Source: Gammaproteobacteria bacterium | GTDB taxonomy: Bacteria > Pseudomonadota > Gammaproteobacteria > Steroidobacterales > Rariloculaceae | Reading direction: 5' to 3' | Length of the DNA: 64,000 nucleotides | Assembly: GCA_050485645.1 (NCBI GenBank) | Contig: JBJHBT010000005.1 | Coordinates: forward strand, 1,062-65,061 | Shown here: positions 1 to 64,000 of the stretch, piece after piece | Layout: each line of letters begins with the position of its first letter | Position numbering within the stretch: position 1 is the first letter of the stretch | Position numbers and translations under genes: made by a program | The notes under the pieces: generated by a model | Database searches by the model: none | The model's input: only the letters and a program-made list of their open reading frames with translations | Told to the model about the DNA's origin: nothing

Positions 1-1364
1 CCATCGTGGTCGCGAATGCTCACCTCGCTGAACGAACTGTACGACAACCCCGTGTTGATGTCCGTGAACCCCGTCCCCGTGGACTGCAGCACATGCCAGT
101 TGCCAGTACTCGCGTTCTGGTAAATCAGATCATCACGCCCGTCGCCGTCGTAATCGATCACCCGTGCCCGATCCGGGTTCGTCGCCGACGACACGCCGCT
201 GTTGATCGGACTCTCCAACCCGCCGTCGGCACGACCGGGGTACACCTGCCAGGTGCCGTTCAGCGACACGAAGATGTCCTGCCGCCCGTCGCCGTTCATG
301 TCCCCCACCAGCGGGTGGGCGCCCGCCGTCCTGCCGGTGTTCGTCGATGCGTTCCAGCCGCGCACGCTGTTCTGCACCGTAAAACCCGTCGCCGGCAGAC
401 AGTCGCTGCCCCGGCACAGCGTCACCGACGCAAGCCGGCTGCGGCCCGTGCCCGTCGACGGCGGGGTCGTGTAATTCAGGTGATAGGTCGCAATCGTCGT
501 GGCGCCGTTGTAGATCACGTCGATCTTCTGGATGCGCTTGCTGCGCGCCACCTTGGCGCCGCCCGTGTCCGAACCGGCCCGCTGGTCGTCCGCCGGACGG
601 TTCTCGTACGTGATCACAACCTTGTAACGCGACGACAGCCCCTGACCGGCGTTCGACGTCCAGTGCACCTCGATCGGCAGCACTTCCCCGGTGCTCGTGT
701 TCTCGTCGTAGACGTAACTGATCCGGTTGCCGAACTGGTCTTCCGTGTACGACAGGTACCAGGTCCGCACCGCACCGCTCGGGAAACTCGGTATGCCTGG
801 GCCTGGCGCCCCAGAGGCAATGGCTTCAATCCGCGAATCGGTAGTATAGCCATAGTACGACGTGCGCCCGTCACCGTGCTGCACGTAAAACGACTGCGCA
901 CCGCTGGTGCTCACCGTGCCGTTCTGATACACCCGCTGGAACGACTCGATCTCGGTGCGGTACTCCGTGTTGTGCGCACCCTGAGCGCCAGACACCGCGA
1001 TCAGCCGCTGACCGTTCAGACAGTAGCGATCCGAACTGTGGTAGCGGTAGCCGTCGGTGAGCCCGTCCTGCGCGTACGTCCGCTGACATCTCGTGATCGC
1101 CGAGATGCCGCCCAGCGTCCAGCCCATCCCGGCCAGACCATTACCCGAACGGTGGTTGTAGGTCAGCGCAAGATGAGGCTTCAGACCGCCTGTCGCCGCC
1201 GGTGCGTCGATCGGAATCGTATACGTCGCATCGCCCTGGGACGTGACCGCAAAGTGGCCCGGCAGCGTGCCGGGAAACACCGCCGCCCCCGCGCCTGTCG
1301 ACAACCCCATCCCAAAAGCCAACAGTGCACCGAGCAACGCCGCACGCAGACGAACTCCCAGCAT
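1..1364 (-). CDS. SpvB/TcaC N-terminal domain plus FG-GAP/VCBS-repeat secreted protein (toxin-complex / Rhs-type); 5-prime part only, gene continues beyond window start
   Basis: Absent from ORF track because it runs off the edge. Hand translation of minus strand from ATG 1364-1362 (GGAGG 6 nt upstream) gives signal-like MLGVRLRAALLGALLAFGMGLSTGAGAA. This is followed by FPGTLPGHFAVTSQGDATYTIPIDAPAATGGLKPHLALTYNHRSGNGLAGMGWTLGGISAITRC (SpvB-type signature). Later come GDMNGDGRQDIF and IDYDGDGRDDLIY (FG-GAP/VCBS-like). Frame is open to position 1. Confidence 0.75.
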   Translation of the reverse strand, partial: MLGVRLRAALLGALLAFGMGLSTGAGAAVFPGTLPGHFAVTSQGDATYTIPIDAPAATGGLKPHLALTYNHRSGNGLAGMGWTLGGISAITRCQRTYAQDGLTDGYRYHSSDRYCLNGQRLIAVSGAQGAHNTEYRTEIESFQRVYQNGTVSTSGAQSFYVQHGDGRTSYYGYTTDSRIEAIASGAPGPGIPSFPSGAVRTWYLSYTEDQFGNRISYVYDENTSTGEVLPIEVHWTSNAGQGLSSRYKVVITYENRPADDQRAGSDTGGAKVARSKRIQKIDVIYNGATTIATYHLNYTTPPSTGTGRSRLASVTLCRGSDCLPATGFTVQNSVRGWNASTNTGRTAGAHPLVGDMNGDGRQDIFVSLNGTWQVYPGRADGGLESPINSGVSSATNPDRARVIDYDGDGRDDLIYQNASTGNWHVLQSTGTGFTDINTGLSYSSFSEVSIRDHD

Positions 1365-1646
1365 CACAACCTCCCCCGATGATCACTGGACTGGTTCGCG
1401 CTCTTTACACTCGTGCACAAACTGCTGTCAAAATATTTTTTTGCAGACAACGCAACCAATTGTTATTTATACCGTCTGTGGTCTGAGATTATGTTTGCTG
1501 CAAGTGAAAATGCCGACAACAGCGCAAAGATTCAGGACACAAAAATCAGATTCCCGCACGCTCATCAACAAACCGTAGCCGGAGCGCTGAGGTCCTGGTG
1601 GCTGAATCGGGTACCGAATGTGCTACCCATGCCGACGGCAGAACCG

Positions 1647-2030
1647 TTACAGCACGAGAATCGCGTCCATCTCCACCGCGGCACTCTTCGGCAGCGCGGC
1701 CACACCGATCGCCGCGCGGGCCGGGTACGGCTCGGAGAAATACTCCGCCATGACTTCATTCACCAGCGGGAAGTCGGCCATGTCGGTGAGGAACACATTG
1801 AGCTTGGCGATATCGGCCAGCGATCCGCCGGCCGCCTTAGCCACCGCCGAGAGGTTGTCCAGCACCTGGCGGATCTGTTCGCGGGTGCCGTTGACCAGTT
1901 CCATGCTTTCGGGATCCAGCGGGATCTGGCCCGACAGATAAACTGTGTTGCCGGCGCGTATGGCCTGGCTGTAGGTGCCGATGGCGGCCGGTGCGGATGA
2001 TGTATGGATCGCCTTGAAGTCTGCGCTCAC
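1647..2030 (-). CDS. ridA: RidA/YjgF/TdcF family reactive-intermediate deaminase
   Basis: ORF 1647..2111; [26 protein letters not shown] and [25 protein letters not shown] are typical RidA. Start trimmed to GTG 2030 (AGGAG upstream), giving 127 aa. The longer ORF would overlap the spoT stop. Confidence 0.85.
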
Positions 2031-2088
2031 GAAAGCTCCTGTTGAATAGTTGCGGTTGAAATGAAACGGCGTGTCGAACGGTGCCGTG

Positions 2089-4248
2089 CTAGCCGCCGCT
2101 GCGGCTGACACGTACGACGCCGGGAATCGTACGCAGGCTGCGTATCACCTGCGCCAGCTGGCTGCGGCTGCGCAGCTTGATGCCGAACGTCAGATTCGAC
2201 GCGTCGCCTTCGGTGTCCACGCGCACCTGGGAGATGTTGCTGCCGATGGCGGCGATGCGACCGGCGACTTCGGCCAGCAGTCCCACCCTGTCGAACGTGC
2301 GCACCTGGATTTCGGTGAGGAATTCGCCCTTGACGTTGCGCTTCCAGTTTACCGGTATCCACTTCGACGGCTGCTTGCGATACTCGGCGATGTTGCGGCA
2401 CTGCGTGCGGTGAATCACGATGCCGCGTCCGGTGGACATGAAGCCTACGATCTCGTCACCGGGTACCGGATAGCAGCAGCGTGCATAGCTGACCACCATG
2501 CCTTCGGTGCCGGCGATGTCCAGCGGTACGCGATTGGCGGCAGCTTCCGGATTGTCACCGCCATCCTGCTGTGCCAGCAGGGCGGCGACCACCGGCGCCA
2601 TGCGCTCACCCAGCCCGAGCTGTTCGTACAGCGTATCCATGTTGGTCAGTTCCAGCTCACGCAGCAGGGTTTCAACCCGGGTCTTGTCCAGGCGTCGCGG
2701 GTTTACCGAATAGGGGCGCAGCGCCTGCGCCAGCAGCCGCCGGCCGAATTCGCGGGCCTCGTCTTGCTGGAGATTGCGCAGATAGGCGCGTACCGCGTTG
2801 CGCGCCTTGGCGGTAACGACGAAATTCATCCAGTTCGGGTTCGGGCGGGCATTGCGCGCGGTGATGATCTCAACGGTCTCGCCGTTGTGCAGAATGGTTT
2901 TCAGCGGCACCGGCTTGCGGTCGATCTTGGCTGCCACGCAGTGATTGCCGACATCGGTATGCACCGCGTAGGCGAAATCCACCGCGGTGGCGCCGCGTGG
3001 CAGGCGCAGAATTTCGCCCTTGGGCGTGAACACGTAGACCTTGTCGGGGAACAGGTCCACCTTGACGGTCTCGAGGAACTCCTCGGAATTGGCCGCGTGC
3101 TGCATTTCCATCAGCCCGGACAGCCACTGCCGCACCCGCTGCTCCGTCGAGTACGTCTGCTTGTCCACGGCCTTGTACTGCCAGTGCGCGGCGATGCCGC
3201 GTTCGGCCACCTTGTCCATCTCCTCGGTGCGGATCTGTATTTCCAACGGCAGCCCGTTCGGTCCGAACAGTGTGGTGTGCAATGACTGGTAGCCGTTCAC
3301 GCGCGGAATCGCGATGTAGTCCTTGAAGCGTCCCGGCATGGGTTTGTACAGCTGATGCGACAGGCCGATCACCCGATAGCAGGTGTCCACATCCGGCACG
3401 ATGATGCGCACACCGTAGACGTCGACGATCTCGGACAAATGCAGGTTCTTGCGCAGCATTTTCATGTAGATGCTGTACAGATGCTTCTCGCGCGCATTGA
3501 CGCGCGCAACGATGCCGGCGTTTTCCATGCCCTGGCGAAACCGCGCTTCGATTTTGCGCAGAAAGTGGCGCTGATTGCCTTTCGCCCGCCGCAGCGAGCG
3601 TTCCAGGACGCGGTAGCGGAACGGATAAAAGGTACGAAAGCCGAGCTCTTCGAGCTCGATTTTGATGCTGTAGATGCCCAGCCGGTTCGCGATCGGCGCG
3701 TAGATGTCCAGTGTTTCGCGCGCGATGCGGCGGCGCTTCTCCATCGGCAGCGCATCAATGGTGCGCATGTTGTGCGTGCGGTCGGCGAGCTTGACCAGGA
3801 TTACGCGAAGGTCCTGCACCATGGCCAGCAGCATTTTGCGGAAGCTCTCCGCCTGCGCCTCGGCCGCGCTGTCGAAATGCAGTCGGTCGAGTTTGCTGAC
3901 ACCGTCCACCAGCAGCGCGACGTCCTCGCCGAACTGGTCGCGGATCTGATCGCGTGTGGCCGGCGTATCTTCGAGTACGTCGTGCAGCAACGCGGCCTTG
4001 ATCGAGCCGGCGTCCAGATGCAGGCCGGCGAGGATTTCGGCCACCGCGACAGGGTGGGTGATGTACGCGTCGCCCGTGCGCCGCTGCTGGCCGCGGTGCA
4101 TCTGTGCGCCGAATTCATAGGCGCGCGTGATGTCGGCAAGGTCTTCGGCGGGGAGATAGGTCTGCAGGCGCGACAGCAGCTGCGCGAATGCATCGGTGCG
4201 CCAGACGACCGGCAGCCGTCGTTCGCGAATGGCTGCACCGTAGTCCAT
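2089..4248 (-). CDS. spoT: bifunctional (p)ppGpp synthetase/hydrolase SpoT
   Basis: 719 aa. Has HD hydrolase region ([27 protein letters not shown]), RelA/SpoT synthetase core ([25 protein letters not shown]), TGS and C-terminal ACT-like region. Sits downstream of rpoZ. Confidence 0.95.
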
Positions 4249-4289
4249 CTGTGTGTGTCCAGCGCCGACCGTTCAGCGGCGCCGGGTGA

Positions 4290-4580
4290 TCAGTCGTCCA
4301 GCGAGCCGGGGCGCAGCGACAGCATGTCTTCCGGTCGTGACGATGGGGCATCCAGGTCCAGCAGGTCTTCCATGGGCCGGTCGCGTTCCTCGAGAATGCT
4401 CGGGCCGATAAAGCCTTCGGCGATCTCACGCAGCGCCACCACGGTGGGTTTGTCGTTTTCCCATTCCACCAGCGCCTCGGCGCCGTTGGCGAGCTGGCGG
4501 GCACGCTTGGAAGCCACCAGTACGAGTTCGAACATGTTCGGGATCTTGTCGGAGCAGTCTTCGACGGTAATTCTGGCCAT
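4290..4580 (-). CDS. rpoZ: DNA-directed RNA polymerase subunit omega
   Basis: [30 protein letters not shown] is the canonical RpoZ N-terminus. ATG at 4580 with GGAGG upstream; the longer ORF to 4775 is rejected. Confidence 0.95.
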
Positions 4581-4665
4581 GGTCATGCCTCCTTGCACAG
4601 AGCGGTTACTTGACCCAGTGTACTGCAAGCCCGGTTGGCGGCAAATCCCGGGCCGTCCAGGCCTG

Positions 4666-5310
4666 TCAGGCGCCGAGTATGTCCAGCGCGGTCCGGCGCT
4701 GGCGGGCGGTCTCGTGGGGGGCGCCGCGCCCGGCGGCGATGTCGGCCAGCCGCGCCGTGGCCGCATCCGCGTCATCGTTCACCAGCAGGTAGTCGAACTC
4801 GGCCCAGTGGGTCATTTCGGCGCGTGCCGCCTGCATGCGCCGCGCGATCACGTCCTCCGCATCGGTACGCCGTTCGCGCAGCCGCCGTTCCAGTTCCTGC
4901 ATCGATGGTGGAAAGATGAACACTGTGATCGCGTCAGGTGCGCGCTCACGCACCTGACGCGCGCCCTGCCAGTCGATGTCCAGCAGCACCGAATGACCGG
5001 CCTCGAGCAGCTCGTCGACGTGGCTCCGACCGGTGCCGTAGTGATGGCCAAACACCTGCGCATGTTCGAGAAACTCGTCAGCGGCGACCATGCGTTCGAA
5101 CTCGATGCTGTTGATGAAGAAGTAGTCGCGGCCGTGCTGCTCGGTGTGACGCGGCGCGCGGGTGGTGTAGGAAATCGAAAACCGGAAGCGTGGATCGCGC
5201 GTGATCAGATTGCGCGCGATCGTCGTCTTGCCGGCTCCCGAGGGTGAGGACAGCACCATCAGTCTTCCGTGTGGCCGTCGGTGTGCGACATCCTGCATAG
5301 CCCGACTCAC
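4666..5310 (-). CDS. gmk: guanylate kinase
   Basis: [11 protein letters not shown]-loop, YTTRAPR, GHHYGT motifs. GTG 5310 overlaps yicC stop (GTGA); alternative ATG at 5298. Confidence 0.93.
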
Positions 5311-6173
5311 TCCAGGTTCTGAACCTGTTCGCGCATCTGCTCGATCAGCACCTTGATGTCGACCGCGGCGCGCGTCAGTTCTTCGTCCTGTGATTTCGAC
5401 GACAGCGTATTCGCCTCGCGATTGAGCTCCTGAATCAGAAAATCCAGCCGCCGGCCCACGGGTTCATCGCGCCGCAGTATGTCGCGTATCTCGCTGACGT
5501 GGCCCGCCAGGCGATCGACTTCCTCGCTGACATCAAGGCGCTGCGCAACCAGCACCAGCTCCTGCTCCAGCCGCTCGGGGTTGGCCTCGATGTCCAGGCG
5601 CCGCAGGCGTTCCTCCAGTTTCAGACGCCAGGCGGTCTCAAGGCCCGTGAGCCGTGGCGTGATCGTCTCGACCAGCGCCGCAATGGCATCGGCGCGCTGT
5701 GTCAGCGCGGCCGCCGTGCGCTGGCCTTCGCGCCGCCGCGCCTCCTGCAATGCGACCACGGCTTCGTTCAGCGTCGCGAGCACTGGCGCGGACAGCGACT
5801 CGGTGCTCTCGCGCGGTTCTTCGAGAACGCCGGGCCAGCGCAGGATGTCGGCCACCGACAGCGGTTCGGCATCGGGAAACTCACCGCGCACGCGTTCCGT
5901 CAGCGTACGCAGCGTGGCCAGCTTCTCGCCGCGGATCTGCTGGTCGGCATCGGCGGTGAAGGAACGGCTCACGCGCAGCGTGCAGTCCACCTTGCCGCGT
6001 GCCAGGCGCGCGCTGACCGCTTCGCGACAGCCGGGCTCCAGCGCGCGCAGCTCTTCGGGGAGCCTGAACGTCGTATCGAGGAAGCGATGATTCACGCTGC
6101 GCAGTTCCCAGACCAGCCCGAAAGGGCCTGATTCGGCGGCCGCGGAAGCGAAACCTGTCATGCTGTAGGGCAT
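5307..6173 (-). CDS. yicC: YicC family stress-induced protein
   Basis: MPYSMTGFASA... N-terminus and C-terminal DFLIQELNREANTLSSKS motif typical of YicC. Start placed at ATG 6173 (288 aa) rather than ORF-track 6218. Confidence 0.85.
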   Translation of the reverse strand: MPYSMTGFASAAAESGPFGLVWELRSVNHRFLDTTFRLPEELRALEPGCREAVSARLARGKVDCTLRVSRSFTADADQQIRGEKLATLRTLTERVRGEFPDAEPLSVADILRWPGVLEEPRESTESLSAPVLATLNEAVVALQEARRREGQRTAAALTQRADAIAALVETITPRLTGLETAWRLKLEERLRRLDIEANPERLEQELVLVAQRLDVSEEVDRLAGHVSEIRDILRRDEPVGRRLDFLIQELNREANTLSSKSQDEELTRAAVDIKVLIEQMREQVQNLE

Positions 6174-6247
6174 CTTCGTGATCCCATCGGTAGAATGCGC
6201 GGGGCGTCGGGTTGCCAAGTCTAAGTTATGCCAGTCAGTGACACGAG

Positions 6248-7003
6248 TTGTTTGCCGTGCATCTAGAGAGTGCCGAGATCAGTCTTGCGGGCAACCGCCA
6301 GGAAAATCAGGACCGGGTTCACGTGGCCGGTTCCTCGCATGCGGCGCTGATCATCGTCGTCGATGGCATGGGCGGGCACGCCGAAGGCGCGCTGGCCGCG
6401 CAGGTGACCGTGGCCACGCTGAAGGAAAGCTTCCACGCCGTGCGCCATCCGGTGTTCGATCCGCAGGGCTTTCTCACCATGGCGCTGGCGCGCGCGCACG
6501 ACCGCGTGGCTGCGCTTGGCGATGACGTGGCCATCGATCATAAGCCGCGTGCCACGGTTGCCGTGTGCCTGGTGCAGGAATCGATGCAGTTTCGCGCCCA
6601 CGTGGGCGACAGTCGCGTCTACCAGCTGCGCGATCAGCGCGTACATTCACGCACGCGCGATCACAGCCACGTGGAGCTGCTGCTTCGCGAAGGCCTGATC
6701 CGCGAACACGAAATGCATCGACATCCGATGCGCAACTATGTTGAATGCTGTCTGGGCGGCGATGTCGTTCTGCCGGATATGACCGTCAGCGGTCGGCGCC
6801 CGGTGGCCTCCGGCGATGTGCTGCTGGCATGCACCGACGGATTCTGGTCGGGTCTGGAGGATCGCGAAATCGCGGCGCTGACCGCCACCGGGACGGGTGG
6901 TCTGGAAAAGGCGCTGGCCGACCTGGCCCGTCAGGCAGTCGCGCGCAATGCGCCCCACAGCGACAATACCAGTGTGGCCGCGGTTCGCTGGATCGCCGCC
7001 TGA
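6248..7003 (+). CDS. PP2C-family serine/threonine protein phosphatase
   Basis: NQDR, VVDGMGGH, LLACTDGFW, SDNTSV motifs of PPM/PP2C phosphatases. Start could be TTG 6248 or GTG 6257. Confidence 0.8.
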   Translation: MFAVHLESAEISLAGNRQENQDRVHVAGSSHAALIIVVDGMGGHAEGALAAQVTVATLKESFHAVRHPVFDPQGFLTMALARAHDRVAALGDDVAIDHKPRATVAVCLVQESMQFRAHVGDSRVYQLRDQRVHSRTRDHSHVELLLREGLIREHEMHRHPMRNYVECCLGGDVVLPDMTVSGRRPVASGDVLLACTDGFWSGLEDREIAALTATGTGGLEKALADLARQAVARNAPHSDNTSVAAVRWIAA

Positions 7004-7029
7004 TTCGCTTTTCGCAGCAGGAGTGACCG

Positions 7030-7746
7030 ATGCGCCCGAGTGGACGTAGCGCCGATGAGATGCGGCCGTTTGCCTTTCAGACTCACTACACGCGCCACGC
7101 ACACGGGTCCGTGCTGGTCGGTTTCGGCGATACCCGGGTGCTGTGCACCGCATCGGTGGAATCGCGTGTGCCGCCGTTTCTCAAGGGCCGGCAGGAAGGC
7201 TGGATCACGGCTGAATACGGGATGCTGCCGGGTGCCACGCACACGCGCACCTCGCGTGAGGCGGCGCGCGGCAGGCAGACCGGCCGTACCGTGGAAATTC
7301 AACGCCTGATCGGGCGCAGCCTCCGCGCGGTCGTGGATCGCGGAGCGCTCGGTGAACGCACCGTCACCATCGATTGCGACGTGCTGCAGGCCGATGGCGG
7401 CACCCGCACGGCCGCGATTTCCGGCGGTTTTGTCGCCATGGCGCTGGCCATCGCGCAGCTGCGGCGTCGCGGCGAGCTCGCGCGCGATCCGTTGCATGGC
7501 CAGGTGGCCGCGGTGTCCGTGGGTATCTACCAGGGTCTGCCGGTGCTGGATCTGGATTACGCCGAGGATGCCGAAGCGGAAACCGACATGAACGTGGTGA
7601 TGAACGACGGCGGCGGCTTCATCGAGGTACAGGGCACGGCCGAAGGCCACGCGTTCCAGCGCGGCGAGCTCAACAGCCTGCTGGATCTGGCCACCGGCGG
7701 CATTCGCCAGCTGCTGGCAGCGCAGGCGCAGGCGCTCGGCGCGTGA
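7030..7746 (+). CDS. rph: ribonuclease PH
   Basis: [13 protein letters not shown]...[38 protein letters not shown]; full-length RNase PH. Confidence 0.95.
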
Positions 7747-8372
7747 CCCGCCGCTGGGTGCTGGCCAGCGGTAACACCGGCAAGCTCAGGGAGCTTGGCG
7801 CGTTGCTGGCGAGCGCCGGCGTGGAGCTTGTGCCGCAGTCCGCGCTCGGGGTGCGGGGGCCGCCGGAAACCGCGTCCACTTTCGTGGAGAATGCCTTGAT
7901 CAAGGCCCGCCATGCCGCGCGGCAGACCGGTCTGCCGGCACTTGCCGACGATTCCGGGCTGTGCGTCGACGCACTGGGCGGCGCGCCGGGTGTGCACTCG
8001 GCGCGCTTCGCCGGCGACGGCGCCAGCGACGCCGACAACATTGCCCGCCTGCTGGCCACGCTCGAGGATGTGCCCGACGCCGACCGTGGTGCGACATTTC
8101 TGTGCGTGATCGTGGCGCTGCGCTGGGCGGACGATCCGGCGCCGCTGGTCGCCGAGGGGCGCTGGCATGGTTGCATCGCCAAGCAGCCGGCGGGCGAAGG
8201 GGGGTTCGGATACGACCCCGTGTTCATTGATCCGGCCCGGGGCGCTACGGCTGCCCAGCTCGGACCCGGGGAGAAAAACCGCGTCAGCCACCGCGGCGTC
8301 GCCACCGCCGGCCTCATGAGCCGGTGGTGTGAGTTCGCCGATGGCGCTGACGGCCCCCGCGCCGAGCCCTGA
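7743..8372 (+). CDS. rdgB: dITP/XTP pyrophosphatase (RdgB/HAM1 family)
   Basis: In-frame part of ORF 7374..8372. GTG 7743 overlaps rph stop (GTGA). [57 protein letters not shown] motifs. Confidence 0.9.
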
Positions 8373-8662
8373 CACTGTTGCGCGGCTTTATGCACAGCCG
8401 TGAAATCACCCCGTGCTGTGACGAGGTTAGTCGGTTTTCATATAAGCGTGACTAATGAAAGCTCTTTAATCGATTGTTATTAATACATTTTTGACGAAAT
8501 CCATGGTGACGCCGCGTTGTCGCGGCGCAACGCGCTGTCGTTTGCGCGCACCGCACCGGGGCAGGTTTCCACAGAGTTATTCACAGGCAGCCCAAAGCGC
8601 GCGGGCCTTGTGTTTGGACGGTTGCGCGATTATCCTCACGCGCCGGTTAGACGGCCAGAACC

Positions 8663-8875
8663 ATGAAACCCGAAATCCATCCTCAATACAGCGATATCAA
8701 AGTCACGTGCAGCTGCGGGAACGAGATCCTCACCCGCTCGACGCTGGCGCAGGACCTCCAGGTGGAGGTCTGCTCCTCCTGCCATCCGTTCTACACGGGC
8801 AAGCAGAAGATCGTCGATACCGGAGGCCGGGTAGACAAGTTCCGTCGCCGTTACGGCATGTCTTCGGCCAGATAG
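8663..8875 (+). CDS. rpmE: 50S ribosomal protein L31 (Zn-ribbon, Cys-containing form)
   Basis: [21 protein letters not shown]...[14 protein letters not shown]; CxC...CxxC retained. Confidence 0.95.
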
Positions 8876-8896
8876 CATCGCGCTCAGGCATCATGG

Positions 8897-8940
8897 CAGT
8901 CACCATCCGTCGCTGCGATCGGGTAAGCGACGGTGACTGC
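8897..8940 (+). terminator. long bulged hairpin downstream of rpmE (terminator-like, no U-tract)
   Basis: GCAGTCACC(atc)CGTCGCT - 11 nt loop - AGCGACGGTGACTGC. 16 bp with one 3-nt bulge, starts 22 nt after the rpmE stop. Followed by ACACACGG, not a T-run. Confidence 0.3.
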
Positions 8941-8949
8941 ACACACGGC

Positions 8950-8977
8950 TTGGACCTCTACGGCGCGTTGCTATAAT
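8950..8977 (+). promoter_or_regulatory. near-consensus sigma70 promoter for gltA
   Basis: TTGGAC (8950-8955), 16-nt spacer ending in TGc, then TATAAT (8972-8977), i.e. an extended -10 TGnTATAAT. Lies about 120 nt upstream of the gltA ATG. Confidence 0.5.
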
Positions 8978-9096
8978 GCCGCAGCCAGCGCCTGATCCGT
9001 GGGGTCACCCGCGGACTTGCGCCTCGCCGTATCATGTTCCGTTCGTGCCCGCGGGCGGAGCCAAGAACGAGTGATCACTGATGCCAGGTGCGATGC

Positions 9097-10404
9097 ATGA
9101 CTGACAAGCGCTATACCTTGACGGATTCCGGATCGGCCGAGCCGCTGGAGCTGCCACTGCGGGAGCCGACCGTGGGTCCTGGCGTTGTCGATGTCACCCG
9201 GCTGTACGCCGAACGCGGCATCTTCACCTACGATCCGGGATTCGCCGCGACGGCGAGCTGCGAAAGCTCCATCACCTACATCGATGGTGAGACCGGTGTG
9301 CTGATGTATCGGGGTTATCCGATCGAGCAGCTCGCCGAGCAGTCCAGTTTCATCGAGGTTGCCTACCTGCTGCTGCACGGCGAACTGCCGAATTCCGCGC
9401 AGCTGGAGGATTTCGACAACTCGATCCGCACCCATACGATGATCAACGAATCGTTGCTGCGATTCTTCAACGGCTTTCACCACAACGCCCATCCCATGGC
9501 CATGGTGTCCGGCGTGGTGGCTTCGATGTCGGCCTTCTATCACGACAGCACCGATATTCGTGATCCCGAGGATCGCGACATCTTCGCCCATCGCATCATT
9601 GCCAAACTGCCCACCATCGCTGCGGCAGCCTACAAGCATTCCCTGGGCCAGCCCTTCGTGTATCCGCGCAACCGCCTGGACTACTGCAGCAACACGCTGC
9701 ACATGTTCTTTGCGGTGCCGTCGGATCCCTACGTGGTGGAGCCGGTGGCGGCGCGCGCGCTGGATCTGCTGTTCATCCTGCATGCCGATCACGAACAGAA
9801 CTGCAGCACGTCCACGGTGCGCCTGGCCGGCAGCTCCGGCACCAACCCGTATTCGGCAATCGCGGCCGGCATGTCGGCGCTCTGGGGGCCCGCGCATGGT
9901 GGCGCCAACGAGGCCGTGATCAACATGCTGGAGGCCATCGGCAAGCCCGGCAACATCGACAAATTCGTCGCCAGGGCCAAGGACAAGAACGACCCGTTCC
10001 GTCTGATGGGCTTCGGGCATCGCGTCTACAAGAGCTACGATCCGCGCGCCACCATCATCCGCAAGATGTGCCATGAGGTGCTCGAAAACCTCGGCCACGC
10101 CAACGATTCACCGCTGTTCGAGCTCGCCCTCAGGCTCGAGGAAATTGCGCTCCGGGACGAGTACTTCGTAGAAAAGAATCTGTACCCGAACGTGGACTTC
10201 TATTCCGGCATCATTTACCGCGCGCTGGGCATACCGAAGTCGATGTTCACGGTGATGTTCGCGATCGCGCGCTGCGTGGGCTGGGTCACCCACTGGCGGG
10301 AAATGGTCTCAGACCCGAACTCCCGCATCGGTCGACCGCGGCAGCTGTACACAGGCCCTGCCCAACGCGACTACGTCGCGATCGACACTCGCAACGGCGG
10401 TTGA
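9097..10404 (+). CDS. gltA: citrate synthase (type II)
   Basis: ORF 9088..10404. [20 protein letters not shown]... parallels E. coli GltA N-terminus (from memory). [14 protein letters not shown] and [14 protein letters not shown] catalytic motifs. ATG 9097 has AGGTG upstream. Confidence 0.95.
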
Positions 10405-10621
10405 CCTGACATAAGCTGCCCCATACCGCGCTTCGCGCCGGTATTCCGTGATCCAGTTCAACGACTGGTGACGCAGTCGCGCCTAGTGTTGCCACAGTAA
10501 TCCGGCCGGACGCATGTGTCCCGGAACCCCGCGGGCGTCAGGCGGATCGGTTTTGGACGAGTTGATTCGTGCGGATCAGCCAGGACTTGTCACAGCAGTG
10601 TCGAAAGCAAGGGCAGGCCAA

Positions 10622-11137
10622 GTGGAACAGACCCATCGATCGAGCGTTGTCGTCGCTGCGCGAGCGGCCGGCGGATTTACCGTGCTCGAACTGATGGCAA
10701 CGTTGACCGTGGCAGCCGTGATACTGGCGTTCGGCGTGCCCAGCTTCCTGAGCGTCATCCAGAACAGCCGCGCCACGACGTACACCAACGAAGTCGTTAC
10801 GGCACTGAACCTGGCACGTACCGAGGCGAGCCGCCGCAATGCGAACGTGGTGGTATGCCGCTCCGTAAATGGCACTGTCTGCGCCAATGGTACTGACTGG
10901 AGTGTGGGTTGGGTTGTTCGTACGGCGGGCGGCGAGTTGATCCGTTCCTGGCCGGCGCAGGCGGGCGGTGCGAACCTGATTACCGGCCCGGCCGCCGGAG
11001 TGACCTATCAGCCGCGTGGCACGGCGGCGGCCATCGCTGCTTTTCAGATTCGTCTGCCGAACTGCACCGGAGATCAGGGCCGTGATATCACCGTGAACCG
11101 GCCCGGGCGCGTCGCCGTATCACGAGTCAACTGCTGA
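10622..11137 (+). CDS. fimU: type IV pilus minor pilin, GspH/FimT/FimU family
   Basis: Prepilin signature GG/FTVLELMATLTVAAVILAFGVPSF followed by a GspH-like domain (TNEVVTALNLARTEASRRN). Start trimmed from 10514 to GTG 10622, the only in-frame start close to the leader. Assignment as fimU rather than fimT is uncertain. Confidence 0.8.
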   Translation: MEQTHRSSVVVAARAAGGFTVLELMATLTVAAVILAFGVPSFLSVIQNSRATTYTNEVVTALNLARTEASRRNANVVVCRSVNGTVCANGTDWSVGWVVRTAGGELIRSWPAQAGGANLITGPAAGVTYQPRGTAAAIAAFQIRLPNCTGDQGRDITVNRPGRVAVSRVNC

Positions 11138-11157
11138 CAGTCGATGAAAGACCGCAC

Positions 11158-11631
11158 ATGAACAGATTGTCCAATATCCATCCAATGTCACCGGGCCGCT
11201 GCGGCGGCCTGACGCTGATCGAGGTACTGATCGCACTGGTGGTTCTGTCGATCGGGCTTCTGGGTCTGGCCGGGCTGCAGACCACGTCGCTGCAATCCAA
11301 TACCAGTGCCTACCATCGCACACAGGCCACGGCCCTCGCTTATGATCTGGCCGATCGCATGCGCGCCAACCGCAACGCTGCGCTCAACGATCAGTACAAC
11401 GGCGGGTTCCAGACGCCGCCTCCAGCCTGTAATCCCGCCGTCGGCGGTGGCGGAACGCCGGCGACGGATCTATTGGCCTGGCGTAACGCGCTGGTCTGTC
11501 GGCTGCCGCAGGGTACCGGCGCCGTAGTCCGCGTGGATCCGGACAGCAACGAGTTCACGATAACCATACGCTGGGATGACAGCCGTGGTGTGGACGGACT
11601 GATGGACTTTGCGTTCACGACGGCGTTATGA
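11158..11631 (+). CDS. pilV: type IV pilus minor pilin PilV
   Basis: GG/LTLIEVLIALVVLSIGLLGLAGLQ prepilin N-terminus and PilV-type body; position after fimU. Alternative start at second Met (11185). Confidence 0.85.
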   Translation: MNRLSNIHPMSPGRCGGLTLIEVLIALVVLSIGLLGLAGLQTTSLQSNTSAYHRTQATALAYDLADRMRANRNAALNDQYNGGFQTPPPACNPAVGGGGTPATDLLAWRNALVCRLPQGTGAVVRVDPDSNEFTITIRWDDSRGVDGLMDFAFTTAL

Positions 11632-12767
11632 CTATGCAGATCCACAACACAGTCAACCTGCTGACGGACGCCCGGCCTATGCGGTGCCAGCGCGGCATGA
11701 CGCTGATCGAACTGATGATAGCGCTGGTGCTGGGCCTGATACTGATCGCCGGTGTGATTCAGATTTTCATCGCGAATCGTGCCACCTACGCATTCAACGA
11801 GGGACTCGCGCGCATCCAGGAACATGGTCGATTTGCGCTCGACCATATTGCCCATACGACACGGATGGGCGGATACGTCGGCTGTCTGCGCGATATCACG
11901 ATCCACAATAATCTCAATGCTCAATGGAATTTCCGCGATGATGTCCGCAATGGCGTGCAGGGCTTCAATGCCAATGGCACCGGAGTCGGCCAGACATTTG
12001 CGGCCGCGGCCGTCAACCCGGCCGCGTCGCCCACGCCGGCCAACTGGACCCCCAATCTGCCCGCGGAGTTGAACAATCTGGTGATCCCGGGCAGCGATGT
12101 GCTGGTCGTGCGCAGCGTATCACCGCTGTCCACCACGCTTGTCCCACCATTCAGCAGTTCGGCGCAGCTGTTTGTTGAAGACCCCGCCGGATTCCAGCTC
12201 GGGGATATCGCAGTTGTAACTGACTGCCAGAAGGCATCTATATTCCAGATCACCAACATTACTGGTGTCGGGTTTGGCGCGAACGTTGTGCACAGCAATT
12301 CCGGTTCCGTCGTTCCGGGAAACGCAGGACCACAGCTCGGACAGAGTTACGGGTTGGGGTCTGAGCTGGCGACACTCCAGGCCACGGCTTTTTATATCGG
12401 TGTTGGCACGAACGGTACGCCGGCACTGTTTCAGTTCAGGCTGCAGCGCATCAATGACAACCTCAGCCAGTTCGTACCCGAGGAACTGGTGGGTGGCATC
12501 GATACCATGCAGGTACGTTACGGGCTGGATACCGACAACAACGGATCAGTCGACGTGTGGCAGACCGCGGATGCCATTGCGGCAACGGATTGGCAGCTGG
12601 TGGCAAGCGTCGAGATCAGCCTGTTGATACGGGCCAGCGAGGAATACGGACTGGATCAGGACACGACGGTCTACAACGTCGGTGGGGTTACATTCGACCC
12701 CCAGGACGACCGTCGCTTCCGCCAGGTGTTCTCCACCACCATCAGCTTGCGTAACCGCCTGCCGTAG
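11628..12767 (+). CDS. pilW: type IV pilus minor pilin / assembly protein PilW
   Basis: RG/MTLIELMIALVLGLILIAGVIQIF and NEGLARIQEHGRFAL typical of PilW. ATGA overlap with pilV stop. Confidence 0.85.
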   Translation: MTMQIHNTVNLLTDARPMRCQRGMTLIELMIALVLGLILIAGVIQIFIANRATYAFNEGLARIQEHGRFALDHIAHTTRMGGYVGCLRDITIHNNLNAQWNFRDDVRNGVQGFNANGTGVGQTFAAAAVNPAASPTPANWTPNLPAELNNLVIPGSDVLVVRSVSPLSTTLVPPFSSSAQLFVEDPAGFQLGDIAVVTDCQKASIFQITNITGVGFGANVVHSNSGSVVPGNAGPQLGQSYGLGSELATLQATAFYIGVGTNGTPALFQFRLQRINDNLSQFVPEELVGGIDTMQVRYGLDTDNNGSVDVWQTADAIAATDWQLVASVEISLLIRASEEYGLDQDTTVYNVGGVTFDPQDDRRFRQVFSTTISLRNRLP

Positions 12768-12778
12768 GAGTCGCATTG

Positions 12779-13315
12779 ATGTGGACCATGCAGTTTTCGC
12801 GTCACGGCGGCCAGCATCAGGGCGGTGCGGCGCTGATCGTTGCGCTGATTTTTCTGCTGGTGATGACCGTGATCGGTACGACCGCGATGCGCGCCGCCAC
12901 GATGCAGGAGCGTATGGCCGGTAACATCCGCGACGTCAACCTCGCGTTCCAGGCGGCGGAAGGCGCATTGCGTGAGGCCGAGGATTTTCTGCTCAACGTT
13001 GCCATGCTGCCAAACTTCAATGACAGCAACGGTTTCTACGAAGTGAATTCGCCGGTAAGACCGGACTGGCGGGCCGATCCGCTGGCTGCCGGTGGCGGTG
13101 GGTTCATCGAGTACGGCGGAACGATCGCTGGCGCCGCCAGGCCGCCGCGCTATTTCATTGAACAGCTCAGCGCCGTGACGGTGCGGCCAGCGGGAACCGA
13201 AACGGAAACCGGAACTCCGCTGGAAGAGATTTTCTACTTTCGTGTTACCGCTGTGGGCTTTGGTGGTGACGAAACCACCTCGGCGGTGCTCAGTACGGTT
13301 TTCAGGAGCCGGTGA
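12779..13315 (+). CDS. pilX: type IV pilus minor pilin PilX
   Basis: GGAALIVALIFLLVMTVIGTTAMRAATMQERMAGN is the PilX-N signature. AGGAG lies 8 nt upstream of ATG 12779. Confidence 0.85.
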   Translation: MWTMQFSRHGGQHQGGAALIVALIFLLVMTVIGTTAMRAATMQERMAGNIRDVNLAFQAAEGALREAEDFLLNVAMLPNFNDSNGFYEVNSPVRPDWRADPLAAGGGGFIEYGGTIAGAARPPRYFIEQLSAVTVRPAGTETETGTPLEEIFYFRVTAVGFGGDETTSAVLSTVFRSR

Positions 13316-16300
13316 TGAACAGGAAGATCGGGATGACTGGCTTGGTTCGCGAATCTGCCCGCCGGCGTGCGTATGTCAAGTGTTCGCGCTTCACACGCAG
13401 GACAGCCGGCGGACTGGGTGCGCTGCTGTACACGCTGTTTGTCTGGCAGGCGGCGAACGCCGAAGTGTCACAGATGCCGTTGTATCTGGGTGGCGGCAAT
13501 GTGCCGGGGAATCTCGTACTCGTGCCGTCCGTCGAGTGGCCGACCATCAACAGCATGGCGAATCTGGGGCCGTACGATCTGAACCGCACTTATCTCGGAT
13601 ACTTCGATCCGAACAAGTGCTACGGCTATCACTACGCCACCAGCGAACCGGAGCGTCACTTTTATCCGGTAGGTTCGGCAGTAGCCCGCCAGTGCGCTGG
13701 CCAGTGGAGCGGCAACTACATGAACTGGGCAGCGACCCAGACCATCGACCCGTTCCGCTCCGTACTGACTGGGGGGCTGAGGGTTCGCGATACCCCCACC
13801 GAGACCTGGCTTGAGAAAGCCCGCCACGATGGACAGGGCGGTACCGGTATTTATCCGAATCGTCGCCTGCCTGCCAGCGATAATAATGCGGCGCTGGTGC
13901 TGGGCGCCACGCCATTCGCGGCTACGAACTGGGTCAGAACCCGCATTCAGGGGCTGGGCAACCGGATGCGATTCGGCGTCGTTTCCAATGATCAGATCAA
14001 CGACGGTGCCACGGCACGGGTTGACTACAACCCCGCCACACACGCCACGCTGGTCGCGGGTCAGGTCTACGAAGTCAGCATACGGGTCCGGGTCTGTGTG
14101 GCCGGCATGCTGGAATCGAATTGCCGTCAGTACTCTCAGGGTTACAAGCCGGAAGGCCTGATTCAGCAGAACGCCCACAATCTTCGTGTCGGCGTGTTCG
14201 GCTATCTCAATGATGGCAACATGCTGCGCGACGGTGGCGTGCTACGGGCACGACAGAAATTCGTCGGCCCGACGCGAATCGTTCCGGGCCAGGGTTCTGT
14301 GGCGAACCCCAATCAGGAATGGAATCCGCTAACCGGCGTTTTCTTCGCCAACCCCGATTCGGCCGATGCCAGCGCGACATCGACGGCACTGGGCATCACG
14401 ATCAACAACAGCGGTGTGCTGAACTATTTGAATCGCTTCGGACAGATGACCAGTGCCAATCACAAGAATTTCGATCCGGTGAGCGAGTTGTACTACACCG
14501 CGCTGCGCTACCTGCGCAACATCGGCAACGTACCTGAATACTCGAATATCCCCGGCAACACCGGGGTGGGGGCGGTGGTGGCCGCTGACGGATTTCCCGT
14601 CATTACGAACTGGGACGACCCCATACAGTATGCCTGCCAGAAGAACGTGATTCTGGGTATCGGTGACGTCTATACGCACCGCGACAAGAATCTTCCCGGC
14701 AATACCGTCTACAGAAACGATGAACCAGCGATGCCAACAGCGGTCGCCAACGACACTGGCGTGAACGTGCGAACCTGGACGAACCGCGTAGGCCAACTTG
14801 AAGGGCTGGGCAACATCGGCGATAGCAACAGCTGGTCTGGCCGAAACAATTCGGCGTACATGGCCGGCCTGGCGTATTTCGCGAATACGACCGACATACG
14901 GCCCGACATGTCCGGCACTCAGACCGTGTCCACGCACTGGGTGGACGTGCTTGAGGCGCAGTCACTGGAGCCGCCGGTCAGGAATCAGTACTACCTGGCC
15001 ACGAAATACGGCGGCTTTCGCCCGCCGGACGATTTTGATCCGCTCACCTATGCCGGTCCAAACCTGCCGGAGGAATGGTGGCATTCCAATGGTCAGACAT
15101 TGACGTCCTTCGGACCGAACGCGTCTCCCACCGGTGTGAATTTTGCCAGACCGGACAACTACTACCTCGCCGGCGAAGCCGATCAGATGATCGCCAGCCT
15201 GAACGAAGCATTTGCGCGGATCGTAGCCGAGTTGCGAAGCTCTGCCTCATCCGTTGCCGCCAACTCCACCCGTGTCGATACGGATACCGCCGTATTCCAG
15301 GCCGCGTTCGACAGCACGCGATGGAGCGGTGAACTTCAGGCGTTCCGCATTTTCCAGGATGGCACGATTGCCGATACCGCATCCTGGAATGCCGCTCAGC
15401 GCCTGGACGACCGCACCGAGAACGACATACTGACCACGCGCCGGATTTTCACCGTGACGCCGCCCACACTGAGCGGTGGCGTGTACAGGTCCACAAGTGG
15501 CGTCAATTTCCAGTGGGGCAGTCTGGCTGCCTCTCAGCAACAGGCATTGCGTCAGCAGCCCGGGGGCGGACCATTGGTCAGCGAAGTCATGGGACAGGAT
15601 CGACTCAACTACCTGCGTGGCTCGCGACAGAACGAGCAGCCCAGCGGTCCGTTCCGTCAGCGCGACAGCCGCCTTGGCGATATCGTCAATTCCGACCCGC
15701 AGTTCATTCATCGTCAGGACTTCGGCTATACGCTGCTGGCGCAGTCGTCGGCGTTCGGCAACACCACGGTCGGGCCGGCCTACCGTGCGTTCCGGGAGTC
15801 CGCTGCCTACCAGAACCGTCCGCCCATGGTTGTGGTCGGTGCGAACGATGGCATGCTGCACGGATTTCACGCGGGGATCGACGGCAATGGTGGCCAGGAG
15901 CTGTTCGCGTTCGTGCCGCATGCCACGTTCGAGAATCTCTACGAACTGACGCTGCAGGACTACGTCCACCGCTATTTCGTGGATGGGACGCCCCGTATCG
16001 CCGACGCCTGGCTGGGTACGACCTTGGGCTGGCGTACGCTCGTGGTTGGCGTGACCGGCGCCGGTGGACGCAGCGTGTTCGCGCTCGACATTACCGATCC
16101 CACGGCGATGACGGCCAGCAATGTCCTGTGGGAGTTCTCGCATCAGAACATGGGCAAGACGCTCGGCCATGCCGTCGTTGCGCCGCTGGCCACGGGCGTC
16201 TTCGGCACCATCGTCACCAGTGGTTACGACACTACGCAGGATGACGGATACATCTGGATCCTGAATCCGGCAACCGGTGCGGTGCTCCACGAGTTCGAGG

Positions 16301-17250
16301 TACCGACCGCGGGTGGCGAGCTGGGTGCGCCGCTGGTGGTAGATCTGGACGGCGACCGCGTGGCCGACCGCATCTATGTGGGTGACACGATGGGCAATCT
16401 CTGGCGCTTCGACATCAGCAACAGCAACATGAACCAGTGGGGGCCACCCAGCGGCCAGAACGGCAATCTTCAGCAAGGCCAGACCAAGTATCCGTTGTTC
16501 GTCGCCCGCGATGCGCTGGGCAACCGTCAGGCCATTACCGGTCCGCTGGCATCCGCCTTCACGGAATCCGGCGAACACGCGATTTTCTTTGGTACCGGCA
16601 GCTTTTATCAGGTCGACGACAACGTCGTGCCCAACGACCCGCTGGTGGATACTTTCTACGGCATCATCGACCGAGGTCAGCGTATCCAGAACCGCTCGAC
16701 GCTGCTTGAGCAGGAGATCATCACCGAGCAGGTTGTCTTCGGCCAGCCGGTAAGGGCCGTCACGGCGAACCCCATCCAGTCGTCACACAGCGGCTGGTAC
16801 CTGGATCTGGTCTGGAAGAACAGCTACGGCGGTCCAGGTCCAGTCGGTGAGCGTGTCGTCTCCCGGCCGCTGGTTCGCGGCGATCGGGTGATATTCCCCA
16901 CACTGATTCCGAATCCTGATCCGTGCTCGTTCGGTGGGGACAGCTGGATCATGGAACTCAATACCTTCTCGGGTGGCCGACTCGCCTACTCCGTGTTCGA
17001 TCTCAACGATGATGGTGAGTTTGATTCCGATGACTGGATTGAAATAGTCGAGGACGGCGAAACGATACGCATCCCGGTGTCGGGCATCAGGCCGGATATC
17101 GGCATAATCCAGACGCCGGCGATCATTACCGGCTTTGGAACGGACGAGTCGGAGATCAAAGTCATCAGTGGCTCATCCGGTGAGCTGATACGGATCTCCG
17201 AGCGCGGTGGTATAGGGATTGGCCGCCAGTCCTGGCGACAGTTGAGGTGA
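13312..17250 (+). CDS. pilY1: type IV pilus tip-associated adhesin / biogenesis factor PilY1
   Basis: 1312 aa, follows pilX with overlapping start/stop. C-terminal PilC/PilY1 beta-propeller features including DLDGDRVADRIYVGDTMGNLWRFD (Ca-binding loop type) and MVVVGANDGMLHGF. Confidence 0.9.
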   Translation: MMNRKIGMTGLVRESARRRAYVKCSRFTRRTAGGLGALLYTLFVWQAANAEVSQMPLYLGGGNVPGNLVLVPSVEWPTINSMANLGPYDLNRTYLGYFDPNKCYGYHYATSEPERHFYPVGSAVARQCAGQWSGNYMNWAATQTIDPFRSVLTGGLRVRDTPTETWLEKARHDGQGGTGIYPNRRLPASDNNAALVLGATPFAATNWVRTRIQGLGNRMRFGVVSNDQINDGATARVDYNPATHATLVAGQVYEVSIRVRVCVAGMLESNCRQYSQGYKPEGLIQQNAHNLRVGVFGYLNDGNMLRDGGVLRARQKFVGPTRIVPGQGSVANPNQEWNPLTGVFFANPDSADASATSTALGITINNSGVLNYLNRFGQMTSANHKNFDPVSELYYTALRYLRNIGNVPEYSNIPGNTGVGAVVAADGFPVITNWDDPIQYACQKNVILGIGDVYTHRDKNLPGNTVYRNDEPAMPTAVANDTGVNVRTWTNRVGQLEGLGNIGDSNSWSGRNNSAYMAGLAYFANTTDIRPDMSGTQTVSTHWVDVLEAQSLEPPVRNQYYLATKYGGFRPPDDFDPLTYAGPNLPEEWWHSNGQTLTSFGPNASPTGVNFARPDNYYLAGEADQMIASLNEAFARIVAELRSSASSVAANSTRVDTDTAVFQAAFDSTRWSGELQAFRIFQDGTIADTASWNAAQRLDDRTENDILTTRRIFTVTPPTLSGGVYRSTSGVNFQWGSLAASQQQALRQQPGGGPLVSEVMGQDRLNYLRGSRQNEQPSGPFRQRDSRLGDIVNSDPQFIHRQDFGYTLLAQSSAFGNTTVGPAYRAFRESAAYQNRPPMVVVGANDGMLHGFHAGIDGNGGQELFAFVPHATFENLYELTLQDYVHRYFVDGTPRIADAWLGTTLGWRTLVVGVTGAGGRSVFALDITDPTAMTASNVLWEFSHQNMGKTLGHAVVAPLATGVFGTIVTSGYDTTQDDGYIWILNPATGAVLHEFEVPTAGGELGAPLVVDLDGDRVADRIYVGDTMGNLWRFDISNSNMNQWGPPSGQNGNLQQGQTKYPLFVARDALGNRQAITGPLASAFTESGEHAIFFGTGSFYQVDDNVVPNDPLVDTFYGIIDRGQRIQNRSTLLEQEIITEQVVFGQPVRAVTANPIQSSHSGWYLDLVWKNSYGGPGPVGERVVSRPLVRGDRVIFPTLIPNPDPCSFGGDSWIMELNTFSGGRLAYSVFDLNDDGEFDSDDWIEIVEDGETIRIPVSGIRPDIGIIQTPAIITGFGTDESEIKVISGSSGELIRISERGGIGIGRQSWRQLR

Positions 17251-17254
17251 TGCG

Positions 17255-17695
17255 ATGAAGCCTGGACAATGGCAAGCCTTCCGCCCGATACGTGGATTCA
17301 CGCTGATCGAGCTGATGATCGTGGTCGTGATCGTCGGGATCCTTGCGGCGATCGCGTATCCGTCATACCAGAACCAAGTGCAGCAGACGCGGCGGGCCGA
17401 TGGCAAGGCCGCATTGCTGGCAACGGCGCAGCGTCTGGAGCGCTGCTACACGCGATTCGCGAGCTACGCTGAAGCCGCAGGCTGTGATGTGGCGGCGGAT
17501 GCCACCGCGGGCATCCCGTCGCCTGAGGCGTTCTACGTGGTGGCCGGCACCCCGACAGCCACCGCCTTCACGCTGACAGCGACTCCGCAGGGACCCCAGG
17601 TCAACGACACTCGCTGCGGCGTACTCACATTGACGCACACAGGCCGACAGGGATCACTGGGCGCCACTGGCGTCGATGCCAACAACTGCTGGTAG
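17255..17695 (+). CDS. pilE: type IV pilus minor pilin PilE
   Basis: RG/FTLIELMIVVVIVGILAAIAYPSYQNQVQQTRRADGKAALL; last gene of the minor-pilin operon. Confidence 0.88.
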   Translation: MKPGQWQAFRPIRGFTLIELMIVVVIVGILAAIAYPSYQNQVQQTRRADGKAALLATAQRLERCYTRFASYAEAAGCDVAADATAGIPSPEAFYVVAGTPTATAFTLTATPQGPQVNDTRCGVLTLTHTGRQGSLGATGVDANNCW

Positions 17696-17741
17696 TCGTG
17701 CACGAATCTCCGTACGATCTCCGCCCGCCGTTCGGGTATCC

Positions 17742-18209
17742 TCACCGCACCGGCCTTGACCGCCGCCTCAGCCTCTCGTCGATGATCGAATCGTTGCGAC
17801 GAATGGCCGCTTCCGAATCGGCAACACGTTCACAGCGCAGCCGCGCCCAATCGACATCGCGGCGTTGATGCAGAAAATTGATCGCATCGACAGCTCCGCG
17901 GATGAAGCTGGCATTGCGATCCACGTCCCGCTCCAGCTGTGAACGTTCGGTATCCGTAAGGCGGTGCGAGACAACCAGTCGCACCGTCATCACGCAGTCG
18001 AACACACCATCTTCGCCCGACATCGTCAGGTGTGGCGCCAGTGCCTGACGGGCGCCTTCCATGCTGCCCCAGACCCAGATGAAGTCTTCGTCCGGTATGG
18101 TGACCAGGCCGGGGAAGGCAGCCGGTTCCTGCGCGCGCACGCGGTCTGCGCATGCCAGCAGCAGAGCTGGCAGCAGCGCGGCGATCCAGTACAGATGAAG
18201 ACGATTCAT
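17742..18209 (-). CDS. hypothetical lipoprotein (predicted), last gene of ponA transcription unit
   Basis: MNRLHLYWIAALLPALLLAC/ADRV: hydrophobic signal plus LLAC lipobox, Ala at +2. I recognise no family. Lies 31 nt downstream of the preceding minus-strand gene. Confidence 0.6.
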   Translation of the reverse strand: MNRLHLYWIAALLPALLLACADRVRAQEPAAFPGLVTIPDEDFIWVWGSMEGARQALAPHLTMSGEDGVFDCVMTVRLVVSHRLTDTERSQLERDVDRNASFIRGAVDAINFLHQRRDVDWARLRCERVADSEAAIRRNDSIIDERLRRRSRPVR

Positions 18210-18240
18210 GAGCGCACTTTCGGGCCTCGACGCAACGGGG

Positions 18241-18846
18241 TCAAGCCAGCAGCGCCAGCACTTCAGGTCGCGCGGCGCGGCGCATCGGCCGTTGATCCAC
18301 CGGGCTCAACGGTGCCTGCCGCAGGCCATGCTCTGGAAATACCAGAGCCAGCACGCGTTCTCCGTCCGATACGAACCGGTAGCCGGGGATCAGTGCGGGA
18401 CTCTGCCCGGCGCCGAAACGCAGCCGACGCTGATAGTCCTGAACACTGTGTCCGCGCAGGCGCAGTTCCGCTTCCACCGTTTCCGGCAGATCGGCGAACA
18501 GGTGCAGCTCCACCGGTGAATTCACAGTGGCCGTACCATGCAGCACCGAACCCACGAGCCGTGGACGGAACGGCGCCAGCGAATCCATGACGGTGACCGC
18601 CAGCTGTCGCAGCCGGTTCAGTCTGTCGTCGTGAATCGCCGCCTCGAAGATGCGCTGGCGCTCGGCCACACAGGCCTGAATATGCGCGTTGCCCGGCAAG
18701 GCCCCCGCCTCGGTCACGCCAAGCTTCTCGGCAGCCTTGCGCTTCGCGCGGCCGTAGTCGTCGATGCCATGTTCGATAATCAGTCGTGCCGCTTCCTGCG
18801 CCAGGCGCTCGCGTAGCCCGGCAAGCCCGGTGGCGGACGGTTTCAT
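18241..18846 (-). CDS. conserved-looking hypothetical protein, possibly degenerate nucleotidyltransferase fold
   Basis: Only the 3-prime third of ORF 18241..19575 is credible. ATG 18846 gives MKPSATGLAGLRERLAQEAARLIIEHGIDDYGRAKRKAAEKLGV. RLVGSVLHGTATVNSPVELHLFAD resembles a decayed GS-x(n)-D-x-D NTase motif. Confidence 0.55.
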   Translation of the reverse strand: MKPSATGLAGLRERLAQEAARLIIEHGIDDYGRAKRKAAEKLGVTEAGALPGNAHIQACVAERQRIFEAAIHDDRLNRLRQLAVTVMDSLAPFRPRLVGSVLHGTATVNSPVELHLFADLPETVEAELRLRGHSVQDYQRRLRFGAGQSPALIPGYRFVSDGERVLALVFPEHGLRQAPLSPVDQRPMRRAARPEVLALLA

Positions 18847-18938
18847 TGATCGGCGGCGGCGGCGGGGCATGCGCTGCGTGACTGACGTACTGCTGTGGAT
18901 GTGGTGCTGGCGGTCGGCGTACCGAAGGCGGATGCGGA

Positions 18939-21473
18939 TCAGAAAATCGAACCTCCCGGCGCTCCCGAGCCTCCCGGCGGCTGGTTGCCTTCCGATGAGC
19001 CGGGCCGCGAAAACTGCGGCGCGGCTTCGCGCGCGGGAATGCGGCCGGCCTGGAATTTTTCGATCATGGTGTTGGTGGCGCCGTCGCCGGCGATCAGGCC
19101 GGTGGTCTGATTGATCCGCATTTCGACGATGCCCGGGGGCACGCGCGGCGGATTCTCCGGCACGCCGGCCAGTGCCTGGTCCATGAACAGGTTCCAGATG
19201 GGCAGTGCGGTACGGCCGCCCTGTTCGCGTGCGCCGCCGGCCGTGCCCAGACTGCGCGAGAAGTCGTCGAAGCCGACCCAGGCGGTGGCGACCAGATCGC
19301 GGTTGTAGCCGCCGAACCATGCATCGGTGAAGTCGTTGGATGTGCCGGTCTTGCCGGCCAGATCCTGACGTCCCAGTGCGCGTGCACGAATGCCCGTGCC
19401 GCGGCGGATCACGTCCTGGAGGATGTCGGTGATCAGGTAGGCGTTCTGCGCGGAGATGGCGCGTTCGGCGAGCGGACCGAGTACGAGTGGTTCGGGCGAT
19501 TCGGACGGTTCGAACGGGTCGACCAGACCCGTGTCGAGAACCTGCACCGTGGAATACAGCGGCAGGTCCTCGCATTCAGGGCAGACGAATCGCGGCGTGG
19601 CCTCGTACACCACCTCCCCGTCCCGTGTTTCAACGCGCTCGATGAAGTAGGGCTCTACGCGGTAGCCGCCGTTGGCCAGCGTCGCGTAGGCGGCGGTGAG
19701 GTCCAGTGGCGAGGTGCCACCGGCGCCCAGCGAGATCGTCAGGTTGCGGGGCAGCGCGGTGTCGTCCAGTCCGAACTGCCGCATGTGGCTGATGAGGTTG
19801 GCGACGCCGCTGTCGCGTGCGATGCGCACCGTGGCCAGATTCAGCGAATCCACCAGCACTTCACGGAATCGGGTCGGTCCGTAGGAGCGTCCCGAGTAGT
19901 TACGCGGACGCCACACCGTTTCGAGTTCGGGGTTGCGCTCCGTCAGCGGCGCATCGTTGACGATGGTGGACGGCGTGAACCCCAGTTCCAGTGCGGCCGA
20001 GAAGATGAAGGGCTTGAATGCCGAGCCGGGCTGTCGCCGTGACTGAACGGCGCGATTGAAATTGCTGATGAAATAATCGAACCCGCCGACCAGCGCGGAG
20101 ATGGCACCGTCCTGTGGGTCGAGCGCGACCAGCGCACCCTGCACGTCGGGGATCTGCGCCAGGCGCAGCGTGCCATCGTCCGTGGCGCGGAACCGGACCA
20201 CGTCGCCCGTGGACAGGACGTCCCGCACAGCCTGCGGCCGCGCCGTGACGCTGTTGTCGTCGATGAACCTGGCGGCCCAGGCCACCGACTCCAGCCCCAC
20301 CTGCCGCGCTCCCTGGCCTGCCAGATACACCAGCGCCCCGTCATCGTCCTCGTCAATCCGCAGCACCAGCGCCGTGTTCATGCCGGCGCGGCTCTGGAAA
20401 TCGGCCAGCAGCAGTTCAAGTTCGCTGCGCAACTCGCCACTTGCGGCAAGTTCGTCAAGGCCGGTTGCGGCGGCCCACTCCGGCAGCGGCAACTCAGCCA
20501 GCGGTCCGCGGTAGCCATGGCGTTCGTCGTAATTCAGAAGCCCCTGGCGGATGGCCTCGTTGGCGGCAGTCTGCTGGCGGCTGTCGAGGGTCGTCGTCAC
20601 CCGGTAGCCCGCCGTGAGCGCATCGGGGCCGAACATGCCCACCATCCAGGCACGCACCATTTCGGCCATGTGGTGCGCGTCCAGCTCGGTGCGACGCTCA
20701 TGAAGCCGGGAAACGATGGGTTCGGCGAGCGCGGCACGATGTTCCTCCGCGCTGATCATGTTCAGCTCATGCATGCGTCGCAGCACGTAGCTGCGCCGTG
20801 TGGCCGCACGTTCGGGGCTGCGAAACGGGTTCTGGATGGACGGTCCCTGCGCGATACCGGCGATGATGGCGGCCTCGCCAACCGTCAGCTCATCCAGGGT
20901 CTTGCCGAAGTACCGCTGCGCGGCGGTAACCACGCCATACGACCGCTGGCCGAAAAACGTGGTGTTCAGATACAGCTCGAGGATTTCTTCCTTCGTGAAC
21001 GCATGCTCGATCTGCAGCGCCAGAATCCATTCCTTGAACTTGCGGATATACAGGCGCTCCGGGGTCAGGAAGTACTGCCTGGCCACCTGCTGGGTAATCG
21101 TGCTGCCGCCGATGCTGCGGTCGCCCAGCGTGCGCATCACGTTCAGCGCAGCCCGCGTGATGCCGCGATAGTCGACGCCGGGATGGTCGAAGAAGTACTC
21201 GTCCTCGGCCGCGAGCACGGCATTGATCATCAGCTGGGGGATGTCGTCGAGCCGCGCCGGCGTGCGGATCACCTCGCCGAACTGCCACATCAGCCGTCCG
21301 TCGCGCGAATAGACGCTGAGCGGCACTTCCATGCGCACGTCGCGCAACTGGTCCGCATCGGGCAGGCCGGGGGATACATAGTAGTAGGCACCGACGAACA
21401 TCGCGGCCACGGCGATCAGCAGCGCGGCGAGCCAGGCGGCAATGGCAACGGGGATGCGGATGAGGTGTTTCAT
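18939..21473 (-). CDS. mrcA: penicillin-binding protein 1A (bifunctional glycosyltransferase/transpeptidase)
   Basis: 844 aa. GT51 motifs (EDEYFFDHPGVD, GGSTITQQVAR, RKFKEWILALQIE) and transpeptidase SAFKP, SGRS (SxN position), KTGTSND. Divergent from pilM as in Pseudomonas ponA. Confidence 0.95.
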   Translation of the reverse strand: MKHLIRIPVAIAAWLAALLIAVAAMFVGAYYYVSPGLPDADQLRDVRMEVPLSVYSRDGRLMWQFGEVIRTPARLDDIPQLMINAVLAAEDEYFFDHPGVDYRGITRAALNVMRTLGDRSIGGSTITQQVARQYFLTPERLYIRKFKEWILALQIEHAFTKEEILELYLNTTFFGQRSYGVVTAAQRYFGKTLDELTVGEAAIIAGIAQGPSIQNPFRSPERAATRRSYVLRRMHELNMISAEEHRAALAEPIVSRLHERRTELDAHHMAEMVRAWMVGMFGPDALTAGYRVTTTLDSRQQTAANEAIRQGLLNYDERHGYRGPLAELPLPEWAAATGLDELAASGELRSELELLLADFQSRAGMNTALVLRIDEDDDGALVYLAGQGARQVGLESVAWAARFIDDNSVTARPQAVRDVLSTGDVVRFRATDDGTLRLAQIPDVQGALVALDPQDGAISALVGGFDYFISNFNRAVQSRRQPGSAFKPFIFSAALELGFTPSTIVNDAPLTERNPELETVWRPRNYSGRSYGPTRFREVLVDSLNLATVRIARDSGVANLISHMRQFGLDDTALPRNLTISLGAGGTSPLDLTAAYATLANGGYRVEPYFIERVETRDGEVVYEATPRFVCPECEDLPLYSTVQVLDTGLVDPFEPSESPEPLVLGPLAERAISAQNAYLITDILQDVIRRGTGIRARALGRQDLAGKTGTSNDFTDAWFGGYNRDLVATAWVGFDDFSRSLGTAGGAREQGGRTALPIWNLFMDQALAGVPENPPRVPPGIVEMRINQTTGLIAGDGATNTMIEKFQAGRIPAREAAPQFSRPGSSEGNQPPGGSGAPGGSIF

Positions 21474-21852
21474 GGCTGAACCTGCGTCTTACGCTCCTGT
21501 CGGGTAAGGACGTATCTGGCGGGCCGGCGGCGGCATGCCTGCTCCGTGGTGGCAGACCCCGCCCTGTGGAGCGGGAGCTGCGGCGGGACCGGCCCAGCAT
21601 AGCCGGACCGGGGCGGTAGTTGAACGCCGGCATTGTGACACCGGGCACACTTCCCGTCCCGTCGCCCGATCATACTTCCCGACGATGGGTGAAACACCCG
21701 CTGCTGCTGCCGCGGCCGGAGCCGCGAACCGGGAAGCGGATTGGTGAAACCGATCACAACGGTATCTATAGCGACTGGGATATAGTTAAATTCGACCCTG
21801 AAGCGCGTGCTCATGATTCTAACCCAACTGTTTGCGTTGGAAAGGAAAACCG

Positions 21853-22914
21853 GTGTTCTCACGCGGTAACAACAAGTCCCTGCTGGGGCTTGACATAACG
21901 ACATCATCCGTCAAGCTGATCGAATTGGTCGGGTCCGGGCGCGGCTATCGCGTTGAGTCCTATGCGGCAGAGCCCACGCCACCGAACTCGATCAATGAAA
22001 AGGCCATCGTCGATGCCGACTCCGTCGGCGAGGCGGTACGCCGGGCGGTCAAGCGTTCCGGCGCCAGGTCCCGGGAATGCGCGATTGCGATCAGCGGGGA
22101 CGCGGCAATCACCAAGGTGATTCAGATGCCGAAGAGCCTCAGTGGCGCGGATCTGGAAGGGCAGGTCGAGCTGCAGGCGGATCAGTACATCCCGTTTCCG
22201 ATGGAAGAAGTCAGTTTCGATTTCGAGGTCGTTGGCGACAGCGAGCGCGACCCGGACATGATGGACGTACTCCTGGTGGCCACCCGCACCGAGAACGTAG
22301 AGCAGCGTCAGCTGGCGGTCGAGGCGGCCGGCCTGAAGGCCCGGGTCGTCGATGTCGAGGCTTTCGCGGTCGAAAACGCGTGCCGGCTGCTGACGCATCA
22401 GATGCCCGACGGCGGTGCCGACCGGTTCGTCGCCGTCGTCGATTTTGGTGCCAGCACCACCACGTTCAGCGTGCTCAAAGACCTCAAGGTCATCTACACC
22501 CGTGATTTCGCCTTCGGCGGCCAGCAGCTCACCGAGGAAATCATGCGTACCTACGGCCTCAGCCTCGAAGACGCGGGCCGTGCGAAAAAGGAAGGCGGCC
22601 TGCCGAGCAACTACCAGCCCGAAGTGCTCGACGCGTTCATCGACGACATGGCACAGCAGGTGAGCCGCTCACTGCAGTTTTTCCTGGCGTCCGGCAGCGG
22701 GCGCGAACAACCTGACCAGATCGTCGTCTGCGGTGGCTGCGCCAATATTCCCGGTGTGGCCGACGTCATCAGCAGCCAGGTCGGCATTCCGACGGAAGTC
22801 GGTGACCCGCTGGGTCAGATGAAGCTGTCGTCGAGGTCCAAGGCCCAGGGCGTTCAGAAGGATGCGACCGCGCTGTTGACGGCATGCGGACTTGCTTTGA
22901 GGAGCTTTGACTGA
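21853..22914 (+). CDS. pilM: type IV pilus assembly protein PilM (actin-like ATPase fold)
   Basis: LLGLDITTSSVKLIEL N-terminus and full PilM body. Start trimmed to GTG 21853 (AAGGA upstream), giving 353 aa. Confidence 0.92.
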   Translation: MFSRGNNKSLLGLDITTSSVKLIELVGSGRGYRVESYAAEPTPPNSINEKAIVDADSVGEAVRRAVKRSGARSRECAIAISGDAAITKVIQMPKSLSGADLEGQVELQADQYIPFPMEEVSFDFEVVGDSERDPDMMDVLLVATRTENVEQRQLAVEAAGLKARVVDVEAFAVENACRLLTHQMPDGGADRFVAVVDFGASTTTFSVLKDLKVIYTRDFAFGGQQLTEEIMRTYGLSLEDAGRAKKEGGLPSNYQPEVLDAFIDDMAQQVSRSLQFFLASGSGREQPDQIVVCGGCANIPGVADVISSQVGIPTEVGDPLGQMKLSSRSKAQGVQKDATALLTACGLALRSFD

Positions 22915-23486
22915 TGCCAAGAATCAACCTCCTGCCATGGCGCGAAGAGCTGCGGCAGAAACGCAAGAAGGAATTCATCACCTGGATGTTCATGGCACTG
23001 CTGCTGGCGGGCCTGACCGTGTATGCATCCAAGCTGACGGTGAACGGCTGGATTAGCGACCAGCAGAACCGCAACCAGATCCTGCGTACGGAAATCGCGC
23101 AGCTGGATGCGCAGATCGCCGAGATCCGCGGCCTGGAAAACCAGAAAGAAAGGCTGCTGGCGCGTATGGCCATCATCGAGCAGCTGCAGCGGTCGCGGCC
23201 GGAGGCCGTGTATCTGCTGGATCAGCTGGTGGAGACCCTGCCCGAAGGCGTCCACCTCAACGAGGTGCGTCAGAGCAACACCCGCATCGAGATGCGCGGC
23301 TCGGCGCAGTCCAGCACGCGCGTTTCGGCGCTGATGCGCAACATCGATGCCTCGCCCTGGCTGCGCAGCCCCGGTCTGGAAGTGGTCGAGACCGTGACTT
23401 CCGGAGGCAGCCGCACGGCCAACTTCACGCTGTTCGCCCAGCAGATTCCAATGACTGATCAGAATGGCGGAGATTCGTCGCGATGA
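22914..23486 (+). CDS. pilN: type IV pilus assembly protein PilN
   Basis: MPRINLLPWREELRQKRKKEF then a TM segment; canonical PilN. 1-nt overlap with pilM stop. Confidence 0.92.
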   Translation: MPRINLLPWREELRQKRKKEFITWMFMALLLAGLTVYASKLTVNGWISDQQNRNQILRTEIAQLDAQIAEIRGLENQKERLLARMAIIEQLQRSRPEAVYLLDQLVETLPEGVHLNEVRQSNTRIEMRGSAQSSTRVSALMRNIDASPWLRSPGLEVVETVTSGGSRTANFTLFAQQIPMTDQNGGDSSR

Positions 23487-24088
23487 ACATCATTCAGGAG
23501 CTTCAGTCTCTGGATATGAACGAGCCGGGTCGCTGGCCGTTGCCGATCCGCATTGCCGCCGCCGTCATCACCTTTGCCGCCGTGGTTGGTTTCGGTGTCT
23601 GGATGTTCGTTATCAAGACCGACATGCCGATGCTGGAGCGGGCCCAGAACGACGAGCAGACGCTGCGTGCCACATTCGAGCAGCGTCAGCGCAGGGCGGC
23701 CAATTTCGATGCCTATCGTGAGCAGCTGGCCGAGATGGAACAGTCGTTCGGCACCATGCTGCGCCAGCTTCCGGGCCGCACCGAGGTGCCCAGTCTGCTC
23801 GTGGACATTTCCCAGACGGGGCTTGCCGCAGGGCTCGAAGAAAATCTCTTCCAGCCCCAGGGCGAGGTCCAGCGCGACTTCTACGCCGAGTTGCCGATCC
23901 GTATCCGCCTCACCGGCAGCTTTCATGAATTCGGCAGTTTCGTCAGTGGTATAGCGGCGCTGCCCCGTATCGTCACATTGCACGACATCCAGATCCGCCG
24001 CGTCGACCCCAACGTCTACGACCGATTGACGCTGGATGTGACCGCCAAGACTTACCGTTACCTCGATGAGGACGGTCCGGAGGGATGA
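23483..24088 (+). CDS. pilO: type IV pilus assembly protein PilO
   Basis: Position and PilO-type sequence (TM then coiled coil, LPGRTEVPSLLVDISQTG, LPRIVTLHDI). ATGA overlap with pilN. Confidence 0.9.
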   Translation: MNIIQELQSLDMNEPGRWPLPIRIAAAVITFAAVVGFGVWMFVIKTDMPMLERAQNDEQTLRATFEQRQRRAANFDAYREQLAEMEQSFGTMLRQLPGRTEVPSLLVDISQTGLAAGLEENLFQPQGEVQRDFYAELPIRIRLTGSFHEFGSFVSGIAALPRIVTLHDIQIRRVDPNVYDRLTLDVTAKTYRYLDEDGPEG

Positions 24089-24636
24089 TGGCCAGGCGAA
24101 TGCTTTCAGGGATCGGATATCCCGTTGTCAGGGTGCTGCTGCTGCTCGGCGTCAGCGTGATGCTTGCGGCCTGCGGCGGCGGCAACAGCGACCTGCGGGC
24201 CTATATCGATGAGGTCAAGGCCAGACCGGGCGGACGTATCGATCCGCTGCCGCAGGTGCAGCCCGCGCCGTCGTTTGCCTACGAGCCGGGGCAGCGACGT
24301 TCGCCGTTCGCACCGGATCGTCAGCAGGCCCGTGTCAGCGCCGACCCGAATGCCACCGTTGGTCCGGACAGGAACCGGCCGCGCGAGTTTCTGGAAGGGT
24401 TTTCCCTCGATACGCTGCGTATGGTGGGCACACTGGTGCAGCGGGATTCGCGCTTTGGCCTGGTCAGAACCTCCGACGGTCTGATCCACCGAGTCAGCGT
24501 GGGCAACCACGTCGGACAGAACTACGGGCGTATAGTGTCGATTTCCGATTCGCAGATTCAGATCGTGGAGATCATCCCCGATGGACTCGGCGGATTCATC
24601 GAGCGCCCGGCGGCAATTGCCCTGAGCACGAATTGA
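24085..24636 (+). CDS. pilP: type IV pilus assembly lipoprotein PilP
   Basis: Signal plus MLAAC lipobox. C-terminal LDTLRMVGTL...GLVRTSDGLIHRVSVGNHVGQNYGRIVSI typical of PilP. Confidence 0.9.
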   Translation: MMARRMLSGIGYPVVRVLLLLGVSVMLAACGGGNSDLRAYIDEVKARPGGRIDPLPQVQPAPSFAYEPGQRRSPFAPDRQQARVSADPNATVGPDRNRPREFLEGFSLDTLRMVGTLVQRDSRFGLVRTSDGLIHRVSVGNHVGQNYGRIVSISDSQIQIVEIIPDGLGGFIERPAAIALSTN

Positions 24637-24775
24637 GCAGTCCGTGATCAGCGCCATTCAGTCACGGAATAGCATCCAGGTTGCGGCATGTATTGTTGAG
24701 CAGCAGCCTGAACAGCAATCGATCAGCACTTGCGCAGCAACACAGCGCCGGCGAGCAAGGAAGGGAGTGAATCAG

Positions 24776-26959
24776 ATGTTCATCACAGCACCCGTTCGAC
24801 GCGGGTATACCTCATCGTGGTTGCGCCAGAGTCTGGCCGGTCTGGTACTGGTCATGGCCGCCATCGGCGCTGCCGGTACGGCGTACGCCCAGCAGGGTGA
24901 GCGCCGGCTCGAAGCGATCGAGGTGTCGCCGCTGCCCGGACAGCGTCTGGAACTCAGGCTGCGCATGAGCGATCAGGCGCCCGAGCCCACGAGTTTCACC
25001 ATCGACGACCCGGCCCGCATCTCGCTGGACCTGCCCGATACCGTGCTGGCACTGGATGCGCGTCGCCAGGACGTGAATCTCGGGCCGCTGGCCAGCATCA
25101 ACTCCGCCGAGGCCGGTGGTCGCACCCGCATCGTGCTGAATCTGAACTCGATGGTGCCCTACCAGACGCGCGTCGCCGGTGACAGCGTTTACGTGACCCT
25201 GGGGCAACAGCCCGGTGCGCCGGCTGCGGCTTTCCCCGCGGCCTCGACGCCGGCTGCCGTGGCACAGCCGGCCGCGGCGCCGGGTACGCGTACGATCAAC
25301 AACATCGATTTCCGTCGCGGACCCGATGGTGCCGGCCAGGTCGTGGTCGAGCTCAGCGACCCGCGTACGGTGGTCGATGTTCGTCATGAAGGTGGCCGCA
25401 TCGTTGTCGACTTCCAGAACACCACGCTGCCGGCCTCGCTGCTGCGCCGTCTGGACGTGACCGATTTCGCCACGCCCGTATCCACCGTGGACGCGTTGCG
25501 TGCCGAACCGCATGCGCGGCTGATCGTCAGTGCCGCGGCGGACTACGAGCAGCTCGCGTATCAGTCCGACACGCAGTTCACGCTGGAACTGAAACCGCCC
25601 CCGGAAGAAGAGAGCGTGCCGGGGTTGTTCGATACGCAGCGTGAGTATGTTGGCGAACGCCTGACGCTGAACTTCCAGGACATCGAAGTGCGCGCGGTGC
25701 TGCAGCTGCTGGCCGAGACCAGTGGTCTGAACATCGTGGTGAGCGACAACGTCAGTGGCAGCGTCACGCTGCGATTGCAGAACGTGCCCTGGGATCAGGC
25801 GCTGGATATCGTGATGACGACCCGCGGCCTGGACATGCGTCGCAATGGCAATGTGGTCATCGTGGCGCCGGCCGCGGACATCGCCGCACGCGAACAGCAG
25901 CAGCTGGAGTCGCGTCGCGCGTTGCAGCAGCTGGAGCCGCTGCGGTCCGAGTTCATCCAGGTGAACTACGCCAGGGCCAGTGATCTGGCCGAGCTGATCA
26001 GAGCCGGCGGGCAGACCGCGCTGATTTCCGAGCGCGGCAGCGTCACCGTGGACCAGCGCACCAATACGCTGCTGGTCACGGAGACCGCCGACAGGCTGGC
26101 CGATGTCCGCCGCATGGTCACGACGCTCGACATTCCGGTGCGCCAGGTGCAGATCGAATCGCGCATCGTGATTGTCAACGACGACTTCCAGCGACAGGTC
26201 GGTGTGCGGTTCGGATCCACGATGGTTCGCGAGAGCGGCAGCCAGGGACTGGTCTCGATGACCGGTACCAGCGCCGGTTCCGACAACATCGTGAATTCCG
26301 CGCTGAACAACATCCAGAACACCGGGCAGCCTTTCCCGGTGGCGCTGGGTTCGGCGAATCAGCGTTACAACGTGAATCTGCCGATCGCCAACCCCGCCGG
26401 TTCGCTGGCCATGGCGATCCTCGGTTCCGATACGCTGCTCGACCTCGAACTGTCGGCCCTGCAGGCCGAGGGCAAGGGGCAGGTGCATTCCTCGCCGCGT
26501 CTGGTCACCGCGAACCAGCGCGAGGCGTCGATCTCGCAGGGCGTGGAAATCCCCTACCAGGAAGCGGCTTCCAGTGGTGCAACGACGACGCAGTTCAAGC
26601 AGGCCGTGCTGAGCCTTACGGTCACACCGCAGATTACGCCGGACGATCGCATCATCATGGACCTGGCGGTCACCAAGGACTCGGTGGGCCAGGAAGTGCC
26701 AAGCGCAACCGGTGGTTTCGTGCCGAGCATCGACACGCGCTCGGTGAATACGCAGGTGCTGGTCAACGATGGCGAAACCGTCGTGCTGGGTGGCATCTAT
26801 GAAACCGAGGAACGCAACACCGTCAACAAGGTGCCGGTGCTGGGCGATATTCCCGGTCTGGGATATCTGTTCCGGTCACGCAGTACTCTGAATAACCGGG
26901 CTGAGCTGCTGGTGTTCGTCACGCCGAAGATCATCCGCGACGGCACCACCGTACGATGA
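24776..26959 (+). CDS. pilQ: type IV pilus secretin PilQ
   Basis: ORF 24644..26959 trimmed to ATG 24776 (AAGGGAG upstream), giving a signal peptide ending AYAQQ. AMIN-type repeats, then secretin domain (VPVLGDIPGLGYLFRS, ELLVFVTPKII). Confidence 0.93.
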   Translation: MFITAPVRRGYTSSWLRQSLAGLVLVMAAIGAAGTAYAQQGERRLEAIEVSPLPGQRLELRLRMSDQAPEPTSFTIDDPARISLDLPDTVLALDARRQDVNLGPLASINSAEAGGRTRIVLNLNSMVPYQTRVAGDSVYVTLGQQPGAPAAAFPAASTPAAVAQPAAAPGTRTINNIDFRRGPDGAGQVVVELSDPRTVVDVRHEGGRIVVDFQNTTLPASLLRRLDVTDFATPVSTVDALRAEPHARLIVSAAADYEQLAYQSDTQFTLELKPPPEEESVPGLFDTQREYVGERLTLNFQDIEVRAVLQLLAETSGLNIVVSDNVSGSVTLRLQNVPWDQALDIVMTTRGLDMRRNGNVVIVAPAADIAAREQQQLESRRALQQLEPLRSEFIQVNYARASDLAELIRAGGQTALISERGSVTVDQRTNTLLVTETADRLADVRRMVTTLDIPVRQVQIESRIVIVNDDFQRQVGVRFGSTMVRESGSQGLVSMTGTSAGSDNIVNSALNNIQNTGQPFPVALGSANQRYNVNLPIANPAGSLAMAILGSDTLLDLELSALQAEGKGQVHSSPRLVTANQREASISQGVEIPYQEAASSGATTTQFKQAVLSLTVTPQITPDDRIIMDLAVTKDSVGQEVPSATGGFVPSIDTRSVNTQVLVNDGETVVLGGIYETEERNTVNKVPVLGDIPGLGYLFRSRSTLNNRAELLVFVTPKIIRDGTTVR

Positions 26960-27025
26960 TTGCTGCGATGTGATTGCTGCGATCGCGACCTGATCGACCT
27001 GATCGCCGCCCTGATCGCTGATCGC
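26957..27025. repeat. patch of short direct repeats with clustered GATC
   Basis: TGATTGCTGCGAT at 26957-26969 and 26971-26983 (first copy begins with the pilQ stop codon). Then CTGATCG four times between 26990 and 27025. Five GATC within about 45 nt. Confidence 0.7.
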
Positions 27026-27029
27026 GTTG

Positions 27030-27054
27030 CCGACCCCGGATGGTGGGGTCGGCG
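27030..27054 (+). other. GC-rich hairpin
   Basis: GCCGACCCC - ggatggt - GGGGTCGGC, 9-bp perfect stem, followed by an A-run. Confidence 0.5.
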
Positions 27055-27062
27055 AAAAAAAT

Positions 27063-27096
27063 AACGGGCCGGACTCGCGCCGGCCCGTTTGCTTTG
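27063..27096 (+). terminator. Rho-independent terminator after pilQ
   Basis: AACGGGCCGG - actcgcg - CCGGCCCGTT (10-bp stem) followed by TGCTTTG. An A-run precedes the stem. Confidence 0.6.
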
Positions 27097-27169
27097 CCAC
27101 ACTGCTGCACACGGGCTGCCAGGCCCGTATCAGGACTCCCCTACAGGAATTCCGGCGAGACGAAGCGTC

Positions 27170-27706
27170 GTGGCAGGCAATATTTATCTGATCGGTCCGA
27201 TGGGTGCGGGCAAAACCGCTGTCGGTCGGCAACTTGCGCGGTTGCTTGGTGCGCGATTTCTCGACTGTGACTCGGAGATCGAACGTCGCACCGGCGTGGA
27301 CATCCCCTATATTTTCGAAAAGGAAGGCGAGCCGGGCTTTCGCGAGCGCGAAAGGGAAACCATCGCCGCGCTTTCCGAGCTCGGGGATACGATCATTGCA
27401 ACCGGCGGCGGTGCGGTCCAGGACCCGCGCAACAGGGAGCGGCTGCGCGCCACCGGCACGGTGATCTATCTTTTCGCCAGTGTCGACGATCAACTGGAGC
27501 GCACGCGCCGCACGCACCACCGGCCGCTGCTCGCTGATGGCGACCGGCGGGAAACGCTCGACCAACTGCTGGCGATTCGCGCGCCGCTCTACGAACAGCT
27601 GGCTGATATCACACTGGACACCGGAGGCCGGCGGGTCCGTTCCGTCGCGACCGCGGCGCGCGACGAGCTGGTGGCACGGGGACTCGTGGCATTGCAAAAG
27701 CGCTGA
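27170..27706 (+). CDS. aroK: shikimate kinase
   Basis: NIYLIGPMGAGKTAVGRQLA P-loop, DSEIERRTG, ATGGGAV. Start trimmed to GTG 27170. Confidence 0.92.
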   Translation: MAGNIYLIGPMGAGKTAVGRQLARLLGARFLDCDSEIERRTGVDIPYIFEKEGEPGFRERERETIAALSELGDTIIATGGGAVQDPRNRERLRATGTVIYLFASVDDQLERTRRTHHRPLLADGDRRETLDQLLAIRAPLYEQLADITLDTGGRRVRSVATAARDELVARGLVALQKR

Positions 27707-27727
27707 GGCCCTGCGAACCTTCGCGCC

Positions 27728-28813
27728 GTGGAAACGCTGGAAGTACATCTGGGCGAGCGCAGCTACCCGATTCATATCGGGCCGGGACTGCTCGCGGACG
27801 GCAGGATGCTGGGCGATGCGGTGGATGCCGCACAGGTGCTCGTGGTCACCAACGACGTTGTCGCACCGCTGTATCTTGCGCCGGTGCAGCAGGCTCTTGC
27901 AGGGCGACAGGTGGAGACCCTCGTGCTGCCGGACGGCGAAAAGCACAAGTCGCTGACCACACTGTCCGGGATTTTCGATCGCCTGATCGCCGCCCGCTTT
28001 CATCGTGATGCCTGTCTGGTGGCGCTCGGCGGTGGTGTGGTCGGCGACGTCTCCGGGTTTGCGGCGGCCTGCTATCAGCGGGGCATACGTTTCGTGCAGG
28101 TGCCGACCACCCTGCTCGCCCAGGTGGACTCCTCGGTGGGCGGCAAGACCGCCGTCAATCATCCTCAGGCCAAGAACATGATCGGCGCGTTTCATCAGCC
28201 ATCCGCGGTGGTTGCCGATACCGATACGCTGGGCACGCTGCCGGCGCGTGAATTGTCGGCGGGCCTTGCCGAAGTGATCAAGTACGGATTGATACTCGAC
28301 GATGACCTGTTCGTCTGGCTGGAGCGGAACATGGGCGAGCTGCTGGCGTTGCAGGCCGGCGCCCTGGGCGCTGCCATTCGCCGCAGCTGTGAGATCAAGG
28401 CGGCGATTGTCGCCGAGGACGAACGGGAACGCGGCCGACGCGCACTGCTCAACCTCGGGCACACCTTCGGTCACGCGCTGGAAGCCGTCACCGGCTACGG
28501 CCGCTGGTTGCATGGCGAGGCGGTCGCGATCGGCATGCACCTGGCGGCACGTACCTCGCATGCGCTGGGCTGGCTCGCGGAAGCGGATTGCGACCGCATC
28601 GACGCCCTGCTCAAGGCGGCGCATTTGCCGGTGCGCGCCACCGACGTGGATCCCGATGAAGTGCTGGCACGCATGAAGCTCGACAAAAAAGCCGACCGCC
28701 ACGGTGTGAAGCTCGTCTTGATGGAGCGCATCGGTCGCGCTGTCGTGATCGACGCGCCGCAGCAGTCCCTGCTGCGCGACACCATTGCCGCCGACTGTGG
28801 AGACGCGGGGTAA
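27728..28813 (+). CDS. aroB: 3-dehydroquinate synthase
   Basis: GGGVVGDVSGFAAACYQRGIRFVQVPTTLLAQVDSSVGGKTAVN and LNLGHTFGHALE motifs. Confidence 0.95.
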   Translation: METLEVHLGERSYPIHIGPGLLADGRMLGDAVDAAQVLVVTNDVVAPLYLAPVQQALAGRQVETLVLPDGEKHKSLTTLSGIFDRLIAARFHRDACLVALGGGVVGDVSGFAAACYQRGIRFVQVPTTLLAQVDSSVGGKTAVNHPQAKNMIGAFHQPSAVVADTDTLGTLPARELSAGLAEVIKYGLILDDDLFVWLERNMGELLALQAGALGAAIRRSCEIKAAIVAEDERERGRRALLNLGHTFGHALEAVTGYGRWLHGEAVAIGMHLAARTSHALGWLAEADCDRIDALLKAAHLPVRATDVDPDEVLARMKLDKKADRHGVKLVLMERIGRAVVIDAPQQSLLRDTIAADCGDAG

Positions 28814-28815
28814 TC

Positions 28816-30006
28816 GTGCGAGCCAATCCCGGTCAGCTGCCCACCGATCCCCCCGTGCAGCTTGCCGGCTATGCGGCACACAGCGCGCGCACGCGCGGAC
28901 GTCAGTATCCGGAGCCGCCGCCCTCGCTGCGCACCGAGTTTCAGCGTGATCGCGACCGGATCATTCACTCCACGGCTTTCCGGCGTCTGGAATACAAGAC
29001 GCAGGTGTTCGTCAATCACGAAGGCGATCACTACCGGACCCGGCTGACGCATTCACTGGAGGTCGCGCAGATTGCCCGTGCCGTGGCCCGGGCCATGCGT
29101 CTGAATGAAGATCTCGTCGAGGCCGTCAGTCTCGCCCACGACCTCGGTCATACCCCGTTCGGCCATGCCGGACAGGATGCCCTGAACGCCTGCATGCGTG
29201 AATTCGGCGGCTTCGAGCACAATCTTCAGTCGCTGCGTGTGGTGGATGAGCTGGAGGAACGTTACGCCGGATTTCCCGGCCTCAACCTCACCTTCGAGGC
29301 CCGTGAGGGCATTCTCAAACACTGTTCGCTGCGCAACGCGCGCCTGCTTGGCGAGCTTGGCCGGCGTTTTCTGGAGAGGCGGCAGCCGGGTCTGGAGGCT
29401 CAGCTGGCCAACATTGCCGACGAGATCGCCTACAACAATCACGATGTGGACGATGGCCTGCGTTCCGGCCTGGTGTCACTTGAGCAGCTCGGCGATGTAC
29501 CGTTCTTCGCCGGGCAGCTGGAACAGGTGCGCAGGCAGCTGGTGGATACGTCGCCCCGCCGGCTGGCCAATGAGGTGGTGCGGCGCATGATCGGCATGCT
29601 GGTCACGGATCTTCGCGACACCAGCGAGGCGGCGATACGTGCGGCAGGCGTCGAGAGCATCGATGATGTGCGCAGTTGCGGCAGGCCGCTGATCGGCTTC
29701 AGCGAGCCGTTCGTGGAGGCACAGGCCACGCTGAAGCGGTTTCTGCGTGAGCATCTGTATCGACATCCACATGTGCATGCAATGACGGAACGTGCGCATG
29801 AGACGATCACCTTCCTGTTCACGGCATTCCGCAACGACTACCAGCTGATGCCGGAACAGCACGCCCGCCGCGCTGCCGAGCGGTTGCGTGACGACGACGA
29901 AGCGGGCGCCGTGCGCGTCGTGGCCGACTACATCGCGGGCATGACGGATCGGTTTGCGCTGCAGGCATACGACGCGATCGCCGCAGGCCAGGACAATCAA
30001 TCCTGA
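28816..30006 (+). CDS. dGTPase-like deoxyguanosinetriphosphate triphosphohydrolase (HD domain)
   Basis: RTEFQRDRDRIIHSTAFRRLEYKTQVF, RLTHSLEVAQI, SLAHDLGHTPFGHAG; typical short Dgt-like family. Confidence 0.88.
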   Translation: MRANPGQLPTDPPVQLAGYAAHSARTRGRQYPEPPPSLRTEFQRDRDRIIHSTAFRRLEYKTQVFVNHEGDHYRTRLTHSLEVAQIARAVARAMRLNEDLVEAVSLAHDLGHTPFGHAGQDALNACMREFGGFEHNLQSLRVVDELEERYAGFPGLNLTFEAREGILKHCSLRNARLLGELGRRFLERRQPGLEAQLANIADEIAYNNHDVDDGLRSGLVSLEQLGDVPFFAGQLEQVRRQLVDTSPRRLANEVVRRMIGMLVTDLRDTSEAAIRAAGVESIDDVRSCGRPLIGFSEPFVEAQATLKRFLREHLYRHPHVHAMTERAHETITFLFTAFRNDYQLMPEQHARRAAERLRDDDEAGAVRVVADYIAGMTDRFALQAYDAIAAGQDNQS

Positions 30007-30030
30007 CGGACTGCGCTTCCGGCTGTACAG

Positions 30031-30094
30031 GCCCAGCCCCAGCCCCGACCCCGACCCCAGCCCAGCCAGAGCCCCGGCCCAGCCCGAACCCCAG
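30031..30094. repeat. C-tract (plus strand) / G-tract (minus strand) imperfect hexamer repeat in convergent intergenic region
   Basis: gCCCagCCCCagCCCCgaCCCCgaCCCCagCCCagCCagagCCCCggCCCagCCCgaaCCCCag: at least ten C3-4 tracts with 2-8 nt spacers, about 6-nt period at the 5-prime end. Confidence 0.85.
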
Positions 30095-30102
30095 TCTCTG
30101 GC

Positions 30103-31788
30103 TCAGTCGCTGTCCTTCTGCTCTTCCCGGTCCCGCAGCTCGCGCCGCAGAATCTTGCCGACATTGGTTTTCGGCAGCTCGTCGACGAACTCCACCGTTC
30201 GCGGCACCTTGTAACCGGTGAAGTTCTCGCGACACCATGCGATCAGCGTCGCCTCGTCGAGGCTGTCGTCCTTCTTCACCACGTACAGCTTCACCGCCTC
30301 GCCGCTTTCCTCGCTGGGTATTCCGATGGCCGCGGCTTCCACGACGCCGGGATGGCCGCCGACCACGTCTTCGATTTCATTCGGGTACACGTTGAAGCCG
30401 GACACGTTGATCATGTCTTTCTTGCGGTCTTCGATATAGACGAAGCCCTGCTCATCCATGTGCCCGATGTCGCCGGTGCGGAACCAGCCATCGGGAAAGA
30501 ACGCGTTCCTCGTCTCCTCAGGCTGATTCCAGTACTCGCGCATCACCTGGGGACCACGTACGCAGATTTCGCCGATCTCGTTGGTGGCCAGTTGTCGGCC
30601 ATCGTCGTCGAAGATGGCAACATCCGTGGATGGCACCGGCACGCCCACCGCGCCATTGAATGTGGTCATGTCGAGCGGATTGGCCGATACGATCGGCGAT
30701 GTCTCGGTGAGGCCGTAGCCCTGGCTGATGATGGTCCCGGTGGCCTCCTGCCAGCGTTCCGCCACCGAGCGCTGCACCGCCATGCCACCGCCCAGCACGA
30801 TCTTCAGACCGCTGAAGTCGATATCCGAAAAGCCTCTGGTATGCAGCAGTGCATTGAACAGCGTATTCACGCCGGTCAGCGCAGCGGGCCGGCTCGCCTT
30901 GAGTTCGCGGATGAAGGCGGGCAGGTCGCGGGGATTGGTGATCAGCACGTTATGGCCGCCCAGCTCGATGAACGCGAACAGATTCACGGTCAGCGAGAAG
31001 ATGTGGTAGAGCGGCAGCGGGGAAATCACGCTGCCGTCCTTGCGGTCAAAGAACGGCCGCGCCCAGGCCGCGGCCTGCAGCACGTTCGCGACCAGGTTGC
31101 GGTGGGTCAGCACCGCGCCCTTGGCAAGGCCGGTGGTGCCGCCGGTGTACTGCAGGAACGCGACGTCGTTGCCATCGAGTTCCGGGCGCCGGTACATGAG
31201 GGAGTGGCCGGTCCGCAGCGCGTCGCGATAGGCCACGGCGTCCGGAATATCCCAGCCCGGCACCATGCGCTTGATCCAGCGGACAACGAAATGCACCAGC
31301 AGGCGTTTTGGGGCCGGACAGTGGTCCGCGACACCGGTGACGATGATGGTCTTCAAATCGCTGTCGGCGCGCACCTTGCCGACCAGCGCGGCGAAGTTCT
31401 CAAGCACGATGATGGCTGCCGCGCCGCTGTCGGTGAGCTGATGATGCAGCTCGCGTTTCGTGTACAGCGGATTGACGTTCACGACCGTCATGCCGGCCCG
31501 CAGTACGCCGAAAATGGCGACCGCGGACTGCAGCACATTCGGCAGCATCACGGCGACGCGGGAACCGGGTCGCAGGTGCGGCAGTGATTGCAGGTAGGCG
31601 GCGAATGCGCGGCTGTGGGCGTCGATCTCGCGGAACGACAGCGTGGTACCCAGATTGCTGAACGCCGGATCATCCCTGCCACGTTCGAACCCGGCTTCGA
31701 GCAGGGCCGTCAGCGATGTATAGGCGTCAGGGTCGATCTCGGCGTCGATGCCCTGCGGATAGATTTTCAGCCATGGTCTGTCGCTCAC
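30103..31788 (-). CDS. fadD: long-chain fatty acid-CoA ligase
   Basis: YTGGTTGLAKGAVLTHRNL, GYGLTETSP, GWFRTGDIG, KILRREL motifs. I prefer GTG 31788 (GGAG just upstream, GTGA overlap with tesA stop, 561 aa). ORF-track ATG 31818 has no SD. Confidence 0.92.
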   Translation of the reverse strand: MSDRPWLKIYPQGIDAEIDPDAYTSLTALLEAGFERGRDDPAFSNLGTTLSFREIDAHSRAFAAYLQSLPHLRPGSRVAVMLPNVLQSAVAIFGVLRAGMTVVNVNPLYTKRELHHQLTDSGAAAIIVLENFAALVGKVRADSDLKTIIVTGVADHCPAPKRLLVHFVVRWIKRMVPGWDIPDAVAYRDALRTGHSLMYRRPELDGNDVAFLQYTGGTTGLAKGAVLTHRNLVANVLQAAAWARPFFDRKDGSVISPLPLYHIFSLTVNLFAFIELGGHNVLITNPRDLPAFIRELKASRPAALTGVNTLFNALLHTRGFSDIDFSGLKIVLGGGMAVQRSVAERWQEATGTIISQGYGLTETSPIVSANPLDMTTFNGAVGVPVPSTDVAIFDDDGRQLATNEIGEICVRGPQVMREYWNQPEETRNAFFPDGWFRTGDIGHMDEQGFVYIEDRKKDMINVSGFNVYPNEIEDVVGGHPGVVEAAAIGIPSEESGEAVKLYVVKKDDSLDEATLIAWCRENFTGYKVPRTVEFVDELPKTNVGKILRRELRDREEQKDSD

Positions 31789-32402
31789 AGCTCCAGTACT
31801 CCGGATAACACGCTCCATACATTTTTAAACATCACGACATGTCCCTCGGCATTGGGGTGGATTCTGTCGGCCTGCATCAGGCCTTCCTCCAGGGCGACGC
31901 CATCGAGCAGAAAGTCGACCAGCGGAATATCGTATGCGCTGGCCAGTTCGGGATACACGGCGGCGAAAGCCTGTGTGTACGCCGGGCCGTAGTTGGGTGG
32001 AATCTGTATGCCGGTGAGGATGACATGCGCACCGTGCTGCTGCGAGGACTCGATCATGGATGCCAGGTTCTCACGCATTCGCTCGATCGGCAGGGCGCGC
32101 AAGCCATCGTTGCCGCCGAGTTCGATAACCACGACCTGTGGATCGTGAGCGGCCAGCAGGCGGGGCAGGCGCGCCCTTCCGCCGGCGCTGGTATCGCCGG
32201 CGATGCTGGCGTTGATCACGCGATATCCGTACCCTTCTGAATCCAGGTGATCGTCCAGCAATGCCACCCAGGACTGCTCGACTTCAACGCCGTAGCCGCT
32301 GCTCAGCGAATCACCCACCACGACGATGGTCCCGGCACAAATGCCCGCGGGTGCGTGCAGCACCGCGACTATGAACAGGACAATCAGGGCGAATCTGCGC
32401 AT
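31785..32402 (-). CDS. tesA: SGNH/GDSL arylesterase - acyl-CoA thioesterase I / lysophospholipase L1
   Basis: Credible part of ORF 31785..32681. ATG 32402 (AGGAGA upstream) gives signal peptide [23 protein letters not shown]. Then VVVGDSLSSGYG (block I), GGNDGLR, and DRIHPNAEGH (block V). Confidence 0.9.
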   Translation of the reverse strand: MRRFALIVLFIVAVLHAPAGICAGTIVVVGDSLSSGYGVEVEQSWVALLDDHLDSEGYGYRVINASIAGDTSAGGRARLPRLLAAHDPQVVVIELGGNDGLRALPIERMRENLASMIESSQQHGAHVILTGIQIPPNYGPAYTQAFAAVYPELASAYDIPLVDFLLDGVALEEGLMQADRIHPNAEGHVVMFKNVWSVLSGVLEL

Positions 32403-33117
32403 GAATACGAACGGTCTCCTGCTGCGTGCAGAGTCATTGACGAAAAAGGTTAGCAGTCCGGAGGGTGTGCTGACCATCCTCGATGCCGTCACGCTGGGTA
32501 TCGCGGCTGGCGAAACGGCGGCGATAGTCGGGCCCTCCGGCGCCGGCAAGTCCACGCTGCTCGCACTGCTGGCGGGCCTTGATGTGCCCAGTTCCGGCGG
32601 GGTGTGGCTGAATGACGTAGAGCTCACGGCGCTGGATGAGGACGGCCGCGCCGCGCTGCGGAATCGTGAAGTGGGCTTCATTTTCCAGTCGTTCCATCTG
32701 CTGCCGTCGCTGACCGCGCTGGAGAACGTGATGCTGCCTCTGGAGCTGAGCGGTACGCGCGACGCGCGCGCCCGCGCATCGGCCGCCCTGGACGAGGTGG
32801 GGCTGGCGAAACGGATGCGCCACTATCCGCGTCAGCTGTCCGGCGGTGAAAAGCAGCGTGTCGCGATTGCGCGCGCCTTCGTTTCCCGTCCGTCGCTGCT
32901 GTTCGCGGATGAGCCCACCGGCAATCTCGACAATCACACCGGCGAGCGCATCCTCAGGCTGCTGTTCGAGCTCAATTCCGCCGCACGCACCACGCTGGTG
33001 CTGGTCACTCACGACCTGGAGGCCGCGGCGCGCTGCAACCGCACCATTGAGCTGGCGGGCGGAAGGCTGGTTGGCGACGTGCCGCAGTCGATGAGCCTGA
33101 GTCCGACAGGCTGCTAG
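32401..33117 (+). CDS. ybbA: ABC transporter ATP-binding protein, YbbA/LolD-like
   Basis: ORF 32326..33117 trimmed to ATG 32401. Walker A GPSGAGKS then falls at the same offset as in E. coli YbbA (from memory). [26 protein letters not shown]. Divergent from tesA as in E. coli. Confidence 0.85.
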
Positions 33118-34085
33118 ACGATGCGTCGCAGCGTGCCGCCGCTCAGGTAGTCGGTGATGTTCTCGGCCGCCTGAACAAGCGCGCGCTGGCGCGCTTCAAC
33201 GGCGGCCCACGCCACATGCGGCGTCACGATCAGGTTTGGGGGCGCTTCGGCCAGCAGCTGCAGGTACTGTCCCGAGGGTGGTTCTTCGGGCAATACGTCC
33301 AGCGCCGCTCCGGCCAGCTGCCCGCTGCGCAGCGCGGCCAGCAGCGCGGCAAAGTCGATCAGTCCACCCCGCGACGTATTGATCAGCAGCGCATCGGACT
33401 TCATGCGCGCCAGCTGTTCCGGCCCGACGAGATTCCGCGTGTCTTCCGTCATCGGGCAATGCAGGCTCAGGATGTCGACCTGACGCAGCAGCGTCTTGAA
33501 CGGAATCCTTCCCTCGGGTACCTGGGACCGGCGTGTGCCGGGCCTGGCCGCAATCAGCACTTTCATGCCGAACTGTTCCGCCATCGTCGCGACCGCGCTG
33601 CCGATGCGGCCGTATCCGACGATGCCCAGCGTTCTGCCGGTGAGATCCCGCATCGGCTGATCGATCAGCGTGGTTGCACGGTTGCGCTGCCAGCCGCCGG
33701 ACCTGACCAGTCTGTCGAAGGGCAGAATCTGCCGCGTGAGCGCCAGTATCAGCGCAAACACATGCTGCACGACCGAAGCTTCGCAGAAGTCCTGAACCTG
33801 CGTGACGACGATGCCCCTGTCGCGAGCCGCGGCCAGGTCGACATGCTCCACGGTGGGTCCGGCTATGACGACCAGTTCCAGTCCGGGTGACGAGTACAGA
33901 ATCGGCCTGGACAGCCGCGTTCTGTGGACGATCGCCACCTGGCAGCCGCGCAGGCGGTCGGGCACGTCCTCGCCGGCGCTGTACGTGTAGTACTCCATCT
34001 GCAGGGTGCGGTCGAGAACCCGTGTGTCCACGTCCGGACCGAGCGAGCCGAAGTCCAGGAATGCCCCATAGAGCCTGCGTCGCAT
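33114..34085 (-). CDS. D-isomer-specific 2-hydroxyacid dehydrogenase (glycerate/hydroxypyruvate reductase-like)
   Basis: GIVGYGRIGSAVA NAD-binding motif, LINTSRGGLID, VTPHVAW catalytic His region. Confidence 0.88.
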   Translation of the reverse strand: MRRRLYGAFLDFGSLGPDVDTRVLDRTLQMEYYTYSAGEDVPDRLRGCQVAIVHRTRLSRPILYSSPGLELVVIAGPTVEHVDLAAARDRGIVVTQVQDFCEASVVQHVFALILALTRQILPFDRLVRSGGWQRNRATTLIDQPMRDLTGRTLGIVGYGRIGSAVATMAEQFGMKVLIAARPGTRRSQVPEGRIPFKTLLRQVDILSLHCPMTEDTRNLVGPEQLARMKSDALLINTSRGGLIDFAALLAALRSGQLAGAALDVLPEEPPSGQYLQLLAEAPPNLIVTPHVAWAAVEARQRALVQAAENITDYLSGGTLRRIV

Positions 34086-34132
34086 CGCGGCAGCTTACAC
34101 AGTCGAGGCCCTGCGGAAAACGGGACTGCGTC

Positions 34133-36880
34133 TCATCCGGTGTTCTGCATGGCGTGGGCGATGCCGTTGACGCTCACCATCAGCGCCTGGAGCATGGCAT
34201 CGTCATTGCTTCCGGCACGTCGCCAGCGATCGAGCAGATCCACCTGCAGCTGGCTCATCGGGTCGACGTACGGATTGCGCAGCCGTATGGCGCGATTCAG
34301 CGTGTCGGCGCGTTCCAGCAGCTCGTTCTGTCCGGTCAGTTCCAGCACCAGCGAGACACAGCGGTCGTATTCGCCGCGTATCATCGGAAAGAAGCGCTCA
34401 TGCAGCGGACCGGCAAGCTCTGAGTAGCGTTCGGCGATGTCCAGATCCGCCTTGGCCAGCACCGATTCAACGTCGGAAACCAGTACGCGGAAGAAATACC
34501 AGTGTTCCAGCATCTCCTTCATGCGATCGACGCCGAACCGTTCCATGCCGTTGCCGATGCCGGCGGCGAAACCGTACCAGCCCGGCAGCATGCAGCGGTT
34601 CTGGGTCCATGCGAATACCCACGGAATCGCACGCATGTCTTCTATGGTTCGGCTGCCGGTGCGTGAAACCGGGCGCGAACCGATGTCCAGGCGCTCGATG
34701 ACGTCGATGGGGGTGGCATTGCGGAAATAACGCAGAAAGTCCTCGGTGTCGTATACCAGCTGTTTGTAGGCACGCCGGCTGCTGTCGGCCACGCACTGCA
34801 TCACCTCGATCCAGTCGGACTCGGAAGGATGCGGGTCCGGTGCGCGCGTGGTGACACGCAGCACGGCGCTCAGTGTCTGCTCCAGACTGCGTATTGCGAT
34901 GCCGCGCAGGCCGTACTTGGCATTGATCATTTCACCCTGCTCGGTCATGCGTAGCCGGCCGGCCACCGCGCCGGGCGGTGCGGCGAGCACCGCTTCGTGC
35001 AGGCGTCCGCCGCCGCGGCTGACCGTGCCGCCGCGGCCGTGGAAAAGCGTGAGCCGTACGCCCAGATCGTCCATGGTCTTTACCAGTGCCTGCTGCGCGC
35101 GCTGCAGTGACCAGCGTGCCGATACCAGTCCGCCATCCTTGTTGCTGTCCGAATAGCCGACCATCACCACCTGGTGGTTGCCGCGGGCCTCAAGATGCTG
35201 GCAGTAGTAATCATCGGCAAGCAGCGTCTGCATGATGCGCGAGGCGTTGTCGAGGTCGTCGACGGTTTCGAACAGCGGCGCCACGTCCAGCGGCACGACA
35301 CCGCCGCGCGGCCCCAGACCGCCCCATTTCGCCAGCAGCAGCACCGACAGCACGTCGTCGGGTCCGCGCGCCATGCTGATGATGTAGGGGCCTATCGCAT
35401 GGGCACCGTACTTGCGCCGGCAATGGGCGATGGCCTGGAACACGGCAAGTGTCCGCCGACCTTCCGAAGACAGGTCCGACTGCGGCGACTCGCGCCGCTC
35501 CAGCGCCTCCTTGAGCCGCGCGGTGCGGGCGCTGCTGCTCATGTCCAGCCAGCCGTCGATACTCAGCCCCTCGCCGATCACGCGGCGGTGCACCAGTGCG
35601 TTCTGGCGCACGTCCAGTGTCGCCATGTGGAAGCCGAAGGTCTGCGCACGGCGCAGCAGGCGCCTCACGGGAAACAGGCCCGCATTGCGTCCCTTGTTGG
35701 CGCGCAGGCTGTCGGCAATCAGCTCGATGTCGGCGATGAATTCCTCCGGCGACTCGTACGGAAAGGCGGTGTCGTCGTAGGTGGCCTGGAGGCGCGCCTG
35801 GATCAGGCGCAGGAATACCCGGTACGGCATCCGGCGATGCCGCGCGGGTACGGCATGCGCGGCCTTCGGGAAATGCCCCGCATAGAGTGCCGTGCGGCGC
35901 GACAGTTCTTCGCTGATGCCGACACGGGTGTCACTCAGGCTGAGGTGGTCGGCCAGATTGCGGCATTCGCGGAAGTAGCGCTCCAGCGCCAGGGCACGGT
36001 GGCGGGCCAGCGTCTCGCGGATGCTCTTGGCGGTGACATTGGGATTGCCGTCCATGTCGCCGCCCACCCACGACGAGAAGCGCAACAGGATGGGCAGGCG
36101 GATCAGGCTGCCGCCGTCGGGGAAGGTTGCGGCGAGCGCGTCCTCCAGCGCCTCGTAGAACGGCGGCACCATCCGGTACAGCACATCGGTGAGGAAGAAC
36201 AGCACGTGTTCGGCCTCATCACCCAGCGCCATGCGTTCGCCGGGATGTTCCTCGGTCTGCCAGCCGGTAGTCATCTCCAGCCGGATCTGGCCCAGGGTCG
36301 ACGCCGTTTCCTGCGGCGTCATGTAAGGGTCCAGCATCTGCACCAGGCTGCGGGCGATGTTCTGCTGCTTGCGCAGCAGCGTGCGGCGCGTCGCCTCGGT
36401 GGGGTGTGCGGTGAACACCGGCTCCACGGAAACCGAGTTCAGTGCGCGTTCGATCTCGTCCACACCAACGCCTTCGTCACGCAGCTTCTGCAGCACGTCG
36501 AGGAAGCCGAAAGGCTGATTGCTGCCCTCGTCGCGCAGGTAGGCACGGCGACGGCGTATGCGGTGCACCTTTTCGGCGATGTTGACCATCTGGAAGTACG
36601 TGGAGAACGCACGAATGAAATCACGCGCGGTGCTGGGCTGAAGCGCGGCGAGCAGGGTACGCATGGTCGCGAAGGCACCCTGTTCGCCTTCCCGATGGGC
36701 GATCGATGCCCGTCGAGCCGCCTCGACGAGGTCGAACAGCGCTTCGCCGCCCTGTTCGCGCACCAGCTCGCCGACAAGCTGCCCGAGGCGGTGCACGTCT
36801 TCGCGCAGCGCGCGGTCTTTTTCCGCGAACACGATGTGTTCACGCTGAATCGGAGTTGAACCCGATTTGCTGCCTGGCAT
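34133..36880 (-). CDS. ppc: phosphoenolpyruvate carboxylase
   Basis: VFTAHPTE, MVGYSDSNKDGG, FHGRGGTVSRGGG motifs and C-terminal QNTG. Start trimmed from 37069 to ATG 36880 (GGAGAA upstream). Confidence 0.95.
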   Translation of the reverse strand: MPGSKSGSTPIQREHIVFAEKDRALREDVHRLGQLVGELVREQGGEALFDLVEAARRASIAHREGEQGAFATMRTLLAALQPSTARDFIRAFSTYFQMVNIAEKVHRIRRRRAYLRDEGSNQPFGFLDVLQKLRDEGVGVDEIERALNSVSVEPVFTAHPTEATRRTLLRKQQNIARSLVQMLDPYMTPQETASTLGQIRLEMTTGWQTEEHPGERMALGDEAEHVLFFLTDVLYRMVPPFYEALEDALAATFPDGGSLIRLPILLRFSSWVGGDMDGNPNVTAKSIRETLARHRALALERYFRECRNLADHLSLSDTRVGISEELSRRTALYAGHFPKAAHAVPARHRRMPYRVFLRLIQARLQATYDDTAFPYESPEEFIADIELIADSLRANKGRNAGLFPVRRLLRRAQTFGFHMATLDVRQNALVHRRVIGEGLSIDGWLDMSSSARTARLKEALERRESPQSDLSSEGRRTLAVFQAIAHCRRKYGAHAIGPYIISMARGPDDVLSVLLLAKWGGLGPRGGVVPLDVAPLFETVDDLDNASRIMQTLLADDYYCQHLEARGNHQVVMVGYSDSNKDGGLVSARWSLQRAQQALVKTMDDLGVRLTLFHGRGGTVSRGGGRLHEAVLAAPPGAVAGRLRMTEQGEMINAKYGLRGIAIRSLEQTLSAVLRVTTRAPDPHPSESDWIEVMQCVADSSRRAYKQLVYDTEDFLRYFRNATPIDVIERLDIGSRPVSRTGSRTIEDMRAIPWVFAWTQNRCMLPGWYGFAAGIGNGMERFGVDRMKEMLEHWYFFRVLVSDVESVLAKADLDIAERYSELAGPLHERFFPMIRGEYDRCVSLVLELTGQNELLERADTLNRAIRLRNPYVDPMSQLQVDLLDRWRRAGSNDDAMLQALMVSVNGIAHAMQNTG

Positions 36881-37013
36881 TGATGGTTCTCCGGGACACC
36901 TGTTCGCGGTGTCAGTCGGCACTGATCCCTGTGGCCGGACAGCCAAGCCTCCGCGCGCACCGGCGGATCTGTCAAGCCCGGTGCGCGAACCGGTTCGCCT
37001 GTGCGCCGCGCGC

Positions 37014-37042
37014 TTGACCGCGGCAGGAGCCACGGACATACT
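37014..37042 (+). promoter_or_regulatory. candidate sigma70 promoter of the trp operon
   Basis: TTGACC (37014-37019), 17-nt spacer, CATACT (37037-37042). The predicted start site falls within a few nt of the leader-peptide ATG at 37051. Confidence 0.35.
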
Positions 37043-37050
37043 TTCCAGCG

Positions 37051-37137
37051 ATGAGCGCGCAACCCGCAATTGGCCCGGCAGTTTACGATTCCACGCATCG
37101 CTGGTGGCGCAGCCGCCTGCGCATACGAAGAGGGTAA
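37051..37137 (+). CDS. trpL: trp operon leader peptide (28 codons, tandem Trp codons)
   Basis: Hand-found, below the ORF-track size cutoff. ATG AGC GCG CAA CCC GCA ATT GGC CCG GCA GTT TAC GAT TCC ACG CAT CGC TGG TGG CGC AGC CGC CTG CGC ATA CGA AGA GGG TAA = MSAQPAIGPAVYDSTHRWWRSRLRIRRG. It is the only in-frame start after the TGA at 37015. Lies directly upstream of the terminator and trpE. Confidence 0.7.
   Translation: MSAQPAIGPAVYDSTHRWWRSRLRIRRG
37107..37135 (+). promoter_or_regulatory. attenuator control segments: GC hairpin after the Trp codons and antiterminator arm
   Basis: GCGCAG-ccgc-CTGCGC hairpin at 37107-37122. CGAAGAGGGT (37126-37135, overlapping the leader stop codon) can pair with ACCC(a)TCTTCG at 37185-37195: 10 bp with one bulge. 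That pairing competes with the terminator stem. Confidence 0.55.
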
Positions 37138-37184
37138 AGCGCGCCTACACGGGATCCGGAACATCCGTCTCGACCACATCGCAG

Positions 37185-37222
37185 ACCCATCTTCGCGCAA
37201 CGGAGATGGGTTTTTTTGTTTT
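37185..37222 (+). terminator. Rho-independent attenuator terminator upstream of trpE
   Basis: ACCCATCTTCG - cgcaa - CGGAGATGGGT (11 bp including one GU) followed by TTTTTTGTTTT. Lies 60 nt upstream of the trpE ATG. Confidence 0.8.
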
Positions 37223-37281
37223 CGGGGCGGGAATTCGCCGACAGGGCGATTCGCGAAAGACGACCCGCGGGACATGAACAG

Positions 37282-38666
<1,385 letters not shown>

Positions 38667-38670
<4 letters not shown>

Positions 38671-39332
38671 GCGTTCGGCTGCTGCTGATCGACAATTACG
38701 ATTCGTTCACTTACAACCTGGTGCAGGCATTTCTGGTGCTGGGGGCGGACGTGATCGTGTATCGCAACGATGCGATCAGCGTTGCCGAAGCGCAGGCGCT
38801 GGCGCCCACGCATCTGGTGATTTCCCCGGGGCCTGGCCGGCCCGCCGATGCCGGTGTCTCGCTGGACATGATCCGGGCGTTTGCCGGGCAGGTGCCGGTG
38901 CTGGGCGTCTGCCTGGGTCACCAGAGCATCGTCGAGGCCTTCGGTGGCGTGGTGGTGTCGGCGGCGGAACTGATGCACGGCAAAACCTCGCTGGTGCATC
39001 ACGACGGCGAGGGCCTGTTCCGCGGTCTGCCCGATCCCTGTGAGGTGGGTCGCTATCACTCGCTGGCCGCGCAGCGCGATCGCGTGCCGGATACGCTGGT
39101 CGTCACCGCACGCACCGAAGCCGGTGAGATCATGGGGGTGCGTCACCGTGAACATGCGGTGGCGGGTGTGCAGTTTCACCCCGAGAGCGTGCTTTCGCCG
39201 GACGGGCCACGGCTGCTGGCCAATTTTCTCTATCCGGATGAGTCGCATGATCCGGATGCGACGCGGGATGCGGGACAAACTCCGGCACGCAGCCCGGGCC
39301 GCCTGCTGATGGCCGATGAGGTGACGCGATGA
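38667..39332 (+). CDS. trpG: anthranilate synthase component II (glutamine amidotransferase)
   Basis: [24 protein letters not shown] (catalytic Cys), FHPES. 4-nt overlap with trpE stop. Confidence 0.93.
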
Positions 39333-40372
39333 GTTCGGAACGACGCGACAGCACCGTGTCAGGTTCAGCGCTGCTGGAGCGCCTGCTGTGCGGCACGGAT
39401 CTGGAAGAGGCGCAGGCGGCGGAACTGCTGCGGGCGATGGCCGGTGGAAGTCTGGCGCCGGCACTGGCTGGCGCGATACTGGCGGCGTTGCGCGCCAAGG
39501 GTGAGCAGCCGGCCGAGATCCGGGGCTTTGCCACCGCGATGCGGGCGCTGGCACGGCGGCCGGAGATTCCGCCCGGCCAGCTGTGCGTGGATATCGTCGG
39601 TACCGGTGGCGACGGCTCGGGCAGTCTGAATCTGTCCACGGGCGCGGCACTGCTGGCCGCTGCCGCCGGCGTGCCGGTGGTCAAGCACGGCAACCGCTCG
39701 GTATCCAGTCGCTGCGGCAGTGCCGATGTGCTCGCTGCGTTGGGCCTGCCGCTGCCGCTGGATGAGCAGCAGGCCGGCAGGGCCTTCGCCAGCCTGGGTT
39801 TTACTTTCCTGTTCGCTCCGCATTATCACCCGGCGATGAAAGAGATCGCGCCGGTGCGCGCGGCGCTGGGTGTGCGCACGGTATTCAACATCCTCGGGCC
39901 GCTGACGAACCCTGCCGCACCGCCGTTTCTCGTGGTCGGCGCGTTCAGTGAGGCCGTGGCGTCACTGATGGCCAGAACGCTGGCGGGCATGCCGATCCGG
40001 CGTGCGTTCGTGATCCACGGCGAGGGCGGCTGGGATGAGGCGACACCGGCGGGTCCCTTCGTCCGTTTCGATGTACGCGATGGCGACGTACAGCGCGTCG
40101 TTCGCGATCCATCCGACTACGGCGTCGCTCGCTGCGCGCTCGAGGATCTGCACGGCGGTGACGCCGAGCTCAACGCGGCGCGGCTGCGCGCTGCGCTGAA
40201 CGGCCAGGACACGCAGGCGCATCGCGACGCGCTGGTGTTGGCGGCTGCGCTGGCACTGGAAGTGACCGGCTCGACGCCCGACCCGCGTGAGGCGGCGAAT
40301 CGCGCCCGTCAGGCCATCGACAGCGGCGCCGCCGGGCAGCTGGTGGCCCGGCTGCCGGCGGCCGCCGGGTAG
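39329..40372 (+). CDS. trpD: anthranilate phosphoribosyltransferase
   Basis: [48 protein letters not shown] is the TrpD signature. ATGA overlap with trpG. Confidence 0.95.
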
Positions 40373-40378
40373 GCGCGC

Positions 40379-41236
40379 GTGAGCCCCGGGACATTTCTGC
40401 AGCGCATGGCACAGGGCAGCCGTGCGCGCGTGCGCGCCGCGCGCGCGCATGAGGCCGAGGCTGCGCTGTCGGCGCGCGCCGTCGACACGCCGCCGCCGCC
40501 GCCGCTGATACTGGGCGAGTTCGACCTGATCGCGGAACTCAAGCTGCGCTCTCCGGCGGCCGGGCAGCTGGCAGCGGGCAGCTTCGATCGCGATGCGCAG
40601 ATCGAAGCTTACGCCCGCGCCGGCGCGGCGGCCGTATCCGTGCTGACGGAGCCTGATGAATTCCGGGGCAGTCTCGATCACCTGCGTGAAGCGGCCGCGC
40701 TGCTCGCACCGCATCAGGTGCCGGTGATGCGCAAGGATTTCCTCACCGATCCCTACCAGGTGCTGGAAGCCCGCGCCGCGGGTGCCGGCGGTGTGCTGAT
40801 CATCGTTGCGATGCTCGACGACGGCGAGATTGCGGAACTGCTCGCGGCGGCACGCGATTGCGGCCTGTTCGCGCTGCTGGAGGCATTCGACCGCGACGAC
40901 CTGGAACGCATTGCGAAGCTGGCCGATGCGGGCGGCACGTATCCGGCAGGTCTTCTCGTCGGCGTGAACTGTCGCGATCTCAAGGATCTCAGTGTCAGCT
41001 TCGACCGTTTTGCGACGCTGGCCCCGCATCTGCCGCCCGATCTGCCGGCCGTGGCCGAGAGTGGTGTACGTGGCGCCGACGACATCCGCACGGTGGCCGG
41101 ACTGGGCTACCGCCTGGCGCTGGTAGGTTCGGCGCTGATGCGACAGGCGGACCCGGCCGCCGCGGCAGCTGGGCTGATCGCGGCCGGGCGTGATGATTCG
41201 GTGCGCCGTATCGGCAAGGGGGCGCAGTGTTTGTAA
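40379..41236 (+). CDS. trpC: indole-3-glycerol phosphate synthase
   Basis: LIAELKLRSP, SVLTEPDEFRGS, PVMRKDFLTDPYQVLEARAAGA, VNCRDL, AESG motifs. Confidence 0.93.
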   Translation: MSPGTFLQRMAQGSRARVRAARAHEAEAALSARAVDTPPPPPLILGEFDLIAELKLRSPAAGQLAAGSFDRDAQIEAYARAGAAAVSVLTEPDEFRGSLDHLREAAALLAPHQVPVMRKDFLTDPYQVLEARAAGAGGVLIIVAMLDDGEIAELLAAARDCGLFALLEAFDRDDLERIAKLADAGGTYPAGLLVGVNCRDLKDLSVSFDRFATLAPHLPPDLPAVAESGVRGADDIRTVAGLGYRLALVGSALMRQADPAAAAAGLIAAGRDDSVRRIGKGAQCL

Positions 41237-41820
41237 AGATCTGCGGGCTGCGCACACCGGAATCGCTGAAGGCCGCCGTGGCGGCAGGCGCCGATGCCGT
41301 CGGCTTCGTGTTTGCACCGTCGCCGCGTCGCGTTACGCCCGCAGAGGCGCGCGGGCTGTGTGCGGGATTGCCTGCTCACGTCGTCCGTGTGGCCGTGATG
41401 CGGCATCCGGCGATCGATGAGTGGCAGACGGTGCTGAAGGAGTTTGCGCCGGACTGGCTGCAGACCGATGCGGCGGATTTCGCTGCCATCGATCTGCCAT
41501 CCGGCTGTGAGGCATTGCCCGTGTATCGTAACGACGCGGTGCCCGAAGCCGATGCGCTGCCACCGCGGCTGCTGTTCGAAGGCGCGGTCAGCGGCAGTGG
41601 TCGGGTCGCGGACTGGGAACAGGCGGCGTCCGTTGCGGCCGCCACATCGCTGATGCTGGCAGGTGGCCTCACTGCCGACAATGTGGTCGACGCGATCCGC
41701 GTCGTCAGACCCTGGGGTGTGGATGTGTCCAGTGGCGTTGAACGTGAGCGCGGCCACAAGGATACCGGATTGATGGAGACGTTCATTGCCCGCGTACGGA
41801 CATTGGAGACAGCAGCATGA
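41227..41820 (+). CDS. trpF: phosphoribosylanthranilate isomerase
   Basis: MFVKICGLRTPESLKAAVAAGADAVGFVFAPSPRRV; 10-nt overlap with trpC. Confidence 0.92.
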   Translation: MFVKICGLRTPESLKAAVAAGADAVGFVFAPSPRRVTPAEARGLCAGLPAHVVRVAVMRHPAIDEWQTVLKEFAPDWLQTDAADFAAIDLPSGCEALPVYRNDAVPEADALPPRLLFEGAVSGSGRVADWEQAASVAAATSLMLAGGLTADNVVDAIRVVRPWGVDVSSGVERERGHKDTGLMETFIARVRTLETAA

Positions 41821-43085
41821 AATCACACAGCACCGGCGCGGCCGCGACGGATCAGGACAGCGAGCGCCTGCTCGACGAGCTGATCGCCGGCCGGCTGCCC
41901 GATGAGAACGGCCGCTTCGGCCCTTTTGGCGGGCGTTACGTACCGGAAACCCTGATCCCGGCCATCAACCGGCTGGTGGAAGGCGTACACGACATCCTGC
42001 CGTCCGCGGATTTTCAGGCCGCTCTTCGACAGGAACTGACCAGCTGGGTAGGTCGGCCCACTGCGCTGACGCGCGCGCGGCGGCTCGGCGAGCGCTGGGG
42101 CGCCGATGTGTGGCTGAAACGTGAGGATCTGGCCCACACCGGCGCGCACAAGATCAACAACACCATCGGCCAGGCGCTGCTGGCAAAGCAGCTCGGCGCG
42201 AAGCGGGTGGTGGCCGAGACCGGCGCCGGCCAGCATGGCGTGGCGTCGGCGGCTGCCTGCGCGCGCATCGGGCTGCCGTGCACGGTGTACATGGGCGAGG
42301 TCGACGTGCAGCGGCAGGCGCCGAATGTCGATCGCATGCGCCGGCTTGGTGCCGAGGTCGTCGCGGTCACCACCGGTGATCGCACGCTGCGCGCGGCGAT
42401 CGACGAGGCTATTCGCGACTGGGTGTCCGATCCCGAGGGCACCTACTATCTGCTCGGTTCGGCCATCGGCCCACATCCCTATCCGTATCTGGTACGTGAG
42501 CTGCAGGCGGTGATCGGTCGCGAGGCGCGTGCGCAGCTGCTGGAGCAGGGCGGGCTGCCGGACGCCGTGTTTGCATGTGTTGGCGGTGGCTCGAACGCGA
42601 TCGGTATTTTCCACGGTTTCCTCGCCGATCGTGAGGTGCAGCTGATCGGTGTTGAGGCTGGCGGCTGCGGCAGCGCGCTGGGCCAGCACTCGGCCACGCT
42701 CGCGGCCGGCAGGCCGGGTGTGCTTCACGGCACGTACACCATGCTGCTGTATGACGATGGCGGACAGATCCAGGAGACGCACTCGGTGTCCGCCGGCCTG
42801 GACTATCCGGGTGTGGGACCCGAGCACGCACTGCTCAAGGTCACCGGCAGGGCGCAGTACGTCACGGCGAGCGACGATGAAGCGCTGCAGGCACTGGGTG
42901 AATGCTGTGCACTGGAGGGCATATTGCCGGCACTGGAGTCCTCGCATGCACTGGCCGGCGCGCGCCGCTGGGCGCGGGAGTTCACAGGCAGGGGTACGCC
43001 GCGGGTGCTGATCGGTCTGTCCGGGCGCGGCGACAAGGACATGCCGATACTGAGCCGGTATCCGATAACGGGAGTGCAGCCATGA
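41817..43085 (+). CDS. trpB: tryptophan synthase beta chain
   Basis: GRFGPFGGRYVPETL, LKREDLAHTGAHKINN (PLP lysine), ETGAGQHGVA, GGGSNAIG. ATGA overlap with trpF. Confidence 0.96.
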   Translation: MKSHSTGAAATDQDSERLLDELIAGRLPDENGRFGPFGGRYVPETLIPAINRLVEGVHDILPSADFQAALRQELTSWVGRPTALTRARRLGERWGADVWLKREDLAHTGAHKINNTIGQALLAKQLGAKRVVAETGAGQHGVASAAACARIGLPCTVYMGEVDVQRQAPNVDRMRRLGAEVVAVTTGDRTLRAAIDEAIRDWVSDPEGTYYLLGSAIGPHPYPYLVRELQAVIGREARAQLLEQGGLPDAVFACVGGGSNAIGIFHGFLADREVQLIGVEAGGCGSALGQHSATLAAGRPGVLHGTYTMLLYDDGGQIQETHSVSAGLDYPGVGPEHALLKVTGRAQYVTASDDEALQALGECCALEGILPALESSHALAGARRWAREFTGRGTPRVLIGLSGRGDKDMPILSRYPITGVQP

Positions 43086-43864
43086 GTGACGCGATCGCGG
43101 CACGCGAGCGTCTGCGTCAGGCGATAGAGAGTGCCGAAGGTCCGGCGCTGGTGTCGTTCGTGACCGCCGGTTTTCCGGATCGCGAAGGATTCGCGACAAC
43201 GCTGCGAGCGGTGGCCGAGGTCTCCGATGCGGTGGAACTCGGCGTGCCGTTCAGTGACCCGATGGCGGATGGCGTGACGATCCAGCGCTCCAGCCGGCAG
43301 GCGATCGCGAATGGCGTGACGCTGGAATGGATACTGGAACTGCTGGCGTGCGAACGCCACCGCCTCGCCGCGCCGGTGTTGCTGTTCAGTTACCTGAACC
43401 CGCTGTTGGTGTATGGCTTCGAGCGACTGGCCGATCGTGCCGCCGAGGTTGGCGTCACCGGCTTCATCGTGCCTGATCTGCCCTACGAGGAAAGCGCGCC
43501 GTTTCGGGCCACGATCGCGCCGCGGGGGCTGGCCCTGGTGCAGCTCGTTACGCCAGCCACGCCCGAGCCGCGTCTGAAGATGTTGTGCGAGGCCAGCGAA
43601 GGATTCGTCTACGCAGTGACACGAACCGGCATCACCGGCGGACAGCAGGGACTGCCCCCTGAGCTGGCCGGCTACCTGCGGCGCGTGAAGGCGGCATCGG
43701 CGCTGCCGGTATGCGCGGGATTCGGCGTGCGCGAAGCAGCACAGGTGGAGCTCATCGGCCGTCACGCCGATGGCGTCATCGTCGGCTCGGCGCTGGTCGA
43801 AGTACTGGAACGCGGCGAGGATCCGGCCGCGTTCCTGCGCGCCTTGAAACCCGCCGTCACGTAG
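43082..43864 (+). CDS. trpA: tryptophan synthase alpha chain
   Basis: In-frame part of ORF 42902..43864 from ATG 43082 (ATGA overlap with trpB stop). VSFVTAGFPD, VELGVPFSDPMADGVTIQ, GFIVPDLP, GFGV motifs. Confidence 0.93.
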   Translation: MSDAIAARERLRQAIESAEGPALVSFVTAGFPDREGFATTLRAVAEVSDAVELGVPFSDPMADGVTIQRSSRQAIANGVTLEWILELLACERHRLAAPVLLFSYLNPLLVYGFERLADRAAEVGVTGFIVPDLPYEESAPFRATIAPRGLALVQLVTPATPEPRLKMLCEASEGFVYAVTRTGITGGQQGLPPELAGYLRRVKAASALPVCAGFGVREAAQVELIGRHADGVIVGSALVEVLERGEDPAAFLRALKPAVT

Positions 43865-43911
43865 CGCCGGCGTGACCACTGTCAGGCCATTGGAACAGCC
43901 GGAATAGAAGG

Positions 43912-44226
43912 ATGCGTCGGGTGTTTCGCAGCGAGTTTCTGGCCGAGGTGGGGCACTACCGCAATCTGCTGGAACAGGCAGGCATCCGCTGCATGATCCG
44001 CAACGACAAACTGTCGGGTGGGCTGGGCGAGATTCCGTTTCTGGAATGCCTGCCCGAACTGTGGGTGCTCGAAGACGGTGACTTCGATGCGGCGCAGGCA
44101 TTGATCGAAGACCAGAATGGCATGCCATCATCAGCCCGCGCGTGGCGCTGTGAGCGTTGCCGTGAATCGAACGAGCCGCAGTTCGCGGTATGCTGGCAAT
44201 GTGGCCATGCGGCACCGGAATTGTGA
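43912..44226 (+). CDS. DUF2007-like small protein with C-terminal CxxC...CxxC zinc ribbon
   Basis: Pattern LLEQAGIRCMIRN...PELWVLEDGDFDAAQALI resembles the putative signal-transducing DUF2007 fold. C-terminal RCERCRESNEPQFAVCWQCG. Confidence 0.55.
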   Translation: MRRVFRSEFLAEVGHYRNLLEQAGIRCMIRNDKLSGGLGEIPFLECLPELWVLEDGDFDAAQALIEDQNGMPSSARAWRCERCRESNEPQFAVCWQCGHAAPEL

Positions 44227-44318
44227 ACGGGTTCGCGGTCCACGCGGTGGGCAGCGTCGATCGGCGATCAGAGCGCGGCCCGCCTTTCCCTTAACGTATA
44301 GCTTCCGGACCAGCGACG

Positions 44319-45062
44319 ATGTCGAAACAGCAATCCACCGCCTGCGTGATGATCATTGGAAACGAGATTCTGTCCGGCAAGACACAGGACGCGAATCTCC
44401 AGTTTCTCGCACAGGAGCTCGCGGCGCTGGGTATCCGGCTCGACGAGGCGCGTGTAATCCGCGATGTGCCCGACGTGATCGCTGCCCAACTGAACGAATG
44501 CCGTGCCCGGTACACCTATGTGTTCACGACCGGTGGCATAGGTCCGACTCACGACGATGTCACGGCAGAATCGGTGGCACGGGCATTCGGCGTCGATCTG
44601 GTCGTCGATGACGACGCCGTGCGGCGCATGAGCCGTGGCGGATCCGAGCTCAATGAAGCCCGCATGAAAATGGCTCGCGTGCCCGCCGGCGCTACGCTGA
44701 TCGACAATCCGCTCAGTCATGCACCGGGATTTCGCGTGGCCAATGTGTTCGTGCTGGCGGGTATTCCGTCGGTGGCCCGGGCAATGTTCTCTGCGCTGGC
44801 CGATCAGCTGGTTGCGGGCAGTGCGATCCAGTCACGCAGTGTGGACGTGTTCATGCGGGAAGGCGACATTGCCCAGTCGCTGGAGCGGATTGCGGATGAG
44901 CATCCTGATGTGGAAATCGGCAGCTATCCGTTCGCCCGTGATGGCCGCTACGGTGCAACGCTGGTGGTGCGCGGCACCGACCCCGATCTGCTGGACGGGG
45001 TTCGCGATCAGATCGTGGCTGCCATGCAGGGGCTGGGCGGCGATCTGAAGGTGCACGACTGA
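44319..45062 (+). CDS. CinA-N-terminal-like molybdopterin-binding (MoCF biosynthesis) domain protein
   Basis: ACVMIIGNEILSGKTQDANLQFLAQELAALGI and VFTTGGIGPTHDDVTAESVA are MoCF/CinA-N motifs. No PncC deamidase domain. Confidence 0.8.
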   Translation: MSKQQSTACVMIIGNEILSGKTQDANLQFLAQELAALGIRLDEARVIRDVPDVIAAQLNECRARYTYVFTTGGIGPTHDDVTAESVARAFGVDLVVDDDAVRRMSRGGSELNEARMKMARVPAGATLIDNPLSHAPGFRVANVFVLAGIPSVARAMFSALADQLVAGSAIQSRSVDVFMREGDIAQSLERIADEHPDVEIGSYPFARDGRYGATLVVRGTDPDLLDGVRDQIVAAMQGLGGDLKVHD

Positions 45063-45072
45063 GGAGCCGCAC

Positions 45073-45840
45073 TCAGAGGTGCGATGGCCGTGTCCGCGGC
45101 CTGATGATGACATGCGTGTCGCCGCTCGGGTTGCCCCGGGGATCGAAGCACCGTTCCATGAAGGTCAGCGTCCGGTCCGGTGCCTGCAGCACCACCGTCG
45201 AGCAGCGTGTGCCGAATGTTTCGTCGCGGATGAACAGCATGTCCTGGTAGCCTTCGTGCGGGGAGCGGCCGCCACGTGACGATCCGGATGACGGGGGCGG
45301 AGCGAGCAGGTCGAGCAGGGCTTCCAGGGGCTCATCCAGTTCCAGCGCGTGGCTCATGCCTGTCCGCGCCGCGGTGATTTTCGGCCATGTGGCATCCAGG
45401 TGGGCGTTGCTGAGCACATGCACTCCGGCGCCCAATGCGGTTGCCGTCCCTCGGTTGCTGGCATACTGCAGCACGTCTCCGTCAAAGAGCAGCAGATTGT
45501 AGGGACCGAACTCGAGCGGGGAGGATTCCAGTTGCCGTGCGAATGCGGCCGCATCCAGGCTGTCACCGAGAAACGCCGGGACCAGGGCGCCGCGCGACCG
45601 CGTGTTGTCACCGGGCGTGTACGCGGCATCGTGAAAATTCGTCACCGCCCCGAATCGGCCGAATTCGTCGACGGCCAGCCAGGTGCCACCGGCCGTCAGG
45701 TCCCGCCCGCCGAAGATTCGCGGTTCACCGCCCCACCACGACGCCGCCAGGGCCGGTCTTGCGTGCCGTTCGTCGCGATTGGCCGCGACCACGAACGGAT
45801 AACGGGTCGAGATGCCGGCCGCGACGGCGATCAGACACAT
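45073..45840 (-). CDS. NRDE family protein (TANGO2/DUF833 homologue, Ntn-hydrolase-like)
   Basis: MCLIAVAAGISTRYPFVVAANRDERHARP is the family-defining N-terminus (Cys2, NRDE). Start trimmed to ATG 45840, which overlaps the upstream ORF's stop by 10 nt. Confidence 0.85.
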   Translation of the reverse strand: MCLIAVAAGISTRYPFVVAANRDERHARPALAASWWGGEPRIFGGRDLTAGGTWLAVDEFGRFGAVTNFHDAAYTPGDNTRSRGALVPAFLGDSLDAAAFARQLESSPLEFGPYNLLLFDGDVLQYASNRGTATALGAGVHVLSNAHLDATWPKITAARTGMSHALELDEPLEALLDLLAPPPSSGSSRGGRSPHEGYQDMLFIRDETFGTRCSTVVLQAPDRTLTFMERCFDPRGNPSGDTHVIIRPRTRPSHL

Positions 45841-46418
45841 GTCAGCGACTTCGCTGGCTTGTCCGTGTCGGTCGATTGCGGCAGCGCGGTGCAGGCCGGG
45901 CAACCCGATCGCGGGATCGCCAGCAGGTCGATCACGTAGCCGCTGGAGCAGACCTCACAGGTGGCCAGACCCAGTTCCTCGCCTTTGCGGATGCTGCACA
46001 ACAGATTCCAGCTCCATTCAAATGTGAGATGCGCCCGCGGGACCAGCAGTGCGTGGGTCTCGAAACATTCGCAGAATCGGTGTCCCAGTTCGATGCTGCC
46101 ATCCAGTTTCGGTCCCGGCGGGGCATGCACGCACAGTAACTCATTGGCCAGCAACAGGTTGGCGAAGACGCCCGATTCCAGTGCACGCGCTGGCGTTCTG
46201 ATCAGTGGCGCCACCTGAGACGGTGATCGGCCACGCTTGCGCCTGACATGGCTGCCCTTCCCGAATTTGAAGTAGGAGCCGTACAGCTTGCGTATCCGGT
46301 CGTCACTGAGGCCGGTCCAGAAGCGGATCGTTCCGGTGCGGGCCTCGTGTCCAATCATGCGCATGGCAAGCTCGAACCGGGCCTGTTCGCTCCGATAGCG
46401 GTTGTCCGTTGCTCTCAT
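45831..46418 (-). CDS. FlhC-like transcriptional regulator subunit (Cys4 zinc site)
   Basis: Whole-length resemblance to FlhC (from memory). QARFELAMRMIGHEAR and LSDDRIRKLY resemble ARDIQLAMELITLGAR and LSRGRLIKLY. C154-x2-C157-x15-C173-x2-C176 resembles the FlhC Cys4 site with a 16-residue spacer. Confidence 0.7.
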   Translation of the reverse strand: MRATDNRYRSEQARFELAMRMIGHEARTGTIRFWTGLSDDRIRKLYGSYFKFGKGSHVRRKRGRSPSQVAPLIRTPARALESGVFANLLLANELLCVHAPPGPKLDGSIELGHRFCECFETHALLVPRAHLTFEWSWNLLCSIRKGEELGLATCEVCSSGYVIDLLAIPRSGCPACTALPQSTDTDKPAKSLTCV

Positions 46419-46467
46419 TATTCTTTTCCCCGCGAATCAGCGATTTTCGAGTACTTAGACTAGAATA

Positions 46468-46499
46468 ACCATAAATGGTATTTTAGGACCATATATGGT
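46468..46499. promoter_or_regulatory. paired operator-like palindromes in AT-rich divergent control region
   Basis: ACCATAAATGGT (46468-46479) and perfect palindrome ACCATATATGGT (46488-46499), centres 20 bp apart. The first overlaps a candidate plus-strand promoter: TTAGAC 46455-46460, 18-nt spacer, TATTTT 46479-46484. Confidence 0.5.
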
Positions 46500-46523
46500 A
46501 ATTCGAGACAAAAAAGAACAATC

Positions 46524-47111
46524 ATGTTATCCACAATCTTCTCTCCGGCCGACCAGCTCAGCCAGATTCACGAACTCAACCGCCTCTTCCTCACCTGCCT
46601 GTACCAGCGTGCCCGAAATGGCGAGGACTGCCTGGGGATGTCCGAGCGTGTCAGGATCCTGCTGGCTGCCGCCGACCCGCAGGCGCTGAACCGGGTGGCG
46701 GAGTTTCCGCGCTCCCTGTTCGACGTCTCGGTGCAGGAGACACTGGACGACGCGAATGCGGGTGCCGGGCAGACGGTCGCTGAACTGAGCTGCAGCGCGT
46801 TGAACATGACCATCATGCACTCCGCCTGGAACCTGAGCCGCACCAGCGGATACTATGCCCGGCTGTTCCTCGGGTTGCGCACCCGCGCGGTGGAAAGGCT
46901 GCGCCGGACCACACTGTATGAACTGCCGCAACTGGCGCTGGCCGATGGTGCGGTGCGCTGCGCGTTTGCCGGTTCCGAGAGACTGTGGCGTGAGCTGCTG
47001 TTCGATGACCGGCCCGAGGTGCGTCAGCGGCTCGGTCTGATCGTCCTGCAACCGCAGCTGGCGCTGGACTCGCACCGGGTGCTTCAGACAGCGCCGCAGT
47101 TCAGTCAGTAG
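46524..47111 (+). CDS. hypothetical protein, possible tandem FlhD-like repeat protein
   Basis: 195 aa. Two segments resemble the FlhD core [34 protein letters not shown] (from memory). They are LGMSERVRILLAAADPQALNRVAEFPRSLF and LGLRTRAVERLRRTTLYELPQLALADGAVRCAF. Similarity judged by eye only. Confidence 0.4.
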   Translation: MLSTIFSPADQLSQIHELNRLFLTCLYQRARNGEDCLGMSERVRILLAAADPQALNRVAEFPRSLFDVSVQETLDDANAGAGQTVAELSCSALNMTIMHSAWNLSRTSGYYARLFLGLRTRAVERLRRTTLYELPQLALADGAVRCAFAGSERLWRELLFDDRPEVRQRLGLIVLQPQLALDSHRVLQTAPQFSQ

Positions 47112-47205
47112 TCAGTCGCGCCCGCCAGCCTCAACCTGCCTGCTCCGCGTCCAGTACAATAACGGGCTTTTGTCATCCGCTGCCGCCTCGGAGATTGGCG
47201 CGACC

Positions 47206-48150
47206 ATGAATCCAACGCTGGACGCCCTGGCGATCAAACAGCTGCGCAAGACCTACCCGAACGGGGTCGAGGCGCTGAAGGGAATCGACCTCACAGTCCG
47301 GCAGGGCGACTTTTTCGCGCTGCTGGGTCCCAATGGCGCCGGCAAGACGACGGCGATCGGCATCATCACCTCGCTGGTGAAAAAGACCGCCGGCAGCATC
47401 AACGTGTTCGGCCACGACCTGGATCGACAGCCTGAAATCGTCAAGAGCTGTATCGGCGTCGTGCCCCAGGAAGTCAATCTCAATCTGTTCGAACGCAACG
47501 ATTTCACGCTGATCAACCAGGCCGGCTACTACGGCGTGCCGCGGCGACTCGCGACGCAGCGTGCCGAGAAGTATCTAAAGGCGCTGCACCTGTGGGACAA
47601 GCGGCATGAGTCGGCGCGCACCCTGTCCGGTGGCATGAAACGCCGCCTGATGATTGCGCGTGCCCTGGTCCACGAACCGCGACTGCTGATCCTCGACGAA
47701 CCCACCGCGGGTGTGGATATCGAGATTCGCCGGTCGATGTGGGACCTGATGCGCGAGATCAATGCCTCCGGCGTCACGATCATACTCACGACCCATTACC
47801 TGGAAGAGGCCGAGAGTCTGTGCCGCAATGTCGCCATCATCGACGAGGGTCGCATCATCGAGAACGATGCCATTGCGAACGTGGTGCGCAAACTGCAGCG
47901 CGAGGTGTTCGTGCTCACGCTCGAACAGCGCCTGAGTGAGGCGCCGGTGCTGGACGATTATGTGGTGAGGCTGCGCAATGAACATGAGCTTGAGGTCGAG
48001 GTCGACCGGGGGCAGGGGCTGAACAGGTTGTTCCAGCGGCTGTCCGAGCAGTCGCTGACCGTCGCCAGCATGCGCACCAGGAGCAACCGCCTCGAGGAGC
48101 TGTTCATCCGGCTGGTGGAGAACAAGCCGACGCGGGGGGCGGCCGCATGA
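47206..48150 (+). CDS. ABC transporter ATP-binding protein (ABC-2 exporter type, YadG-like)
   Basis: ORF 47170..48150 trimmed to ATG 47206. GPNGAGKTT, LSGGMKRRLMIARAL, LLILDEPTAGVD. Confidence 0.88.
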   Translation: MNPTLDALAIKQLRKTYPNGVEALKGIDLTVRQGDFFALLGPNGAGKTTAIGIITSLVKKTAGSINVFGHDLDRQPEIVKSCIGVVPQEVNLNLFERNDFTLINQAGYYGVPRRLATQRAEKYLKALHLWDKRHESARTLSGGMKRRLMIARALVHEPRLLILDEPTAGVDIEIRRSMWDLMREINASGVTIILTTHYLEEAESLCRNVAIIDEGRIIENDAIANVVRKLQREVFVLTLEQRLSEAPVLDDYVVRLRNEHELEVEVDRGQGLNRLFQRLSEQSLTVASMRTRSNRLEELFIRLVENKPTRGAAA

Positions 48151-48977
48151 GCGAAGGGCAGACGCAGGTGACGGCGGCCTTCACGCCGGGCGCACGAACG
48201 CCGGACCGCAGGGCGGCGGCTCTGGTGGGCCTGTACACGCTGGTCCGCAAGGAGGTCCGGCGTGTGCTGCGGATCTGGATCCAGACCGTGGTGCCGCCGG
48301 GCATTACGATGACGCTGTATTTCATCATTTTCGGCAGCCTGATCGGTGCGCGCATCGGCGACATGGACGGCGTGCCCTATACGACCTTCATCGCGCCTGG
48401 CCTGATCATGATGGCGGTGATCACGAATTCGTTCGGTAACGTCGTGTCGTCGTTCTTTTCCAGCAAGCTGCAGCTGCACCTGGAGGAGCTGCTGGTTTCG
48501 CCGATGTCGATGAGCAGCATCGTGCTCGGTTTCGTTGTCGGTGGCGTGGTGCGCGGCCTGCTGGTTGCGGCGATGGTGACCGTGGTTGCGCTGTTCTTTA
48601 CCGAGCTGCCGGTTGCGCATCCGCTGATACTGATCGCCGTGCTGATACTGACCGCCACGGTGTTCTCGCTGGCGGGGCTTCTGAACGCGCTGTTCGCGAA
48701 GAAATTCGACGACATCACGATCGTGCCCACCTTCGTGCTCACGCCTTTGACCTATCTGGGCGGCGTATTCTTTTCGATCTCCCTGCTGTCGCCCGTCTGG
48801 CAGGGCATCGCGCGGGCGAACCCCATTCTGTACATGGTGGACGCCTTCCGCTACGGCATGCTGGGTACCTCCAGCATCCCGATCACCACGGCCTTCGCGA
48901 TCATCGTCACCGCGCTGGTGGTGCTGTTCGCGGTGGCGATGTTTCTGCTGAAGCGCGGCTATGGCATTCGCAGTTGA
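48147..48977 (+). CDS. ABC-2 family transporter permease (YadH-like)
   Basis: Six hydrophobic segments, ABC-2 membrane pattern. ATGA overlap with the ATPase gene. Confidence 0.85.
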   Translation: MSEGQTQVTAAFTPGARTPDRRAAALVGLYTLVRKEVRRVLRIWIQTVVPPGITMTLYFIIFGSLIGARIGDMDGVPYTTFIAPGLIMMAVITNSFGNVVSSFFSSKLQLHLEELLVSPMSMSSIVLGFVVGGVVRGLLVAAMVTVVALFFTELPVAHPLILIAVLILTATVFSLAGLLNALFAKKFDDITIVPTFVLTPLTYLGGVFFSISLLSPVWQGIARANPILYMVDAFRYGMLGTSSIPITTAFAIIVTALVVLFAVAMFLLKRGYGIRS

Positions 48978-49119
48978 GATCGGGCGGGTTGCCCGCGGGA
49001 CGTCTCGGCTTCGGTAACGTCTTCTGACGCTGCCGGTGCGTCCCTGCATCGGCCATCATGGCCACCTGCGGCGATGACCGAGCCGCTGGCTTCGCCGGCG
49101 GGCATTGAGCCTGGCCGCG

Positions 49120-49890
49120 TCAGCGGGTGCTGATGCGGAACCGCGTGCCCCGGTAGCTGAGTACGACCTGGTCGGATTCGATGCTGACGACCTGCGGCCC
49201 CTCGCTGAGGGTTTCGCCTTCCCGGTAGCGTGTGCCGTTGATGAAAACGAAGCGTTGTGCGGGGTTGGCGCCGTACATGTGCATTTCCAGGTTCAGGTTC
49301 GGCACCGTGATGCCCTGCGTCGCCAGTTCAAGAATCGTCGGAGGCATATCCGTGGCGGCGCTGGCGCTCCGGCTGCCGTCTGTCTGCGGCCGGGGCGCGC
49401 CGGTTTCTGCCGCCACCGCCGCCGGCGGAGGCGGCGGCGTGCTGACGGTGGGCCGGCTCGCCGCCAGCGTTTCCAGCGGCGAGGTACGCGGCGGCGCCAC
49501 TGCACCTGATGAGTCTGCCGCTCGGGCGATGCCGGATGATCCGGCTGCGGCCGTCTGCCCGGCGGCTGGTGCCCCGGCGCCCGTGGCCGCCAACCGCGGG
49601 ACCGGTTCGAAGGCGCCGGGCGTGTGCTCCAAGCTCTGTGCAGGGCTCTGTGCCTGGGACTGCGACTGCACCGCGGATTGCGCCGGGCCCTGTGATGCGC
49701 CCGGTGTCCCGGTCAGCCACCAGGCACCGGCAAGTACGACCACGCAGAGGGCCAGCATCGCTATCAGGACAACGGACCAGACCGGCGCGCGCTGGCGCGG
49801 TCTGGCAAGTGGTGCGCGCGTGATCGTCGGCACGGCGCCCCGCTGGCGTTCGTTCTCGGACTTCCGCAGTGCGTCGAGTATGAATGACAT
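49120..49890 (-). CDS. gspB: general secretion pathway protein B-like (GspB/ExeB)
   Basis: MSFILDALRKSENERQ N-terminus, one TM, low-complexity A/P/Q/S linker. C-terminal T2SSB-type region NLEMHMYGANPAQRFVFINGTRYREGETL. Starts 1 nt after the gspA stop. Confidence 0.65.
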   Translation of the reverse strand: MSFILDALRKSENERQRGAVPTITRAPLARPRQRAPVWSVVLIAMLALCVVVLAGAWWLTGTPGASQGPAQSAVQSQSQAQSPAQSLEHTPGAFEPVPRLAATGAGAPAAGQTAAAGSSGIARAADSSGAVAPPRTSPLETLAASRPTVSTPPPPPAAVAAETGAPRPQTDGSRSASAATDMPPTILELATQGITVPNLNLEMHMYGANPAQRFVFINGTRYREGETLSEGPQVVSIESDQVVLSYRGTRFRISTR

Positions 49891-49891
49891 G

Positions 49892-51595
49892 TCAGTGCGG
49901 CTTCCGCAGCCAGGGGGTATCGGGGGCGCCGAGATCTGTCGTCAACGTGATCAGCGTCTTGGTGCCGACTATGCCATCCACGGTCAGCAGACGATCGCGC
50001 TGATAGGCGCGCACGGCTGTCTCCAGCTGGCGGTCGTAGACGCGGGAGTCAGGATCGCCGAAGGTTTCGCCGCGCACACGGCCGAGCGCGTCACGCAGCC
50101 AGGGGACGGCCTCGTCCGTGGTGCCCGGCACCAGATCGCGGCTGACCACGGTTTCCGGCCGCCACAGCAACAGATGGCTGCCGAACCAGTGGTGCGTCAG
50201 ATCCGACAATCCGATCTTCCGCGGTCCGTCACCGGCATCGATCTCCGCGTAGTCATAGCCCAGCGCGGTGATGACCACCTGGTATTCCACGCCGCGATCA
50301 CCGCGCAGCGACAGGATCGCCGGTCGGTTCAGGCGTCGCAGCTGGCTGATCGAGCTGCCATTCTCAATCAGGCAGCGCAGGCCAAATGCTTCCGCCTGGT
50401 CACAGGCGGTGCCGTCGTCGGGTTCGTAGGTCGCACCCCACAGGCTGAACAGGCGTGTGACCGCGGTGTCGGTGGCGAACGAAATCGACGGGTCGTCGAG
50501 CAGTTCGCGCAGACTCACATAGCGCTGCGCGCTTTCCGGCGCGGCTGTGCCGGCGGAAGGCGTTCCCATCAACGATGGCGCTTCTTCCGACGTTCCCTGA
50601 GGTGTCAGTTCCGCAACCGGTCCCGCGCCATCGGTGGCGCGCGCGGAGGCGGCATCGACGCTCGCCGGCTGCCACCGCAGCCACGCCATCGACAGTACGA
50701 TCGACAGCAGCACGGTGCCGGCCAGCATGCCGGCGGCCGACCAGCTCAGCCACATCGGCATCCCGCGGCCGCCGAACACCTCGGCGGCCGCCTGCCTGAC
50801 GAGCCGTCTGTCGACACGCGTGCTGTCGCGTGTATAGGCGGCGAGCAGCGCGTGGTCGGCGATGACATTGATGAGCCGGGGAATGCCGCCCGACTGGCGG
50901 TAGATTTCGCGGATCGCCGAGGGCTCGAAGACATCCGGGTGTCCGCCGGCGACGCGGATGCGGTGACTGATGTAGGCAACGGTGTCGTCCCAGTCCAGCG
51001 GTTCCAGGTGGTAACGGCCGGTGATGCGCTGTGCCACCTGGCGCATCTCCCTGCGGTCCAGCAGGTCGCGCAGCTCGGGCTGGCCGATCAGGATGATCTG
51101 CAGCAGTTTCTGCCGGGCCGTTTCCAGGTTGGTCAGCAGCCGCACCTGTTCCAGCAGCTCGGCATCCAGGGTCTGCGCTTCGTCGACGATCAGAACGATG
51201 CGGCGGCCGGCGGCATGCGCTTCCAGCAGATGCCGGTTGAGTGCGTCGATCAGCCCCTTCACCGTGTTTTCCTCGGGCGGCGCAACCTGCAGTTCGCTGC
51301 AGATTGCCTGAAGGAACTCGAGGCGCGTGAGCTGCGGGTTCAGTATCAGCGCGATCTGCGCGCTGTCGTTGCGCTGTTCCAGCAGGCTGCGTACCAGTGT
51401 GGTCTTGCCGGTGCCGACCTCGCCGGTGAGCTGTATGAAACCTCCGCTTTCGGATACGCCGTACACCAGATGCGCCAGGGCATCGGTATGACGCGCGCTC
51501 AGGTACAGATAACGCGGGTCCGGTGTGATCGCGAATGGCTTCTCGTTCAACCCGAAAAATTCGGTGTACACGGCTGCGATTCCTGTTGGTTGCAA
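49892..51595 (-). CDS. gspA: ExeA/GspA-type AAA ATPase with C-terminal peptidoglycan-binding domain
   Basis: FFGLNEKPFAITPDPRYLYLSARH, LTGEVGTGKTTL Walker A, one TM, C-terminal PG_binding-like YDRQLETAVRAYQRDRLLTVDGIVGTKTL. Confidence 0.85.
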   Translation of the reverse strand: MQPTGIAAVYTEFFGLNEKPFAITPDPRYLYLSARHTDALAHLVYGVSESGGFIQLTGEVGTGKTTLVRSLLEQRNDSAQIALILNPQLTRLEFLQAICSELQVAPPEENTVKGLIDALNRHLLEAHAAGRRIVLIVDEAQTLDAELLEQVRLLTNLETARQKLLQIILIGQPELRDLLDRREMRQVAQRITGRYHLEPLDWDDTVAYISHRIRVAGGHPDVFEPSAIREIYRQSGGIPRLINVIADHALLAAYTRDSTRVDRRLVRQAAAEVFGGRGMPMWLSWSAAGMLAGTVLLSIVLSMAWLRWQPASVDAASARATDGAGPVAELTPQGTSEEAPSLMGTPSAGTAAPESAQRYVSLRELLDDPSISFATDTAVTRLFSLWGATYEPDDGTACDQAEAFGLRCLIENGSSISQLRRLNRPAILSLRGDRGVEYQVVITALGYDYAEIDAGDGPRKIGLSDLTHHWFGSHLLLWRPETVVSRDLVPGTTDEAVPWLRDALGRVRGETFGDPDSRVYDRQLETAVRAYQRDRLLTVDGIVGTKTLITLTTDLGAPDTPWLRKPH

Positions 51596-51631
51596 ATCCG
51601 GTTTCCCGGCGCCGCCCCAGGGGGTTACGGG

Positions 51632-52129
51632 TTACCGCACGCGAATCGTGATCACGTCCGACATGATGGGCGGGTCATGCGGAATGTGCAGATGGTCGCC
51701 AACCAGCAGCTGCAGGCGGTGCTCGCCCGGTGGCAGCTCGATCTCCGCTTCGGTCTGTCCGTTGCCGAAGTGAACATGACGTTCGTCTGCCGGAATCGGC
51801 ATGTCCATTGGCGGCGGGGAAGTATTGATCAGCAGGTGATGGTGGCCGGTATCGGGATGATTCACGCCGACAGGCGCAACCCCGGCGTTTTCGAGGCCGA
51901 AGATGACGCGTACCGGACTTTCAACCTCGTCGCCGTCCGACGGACTGATGAAATACACAGCCGCGTCCGCCGGGGCCGGCTGTCGCGGCAGGCCGGACGC
52001 CTGTGGCGGTGGGGCCGCTGTCGTCGCCGGCGGCTGCGTGACATCCGGCGGAGTCGAGCCACGCTGGCCGCAGCCGTAGACGGTCAGGCAGAGGCACAGT
52101 ACCAGTGCAGGATGTAAGCGGATGCGCAT
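51632..52129 (-). CDS. DUF4399-like secreted/lipoprotein
   Basis: ORF trimmed to ATG 52129 (GGGAGA upstream). Signal MRIRLHPALVLCLCLTVYGC. HPDTGHHHLLIN motif that I associate with DUF4399. Confidence 0.6.
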   Translation of the reverse strand: MRIRLHPALVLCLCLTVYGCGQRGSTPPDVTQPPATTAAPPPQASGLPRQPAPADAAVYFISPSDGDEVESPVRVIFGLENAGVAPVGVNHPDTGHHHLLINTSPPPMDMPIPADERHVHFGNGQTEAEIELPPGEHRLQLLVGDHLHIPHDPPIMSDVITIRVR

Positions 52130-52242
52130 TGCGGATCTCCCGAATGTCGACTTTGGTTCCGAATGAGCCCACAAATGTAACATGGCCAACCCCCTGCCCC
52201 CGAGTCCGGGCATGCATGGAAGCCGGGGGCGGGCCGCGCGGC

Positions 52243-54684
52243 TCAGGCGCGCGGTGCGCCGGGTATCAGGGCGGCCGGATCGAAGTCGTCGACGTTGATC
52301 AGCACCATGGCCTTGTCGTCGAACTCCCTGATCCGTCTTGCCTCGTCGGCACTCAGCACACCGAGCCGCTCGGCTTCTTCAATCTGCCCCGGGGTGTCCG
52401 ATGCCTTGATCCGGCCCGCCCGACGTGCGTCGAAGACCTTGCGTTCCAGCGACTTGATCGACTCGGCGAGCTCCAGTGCTTCCTGGAGCAGGCCCAGCGG
52501 ATTTCCCGGTTCAAGTGCCTTGTAGGCACAGTCCGCCAGCCGTTCGCGGGTCTGGGTCGGATTGATGATCAGTTCGACGATCTGCTGACCCAGTTCATCC
52601 GACGGCGACGAAAAACTGCGGCCGCGCGGAAACACCAGAATCCGCAGCACGAAGGCCACCCAGCGGTTGGGCAGGTTGCGCAGCAGGCTGTGAAGCTGCT
52701 CCTGCGCCTTGTAGAGCAGCGTGCGGCATGCCCACTCCACCAGCGGCCGATCGGCGGCCGGCTCCCCGTCGTCGCGGTGATTCTTGAGGACCATGGAAGC
52801 CAGGTACAGATAGCTGAGTACGTCGCCCAGGCGCGCCGACAGCAGTTCCTTGCGCTTGAGCTCGCCGCCCAGTGTCAGCATCGCGGCATCGGCTACCAGT
52901 GCGAAGGCGGCACTGAAGCGATTGATGTGCTGGTAATAGCGACGCATGTCACCCTGAGCCGGCACAGTGGTGAGGCGCGCCGCCGTGAGGCCCATGACCA
53001 GCGCTCGTGCGGCGTTCGACAGCCCGTAGCCGATGTGCGCGAACAGCAGGCGGTCGAAGTCCAGCAGCCCTTTTTCTTCGTCCTCATCATTCGCCGCCGC
53101 CATTTCAGCGAGCACGTACGGATGGCAGCGGATCGCGCCCTGGCCGAAGATGATCAGACTGCGCGTGAGAATATTGGCGCCCTCGACGGTGATGGAAATC
53201 GGTACCCCCTGATAGCCGCGCGCCAGATAGTTCTTTGGTCCGAGCATGATGGCCTTGCCGCCATGCACGTCCATTGCATCGTTGGCCACCTGCCGTCCCA
53301 TCTCGGTGTTGTGACACTTGAGAATGGCTGATGGCACGGAGGGCTGTTCACCGGCATTCAGAGCCGCACAGGTGACACGGGAAGCGGATTTCATGATGTA
53401 GGTGAGACCGGCCATGCGTGCCAGCGCCTCACCCACGCCATGGAACTTGCCGATGGGCAGATTGAACTGGCGCCGTATGCGGGCATAGGCGCCGGAGGCA
53501 TAGACCGCCGCCATGGCGCCGCCCAGCGCGTTGCTGGGCAGCGTGATGCCGCGGCCCACGGACAGCAGCTGAACCAGCATGCGCCAGCCCTGTCCGGCCA
53601 TTTTCGGGCCACCGATGATGTGGTCCAGCGGCACGAACACGTCCTTGCCGCGCGTCGGGCCGTTCTGGAATGGCACATTGATCGGAAAATGCCGGCGCCC
53701 GATCTCCACGCCCGGCAGGCTGGTGGGAATCAGCGCCGACGTGATGCCGTACTCGTCCTTGTCGCCGATCAGGTGATCGGGGTCATACAGCTTGAACGCA
53801 AGGCCGAGTACGGTCGCGATCGGCGCCAGTGTGATGTAGCGCTTGCTCCAGTTCAGGCGCAGCCCGATGACTTCCTCGCCATCCCATTCGCCGCGACAGA
53901 CGACGCCGGTGTCGGTGATCGCCGTGGCGTCGGAGCCTGCACGCGGCGATGTGAGCGCAAAACAGGGCACCTCGGCGCCGCTGGCAAGGCCCGGCAGCCA
54001 GCGCTGTTTCTGCTCGTCGGTACCATAGTGCAGCAGCAGTTCCGACGGACCCAGCGAGTTCGGTACGCCGATGGTCGATGACACGGTGGTGTTGCGCGAG
54101 GAAATCCGGGTCAGGATGATGGAATTGGCCAGCGGCGAGAAACCCAGGCCGCCGTACTCCTTGGGAATGATCATCGCGAAGAAGCCCTTCTTCTTGATGA
54201 AATCCCAGACTTCTTCGGGCATGTCACACAGTTCGTGGGTGATCTGCCAGTCATCCAGCATGCTGCACAGTTCGTTTGTCGGGCCATCGAGAAACGCCTG
54301 CTCCTCGTCGGTGAGGCTCGGCGCAGGCAGTTCCAGCAGCTTGCTCCAGCGCGGCATGCCGGAAAACAGCTCGCCTTCCCACCACACGTTGCCGGCGTCC
54401 AGCGCCTCCTGTTCGGTTCTGGACATCGTCGGCAGCATGCGCCGGAAAGTCCCGAGCACCGGCCGGGAGATCCGTTCGCGCCGGATCTCATCGAAATTCA
54501 GCGCCGCGAATGCCGCGAACAGCAACCACAGGCACAGTTTCCAGGCCCAGCCGGCCGGTCCGAAAAGGGTGTAGATGACGAGCACGCCACCGAGCAGGGC
54601 GGTCGCGCTGCGCAGATCGGTGCGCCGGTAGGCCAGTGCGATGGGGGTCGCGATGCCGACCAGCAGCCAGAACAGTGTTGCCAC
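52243..54684 (-). CDS. fadE: large membrane-anchored acyl-CoA dehydrogenase (FadE type)
   Basis: 813 aa. N-terminal TM segments, ACAD middle and C-terminal domains (FALTSPRAGSDA, TVEGANILTRSLIIFGQGA). GTG 54684 has GAGGTGA upstream. Confidence 0.92.
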   Translation of the reverse strand: MATLFWLLVGIATPIALAYRRTDLRSATALLGGVLVIYTLFGPAGWAWKLCLWLLFAAFAALNFDEIRRERISRPVLGTFRRMLPTMSRTEQEALDAGNVWWEGELFSGMPRWSKLLELPAPSLTDEEQAFLDGPTNELCSMLDDWQITHELCDMPEEVWDFIKKKGFFAMIIPKEYGGLGFSPLANSIILTRISSRNTTVSSTIGVPNSLGPSELLLHYGTDEQKQRWLPGLASGAEVPCFALTSPRAGSDATAITDTGVVCRGEWDGEEVIGLRLNWSKRYITLAPIATVLGLAFKLYDPDHLIGDKDEYGITSALIPTSLPGVEIGRRHFPINVPFQNGPTRGKDVFVPLDHIIGGPKMAGQGWRMLVQLLSVGRGITLPSNALGGAMAAVYASGAYARIRRQFNLPIGKFHGVGEALARMAGLTYIMKSASRVTCAALNAGEQPSVPSAILKCHNTEMGRQVANDAMDVHGGKAIMLGPKNYLARGYQGVPISITVEGANILTRSLIIFGQGAIRCHPYVLAEMAAANDEDEEKGLLDFDRLLFAHIGYGLSNAARALVMGLTAARLTTVPAQGDMRRYYQHINRFSAAFALVADAAMLTLGGELKRKELLSARLGDVLSYLYLASMVLKNHRDDGEPAADRPLVEWACRTLLYKAQEQLHSLLRNLPNRWVAFVLRILVFPRGRSFSSPSDELGQQIVELIINPTQTRERLADCAYKALEPGNPLGLLQEALELAESIKSLERKVFDARRAGRIKASDTPGQIEEAERLGVLSADEARRIREFDDKAMVLINVDDFDPAALIPGAPRA

Positions 54685-54708
54685 GATCTCACCTCATTGC
54701 ATGGGTCG

Positions 54709-54741
54709 CGCGGACACTATTGCATACGTCACGCGGACACT
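54709..54741. promoter_or_regulatory. 10-nt perfect direct repeat in fadE upstream region
   Basis: CGCGGACACT at 54709-54718 and 54732-54741 (period 23 nt), 25-57 nt upstream of the fadE start codon. On the fadE sense strand it reads AGTGTCCGCG twice. Confidence 0.35.
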
Positions 54742-54800
54742 GCCATCCGGCGGCAGCCGCTGGCGCCCCGGCCGGACACCGGACTCCGCAGTCGCGGCTG

Positions 54801-55787
54801 TCAGAGCAGGTCGGCGACGCCTTCCCGCTCTTCGCGCAGTTCGACCTCGGTCGTTTCCATCCTGCCGCGACCGAAGTCGTCGATGGCCAGCCCCTGGACG
54901 ATGCTGTAGTCGCCGTCCCGACAGGTGACCGGGTATGAATACACGATGCCTTCGCCGATGTCGTAGCTGCCATCCGACGCAACGCCCATGCTCACCCAGC
55001 GATCGCCGGTGCCCAGTGCCCAGTCGCGCATGTGGTCGATCGCCGCCGAAGCGGCCGAAGCGGCCGACGATGCACCGCGCGCCTTGATGATCGCCGCGCC
55101 GCGCTGCTGCACCTGCGGGATGAATTCGTCGTGATACCAGTCTTTCGAGACCAGATCCAGCGCCGGTTTGGCATTCACGAGGGCATGGGCAAGATCCGGA
55201 AACTGGGTGGCGGAGTGATTGCCCCAGATCACGACCCTGTCGACGTTCGCAACCTGAGTGGCCGTCTTCGTGGCCAGCATGGCAGCGGCGCGATTGTGGT
55301 CCAGCCGCGTCATCGCGGTGAAGTTGCGCGGGTTGAGGTCTTTCGCATTCTCGCGCGCAATGAGGGCGTTGGTGTTCGCGGGGTTGCCGACGACCAGCAC
55401 CTTGACATCGCGGCTGGCGTTGTCGTTCAGCGCCTGCCCCTGCGCGGAAAAAATCTTCGCGTTCTCCAGCAGAAGATCCTTGCGTTCCATGCCGGGACCG
55501 CGCGGCCTGGCGCCAACCAGCAGCGCGAAGTCGGCATCGCGGAATGCGGTGGCCGGATCGTCGGTGGTCACCACGCCGTGCAGCGTGGCGAAGGCGCAAT
55601 CGTCCAGCTCCATGGCAACGCCCTGAAGGGCTCCCAGCGCCGGAGGAATTTCCAGCAACTGAAGGACGACCGGCGTGTCGGTACCGAGCATCTGTCCGGA
55701 AGCGATGCGGAATGCGAGCTGATAGCCGATCTGTCCTGCGGCGCCGGTAATCGCGATACGCACGGGTGTGCTGGTTTTGCCGTTCAT
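54801..55787 (-). CDS. mdh: malate dehydrogenase (LDH-like, cytosolic-type MDH)
   Basis: [40 protein letters not shown] motifs. Confidence 0.95.
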
Positions 55788-55910
55788 GGTTGTTGTTCAG
55801 TCCTTTGCGGGATGTTCGTGCCGCCGCCTTGCGCGGTGCCTTGCGGATTCTAGCAGCCTGCCGGACGGTGGATCATTCATGCCGGGGTACGTGTATCTGT
55901 GCGGCTCGAA

Positions 55911-57083
55911 TCATCGGGTCCGCGCCGCGGGTTGGCGACCATTGCCGGCGGGTGGCGATTCGCCGCCCGCCTGACCATTGTCATCGGCATCGCCGCTCTG
56001 GCGGACGTCGGTGCCGTACTTTTTCAGCAGGCCGCGAAACTGATGGTAGGTCAGGCCCAGCAGTTCCGCCGCGGTTGTCTGTCTGAAACGCGCGGACTCC
56101 AGCGCCCTGTTCAGCAGTGTCCGCTCGAAATCGGCAACGGCGGCGCGAAAGTCGGTCGGGATGGCCGGCGCGGAGGGCGAAGTCGCTGAGGCGGCGTGGT
56201 GCGACGGTGCCCGGGATGAAGAATCGTGTGCGCCGGCACCACGACCGCTATCGGTGATCGGGTCCGCCCCTTCGTGATGGTCTTCGCCGCCAGGGGCGAA
56301 CGGCGAATCGAACGGGTCGAACAGGATCGCGGCGATGGGCGCCTCCGGGTCTTCGCTGCGATACACGCTTCGTTCCACCGCATTCTTCAATTCGCGCACG
56401 TTGCCAGGCCACGGGTGCGCGCGCAGCAAGGCGCTGGCCTGACTGGTGAATCCGGGAAACAGGTCACGCCCGAGTTCGGCGCTGACATTGATTGCGAAGT
56501 GGTAGGCGAGCGCGTCGACGTCCTCCGGACGGGCGCGCAGTGGCGGCACATGAATCACATCGAACGCCAGGCGGTCGAGCAGGTCGGCACGGAATTTCCC
56601 GCTCCGGGTAAGCGCCGGCAGGTTCTCGTTGGTGACGCCGACCACACGCACGTCGGTGGTGAGCGTGTCCGTGCCGCCAACGCGCTGGAACTCACCGTAT
56701 TCAATCGCGCGCAGAATCTTTTCCTGCATGCGCAGCGGAATCGTGCCCAGCTCATCGAGCACCAGGGTGCCGCCGTCGGCCTGTTCAAAGCGCCCGATAT
56801 GTCGTCGCGACGCGCCGGTAAAGGCGCCGGCCTCGTGACCGAACAGTTCGGTCTCGAGCAGCGTCTCGGTGAGCGCGGCGCAGTTCACCTTCACCAGCGG
56901 CTGATCCCAGCGATTGGAGAGATAGTGCAGGCGCGCGGCAATGAGCTCCTTGCCTGTGCCGCGCTCGCCGATCACCAGTACCGGCTTGGGCAGCGGCGCG
57001 GCCCGCGCCACGTGTTCCAGCATGGCCAGAAACACCGGCGCTTCGCCAATCAGGGAGACTGATTCCGGGCGTGCCCGACTCAT
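55911..57083 (-). CDS. pspF: sigma54-dependent psp operon transcriptional activator PspF
   Basis: No receiver domain. AAA+ core GERGTGKELIA, GAFTGA loop (HEAGAFTGA), C-terminal HTH (TAAELLGLTYHQFRGLLKK). Divergent from pspA. Confidence 0.92.
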   Translation of the reverse strand: MSRARPESVSLIGEAPVFLAMLEHVARAAPLPKPVLVIGERGTGKELIAARLHYLSNRWDQPLVKVNCAALTETLLETELFGHEAGAFTGASRRHIGRFEQADGGTLVLDELGTIPLRMQEKILRAIEYGEFQRVGGTDTLTTDVRVVGVTNENLPALTRSGKFRADLLDRLAFDVIHVPPLRARPEDVDALAYHFAINVSAELGRDLFPGFTSQASALLRAHPWPGNVRELKNAVERSVYRSEDPEAPIAAILFDPFDSPFAPGGEDHHEGADPITDSGRGAGAHDSSSRAPSHHAASATSPSAPAIPTDFRAAVADFERTLLNRALESARFRQTTAAELLGLTYHQFRGLLKKYGTDVRQSGDADDNGQAGGESPPAGNGRQPAARTR

Positions 57084-57354
57084 TCAAATGTCCTGCCAAC
57101 AGTTCGCGCGGGGCGCCAGATACTAGCTGTTTTCGCCCGCAGGCACATCTGTCCGAGAGGGCGATCGAGGAATGCCGCTCCGTGAGGTCGGTGTCTTTCG
57201 CCGATACCGGGGGCGAACGAGGCTGCGGATGGCGCCAATGATTGGTATCAGCCGCGACATGTTGGTGAGGAAAGCCAGATCGTGATCCCCGCTGAGTCCC
57301 GGAGGCGGGGCGAAAACCAAGCAAATACAAACACTTGACGTCATTCTCGGCGGG

Positions 57355-57369
57355 TGGCACGAATTCTGC
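57355..57369 (+). promoter_or_regulatory. sigma54 (-24/-12) promoter of pspABC
   Basis: TGGCACgaattCTGC: GG at 57356-57357 and GC at 57368-57369 with canonical spacing. Lies 52 nt upstream of the pspA ATG, next to a divergent PspF gene. Confidence 0.75.
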
Positions 57370-57420
57370 TCTATCTCTGCCAGGCACAGGGCCTGTCATG
57401 AATGGTAGAGGGACACGCCA

Positions 57421-58104
57421 ATGGGTATCTTTTCACGCTTCACCGACATCGTTAATTCCAACATCAATTCGATACTGGACAAGGCCGAGGACCCGGAAAA
57501 GCTGGTCCGGCTGATGATTCAGGAGATGCAGGACACGCTGGTCGAAGTGCGCTCGGCCGCCGCCCGCGCAATAGCCGACAGGAAGGACCTGACGCGCAAG
57601 CTGCAGGCCCTGGATGCCGAGCGGCGCGACTGGGAGGCAAAGGCGGAATTGGCGCTGGATCGCGGCCGCGACGATCTCGCCAAGGCGGCGCTCGCGGAGA
57701 AGGCGCATCTGGCGGCCTCGGCCGACTCGATGAACGCGCACCGCGCCGAGCTCGACGACAGCCTCGCCAGGCTCAACGACGACATCTCGCGCCTGGAGAG
57801 CAAGCTTGCCGATGCCCGCACGCGGCAGAAGGCCATCGTTTCCAGGCATCAGACAGTCAGTCGCAGCCTCAAGGTGCGCGAGCGACTGCATGACGACCGT
57901 ATCGATGACGCGCTGATGCGCTTTGAGCGGTTCGAGCGTCGGGTTGATGAAATCGAAGGCCGGGTCGAGGCGTATGATCTGGGTGCGAAAAAGAGTCTGC
58001 ACCAGGAGTTCTCCGATCTGGAGTCCTCCGATGCCATCGAAAAGGAGCTGGAAGCCTTGAAGAACCGACGCAGCGGCAGAGGTCATGACGGAGAGCGAAG
58101 CTGA
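57421..58104 (+). CDS. pspA: phage shock protein A
   Basis: MGIFSRFTDIVNSNINSILDKAEDPEKLVRLMIQEM is the canonical PspA/IM30 N-terminus. Confidence 0.95.
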   Translation: MGIFSRFTDIVNSNINSILDKAEDPEKLVRLMIQEMQDTLVEVRSAAARAIADRKDLTRKLQALDAERRDWEAKAELALDRGRDDLAKAALAEKAHLAASADSMNAHRAELDDSLARLNDDISRLESKLADARTRQKAIVSRHQTVSRSLKVRERLHDDRIDDALMRFERFERRVDEIEGRVEAYDLGAKKSLHQEFSDLESSDAIEKELEALKNRRSGRGHDGERS

Positions 58105-58352
58105 TGATGGAAGCGCAGGTCGGTGTTCTCGGCTGGCTGATCGTGCTGGCCGTGCTGCTGACAATCTGTGTGCTGCCGCTGATCGTCATCGGGCACTATG
58201 TTGTGAAGTGGAAATCCGCCAAGGGACTGTCGACCGACGAACAGCGCATGCTGGAGGATCTGTGGCAGGACAGCCAGTCGCTGGAAAGCCGGCTGAATGC
58301 GCTGGAAACCATTCTCGACGACGAAGTGCCGAACTGGCGCAGTCGTATCTGA
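58104..58352 (+). CDS. pspB: phage shock protein B
   Basis: Single TM then LSTDEQRMLEDLWQDSQSLESRLNALETILDDEVPNWR, typical PspB. 1-nt overlap with pspA stop. Confidence 0.88.
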   Translation: MMEAQVGVLGWLIVLAVLLTICVLPLIVIGHYVVKWKSAKGLSTDEQRMLEDLWQDSQSLESRLNALETILDDEVPNWRSRI

Positions 58353-58372
58353 GCTGACGGAGCACGGAACCG

Positions 58373-58804
58373 ATGTCCAACAGAGACGACTTTCATCGTG
58401 TACGTCTGACACGCGACCAGGATCGTCGCATGCTGTTTGGCGTGTGCGCGGGACTGGCCCGCTACTTCGGCTTTGATCTGACCATCACGCGGGTGCTGGT
58501 CGTGATCGCCGCGCTGTTTTTTCCTCCGACCATCCTCGTCGCCTACCTGCTGCTGGCCCTGCTGATGCCCAAGGGCGGGAGCGGTGGTTCGACGGGCGGC
58601 TACGATCATCGTGGCCGACGGCATGGCACACCGGGCACGAGTCACGATGCCGTTTACGAGCGCGTGCGCAACGAGCCGCACGACGTGCTGGCAACGGTAC
58701 GCTACCGCTTTCGGGACATGGACGCGCGACTCCAGAGGCTGGAGAAATACGTAACGTCCAAACACTTCCGGCTCGACTCGGAATTCCGCAAACTGAAGGA
58801 ATGA
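58373..58804 (+). CDS. pspC: phage shock protein C
   Basis: RLTRDQDRRMLFGVCAGLARYFGFDLTITRVLVVIAALF is the PspC domain. Confidence 0.9.
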   Translation: MSNRDDFHRVRLTRDQDRRMLFGVCAGLARYFGFDLTITRVLVVIAALFFPPTILVAYLLLALLMPKGGSGGSTGGYDHRGRRHGTPGTSHDAVYERVRNEPHDVLATVRYRFRDMDARLQRLEKYVTSKHFRLDSEFRKLKE

Positions 58805-58940
58805 CGTTCGCTGATCTGCACCGCAGGCCATGTCCGCTGCCGAGCCGGACAGCACCCGACGGGGTTGGAGGCGCGCGCCTCTGGCAGGCACGAAAAGCAA
58901 TAACCACGGATCAGGCGCATCCGTGAAACTGGAGTGAGTA

Positions 58941-59189
58941 GTGGGCGGCAAGGAATTTGTACTCGCGATCGTCGTGATCGTGCTCATATACAAGCTGTTC
59001 GACAGCTACGTGCGCAATCGCGCGGGCGAACGCGAAGCCCATCTGGAGCAGGAGGCACGCGACGCGCTGTCGCGCGTCAGTGAACTGGAGGAACGCATTC
59101 GTGTTCTGGAGCGTATCGTGACAGATGAAGGCTATGATGTGCGCCGTGAGTTCCGCAATCTGGGCTCACGCCAGGGACCCGATGCGTAA
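58941..59189 (+). CDS. small single-TM protein, PspB-like paralogue
   Basis: GTG 58941 with GGAGTGAG upstream. TM (FVLAIVVIVLIYKLF), then coiled coil VSELEERIRVLERIVTDEG echoing the PspB motif ESRLNALETILDDE. Confidence 0.55.
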   Translation: MGGKEFVLAIVVIVLIYKLFDSYVRNRAGEREAHLEQEARDALSRVSELEERIRVLERIVTDEGYDVRREFRNLGSRQGPDA

Positions 59190-59200
59190 AGGCGGTTACC

Positions 59201-59758
59201 TTGAGTGAGGCGTCGGACAATGCGCCCGAACTGGCTGCGGCTGACGCCATGCTGTACCGGGCGCTGGTGGCGCTTGCACCGGCGAGCGTCGTGGTCGCTG
59301 GAGGCCGCGAGCCCGCCGGACTCAGCGCGTGGCGCCGGGCTCACCCCGATCGCGAGGTGGCCGCGCTGCCGGCACCGGACGACGGGCATGCGGCCAGTCA
59401 GTTGCCGACACGACGCTACGGCGTCGGAGTGATAACGGGAATGGACAGGCTTTCGCCGGCGAAGGCACGCGCACGGATCGCCCTGCTGCGTGACCGCTAC
59501 TGCGATGCGATTGTCGTTGTCGCGCCGGTGAAATACTGGGCAGTCAGCGACTGGCTGGCACTGGGCTTTGAGCTGCGCGACCGTTGCACCGCGGATGCGG
59601 ATGCGGATGCGGATGCGGATGCGGATGCGGATGCGGATGCGGATGCGGATGACGTCGGGCTATACCAATACGACATTGCCCGTGCGAACCCCGAGCGGGA
59701 CTGGAACAACGCCCGCGACTGGGCGCATCCGGAGAATTTCCACCGCTACCGCTGGTGA
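59201..59758 (+). CDS. hypothetical protein with internal (Ala-Asp)x10 repeat
   Basis: 185 aa, starts 11 nt after the previous gene. C-terminal YDIARANPERDWNNARDWAHPENFHRYRW. Family not recognised. Confidence 0.55.
   Translation: MSEASDNAPELAAADAMLYRALVALAPASVVVAGGREPAGLSAWRRAHPDREVAALPAPDDGHAASQLPTRRYGVGVITGMDRLSPAKARARIALLRDRYCDAIVVVAPVKYWAVSDWLALGFELRDRCTADADADADADADADADADADDVGLYQYDIARANPERDWNNARDWAHPENFHRYRW
59591..59650 (+). repeat. perfect hexanucleotide microsatellite (GCGGAT)x10, in frame
   Basis: Ten uninterrupted GCGGAT units counted directly in the sequence. They encode (AD)x10 inside CDS 59201..59758. Confidence 0.97.
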
Positions 59759-59765
59759 ATGGCCG

Positions 59766-60191
59766 TCAGTCGGTGTTGCTCCGCGCGGCAACGTCCCGCG
59801 ACTCGCCCGCTGCCTCGGAGGATTCCGCATCCGACTCCGATTCGGCGCGTGCCTGGGCAACGGCGTTGTAGGCGCGTACCTGTTCATTGAACAGCTGCAT
59901 CACATGCGACATTTCGTCGACTGCCGCATTGTGGCGATTGATCATCAGGGTCATGTAGGCGGCCGGCGCCTGGTCGGGACCTCCGACCGACGCGATCCGG
60001 CTTTCCAGGCAGGCGATGTAGTCGTCCATCGAGCCCATGTAGTCGCGGATGCGTGCCTGCGCATTGCGCAGCTGATCGGCCGAGGCCGTCGCCCCTTCGG
60101 GGACGATCACCACCTCCGGCACCTCACAGGCGCGGGCATCGAGTGTGGTCCAGCCGGCGACGGCAATACAGATCGACAGCAGCGTTCTCAT
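59766..60191 (-). CDS. hypothetical periplasmic protein
   Basis: ORF 59766..60248 trimmed to ATG 60191. Signal MRTLLSICIAVAGWTTLDARA, helical body with two Cys, acidic Ser/Glu-rich tail. Family not recognised. Confidence 0.5.
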   Translation of the reverse strand: MRTLLSICIAVAGWTTLDARACEVPEVVIVPEGATASADQLRNAQARIRDYMGSMDDYIACLESRIASVGGPDQAPAAYMTLMINRHNAAVDEMSHVMQLFNEQVRAYNAVAQARAESESDAESSEAAGESRDVAARSNTD

Positions 60192-60340
60192 GTGATGTCC
60201 GGCTTCCCTGAGTGTGTTGCTGCGGCGAATATACCCCAGCCGCGGCACCGGCAGTCAACCTGACGGACGCATGGCAACGGCCGGCTGACGGCGGGTCTGG
60301 AGAAACGTGGCGTGGCGTCCATGCCACGGCGGGTCGCGAT

Positions 60341-62386
60341 TCAGGCGGGCAGCGCCGGGTGACGTCCTGTTCCGGCGTCGTCGGCCAGCAGGAGTTCACG
60401 GTACTTTTCGCTGGGTATGGGGTCGGAAAACAGGTTGCCCTGAGCGTAGTCACAGTCGTGCGCCCGCAGGAATTCCAGCTGTTGCATGGATTCGACACCT
60501 TCGGCAACAACCTCCAGCTTCAGGCTGTGAGCCATGCGGATGATCGTCGCGACAATGGCGGCGTCGTCGCTGTCCGTGGCCACATCGCGCACGAATGACT
60601 GGTCGATCTTCAGTGTTCCGATCGGAAACTGCTGCAATGCACTGAGTGACGAGTATCCGGTACCGAAGTCGTCGATCGCCAGGTGCAGACCCATCGCATA
60701 AAGCGAATCGAGAATCCTGATCGTGCGGGCGGTGTCTTCCATCAGCGTGGTTTCCGTAATCTCCAGTTCCAGGCAGGTGGGTGACACGCCATGAGTGCGG
60801 AACGTGGCGTCCACGCGCTCCAGGAATCGCTGCTGATGCAATTGACGCAGCGACAGATTGAGTGACACGCGTCCGGGCGATGGCAGCATGCGCTGCCATT
60901 GACGGTAGTCGGCACATACCCGATTCAGAACCCAGTCGCCCACCTGCAGGATCAGGTTGGTTTCCTCGGCCAGAGGAATGAAGTCGGCCGGGAACACCAG
61001 GCCGCGCTCGGGCAGCTCCCAGCGCACCAGTGCTTCGGCTCCGGCGAGGCGGCCCGTGCGCAGACTGTACTTCGGCTGGTAGTGCAGCAGCAGTTCGTCG
61101 CGTTCGAGCGCGCGCCGCAGTTTGCTTTTCAGCATCAATCGCTCGACCGCGGCATTGTTCATTTCGGCGGTGTAGTACTCAACGCAGTTGCCACCCGTTC
61201 GTTTGGCGTGGTACAGCGCGGCGTCCGCGTTGCGCAGCATGTCGATGACGTTGTCGCCGTCTCGCGGATACAGCGCGATGCCCATGCTGGTGCTCATGAA
61301 GATTTCCTCGCCATGCACCTGGAAGGGCTTTCCGACAGCCGTCAGCAGCCGGTTGGCGATTGCGGCAACGTCGCCGGCCATCGCTTCCATGTTCTTGTAA
61401 CCGCTGACCAGCACAGCGAATTCGTCACCGGCGAGGCGCCCGGCGACGGCGCCTTCCGGGAGCTGGTCGACGACCCGTGCCGCGAATACTTCCAGACTGC
61501 TGTCGCCTGCCGCGTGGCCGAAGGTGTCGTTGATGTCCTTGAATCGATCCACGTCGAAGTAGATGAGCGCGAGGTATTCGCGATGTCGTCGAGCCTTGGC
61601 CATGCCCTGCTGCAGCAGGTGCTGGAACTGCATGCGGTTGGCGAGTCGGGTCAGCGGGTCGATGCGCGCCAGGTAACGCATGCGCTGTTCGACGCGTTTG
61701 CGGTCCGTGATGTTCTGTGCCGCATAGACGTGTCCCTCGATCGCACCATCGGTGCCGTGCAGCGCCGATGCGGTGTAAGACACGGGCACCTCGCTGCCGT
61801 CGCGGTGACGGAACATCGCCTCGCGCGGCTTCGCCCTGGGTCCGGTGGCAGCCGGTGTCTCCTGGTCGCGGGTCGCAACCAGCAGCTCGTCGAGCCGCCG
61901 CCCAAGCAGTTCCTGCGAGGAATAGCCGAGCATCGCGCAGGCCGCATCGTTGACCTTGTTGATCTGCGCATTGGCATCTGTGGCCAGAATGGCCTCGTTC
62001 ATGCGCGACAGCAGCCGGTCCAGGCGGTCGCGGGCGCCCGTGCTGGCGTGCAGCGTCGCCCACATGGCGTCGAATGCGGCGTGCAGCGGATGCAGCCGGC
62101 TGTCGTCGTCGGCCAGTGCGGACGGTGCGTCCGGATCGCCGTTGGCCGTTTTTCTCAGTGCATCGGTGAGTTCACCGACAGTCCGTTCGTAGCGCAGACC
62201 GAGCTCGTGAACGACCAATGCGGCGATTGCCGCGAAGACAGCCGCCGACACGATCGCTACGGCGCCGGCAGCGCCGGCGCCGAACATGCCGCCCCGGTGC
62301 ATGGCGTACGCCGCGGCAGTCGCGGCGAGCGCGACCGCGCCAGCCCCGAGCGTAATGGCGAGGTGCTTGCCTGTGAGTGAGCGCAT
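60341..62386 (-). CDS. membrane sensor PAS-GGDEF-EAL protein (c-di-GMP turnover)
   Basis: N-terminal TM segments. PAS region (NEAILATDANAQINKVNDAACAMLGYS). GGDEF domain with variant RLAGDEF and no RxxD I-site. EAL domain with EALVRW, DDFGTGYSSL, KIDQSF intact. Confidence 0.9.
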   Translation of the reverse strand: MRSLTGKHLAITLGAGAVALAATAAAYAMHRGGMFGAGAAGAVAIVSAAVFAAIAALVVHELGLRYERTVGELTDALRKTANGDPDAPSALADDDSRLHPLHAAFDAMWATLHASTGARDRLDRLLSRMNEAILATDANAQINKVNDAACAMLGYSSQELLGRRLDELLVATRDQETPAATGPRAKPREAMFRHRDGSEVPVSYTASALHGTDGAIEGHVYAAQNITDRKRVEQRMRYLARIDPLTRLANRMQFQHLLQQGMAKARRHREYLALIYFDVDRFKDINDTFGHAAGDSSLEVFAARVVDQLPEGAVAGRLAGDEFAVLVSGYKNMEAMAGDVAAIANRLLTAVGKPFQVHGEEIFMSTSMGIALYPRDGDNVIDMLRNADAALYHAKRTGGNCVEYYTAEMNNAAVERLMLKSKLRRALERDELLLHYQPKYSLRTGRLAGAEALVRWELPERGLVFPADFIPLAEETNLILQVGDWVLNRVCADYRQWQRMLPSPGRVSLNLSLRQLHQQRFLERVDATFRTHGVSPTCLELEITETTLMEDTARTIRILDSLYAMGLHLAIDDFGTGYSSLSALQQFPIGTLKIDQSFVRDVATDSDDAAIVATIIRMAHSLKLEVVAEGVESMQQLEFLRAHDCDYAQGNLFSDPIPSEKYRELLLADDAGTGRHPALPA

Positions 62387-62568
62387 GGCGTTATCTGCCG
62401 TTGCCGTCTCGGTGAATGGCGGTCACGAACCCATGCGCTGCATTATTATTGTTGTTCTGGTTATCAAATTCTTCTTGCCGACCATTGCCCGTCGATTCGT
62501 GTCGGCCTATCCGGCCCGGACCGTCTCGTTGCGGGTAACGCAGGCACGGGACGGCAGCAGAGTCTACT

Positions 62569-63570
62569 ATGATCGTCAATCCTCAGGTATCCGCCTTTCA
62601 GCACAGCGCATATCGATACCCGCCCGGGCTGGGGAATCCGCATCTTCAGTCCATGCTGGCCAGTTCGCCGTTGCGGCGCAGCCTGTTGGGGCGCTCGGCG
62701 CGCGCGCTGATGGCTGCCAGTGTTGCCCAGATCATCGATTGCGATGACGGCAGGCTCATGGGTCTCTACGCGCCGGCGGAGGGCAGCTCGCGGGGGCTGG
62801 TCGTGTTTCTGCATGGCTGGGAAGGCTGCGCGCACTCGCACTACGTGGTGTCGGCCGCGTCGCGGGTGCGCGAAGCAGGATTCGATACCTTCCGGCTGAA
62901 TTTTCGCGATCATGGCGGGACATTCGGCCTGAACGAGGAGCTGTTCCATTCCTGCCGCATCGACGAAGTGGTTGAGGCCGTCCGCACAGTGGCGATGCGC
63001 GATACGTCGCGGCCGGTGTGGCTGGCAGGCTATTCCCTGGGCGGCAACTTCGCCTTGCGCGTGGCCTCGCGTGCGCCGGGCGTCGGCCTGGCGCTGAAAC
63101 GGGCGATTGCGCTGTGCCCGGTGCTCGACCCGCACAGCACGATGCATGCGCTGGAAACCGGTCCGTGGTTCTACCGGCACTACTTTCTCCGTCGCTGGCG
63201 GCGCTCACTGCGCGCCAAGGCTGCCGCGTTTCCGCATCTGTACGACTTCGGCAATCTGCGCCGACTGCCCACGCTGACGTCCACCACCGATTTTTTTGTA
63301 CGCCGCTACACGGTGTTCGACGACCTGGACAGCTACCTCGGCGGCTACGCGATCACCGGTGACGTGCTCGCCGATCTCCGGGTGCCGTCCACGCTGATCG
63401 CGGCGGCGGACGACCCGGTGATTCCGGTCCGCGACCTGCGGTACGTGGCGTCCAGTGGGGCACTGGAGGTGATCGTTACGCCACAGGGTGGCCATTGCGC
63501 CTATCTGAGCGACTACAGTCTGCGCAGCTGGCTGGATGATGTCGTGCTGCAGCAGATTGAGAACAGCTGA
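62569..63570 (+). CDS. alpha/beta hydrolase, YheT-like
   Basis: VVFLHGWEG, nucleophile elbow GYSLGGN, C-terminal DDPVIP and GGHCAY; pattern of the YheT/ABHD1-3-like family. Confidence 0.8.
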   Translation: MIVNPQVSAFQHSAYRYPPGLGNPHLQSMLASSPLRRSLLGRSARALMAASVAQIIDCDDGRLMGLYAPAEGSSRGLVVFLHGWEGCAHSHYVVSAASRVREAGFDTFRLNFRDHGGTFGLNEELFHSCRIDEVVEAVRTVAMRDTSRPVWLAGYSLGGNFALRVASRAPGVGLALKRAIALCPVLDPHSTMHALETGPWFYRHYFLRRWRRSLRAKAAAFPHLYDFGNLRRLPTLTSTTDFFVRRYTVFDDLDSYLGGYAITGDVLADLRVPSTLIAAADDPVIPVRDLRYVASSGALEVIVTPQGGHCAYLSDYSLRSWLDDVVLQQIENS

Positions 63571-63601
63571 CTCGCAGAACAGCCTCCTCGGAGGCGGTGG
63601 G

Positions 63602-63997
63602 TCAGGCGTCGCGTTTCTCGTCAAAGACGACCGGGTCGCTGCCATTGGCCGTTCTGATGTCGCCTTCGATCACGGCGCCCTGCGCCACGGCGATCGAACT
63701 GCCGGACAGGCTGCCCTGAACACGCGCACTGGCGGCGATCTCCATGCGTTCACCGGCGATCACATCGCCCTCAACGGTGCCGGCCACGATCACATCGGTG
63801 GCTTTGAGGATTCCCTTCCACGTACCGCTGTCGGCCAGCGTGACGGCGCCGTCTATGTCGCAGTCGCCCTCCACGGTGCCGCAGAACACGAACGACCCCG
63901 GGCCGCTGATCGTGCCGCTGAAATGCGTATTCGGGGCGAGGAAGGTGGTGGGGCCGCTGGCGCGATCGCGGATTCTGCGTGTGAACATTGAGGGCAC
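63602..63997 (-). CDS. bactofilin family cytoskeletal protein
   Basis: Repetitive beta-helix pattern GTISGPGSFVFCGTVEGDCDIDGAVTL...VAGTVEGDVIAGERMEIAASARVQGSLSGSSIAVAQGAVIEGDI. Confidence 0.85.
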   Translation of the reverse strand: MPSMFTRRIRDRASGPTTFLAPNTHFSGTISGPGSFVFCGTVEGDCDIDGAVTLADSGTWKGILKATDVIVAGTVEGDVIAGERMEIAASARVQGSLSGSSIAVAQGAVIEGDIRTANGSDPVVFDEKRDA

Positions 63998-64000
63998 TCC

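Follow-up and report, generated by a model that had tools for sequence, protein, structure and literature searches.

A Whole-Pathway trp Operon With an Upstream Leader

The window (the whole stretch of DNA that was analyzed, 64,000 nucleotides long) carries all seven trp genes contiguously on one strand in the order trpEGDCFBA, making up the whole pathway according to NCBIfam models (Table 1). Four of the junctions (trpE/trpG, trpG/trpD, trpF/trpB, and trpB/trpA) are 4-nt overlaps of the GTGA or ATGA type, and the gene overlaps suggest that the seven genes are co-transcribed. The first-pass annotation had described this undivided operon and its junctions correctly; it had also counted the arrangement among the less standard features of the locus. 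The arrangement is not peculiar to this genome: all relatives have the same gene order over the extent of their contigs, and one of them (L170) has it complete. The TrpE of the window is of the “trpE_most” type (TIGR00564, 469 bits), with only 259 bits for “trpE_proteo” (TIGR00565). A longer trpE ORF beginning at TTG 37216 was rejected because it would start inside the U-run of a terminator and because homologues align from ATG 37282.

Table 1. Features of the trp operon and its leader, with positions in the window.
Feature	Position	Strand	Basis
−35 hexamer TTGACC, trp promoter	37014..37019	+	Promoter search; TTGAC(G/C) conserved in relatives
−10 hexamer CATACT	37037..37042	+	Promoter search; (C/G)ATACT conserved in most relatives
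Predicted transcription start	37049..37051	+	Promoter geometry; 7th to 9th nt past the −10 hexamer
Leader peptide ORF (trpL-like), 28 codons, MSAQPAIGPAVYDSTHRWWRSRLRIRRG	37051..37137	+	Sequence reading; equivalent short ORFs in relatives
5′-terminal patch GCGCGC-A-ACCC, possible anti-antiterminator (tentative)	37055..37065	+	Fold of the naked leader
Hairpin P1, equivalent of the 1:2 or pause hairpin	37094..37127	+	Minimum-free-energy fold of the naked leader
Tandem regulatory Trp codons UGG UGG	37102..37107	+	Sequence reading; columns 13–21 of alignments A1 and A2 nearly invariant
Segment 2, CGAAGAGGGT, antiterminator 5′ arm	37126..37135	+	Pairing and duplex-energy analysis
Spacer hairpin between segments 2 and 3	37150..37172	+	Fold; sequence conserved in L161 and L162
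Segment 3, terminator 5′ arm that the antiterminator also uses; core ACCCATCTTCG at 37185–37195	37183..37195	+	Fold, alignments
Segment 4, CGGAGATGGGTTT, terminator 3′ arm	37201..37213	+	Fold, alignments
U-run of the intrinsic terminator, T7-G-T4	37211..37222	+	Sequence reading
trpE, anthranilate synthase component I	37282..38670	+	NCBIfam; homologues align from residue 1
trpG, GTG start, 4-nt overlap with trpE	38667..39332	+	NCBIfam, junction reading
trpD, ATGA overlap	39329..40372	+	NCBIfam, junction reading
trpC, GTG start, 6-nt gap after trpD	40379..41236	+	NCBIfam, junction reading
trpF, GTG start, 10-nt overlap with trpC	41227..41820	+	NCBIfam, junction reading
trpB, ATGA overlap	41817..43085	+	NCBIfam, junction reading
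trpA, ATGA overlap	43082..43864	+	NCBIfam, junction reading

Leader ORF and Promoter

Ahead of trpE lies a short leader ORF that runs from ATG 37051, the first start codon past an in-frame stop, to a TAA at 37135–37137; its 28 codons and the tandem UGG codons within it are as the first-pass annotation gave them. Thirty-four further distinct leaders were gathered upstream of related trpE genes (TrpE identity 58–85%) from Steroidobacteraceae, Woeseia, and unclassified gammaproteobacterial MAGs. The best among the listed matches of the genome and metagenome scans reached 74% identity, and a protein search led to the closer relatives (84–85%). All 34 leaders carry, at the equivalent position, an ORF of 14–31 codons with WW, WWW, or W-x-W, and the peptide sequence is poorly conserved outside the motif R-W-W(W)-R. 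One relative (L013) encodes trpEGDC without a recognizable leader; it was left out of the alignments and stands as an unexplained exception.

The ORF follows closely on a promoter-like sequence in which a 17-nt spacer separates TTGACC from CATACT. It was called by consensus match and is the sole promoter-like site within 36500–37600 (0.1 expected from shuffles). From the −10 hexamer to the leader ATG there are 8 nt in the window, as had been noticed initially, and 5–10 nt in 35/35 leaders (window and relatives). The promoter was seen in each of the 33 further leaders with enough upstream sequence and is kept despite differing upstream genes, which include ppc, CitMHS transporter genes, and others. 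The sequence between the two hexamers is not conserved among leaders, which fits the expectation for a promoter; a repressor operator in this spacer was considered and dropped for the same lack of conservation. Across the 64 kb and both strands, this is the one site at which such a promoter-like motif leads, within 4–11 nt, to an ATG or GTG start of an ORF no shorter than 10 aa.

The 8 nt that separate the −10 hexamer from the ATG contain no Shine-Dalgarno-like motif (GGAG, GAGG, or AGGA), in keeping with the earlier claim, and the leaders of the relatives likewise have no such sequence before the ATG, the gap being too short for one. By comparison, GGAGAA stands 7 nt upstream of the ATG of the divergent ppc gene, and G-rich stretches precede the starts of the internal trp genes. 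The leader start codon is ATG in 35/35 leaders, and three of the seven trp genes of the window’s operon start with GTG. An AUG start combined with the absence of a Shine-Dalgarno sequence from this short gap is as expected for leaderless mRNA. Judged from promoter geometry, the 5′ untranslated region would be 0–2 nt long, and where the −10 hexamer and the ATG are 8–10 nt apart the mRNA may have a leader of 1–3 nt. In E. coli, such a 1–3 nt leader reduces leaderless initiation. With transcription predicted to start at or within ~2 nt of the leader AUG, the promoter-to-ATG spacing shared by all 35 leaders supports translation of the leader peptide from a leaderless or near-leaderless mRNA, as the first-pass annotation had proposed.

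Alternatively, the attenuator could work unchanged on a leadered transcript, either because the 170-nt ppc-trp intergenic region harbors a more distant upstream transcription start or because TTGAC…ATACT is not a promoter, with the internal AUG being used without a Shine-Dalgarno sequence. That the promoter was called by consensus match alone, and that CATACT agrees with the −10 consensus at only 4/6 positions, speaks for such a transcript; however, the hexamers and the short spacing to the ATG are kept in 35/35 leaders beneath differing genes, the sequence between them varies as a promoter would predict, the surrounding 36500–37600 interval offers no other promoter-like site, and a GC-rich region without a Shine-Dalgarno sequence would be a poor site for internal initiation. 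We consider a leadered transcript unlikely and favor a leader mRNA that begins at, or almost at, the AUG.

Terminator and Antiterminator

Downstream of the Trp codons, segment 3 can pair with either of two partners. With segment 4 it forms the 13-bp stem of an intrinsic terminator (−19.5 kcal/mol), initially annotated as an 11-bp stem followed by a U-run, and its core pairs with segment 2 in a helix of 10 bp with one bulged A (−14.9 kcal/mol), the antiterminator that had been proposed for these two arms. Segment 2 mimics the terminator 3′ arm, and its final T doubles as the first base of the leader stop codon. Because the terminator is the stronger of the two at equilibrium, the switch must be kinetic, as in E. 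coli. The leader of the window folds better than shuffled versions of itself (z = −2.5).

When the alternative structures were compared by constrained folding of the window’s leader, a ribosome placed over the Trp codons, together with RNA extending to segment 3, gave the 2:3 helix; the terminator resulted when the leader was naked or when the ribosome stood at the stop codon. The Trp codons lie 19–24 nt upstream of segment 2, a placement suited to stalling and release as a matter of geometry only, with ribosome footprint sizes assumed from E. coli.

The GC hairpin that had been noted at 37107–37122 (GCGCAG-CCGC-CTGCGC) is present, and the minimum-free-energy fold takes the larger, overlapping hairpin P1 rather than this one. 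P1 holds the Trp codons in its 5′ arm and extends at its 3′ end into the first two bases of segment 2; folding of the relatives shows analogous hairpins that contain or follow the Trp codons. Most relatives share a local 1:2 hairpin of the type CACTCC-TGA-GGAGTG, which the window lacks. At least 5/9 nt of segment 2 are paired with the region past the Trp codons in 23/29 leaders, whereas the local 1:2 pairing of the window reaches 3/9 nt. In the sub-branch of the window, segment 2 has in its 3′ half and flank a complement to the first 15 nt of the predicted mRNA (GCGCGC-A-ACCC), and the 5′-terminal patch is predicted to pair with 37132–37144 (GGGT-AAA-GCGCGC). Among the relatives, only L162 and L164 are predicted to form the same helix; their sequence there is nearly the same as in the window, and the weak covariation does not confirm the pairing. 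Together, P1 and this helix hide 7/10 nt of segment 2 in the naked fold of the window. A ribosome stalled at the Trp codons would leave the 5′-terminal helix uncovered, so that the helix could rival the antiterminator unless another ribosome lines up behind the first.

Conservation of the Leader Among Relatives

The arrangement of segments 2, 3, and 4 and the terminator are kept, with compensatory changes, in 34/34 further leaders. Conservation of the leader ORF and of the pairing arms in relatives, on which the first-pass annotation had made its reading depend, was therefore found throughout, and classical attenuation gains support from a Trp-codon ORF, pairing segments, and a compensated terminator in every one of these leaders. 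In alignment A1, 94% of the terminator cells are paired and 6/11 pairs show changes on both sides. On four of five covariation measures the observed value was not attained in any of 500 shuffles (3/500 on the fifth), and RNAalifold recovered the terminator helix independently.

For the antiterminator, pairing judged by alignment column extends to 81% of cells, and column-wise covariation of the 2:3 helix is modest, with 251/500 shuffles equaling its further pair types. This reflects the high conservation of the arms together with one-base register shifts in some sequences (CCCATTCC vs. CCCATCTCC). Column covariation was replaced here by duplex energies computed per sequence and by a permutation test of cognate against non-cognate arms. 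In 29/29 leaders tested, segment 3 finds its best upstream partner in a stretch that overlaps segment 2, and cognate segment 2:segment 3 duplexes average −15.6 kcal/mol vs. −14.0 kcal/mol for non-cognate ones, a difference that 0/5000 permutations matched. Compensation between the arms can be read directly from individual leaders, with GAAGAGGG facing CCCATCTTC in the window, GAGGTGG facing CCACCTC in L014, and GGAACGGG facing CCCGTCTCC in L084.

The stop codon of the leader ORF always sits either in the loop just ahead of segment 2 or shortly past segment 2, and from either position a terminating ribosome would cover segment 2. Sequence conservation across segments 2 to 4 is unusual for leaders whose TrpE proteins are 58–85% identical, and includes invariant CCC and GG columns.

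Relation to Known trp Leaders

A search of window positions 36000–38500 against Rfam (E up to 10) gave no Trp_leader (RF00513), T-box, or riboswitch match, only chance-level matches to frameshift elements and sucC; nor did any T-box, TRAP, or riboswitch family or repeat in Rfam match the relatives. Among 13 relatives compared with RF00513, one (L084) matched at 28.6 bits (E 0.087), below the gathering score of 41, and a covariance model of the new leader family scored 26.1 bits on the Trp leader region annotated in E. coli. The new family stays below the Trp_leader threshold, and the likeness, seen in both directions, is resemblance and not membership. The likeness to E. coli and enterobacterial trpL extends to the short leader peptide in which Arg comes after the tandem Trp codons, the alternative 1:2, 2:3, and 3:4 hairpins, a segment 2 that mimics the terminator 3′ arm, an intrinsic terminator ahead of trpE, and a whole-pathway operon; one relative (L082) has an 18-nt string, TGGTGGCGCACTTCCTGA, in common with E. 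coli trpL. In contrast to the enterobacterial system, the ATG follows the −10 hexamer at 5–10 nt, the promoter spacer has no conserved operator-like sequence, TrpE is not of the enteric “trpE_proteo” type, and the window has neither a trpG-D nor a trpC-F gene fusion.

Earlier work has described leaderless trpL in Sinorhizobium, Streptomyces, and Deinococcus (PMC7298713; PMC8079986; PMC4007540). The first-pass annotation had presented the leaderless start as a less standard feature; its geometry is indeed kept in the relatives, but as a property of trp leaders it has these precedents. Streptomyces lividans TrpL1 (MFAHSTRNWWWTAHPAAH) is a leaderless trp leader peptide (PMC8079986), and the leader of Deinococcus deserti trpEGD has its transcription start at −1 (PMC4007540). 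As predicted for the window, both have a WWW or WW leader ORF whose transcript lacks a 5′ untranslated region, beginning at the ATG or 1 nt ahead of it, with hairpins and a U-stretch upstream of trpE (PMC8079986; PMC4007540). In the phyla of these two species leaderless mRNAs are common genome-wide, whereas no other gene in the window has such geometry. Among Gammaproteobacteria, Pseudomonas aeruginosa has the Trp-codon leader peptides trpL1 and trpL2, of the form RWRWRA, which attenuate trpE and trpGDC, as codon substitutions support (PMC13434334). Unlike in the window, the P. aeruginosa trp genes are split into units with their own leaders and the Trp codons alternate rather than standing in tandem; the account of trpL1 and trpL2 makes no mention of leaderless transcripts (PMC13434334).

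Another proteobacterial Trp leader-peptide attenuator lies upstream of trpE(G) in Sinorhizobium meliloti; its transcript begins at the ATG of trpL and is thus leaderless, and its promoter is not repressed (PMC7298713; PMC6614838). In this alphaproteobacterium the attenuator controls only trpE(G), with the other trp genes in separate operons, and in-trans roles of trpL have been demonstrated there. The ~170-nt terminated leader RNA of the window, or its peptide, could similarly act in trans in addition to attenuation, given the rnTrpL/peTrpL precedent of this leaderless trp attenuator (PMC6614838; PMC7298713) and the unusual conservation of segments 2 to 4 with their invariant CCC and GG columns. 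Against this, S. meliloti rnTrpL targets a separate trpDC operon, a logic that is inapplicable where a single operon holds all trp genes, and the peptide is poorly conserved apart from R-W-W(W)-R. We regard an added role in trans as quite improbable.

Proposed Mechanism and Implications

Taken together, these features probably describe a transcription attenuator that works through the ribosome, as in the E. coli trp operon, carried on a leaderless or near-leaderless leader mRNA and controlling a translationally coupled trpEGDCFBA operon. Transcription would start from TTGACC-17-CATACT at or within ~2 nt of the leader AUG, and the leader peptide would then be made without a Shine-Dalgarno sequence. 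When charged tRNA-Trp is plentiful, the ribosome would pass UGG UGG, reach the UAA at 37135–37137, and mask segment 2; segment 3 would then pair with segment 4, and RNA polymerase would terminate at the U-run near 37222. When tRNA-Trp is scarce, a ribosome stalled at 37102–37107 would melt P1 and free segment 2 to pair with segment 3 before segment 4 exists, so that no terminator forms and transcription proceeds into trpE. Without a ribosome, segment 2 would be sequestered by P1 and the 5′-terminal patch, making termination the default state.

That the terminator is instead constitutive or controlled by a factor (protein, tRNA, or small molecule) blind to ribosome position, with the short ORF incidental, is highly improbable: although the want of a fitting Rfam model leaves room for an undescribed RNA class, in-frame Trp codons and an ATG at a fixed promoter distance recur in 35/35 leaders amid an otherwise variable peptide, the stop codon is always placed so that a terminating ribosome would cover segment 2, and neither the window nor the relatives match a T-box, TRAP-type repeat, or riboswitch.

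The trp attenuator itself is an ordinary, classical tryptophan-sensing switch, and this leader family leaves the understanding of attenuation unchanged. Through it, a lineage known almost exclusively from metagenomes gains a regulatory element that is well supported and had no annotation, along with a small leader ORF. The family also indicates that one gammaproteobacterial clade outside the enterics has kept a trp operon spanning the whole pathway together with an attenuator. The 35-sequence alignment and its covariance model could serve as the starting point for a new Rfam family or be used to broaden Trp_leader. Leaderless mRNAs are rare in Proteobacteria, and the conserved leaderless geometry offers a natural proteobacterial test case in which tight transcription-translation coupling would be combined with Shine-Dalgarno-free initiation.

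A wider reading is possible, which we hold tentatively and with more doubt than confidence. Throughout a broad uncultured clade of Gammaproteobacteria (Steroidobacteraceae, Woeseia, and relatives), Trp attenuation might operate obligatorily on a leaderless leader peptide, with ribosomes loading directly on the 5′-terminal AUG as it leaves RNA polymerase. In the sub-branch of the window, ribosomes that load at the 5′ end, or a second one waiting behind the ribosome stalled at the Trp codons, might help to choose between termination and read-through in addition to the stalling itself. On the same reading, leaderless trpL would be widespread and possibly the older state, and the weak two-way likeness to E. 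coli trpL would reflect common descent.

A similar promoter-to-ATG geometry was also seen upstream of trpE in several other phyla, which hints that leaderless trp leaders may reach well beyond this clade and may be ancestral.

The trp Leader of the Window and Its Operon

The region between the divergent phosphoenolpyruvate carboxylase gene (ppc) and trpE is occupied in the window by what is very probably a classical leader-peptide transcription attenuator of a new sequence family, which precedes a translationally coupled operon encoding the whole trp pathway. The promoter, leader ORF, Trp codons, antiterminator arm with its partner and terminator described in the first-pass annotation are all present in this gap (see table), and its trpE-G-D-C-F-B-A gene assignments and junctions agree with ours. 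Its reading as classical attenuation is supported by the conserved Trp-codon ORF, the covarying terminator and the cognate pairing of segments 2 and 3 (the 5' arms of the antiterminator and terminator, respectively). Just one promoter-like site was found in 1.1 kb of the window, vs 0.1 expected, and the leader ATG is the earliest start codon after an in-frame stop. On both strands of the 64-kb window, this is also the sole case of a promoter-like motif followed within 4-11 nt by the start codon of an ORF that is 10 or more codons long.

Features of the trp leader region in the window
Feature	Position	Strand	Basis or remark
trp promoter, TTGACC-17 nt-CATACT	37014-37042	+	consensus match
Leader ORF, 28 codons, MSAQPAIGPAVYDSTHRWWRSRLRIRRG	37051-37137	+	ATG 8 nt past promoter
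Tandem Trp codons, UGG UGG	37102-37107	+	sequence reading
Segment 2, antiterminator arm CGAAGAGGGT	37126-37135	+	final base is first base of UAA stop
Partner of antiterminator arm, ACCCATCTTCG	37185-37195	+	pairing with 37126-37135
Terminator, 13-bp hairpin and T7-G-T4	37183-37195 with 37201-37213	+	sequence, fold
ppc	34133-36880	-	ATG at 36880, GGAGAA before ATG
trpE start	ATG 37282	+	first of operon trpE, G, D, C, F, B, A

Conservation of Leader and Operon in Relatives

Relatives were gathered by a translated TrpE search of species-representative genomes, by the same search in metagenomes, and by a protein search combined with contig look-ups. These searches added 34 distinct leaders, each preceding a trpE gene, with TrpE identities of 58-85% among the matches listed; their named sources are Steroidobacteraceae, Woeseia, unclassified gammaproteobacterial MAGs and one contig binned as Acidimicrobiia. 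The upstream neighbor varies by locus: L161-L163, the closest relatives, have ppc, other loci have a CitMHS transporter gene, and the rest have unrelated genes. Despite these differing neighbors, all leaders have a promoter of the form TTGAC(G/C), a non-conserved spacer of 17-18 nt and a -10 element that is mostly (C/G)ATACT, with a contig end leaving just the -10 hexamer visible in locus L082. Every leader also contains an ORF of 14-31 codons that encodes WW, WWW or W-x-W. In each, segment 2 is a conserved GGAG(T/A)GGG-like stretch, and a T-run comes after the terminator pattern ACCCATCTCCG...CGGAGATGGGT. The first-pass annotation had tied its reading to conservation upstream of trpE in relatives, and leader ORF, segment 2 and terminator are indeed kept in 34/34 further leaders. 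The E-G-D-C-F(-B) gene order is maintained to the limit of each contig, and a 5.45-Mb contig (L170) encodes the full E-G-D-C-F-B-A series, followed by a DUF2007 gene. Because gene order and leader elements are kept across these relatives, the operon and its leader are a trait of the clade and not peculiar to the window genome.

The ppc-trpL arrangement is retained in L162 and L163 (84% TrpE identity), and in L170 ppc lies several genes farther upstream of trpE. In the window, an ORF of 104 aa (43912-44226) starts 48 nt past trpA, and no terminator-like sites were found between 43700 and 46500; this ORF probably shares a transcript with the trp operon. The gene at the matching position in L170 encodes the DUF2007 (PF09413) protein. 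A locus from Proteobacteria bacterium DTSAM18 (L013, 64% TrpE identity) has trpE-G-D-C, and upstream of its trpE (2550-3000) no recognizable promoter, leader ORF or terminator was found, only a TGGTGGTGG string in an ambiguous frame. The contig binned as Acidimicrobiia (L014, JBAVPF010000031.1; 58% TrpE identity) carries a leader and operon of gammaproteobacterial type and is either mis-binned or reflects horizontal transfer. At six loci (L002, L012, L015, L093, L006, and L007) the trpE start codon lies 5-10 nt past the attenuator T-run, with no space for a normally spaced Shine-Dalgarno sequence, and the sole GGAG-like motif is inside the terminator 3' arm, ~15 nt upstream of trpE. This close start may add translational control or coupling to attenuation.

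Alternative RNA Structures

In an alignment of 29 leaders, 94% of terminator cells are paired and 6/11 pairs changed on both sides. The observed value was reached by 0/500 shuffles on four of five measures and by 3/500 on the fifth, pairing collapses to 32-55% in slid registers, and RNAalifold, unguided, predicted the identical helix. Scored by column, 81% of antiterminator cells are paired. Covariation there is modest, because the arms are very conserved and some sequences have a one-base register shift. A register-independent test gave a clearer outcome: the best upstream partner of the terminator 5' arm overlaps segment 2 in 29/29 leaders. Cognate duplexes of segments 2 and 3 have a mean energy of -15.6 kcal/mol vs -14.0 for non-cognate ones, and 0/5000 permutations equalled the cognate value. 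Compensation between these arms is seen in the window (GAAGAGGG with CCCATCTTC), L014 (GAGGTGG with CCACCTC), L084 (GGAACGGG with CCCGTCTCC), and L092 (GGAGGTGG with CCGCCTCC). Segment 2 is also paired over at least 5/9 nt with the stretch directly after the Trp codons, forming a putative anti-antiterminator, in 23/29 leaders. The stop codon lies either in the loop of this 1:2 hairpin, directly before segment 2 (e.g., L003 and L082), or shortly past segment 2 (window, L001, L161, L162, and others). With either layout, segment 2 would be masked by a ribosome that has reached the stop codon.

The alternative structures proposed for the window in the first-pass annotation were recovered by constrained folding. 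When the nucleotides beneath a ribosome halted on the Trp codons are kept unpaired and the RNA ends at segment 3, the antiterminator helix is part of the minimum-energy fold; with the ribosome at the stop codon, or for the full naked leader, the terminator is present. With -19.5 kcal/mol for the terminator and -14.9 for the antiterminator, the terminator is the stabler structure, and therefore the choice must be kinetic, as in Escherichia coli.

The naked fold also places the Trp codons in the 5' arm of a hairpin (37094-37127) and pairs nt 5-15 of the presumed leaderless transcript, GCGCGC-A-ACCC (37055-37065), with GGGT-AAA-GCGCGC (37132-37144), i.e., GGGT of segment 2 and the GCGCGC downstream. 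L162 and L164 are predicted to form the same 5'-terminal pairing from an almost identical sequence, so it is unconfirmed by covariation. We consider this pairing tentative; it may act as an anti-antiterminator sensing ribosome loading at the 5' end.

Relation to the Enterobacterial Trp Leader

The Rfam Trp_leader model (RF00513) had no match in the window at E-values up to 10, and among 13 relatives it gave one sub-threshold match (L084, 28.6 bits; gathering score 41). The leader family thus falls outside RF00513 by Rfam's own criterion. Resemblance in sequence and layout is nevertheless found in both directions: a covariance model of all 35 leaders (the window and its 34 relatives) matches the E. 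coli segment annotated as "Trp leader region" from end to end (26.1 bits, E-value 0.002 in a 0.5-Mb search). E. coli trpL, whose sequence was confirmed by matches of 100% identity to 5,422 genomes, has an 18-nt string in common with L082, TGGTGGCGCACTTCCTGA, extending from the Trp codons to the stop codon inclusive (W-W-R-T-S-stop), and the peptide tail WWRTS is identical (L082 61-95; E. coli entry L172 401-445). These identities suggest that the two attenuator families descend from a distant common ancestor, which is plausible but unproven. The window TrpE belongs to the general "trpE_most" type rather than the enteric one.

Probable Leaderless or Near-Leaderless Start of the Leader ORF

In bacteria, transcription usually begins 6-9 nt past the -10 hexamer. 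The leader ATG lies 5-10 nt past this hexamer in 35/35 leaders, and a 5' UTR of 0-3 nt is therefore predicted. The start codon is ATG in 35/35 leaders vs GTG in 3/7 trp genes of the window operon, and before the leader ATG there is neither space for a Shine-Dalgarno sequence nor a similar motif; Shine-Dalgarno-like motifs are present before ppc and the internal trp genes of the window. This promoter-ATG geometry favors the earlier suggestion of a leaderless or near-leaderless start, which is probably a conserved property of these leaders.

Leaderless trp leaders have been described before. The rnTrpL transcript of Sinorhizobium meliloti starts at the trpL ATG (PMC7298713, PMC6614838), TrpL1 of Streptomyces lividans (…NWWWT…) is transcribed leaderless (PMC8079986), and transcription of the Deinococcus deserti trpEGD leader peptide starts 1 nt ahead of the start codon (PMC4007540); leaderless transcripts are not mentioned in the paper on the trpL1 and trpL2 attenuators of Pseudomonas aeruginosa (PMC13434334). 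The mechanism is textbook and its leaderless variant has precedents; what is noteworthy is a leaderless geometry conserved across a clade of Gammaproteobacteria and hinted at in other phyla. Judging from sequence, leaderless trp leaders may be widespread.

At six loci from Thermodesulfobacteriota, Binataceae, Rhodothermaceae, and unassigned metagenome contigs (L037, L047, L057, L114, L115, and L140), leader ORFs with WW or WWW occur upstream of trpE, with the ATG 7-10 nt past a -35/-10 promoter-like pair (mostly TTGACA and TAnnnT, spacing 17-18 nt). The 35-leader model also gave weak matches (15-27 bits) directly upstream of trpE in L066, L057, L033, L037, and L043.

Follow-up and report, generated by a model that had tools for sequence, protein, structure and literature searches.

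The window analysed here, a stretch of DNA of 64 kb, carries two genes that diverge from a short intergenic control region: a FlhC-like gene on the reverse strand (45831-46418, 195 aa), which by fold and profile matches encodes a putative DNA-binding subunit, and a FlhD-like gene on the forward strand (46524-47111, 195 aa). The region between them (46419-46523, 105 bp) is bounded by the starts of the two ORFs, read from the sequence at 46418 on the minus strand and 46524 on the plus strand, and its GC content (in 100-bp windows) is 0.34-0.39, against about 0.6-0.7 in the flanks, where it is typically around 0.64. An earlier reading of the letters alone (the sequence-only reading) had singled out this spacer as AT-rich in a GC-rich window, and the values confirm it. 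The two genes point away from each other in the window, as they do in those related loci in which both can be placed.

Genes of the divergent locus

Downstream of the FlhC-like gene lies a TANGO2-family gene (45073-45840, reverse strand; Pfam PF05742, E 1.4e-49), whose ATG overlaps the stop codon of the FlhC-like gene by 8 nt (ATGTGTCTGA, 45831-45840), so that a shared operon is probable; a TANGO2-family gene also directly follows the FlhC-like gene in the loci of the window's own clade (clade 1). On the other side, downstream of the FlhD-like gene, are ABC-2 exporter genes (47206-48977, forward strand), namely an ABC ATPase (47206-48150, forward strand, Pfam ABC_tran) and a YadH-type ABC-2 permease (48147-48977, forward strand; NF011648/PRK15066, E 1.6e-113). 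Upstream of the FlhC-like gene, the FlhD-like slot and then an ABC ATPase gene are found in 22 of the 22 genome loci that reach that side (these loci were found by protein similarity; L004, whose DNA stops before that side, is excluded), and the permease gene follows the ATPase gene wherever the DNA of a locus extends far enough. We found neither a terminator-like nor a promoter-like site in the 95-nt gap between the FlhD-like and ABC genes, and the exporter genes are possibly co-transcribed with the FlhD-like gene. None of the conserved neighbours identified is a flagellar gene or a gene typical of mobile elements; judged by gene content and order, the context of the locus is chromosomal, with conserved synteny. 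Among the YadG/YadH papers listed, titles and abstracts offered no functional lead.

The minus-strand product falls below the thresholds of the existing FlhC models, with 13.8 bits against Pfam PF05280 (cut-off 27, E 0.05) and 14.4 bits against NCBIfam NF009365 (cut-off 216, E 0.025); a distant member of the same family (P0275) reaches 26.3 bits against the Pfam FlhC model (cut-off 27) over the full length. The top PDB matches of the family profile are FlhC chains, and in a Foldseek search of the PDB with the AF2 model of the window protein (pLDDT 82) the significant matches (E below 1e-3) were FlhC chains only (8j56_F, 8j56_C, and 2avu_E; E 6e-6 to 3e-5, target-normalised TM 0.73), the next match having an E of about 1. 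Four cysteines (C154, C157, C173, and C176) are invariant in the family and align with the CxxC...CxxC motif of the zinc site in the FlhC chains of 8j56 and 2avu; the predicted structure of this protein is thus an FlhC fold with a Cys4 zinc site. Family members also give weak helix-turn-helix (HTH) matches at the N-terminus (residues ~18-67). The family is large, with over 1000 clusters at 90% identity and 807 at the 50% level (E <= 1e-3), and its members, from uncultured Gammaproteobacteria, are annotated as "hypothetical proteins". The probable ribosome-binding site of the FlhC-like gene is GGGGAAAAG (46423-46431, reverse strand), and a CCTTTCCCC-type block at this ribosome-binding region is conserved in our alignment of the spacers (alignment A4).

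The plus-strand product is about twice as long as FlhD and looks like a tandem double FlhD, apparently with two FlhD-like domains in a row, according to both profile and fold: positions 6-99 of its profile (A1) match FlhD 8j56_A (E 1e-3), positions 91-186 match FlhD 1g8e_A (E 3e-3), and the top eight Foldseek matches of the AF2 model (pLDDT 82) are all FlhD chains (probability 0.77-0.97, with weak E-values of 0.2-1.3). Several members of the FlhD-like family carry a precomputed PF05247 annotation; a Pfam hmmscan of the window protein found nothing, and comparing its two halves directly, profile against profile, gave no significant match (E 0.031, probability 1.6%). The FlhC fold match, together with the FlhD profile and fold matches, upholds the labels FlhC-like and FlhD-like that the sequence-only reading had given to the two genes. 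Identity among the FlhD-like proteins is 37-47% where the FlhC-like proteins keep 65-73%, a comparison by which the FlhD-like protein evolves much faster than its partner. Before its ATG is an A-/purine-rich block, AAAAAAGAA (46510-46518, forward strand), the probable ribosome-binding region, in which an AAA (A109-A111 of alignment A4) is invariant and which reads AAAAGAGG or AAAAAGGG in orthologues.

Paired palindromes in the intergenic spacer

The spacer contains two candidate operator sites. Site 1 (ACCATAAATGGT, 46468-46479) has the conserved core CCAYWARTGG at 46469-46478 and lies 50 bp 5′ of the FlhC-like ATG, as it does in most clade-1 loci; site 2 (ACCATATATGGT, 46488-46499) is a perfect palindrome with the core CCATATRTGG at 46489-46498. 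The two are 20 bp apart from centre to centre, separated by an inter-site spacer (ATTTTAGG, 46480-46487) that is conserved in the window's clade only, and their inner arms form ATGGT-N8-ACCAT, starting at 46475. Reading the sequence again confirmed the palindromes, their coordinates, their 20-bp spacing, and the inner-arm repeat as first described; the further claim that the motif is absent elsewhere in the window also held, even with one mismatch allowed. ACCATNNATGGT occurs twice in the 64-kb window, both times in the spacer, and with one mismatch it has no other match in the window; given the composition of the window, 0.022 exact matches are expected by chance, and two are observed within 32 bp. 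When the spacer was shuffled 200,000 times, two non-overlapping 5-2-5 palindromes with the same arms appeared at a frequency of 3.5e-5. A chance origin of the pair is excluded. The relaxed core CCAYWWRTGG has one further match in the window, at 15491 within an ORF of 1312 aa, which is probably due to chance.

We aligned the spacers of 15 orthologous clade-1 loci, which had been chosen by protein similarity alone (64-90% identity). Their core consensus, CCAYWARTGG-N10-CCATATRTGG, is nearly invariant, as the proposal of conserved half-sites would have it, and the fuller consensus is CCAYWARTGG-(T/A)nTTTAnG(A/C)-CCATATRTGG. Invariant columns make up 7 of the 12 positions of site 1, 5 of the 8 positions of the inter-site spacer, and 9 of the 12 positions of site 2; adjoining positions are invariant in 0 of 5 columns on the left and 1 of 12 on the right. 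A 5′ block, TTAGnCTA, and a 3′ A-run are also conserved in the 15 loci, and no further CCAYWWRTGG is found in 550 kb of orthologous flanking DNA. On these alignments, the sites, their 20-bp spacing, and their location between both genes are under strong purifying selection, and the palindromes are a real, selected cis-element tied to the FlhC-like/FlhD-like gene pair.

Among more distant orthologues, L017 and L023 (42-44% identity) keep ACCTTTTATGGT-N8-CCCATATATAGT, and L022 keeps a single perfect site; a recognisable site pair is absent in five of the eight most distant protein-selected orthologues (L016 and L018-L021), despite which the N-terminal region of their FlhC-like proteins is nearly identical. 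No co-variation of protein and operator could be demonstrated between orthologues with and without sites, and the search for specificity-determining residues in the FlhC-like N-terminus was uninformative, this region being equally conserved in both.

We also scanned sequence collections with a generic self-complementary pattern (CCAYWWRTGGT-N8-ACCAYWWRTGG), which gave 0 matches in the viral contig collection and at least 120 loci in the metagenome collection. Among the matches listed, 97 of 120 adjoin a FlhC-like and/or a FlhD-like gene: 89 have a FlhC-like gene next to the pattern, and 8 more have a FlhD-like gene only, because the contig ends. The paired motif is therefore almost exclusive to the spacer of this gene pair among the matches listed (97/120). 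The remaining 23 of the 120 matches listed are mostly unrelated tandem repeats or long hairpins. In L103 the contig ends at the pattern match, and in L105 and L070 the pair stands beside a DUF6502 gene and a DUF2857 gene, respectively; a possible homology of these two proteins to both of our families came down to a short TGLS..R.L-like stretch, which was not significant.

Many of the metagenome loci form a second clade (clade 2), with FlhC-like proteins 37-45% identical to that of the window. Their dominant site form is CCATATATGG, which is also the form seen in site 2, and their sites are located 28, 48, 68, and 88 bp from the FlhC-like ATG, with two to four of these positions occupied and the spacing always in a register of ~20 bp. 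The two-helical-turn spacing pointed out by the sequence-only reading is thus conserved, and in clade 2 it extends to three or four sites in register, which fits cooperative binding on one helix face. The inter-site spacer is of a GC-rich TCC-N4-GGA type in clade 2, compared with TATTTTAGG in the window's clade; since the spacer has been swapped while the sites were kept, it is the palindromes and their helical phasing that appear conserved, and not the −10-like spacer. Because the clade-2 loci were found through the motif, they speak to its association with the genes and not to the prevalence of sites; with that reading, comparison of the loci indicates that the sites accompany the two genes even where protein identity drops below 40%.

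Candidate promoter geometry and proposed regulatory model

The sequence-only reading had proposed a plus-strand promoter, TTAGAC-18-TATTTT, and here it fared less well. Both hexamers are present on the plus strand (TTAGAC at 46455-46460 and TATTTT at 46479-46484, with 18-bp spacing; the latter begins with T46479 and continues in the inter-site spacer at 46480-46487), but they match the consensus weakly, at 2 of 6 and 4 of 6 positions; the consensus scan, which found no canonical sigma-70 promoter in the spacer, missed them, and the −10 is conserved in the window's clade only. A sigma-54 reading (TGGTA/TGGCA...GC downstream of site 2) was rejected, as the −12 GC is present in some orthologues only. 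No intrinsic terminator was found in the spacer. The conserved block TTAGACTA (46455-46462; alignment A4, with T52, A54, T58, and A59 invariant and T53 nearly so) contains, as its reverse complement, TAGTCT (46462 to 46457, reverse strand), a candidate −10 of the FlhC-like promoter, and TAGAAT (46461-46466, forward strand) could serve as the −10 on the plus strand. Of 94 distinct spacers, 93 have a TAnnnT on the minus strand at the same distance from the site pair, and TAGTCT is, on this conservation, a better conserved promoter candidate than TTAGAC-18-TATTTT. Relative to the minus-strand TAnnnT, the sites cover about −18 to −49, and there is no recognisable −35; by analogy, this would be an activator-type position for the candidate promoter of the FlhC-like gene. 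The FlhD-like start codon follows the last site by 24 bp in the window and by 9-13 bp in clade 2, so close that the FlhD-like transcript must begin within or upstream of the sites, which would be repressively placed for it.

We consider it probable that the palindrome pair is a phased autoregulatory operator array for a complex of the FlhC-like and FlhD-like proteins, serving back-to-back divergent promoters. Which protein binds, and with what sign it regulates, is here inferred from adjacency and analogy, and the starts of transcription are likewise inferred; the adjacent proteins suggest themselves as binders because the sites are near-exclusive to the gene pair, because the association persists through deep divergence, and because of the predicted FlhC fold, with weak helix-turn-helix signals in family members. 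An oligomeric complex of the FlhC-like and tandem FlhD-like proteins, whether built from two dimer-like units or as a single dyad-symmetric assembly, would occupy both sites on one face of the helix. There it would cover the −35 zone, from about −18 to −49, of a candidate leftward promoter with the conserved −10-like TAGTCT and no recognisable −35, and could recruit RNA polymerase to it as FlhD4C2, SetCD, and AcaCD do, giving positive feedback on the FlhC-like/TANGO2 operon. The same complex, sitting on or just downstream of the rightward start, would repress the FlhD-like transcript and perhaps that of the ABC exporter. The net outcome would be local autoregulation of a five-gene cluster and no large regulon; neither the window nor 550 kb of related loci showed further sites that would point to a larger one. 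One complex with leftward activation and rightward repression is the simplest model; repression of both promoters is equally possible.

The same sites might instead be the operator of a transcription factor encoded elsewhere, with the FlhC-like and FlhD-like proteins as targets and not binders. The HTH-like N-terminus of the FlhC-like protein is equally conserved in distant orthologues without sites, which leaves room for such a factor, and similar pairs stand beside non-family genes in L105 (DUF6502) and L070 (DUF2857); however, if such a factor had other targets, sites ought to turn up elsewhere too, so the single location, with no other copy in the 550-kb flanks or the 64-kb window, counts against it. 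The near-exclusive occurrence of the paired motif in this spacer (97 of 120 among the matches listed) and an association with the gene pair that persists below 40% identity point the same way, and we regard a factor from elsewhere as unlikely. That the conservation reflects overlapping divergent core promoter elements only, and that the palindromes have no role in binding a factor, seems to us very improbable. It is true that the clade-1 spacer TGGTATTTT resembles an extended −10, that TAGAAT and TAGTCT are −10-like, and that TTAGnCTA and the A-run are probably promoter or ribosome-binding elements; but the consensus scan found no sigma-70 promoter, the most conserved bases are those of the CCA/TGG arms, which are not promoter-like, clade 2 loses the −10-like spacer while keeping the palindromes and their spacing, and core promoter elements would leave three to four identical palindromes in register unexplained.

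We think it rather unlikely that the palindromes act mainly as RNA, forming a 5′-leader hairpin that governs how well the FlhD-like (or FlhC-like) mRNA is translated or how stable it is. Folded on either strand, the window segment reaches −12.3 kcal/mol (z about −3). Each clade-2 pair is a perfect 30-nt palindrome, and the pair forms a perfect 13-bp stem at −21 kcal/mol (z −7.5); the last clade-2 site shares bases with GGAGGA, the ribosome-binding site of the FlhD-like gene; covarying CCAAATATGG...CCATATTTGG in clade 2 break the symmetry within a site and keep the complementarity between sites; and the sense-strand mismatches in the clade-2 pair nearest the FlhD-like gene comprise 8 G-T and 0 C-A. 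Strand asymmetry is, however, inconsistent for the pair nearest the FlhC-like gene, and these counts ignore phylogeny; moreover, any two palindromic sites are able to pair by construction, and a dyad-symmetric protein complex predicts the same clade-2 symmetry. In the 15 clade-1 loci, between-site pairing is 76.7% versus 75.8% after shuffling, a level matched in 89 of 500 shuffles; there is no significant covariation, and the three central positions lack a pairing partner in 7, 12, and 15 of the 15 loci, so that for the window's clade, where pairing and covariation equal the shuffle control, the hairpin is not supported. Across clades, the sequence itself is conserved beyond what complementarity asks for, a 20-bp register kept over as many as four sites is a feature of helical DNA, and neither the spacer nor the whole window has an Rfam match.

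Returning to the operator array, its parts can be joined into a broader reading, which we offer tentatively and think possible rather than likely. In it, uncultured Gammaproteobacteria of soil and sediment would have a previously undescribed branch of the FlhDC superfamily, inherited with the chromosome and acting as a self-contained switch: a fused double FlhD and a FlhC-like protein, encoded by divergent genes, would read a CArG-like CCATATATGG array in 20-bp register, and through this one array the first promoter would be switched on and the second shut off. The sister clade may add a leader hairpin over the ribosome-binding site, and what the switch governs would be a YadGH-type exporter together with a TANGO2-family enzyme rather than flagella or conjugation. 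Among the literature results listed, none describes this family or treats CCATATATGG as an operator in bacteria. The locus offers a large unannotated sister family of FlhDC (over 1000 clusters at 90% identity, some 800 at 50%), a short, symmetric, and clearly delimited candidate operator, and an apparent natural fusion of two FlhD domains, and its apparently minimal, self-contained target set makes it a simple, testable model of how the FlhC/FlhD fold reads DNA. It may also give a first functional handle on the widely conserved, uncharacterised YadGH-type exporter and the adjacent bacterial TANGO2 genes. If another factor binds the sites, they are still a well-defined regulatory element for genome annotation.

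Comparison with known FlhDC-type regulators

FlhDC-type regulators are master switches for flagella and conjugative elements, and the mode in which they recognise DNA is poorly defined. The box of E. coli FlhD4C2 is a pair of ~17-bp imperfect repeats about 10 bp apart, and it differs in this from the perfect palindromes of 10-12 bp described here. More generally, no known operator of the FlhDC family is a short perfect palindrome, and flhDC, setCD, and acaCD are each co-oriented and co-transcribed, whereas the present genes are divergent. The likeness to classical repressor operators that are phased for a dimer of dimers, as proposed by the sequence-only reading, lies in the geometry alone: at least two short palindromes on the same helical face in a 20-bp register, in a divergent autoregulated spacer and overlapping the point where one transcript probably starts. 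The presumed binder has a predicted FlhC/FlhD fold and not that of a classical repressor family. CCATATATGG also fits, to the letter, the CArG box of eukaryotic MADS-domain proteins, CC(A/T)6GG, and produced literature matches of that kind; there is no MADS-like protein here, and we treat this likeness, which is one of sequence only, as a coincidence.

The master activator of flagella in Enterobacteria and Betaproteobacteria, FlhD4C2 (PDB 2AVU and 8J56), shares with the present system the predicted FlhC fold with its Cys4 pattern, the fold of the FlhD-like partner, and the adjacency of the two genes; if TAGTCT is the −10 of the FlhC-like promoter, the candidate operator would also lie over a poor −35, as in class II-type activation (PMC4344509). 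It differs in that both proteins here fall below the Pfam and NCBIfam thresholds, in that the genes are divergent and form no flhDC operon, in the double-length tandem form of the FlhD-like protein, and in that no flagellar gene is among the conserved neighbours identified. SetCD (of SXT/R391 ICEs) and AcaCD (of IncA/C plasmids) are, as our candidate would be, non-flagellar heteromers of the FlhDC family with operators of their own; they are encoded by mobile elements and control 11-19 promoters, whereas here the context is chromosomal and, over 550 kb of flanking DNA, no site lies outside the spacer of the regulators themselves. The papers on SetCD and AcaCD do not report divergent genes or a tandem FlhD (PMC4344509, PMC4542580, PMC4207636); the present locus has the former and apparently the latter. 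Activators of this family have operators that overlap or abut a poor −35, and for SetCD back-to-back boxes serve divergent promoters in one intergenic region (PMC4344509, PMC4542580); members of the family recognise mutually unrelated operator motifs (PMC4207636). By these analogies, the system resembles the FlhDC/SetCD/AcaCD kind, and what sets it apart are the divergent genes, the apparent double FlhD, the phased perfect palindromes, and what appears to be a chromosomal, non-flagellar, and non-mobile context with a purely local set of targets.

Paired palindromes in the sister clade and beside other genes

In the sister clade (clade 2, whose loci were found through the motif), three to four CCATATATGG sites stand in a 20-bp register (L090, 431-500; L093, 3210-3278; L136, 205-273; and L077, 4321-4350). 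Every pair of these sites makes a perfect 30-nt palindrome with a 13-bp stem, and the final site in the row overlaps the FlhD-like gene's ribosome-binding sequence, GGAGGA. Palindrome pairs of the same kind were also found beside other genes: one sits a short distance upstream of a DUF6502 gene that ligA adjoins (L105, 2099-2128), and another adjoins a DUF2857 gene (L070, 994-1023). No FlhC-like gene was detected at either of these two loci; a weak match to DUF2857 is also seen on one member of the FlhD-like family.

Within the 64-kb window, the only relaxed match to the site core (CCAYWWRTGG) apart from the site pair is CCACAAGTGG at 15491-15500; this stretch belongs to a 1312-aa ORF (13312-17250), and the match is probably due to chance. 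A 40-nt perfect palindrome unrelated to the site pair, TTTAGCCATAAGTGGTAAAAGTTTACCACTTATGGCTAAA, recurs in low-GC contigs, at position 4505 of L027 and 2219 of L038 (two copies on a single contig, PDYJ01000028.1) and in L125, L083, and L128; it adjoins the same ORF (N-terminus MIVGRAEEIRQLKRAY) and is a repeated hairpin element.

Neighbouring genes

Downstream of the FlhD-like gene is a pair of YadH-type ABC-2 exporter genes (window 47206-48977; NF011648), with 57-98% identity across the window and L001-L023, the genome loci chosen by protein similarity. The exporter ATPase gene was found in all of the genome loci whose fetched DNA extends to that side (22 of 22); the association of the exporter pair with the FlhD-like gene is conserved. 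On the other side, the stop codon of the FlhC-like gene and the start codon of a TANGO2-family gene overlap by 8 nt (ATGTGTCTGA, window 45831-45840), which suggests that these two genes may be translationally coupled; in the distant clade (clade 2), other ORFs come between the two, and the TANGO2 gene is found 2.5-3 kb farther downstream.

FlhC-like and FlhD-like proteins

The FlhC-like protein (window 45831-46418, reverse strand) contains a CxC pair formed by C116 and C118 (RFCECFE), in addition to the four cysteines of the zinc site. Both cysteines of the pair are invariant across the window's clade, and only the first of them (C116) is retained in the FlhC-like proteins of the distant clade.

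In L005, L007, L011, and L015, all MFD MAG contigs, tblastn recovers the FlhD-like frame as two or three separate pieces; these splits are more likely to be assembly frameshifts than signs of pseudogenes. In the window, the gene (46524-47111, forward strand) encodes a product about twice the length of FlhD. Profile comparison of one half of this protein with the other gave no significant match; each half separately matches FlhD, and the protein appears to be a naturally occurring fusion of two FlhD domains.
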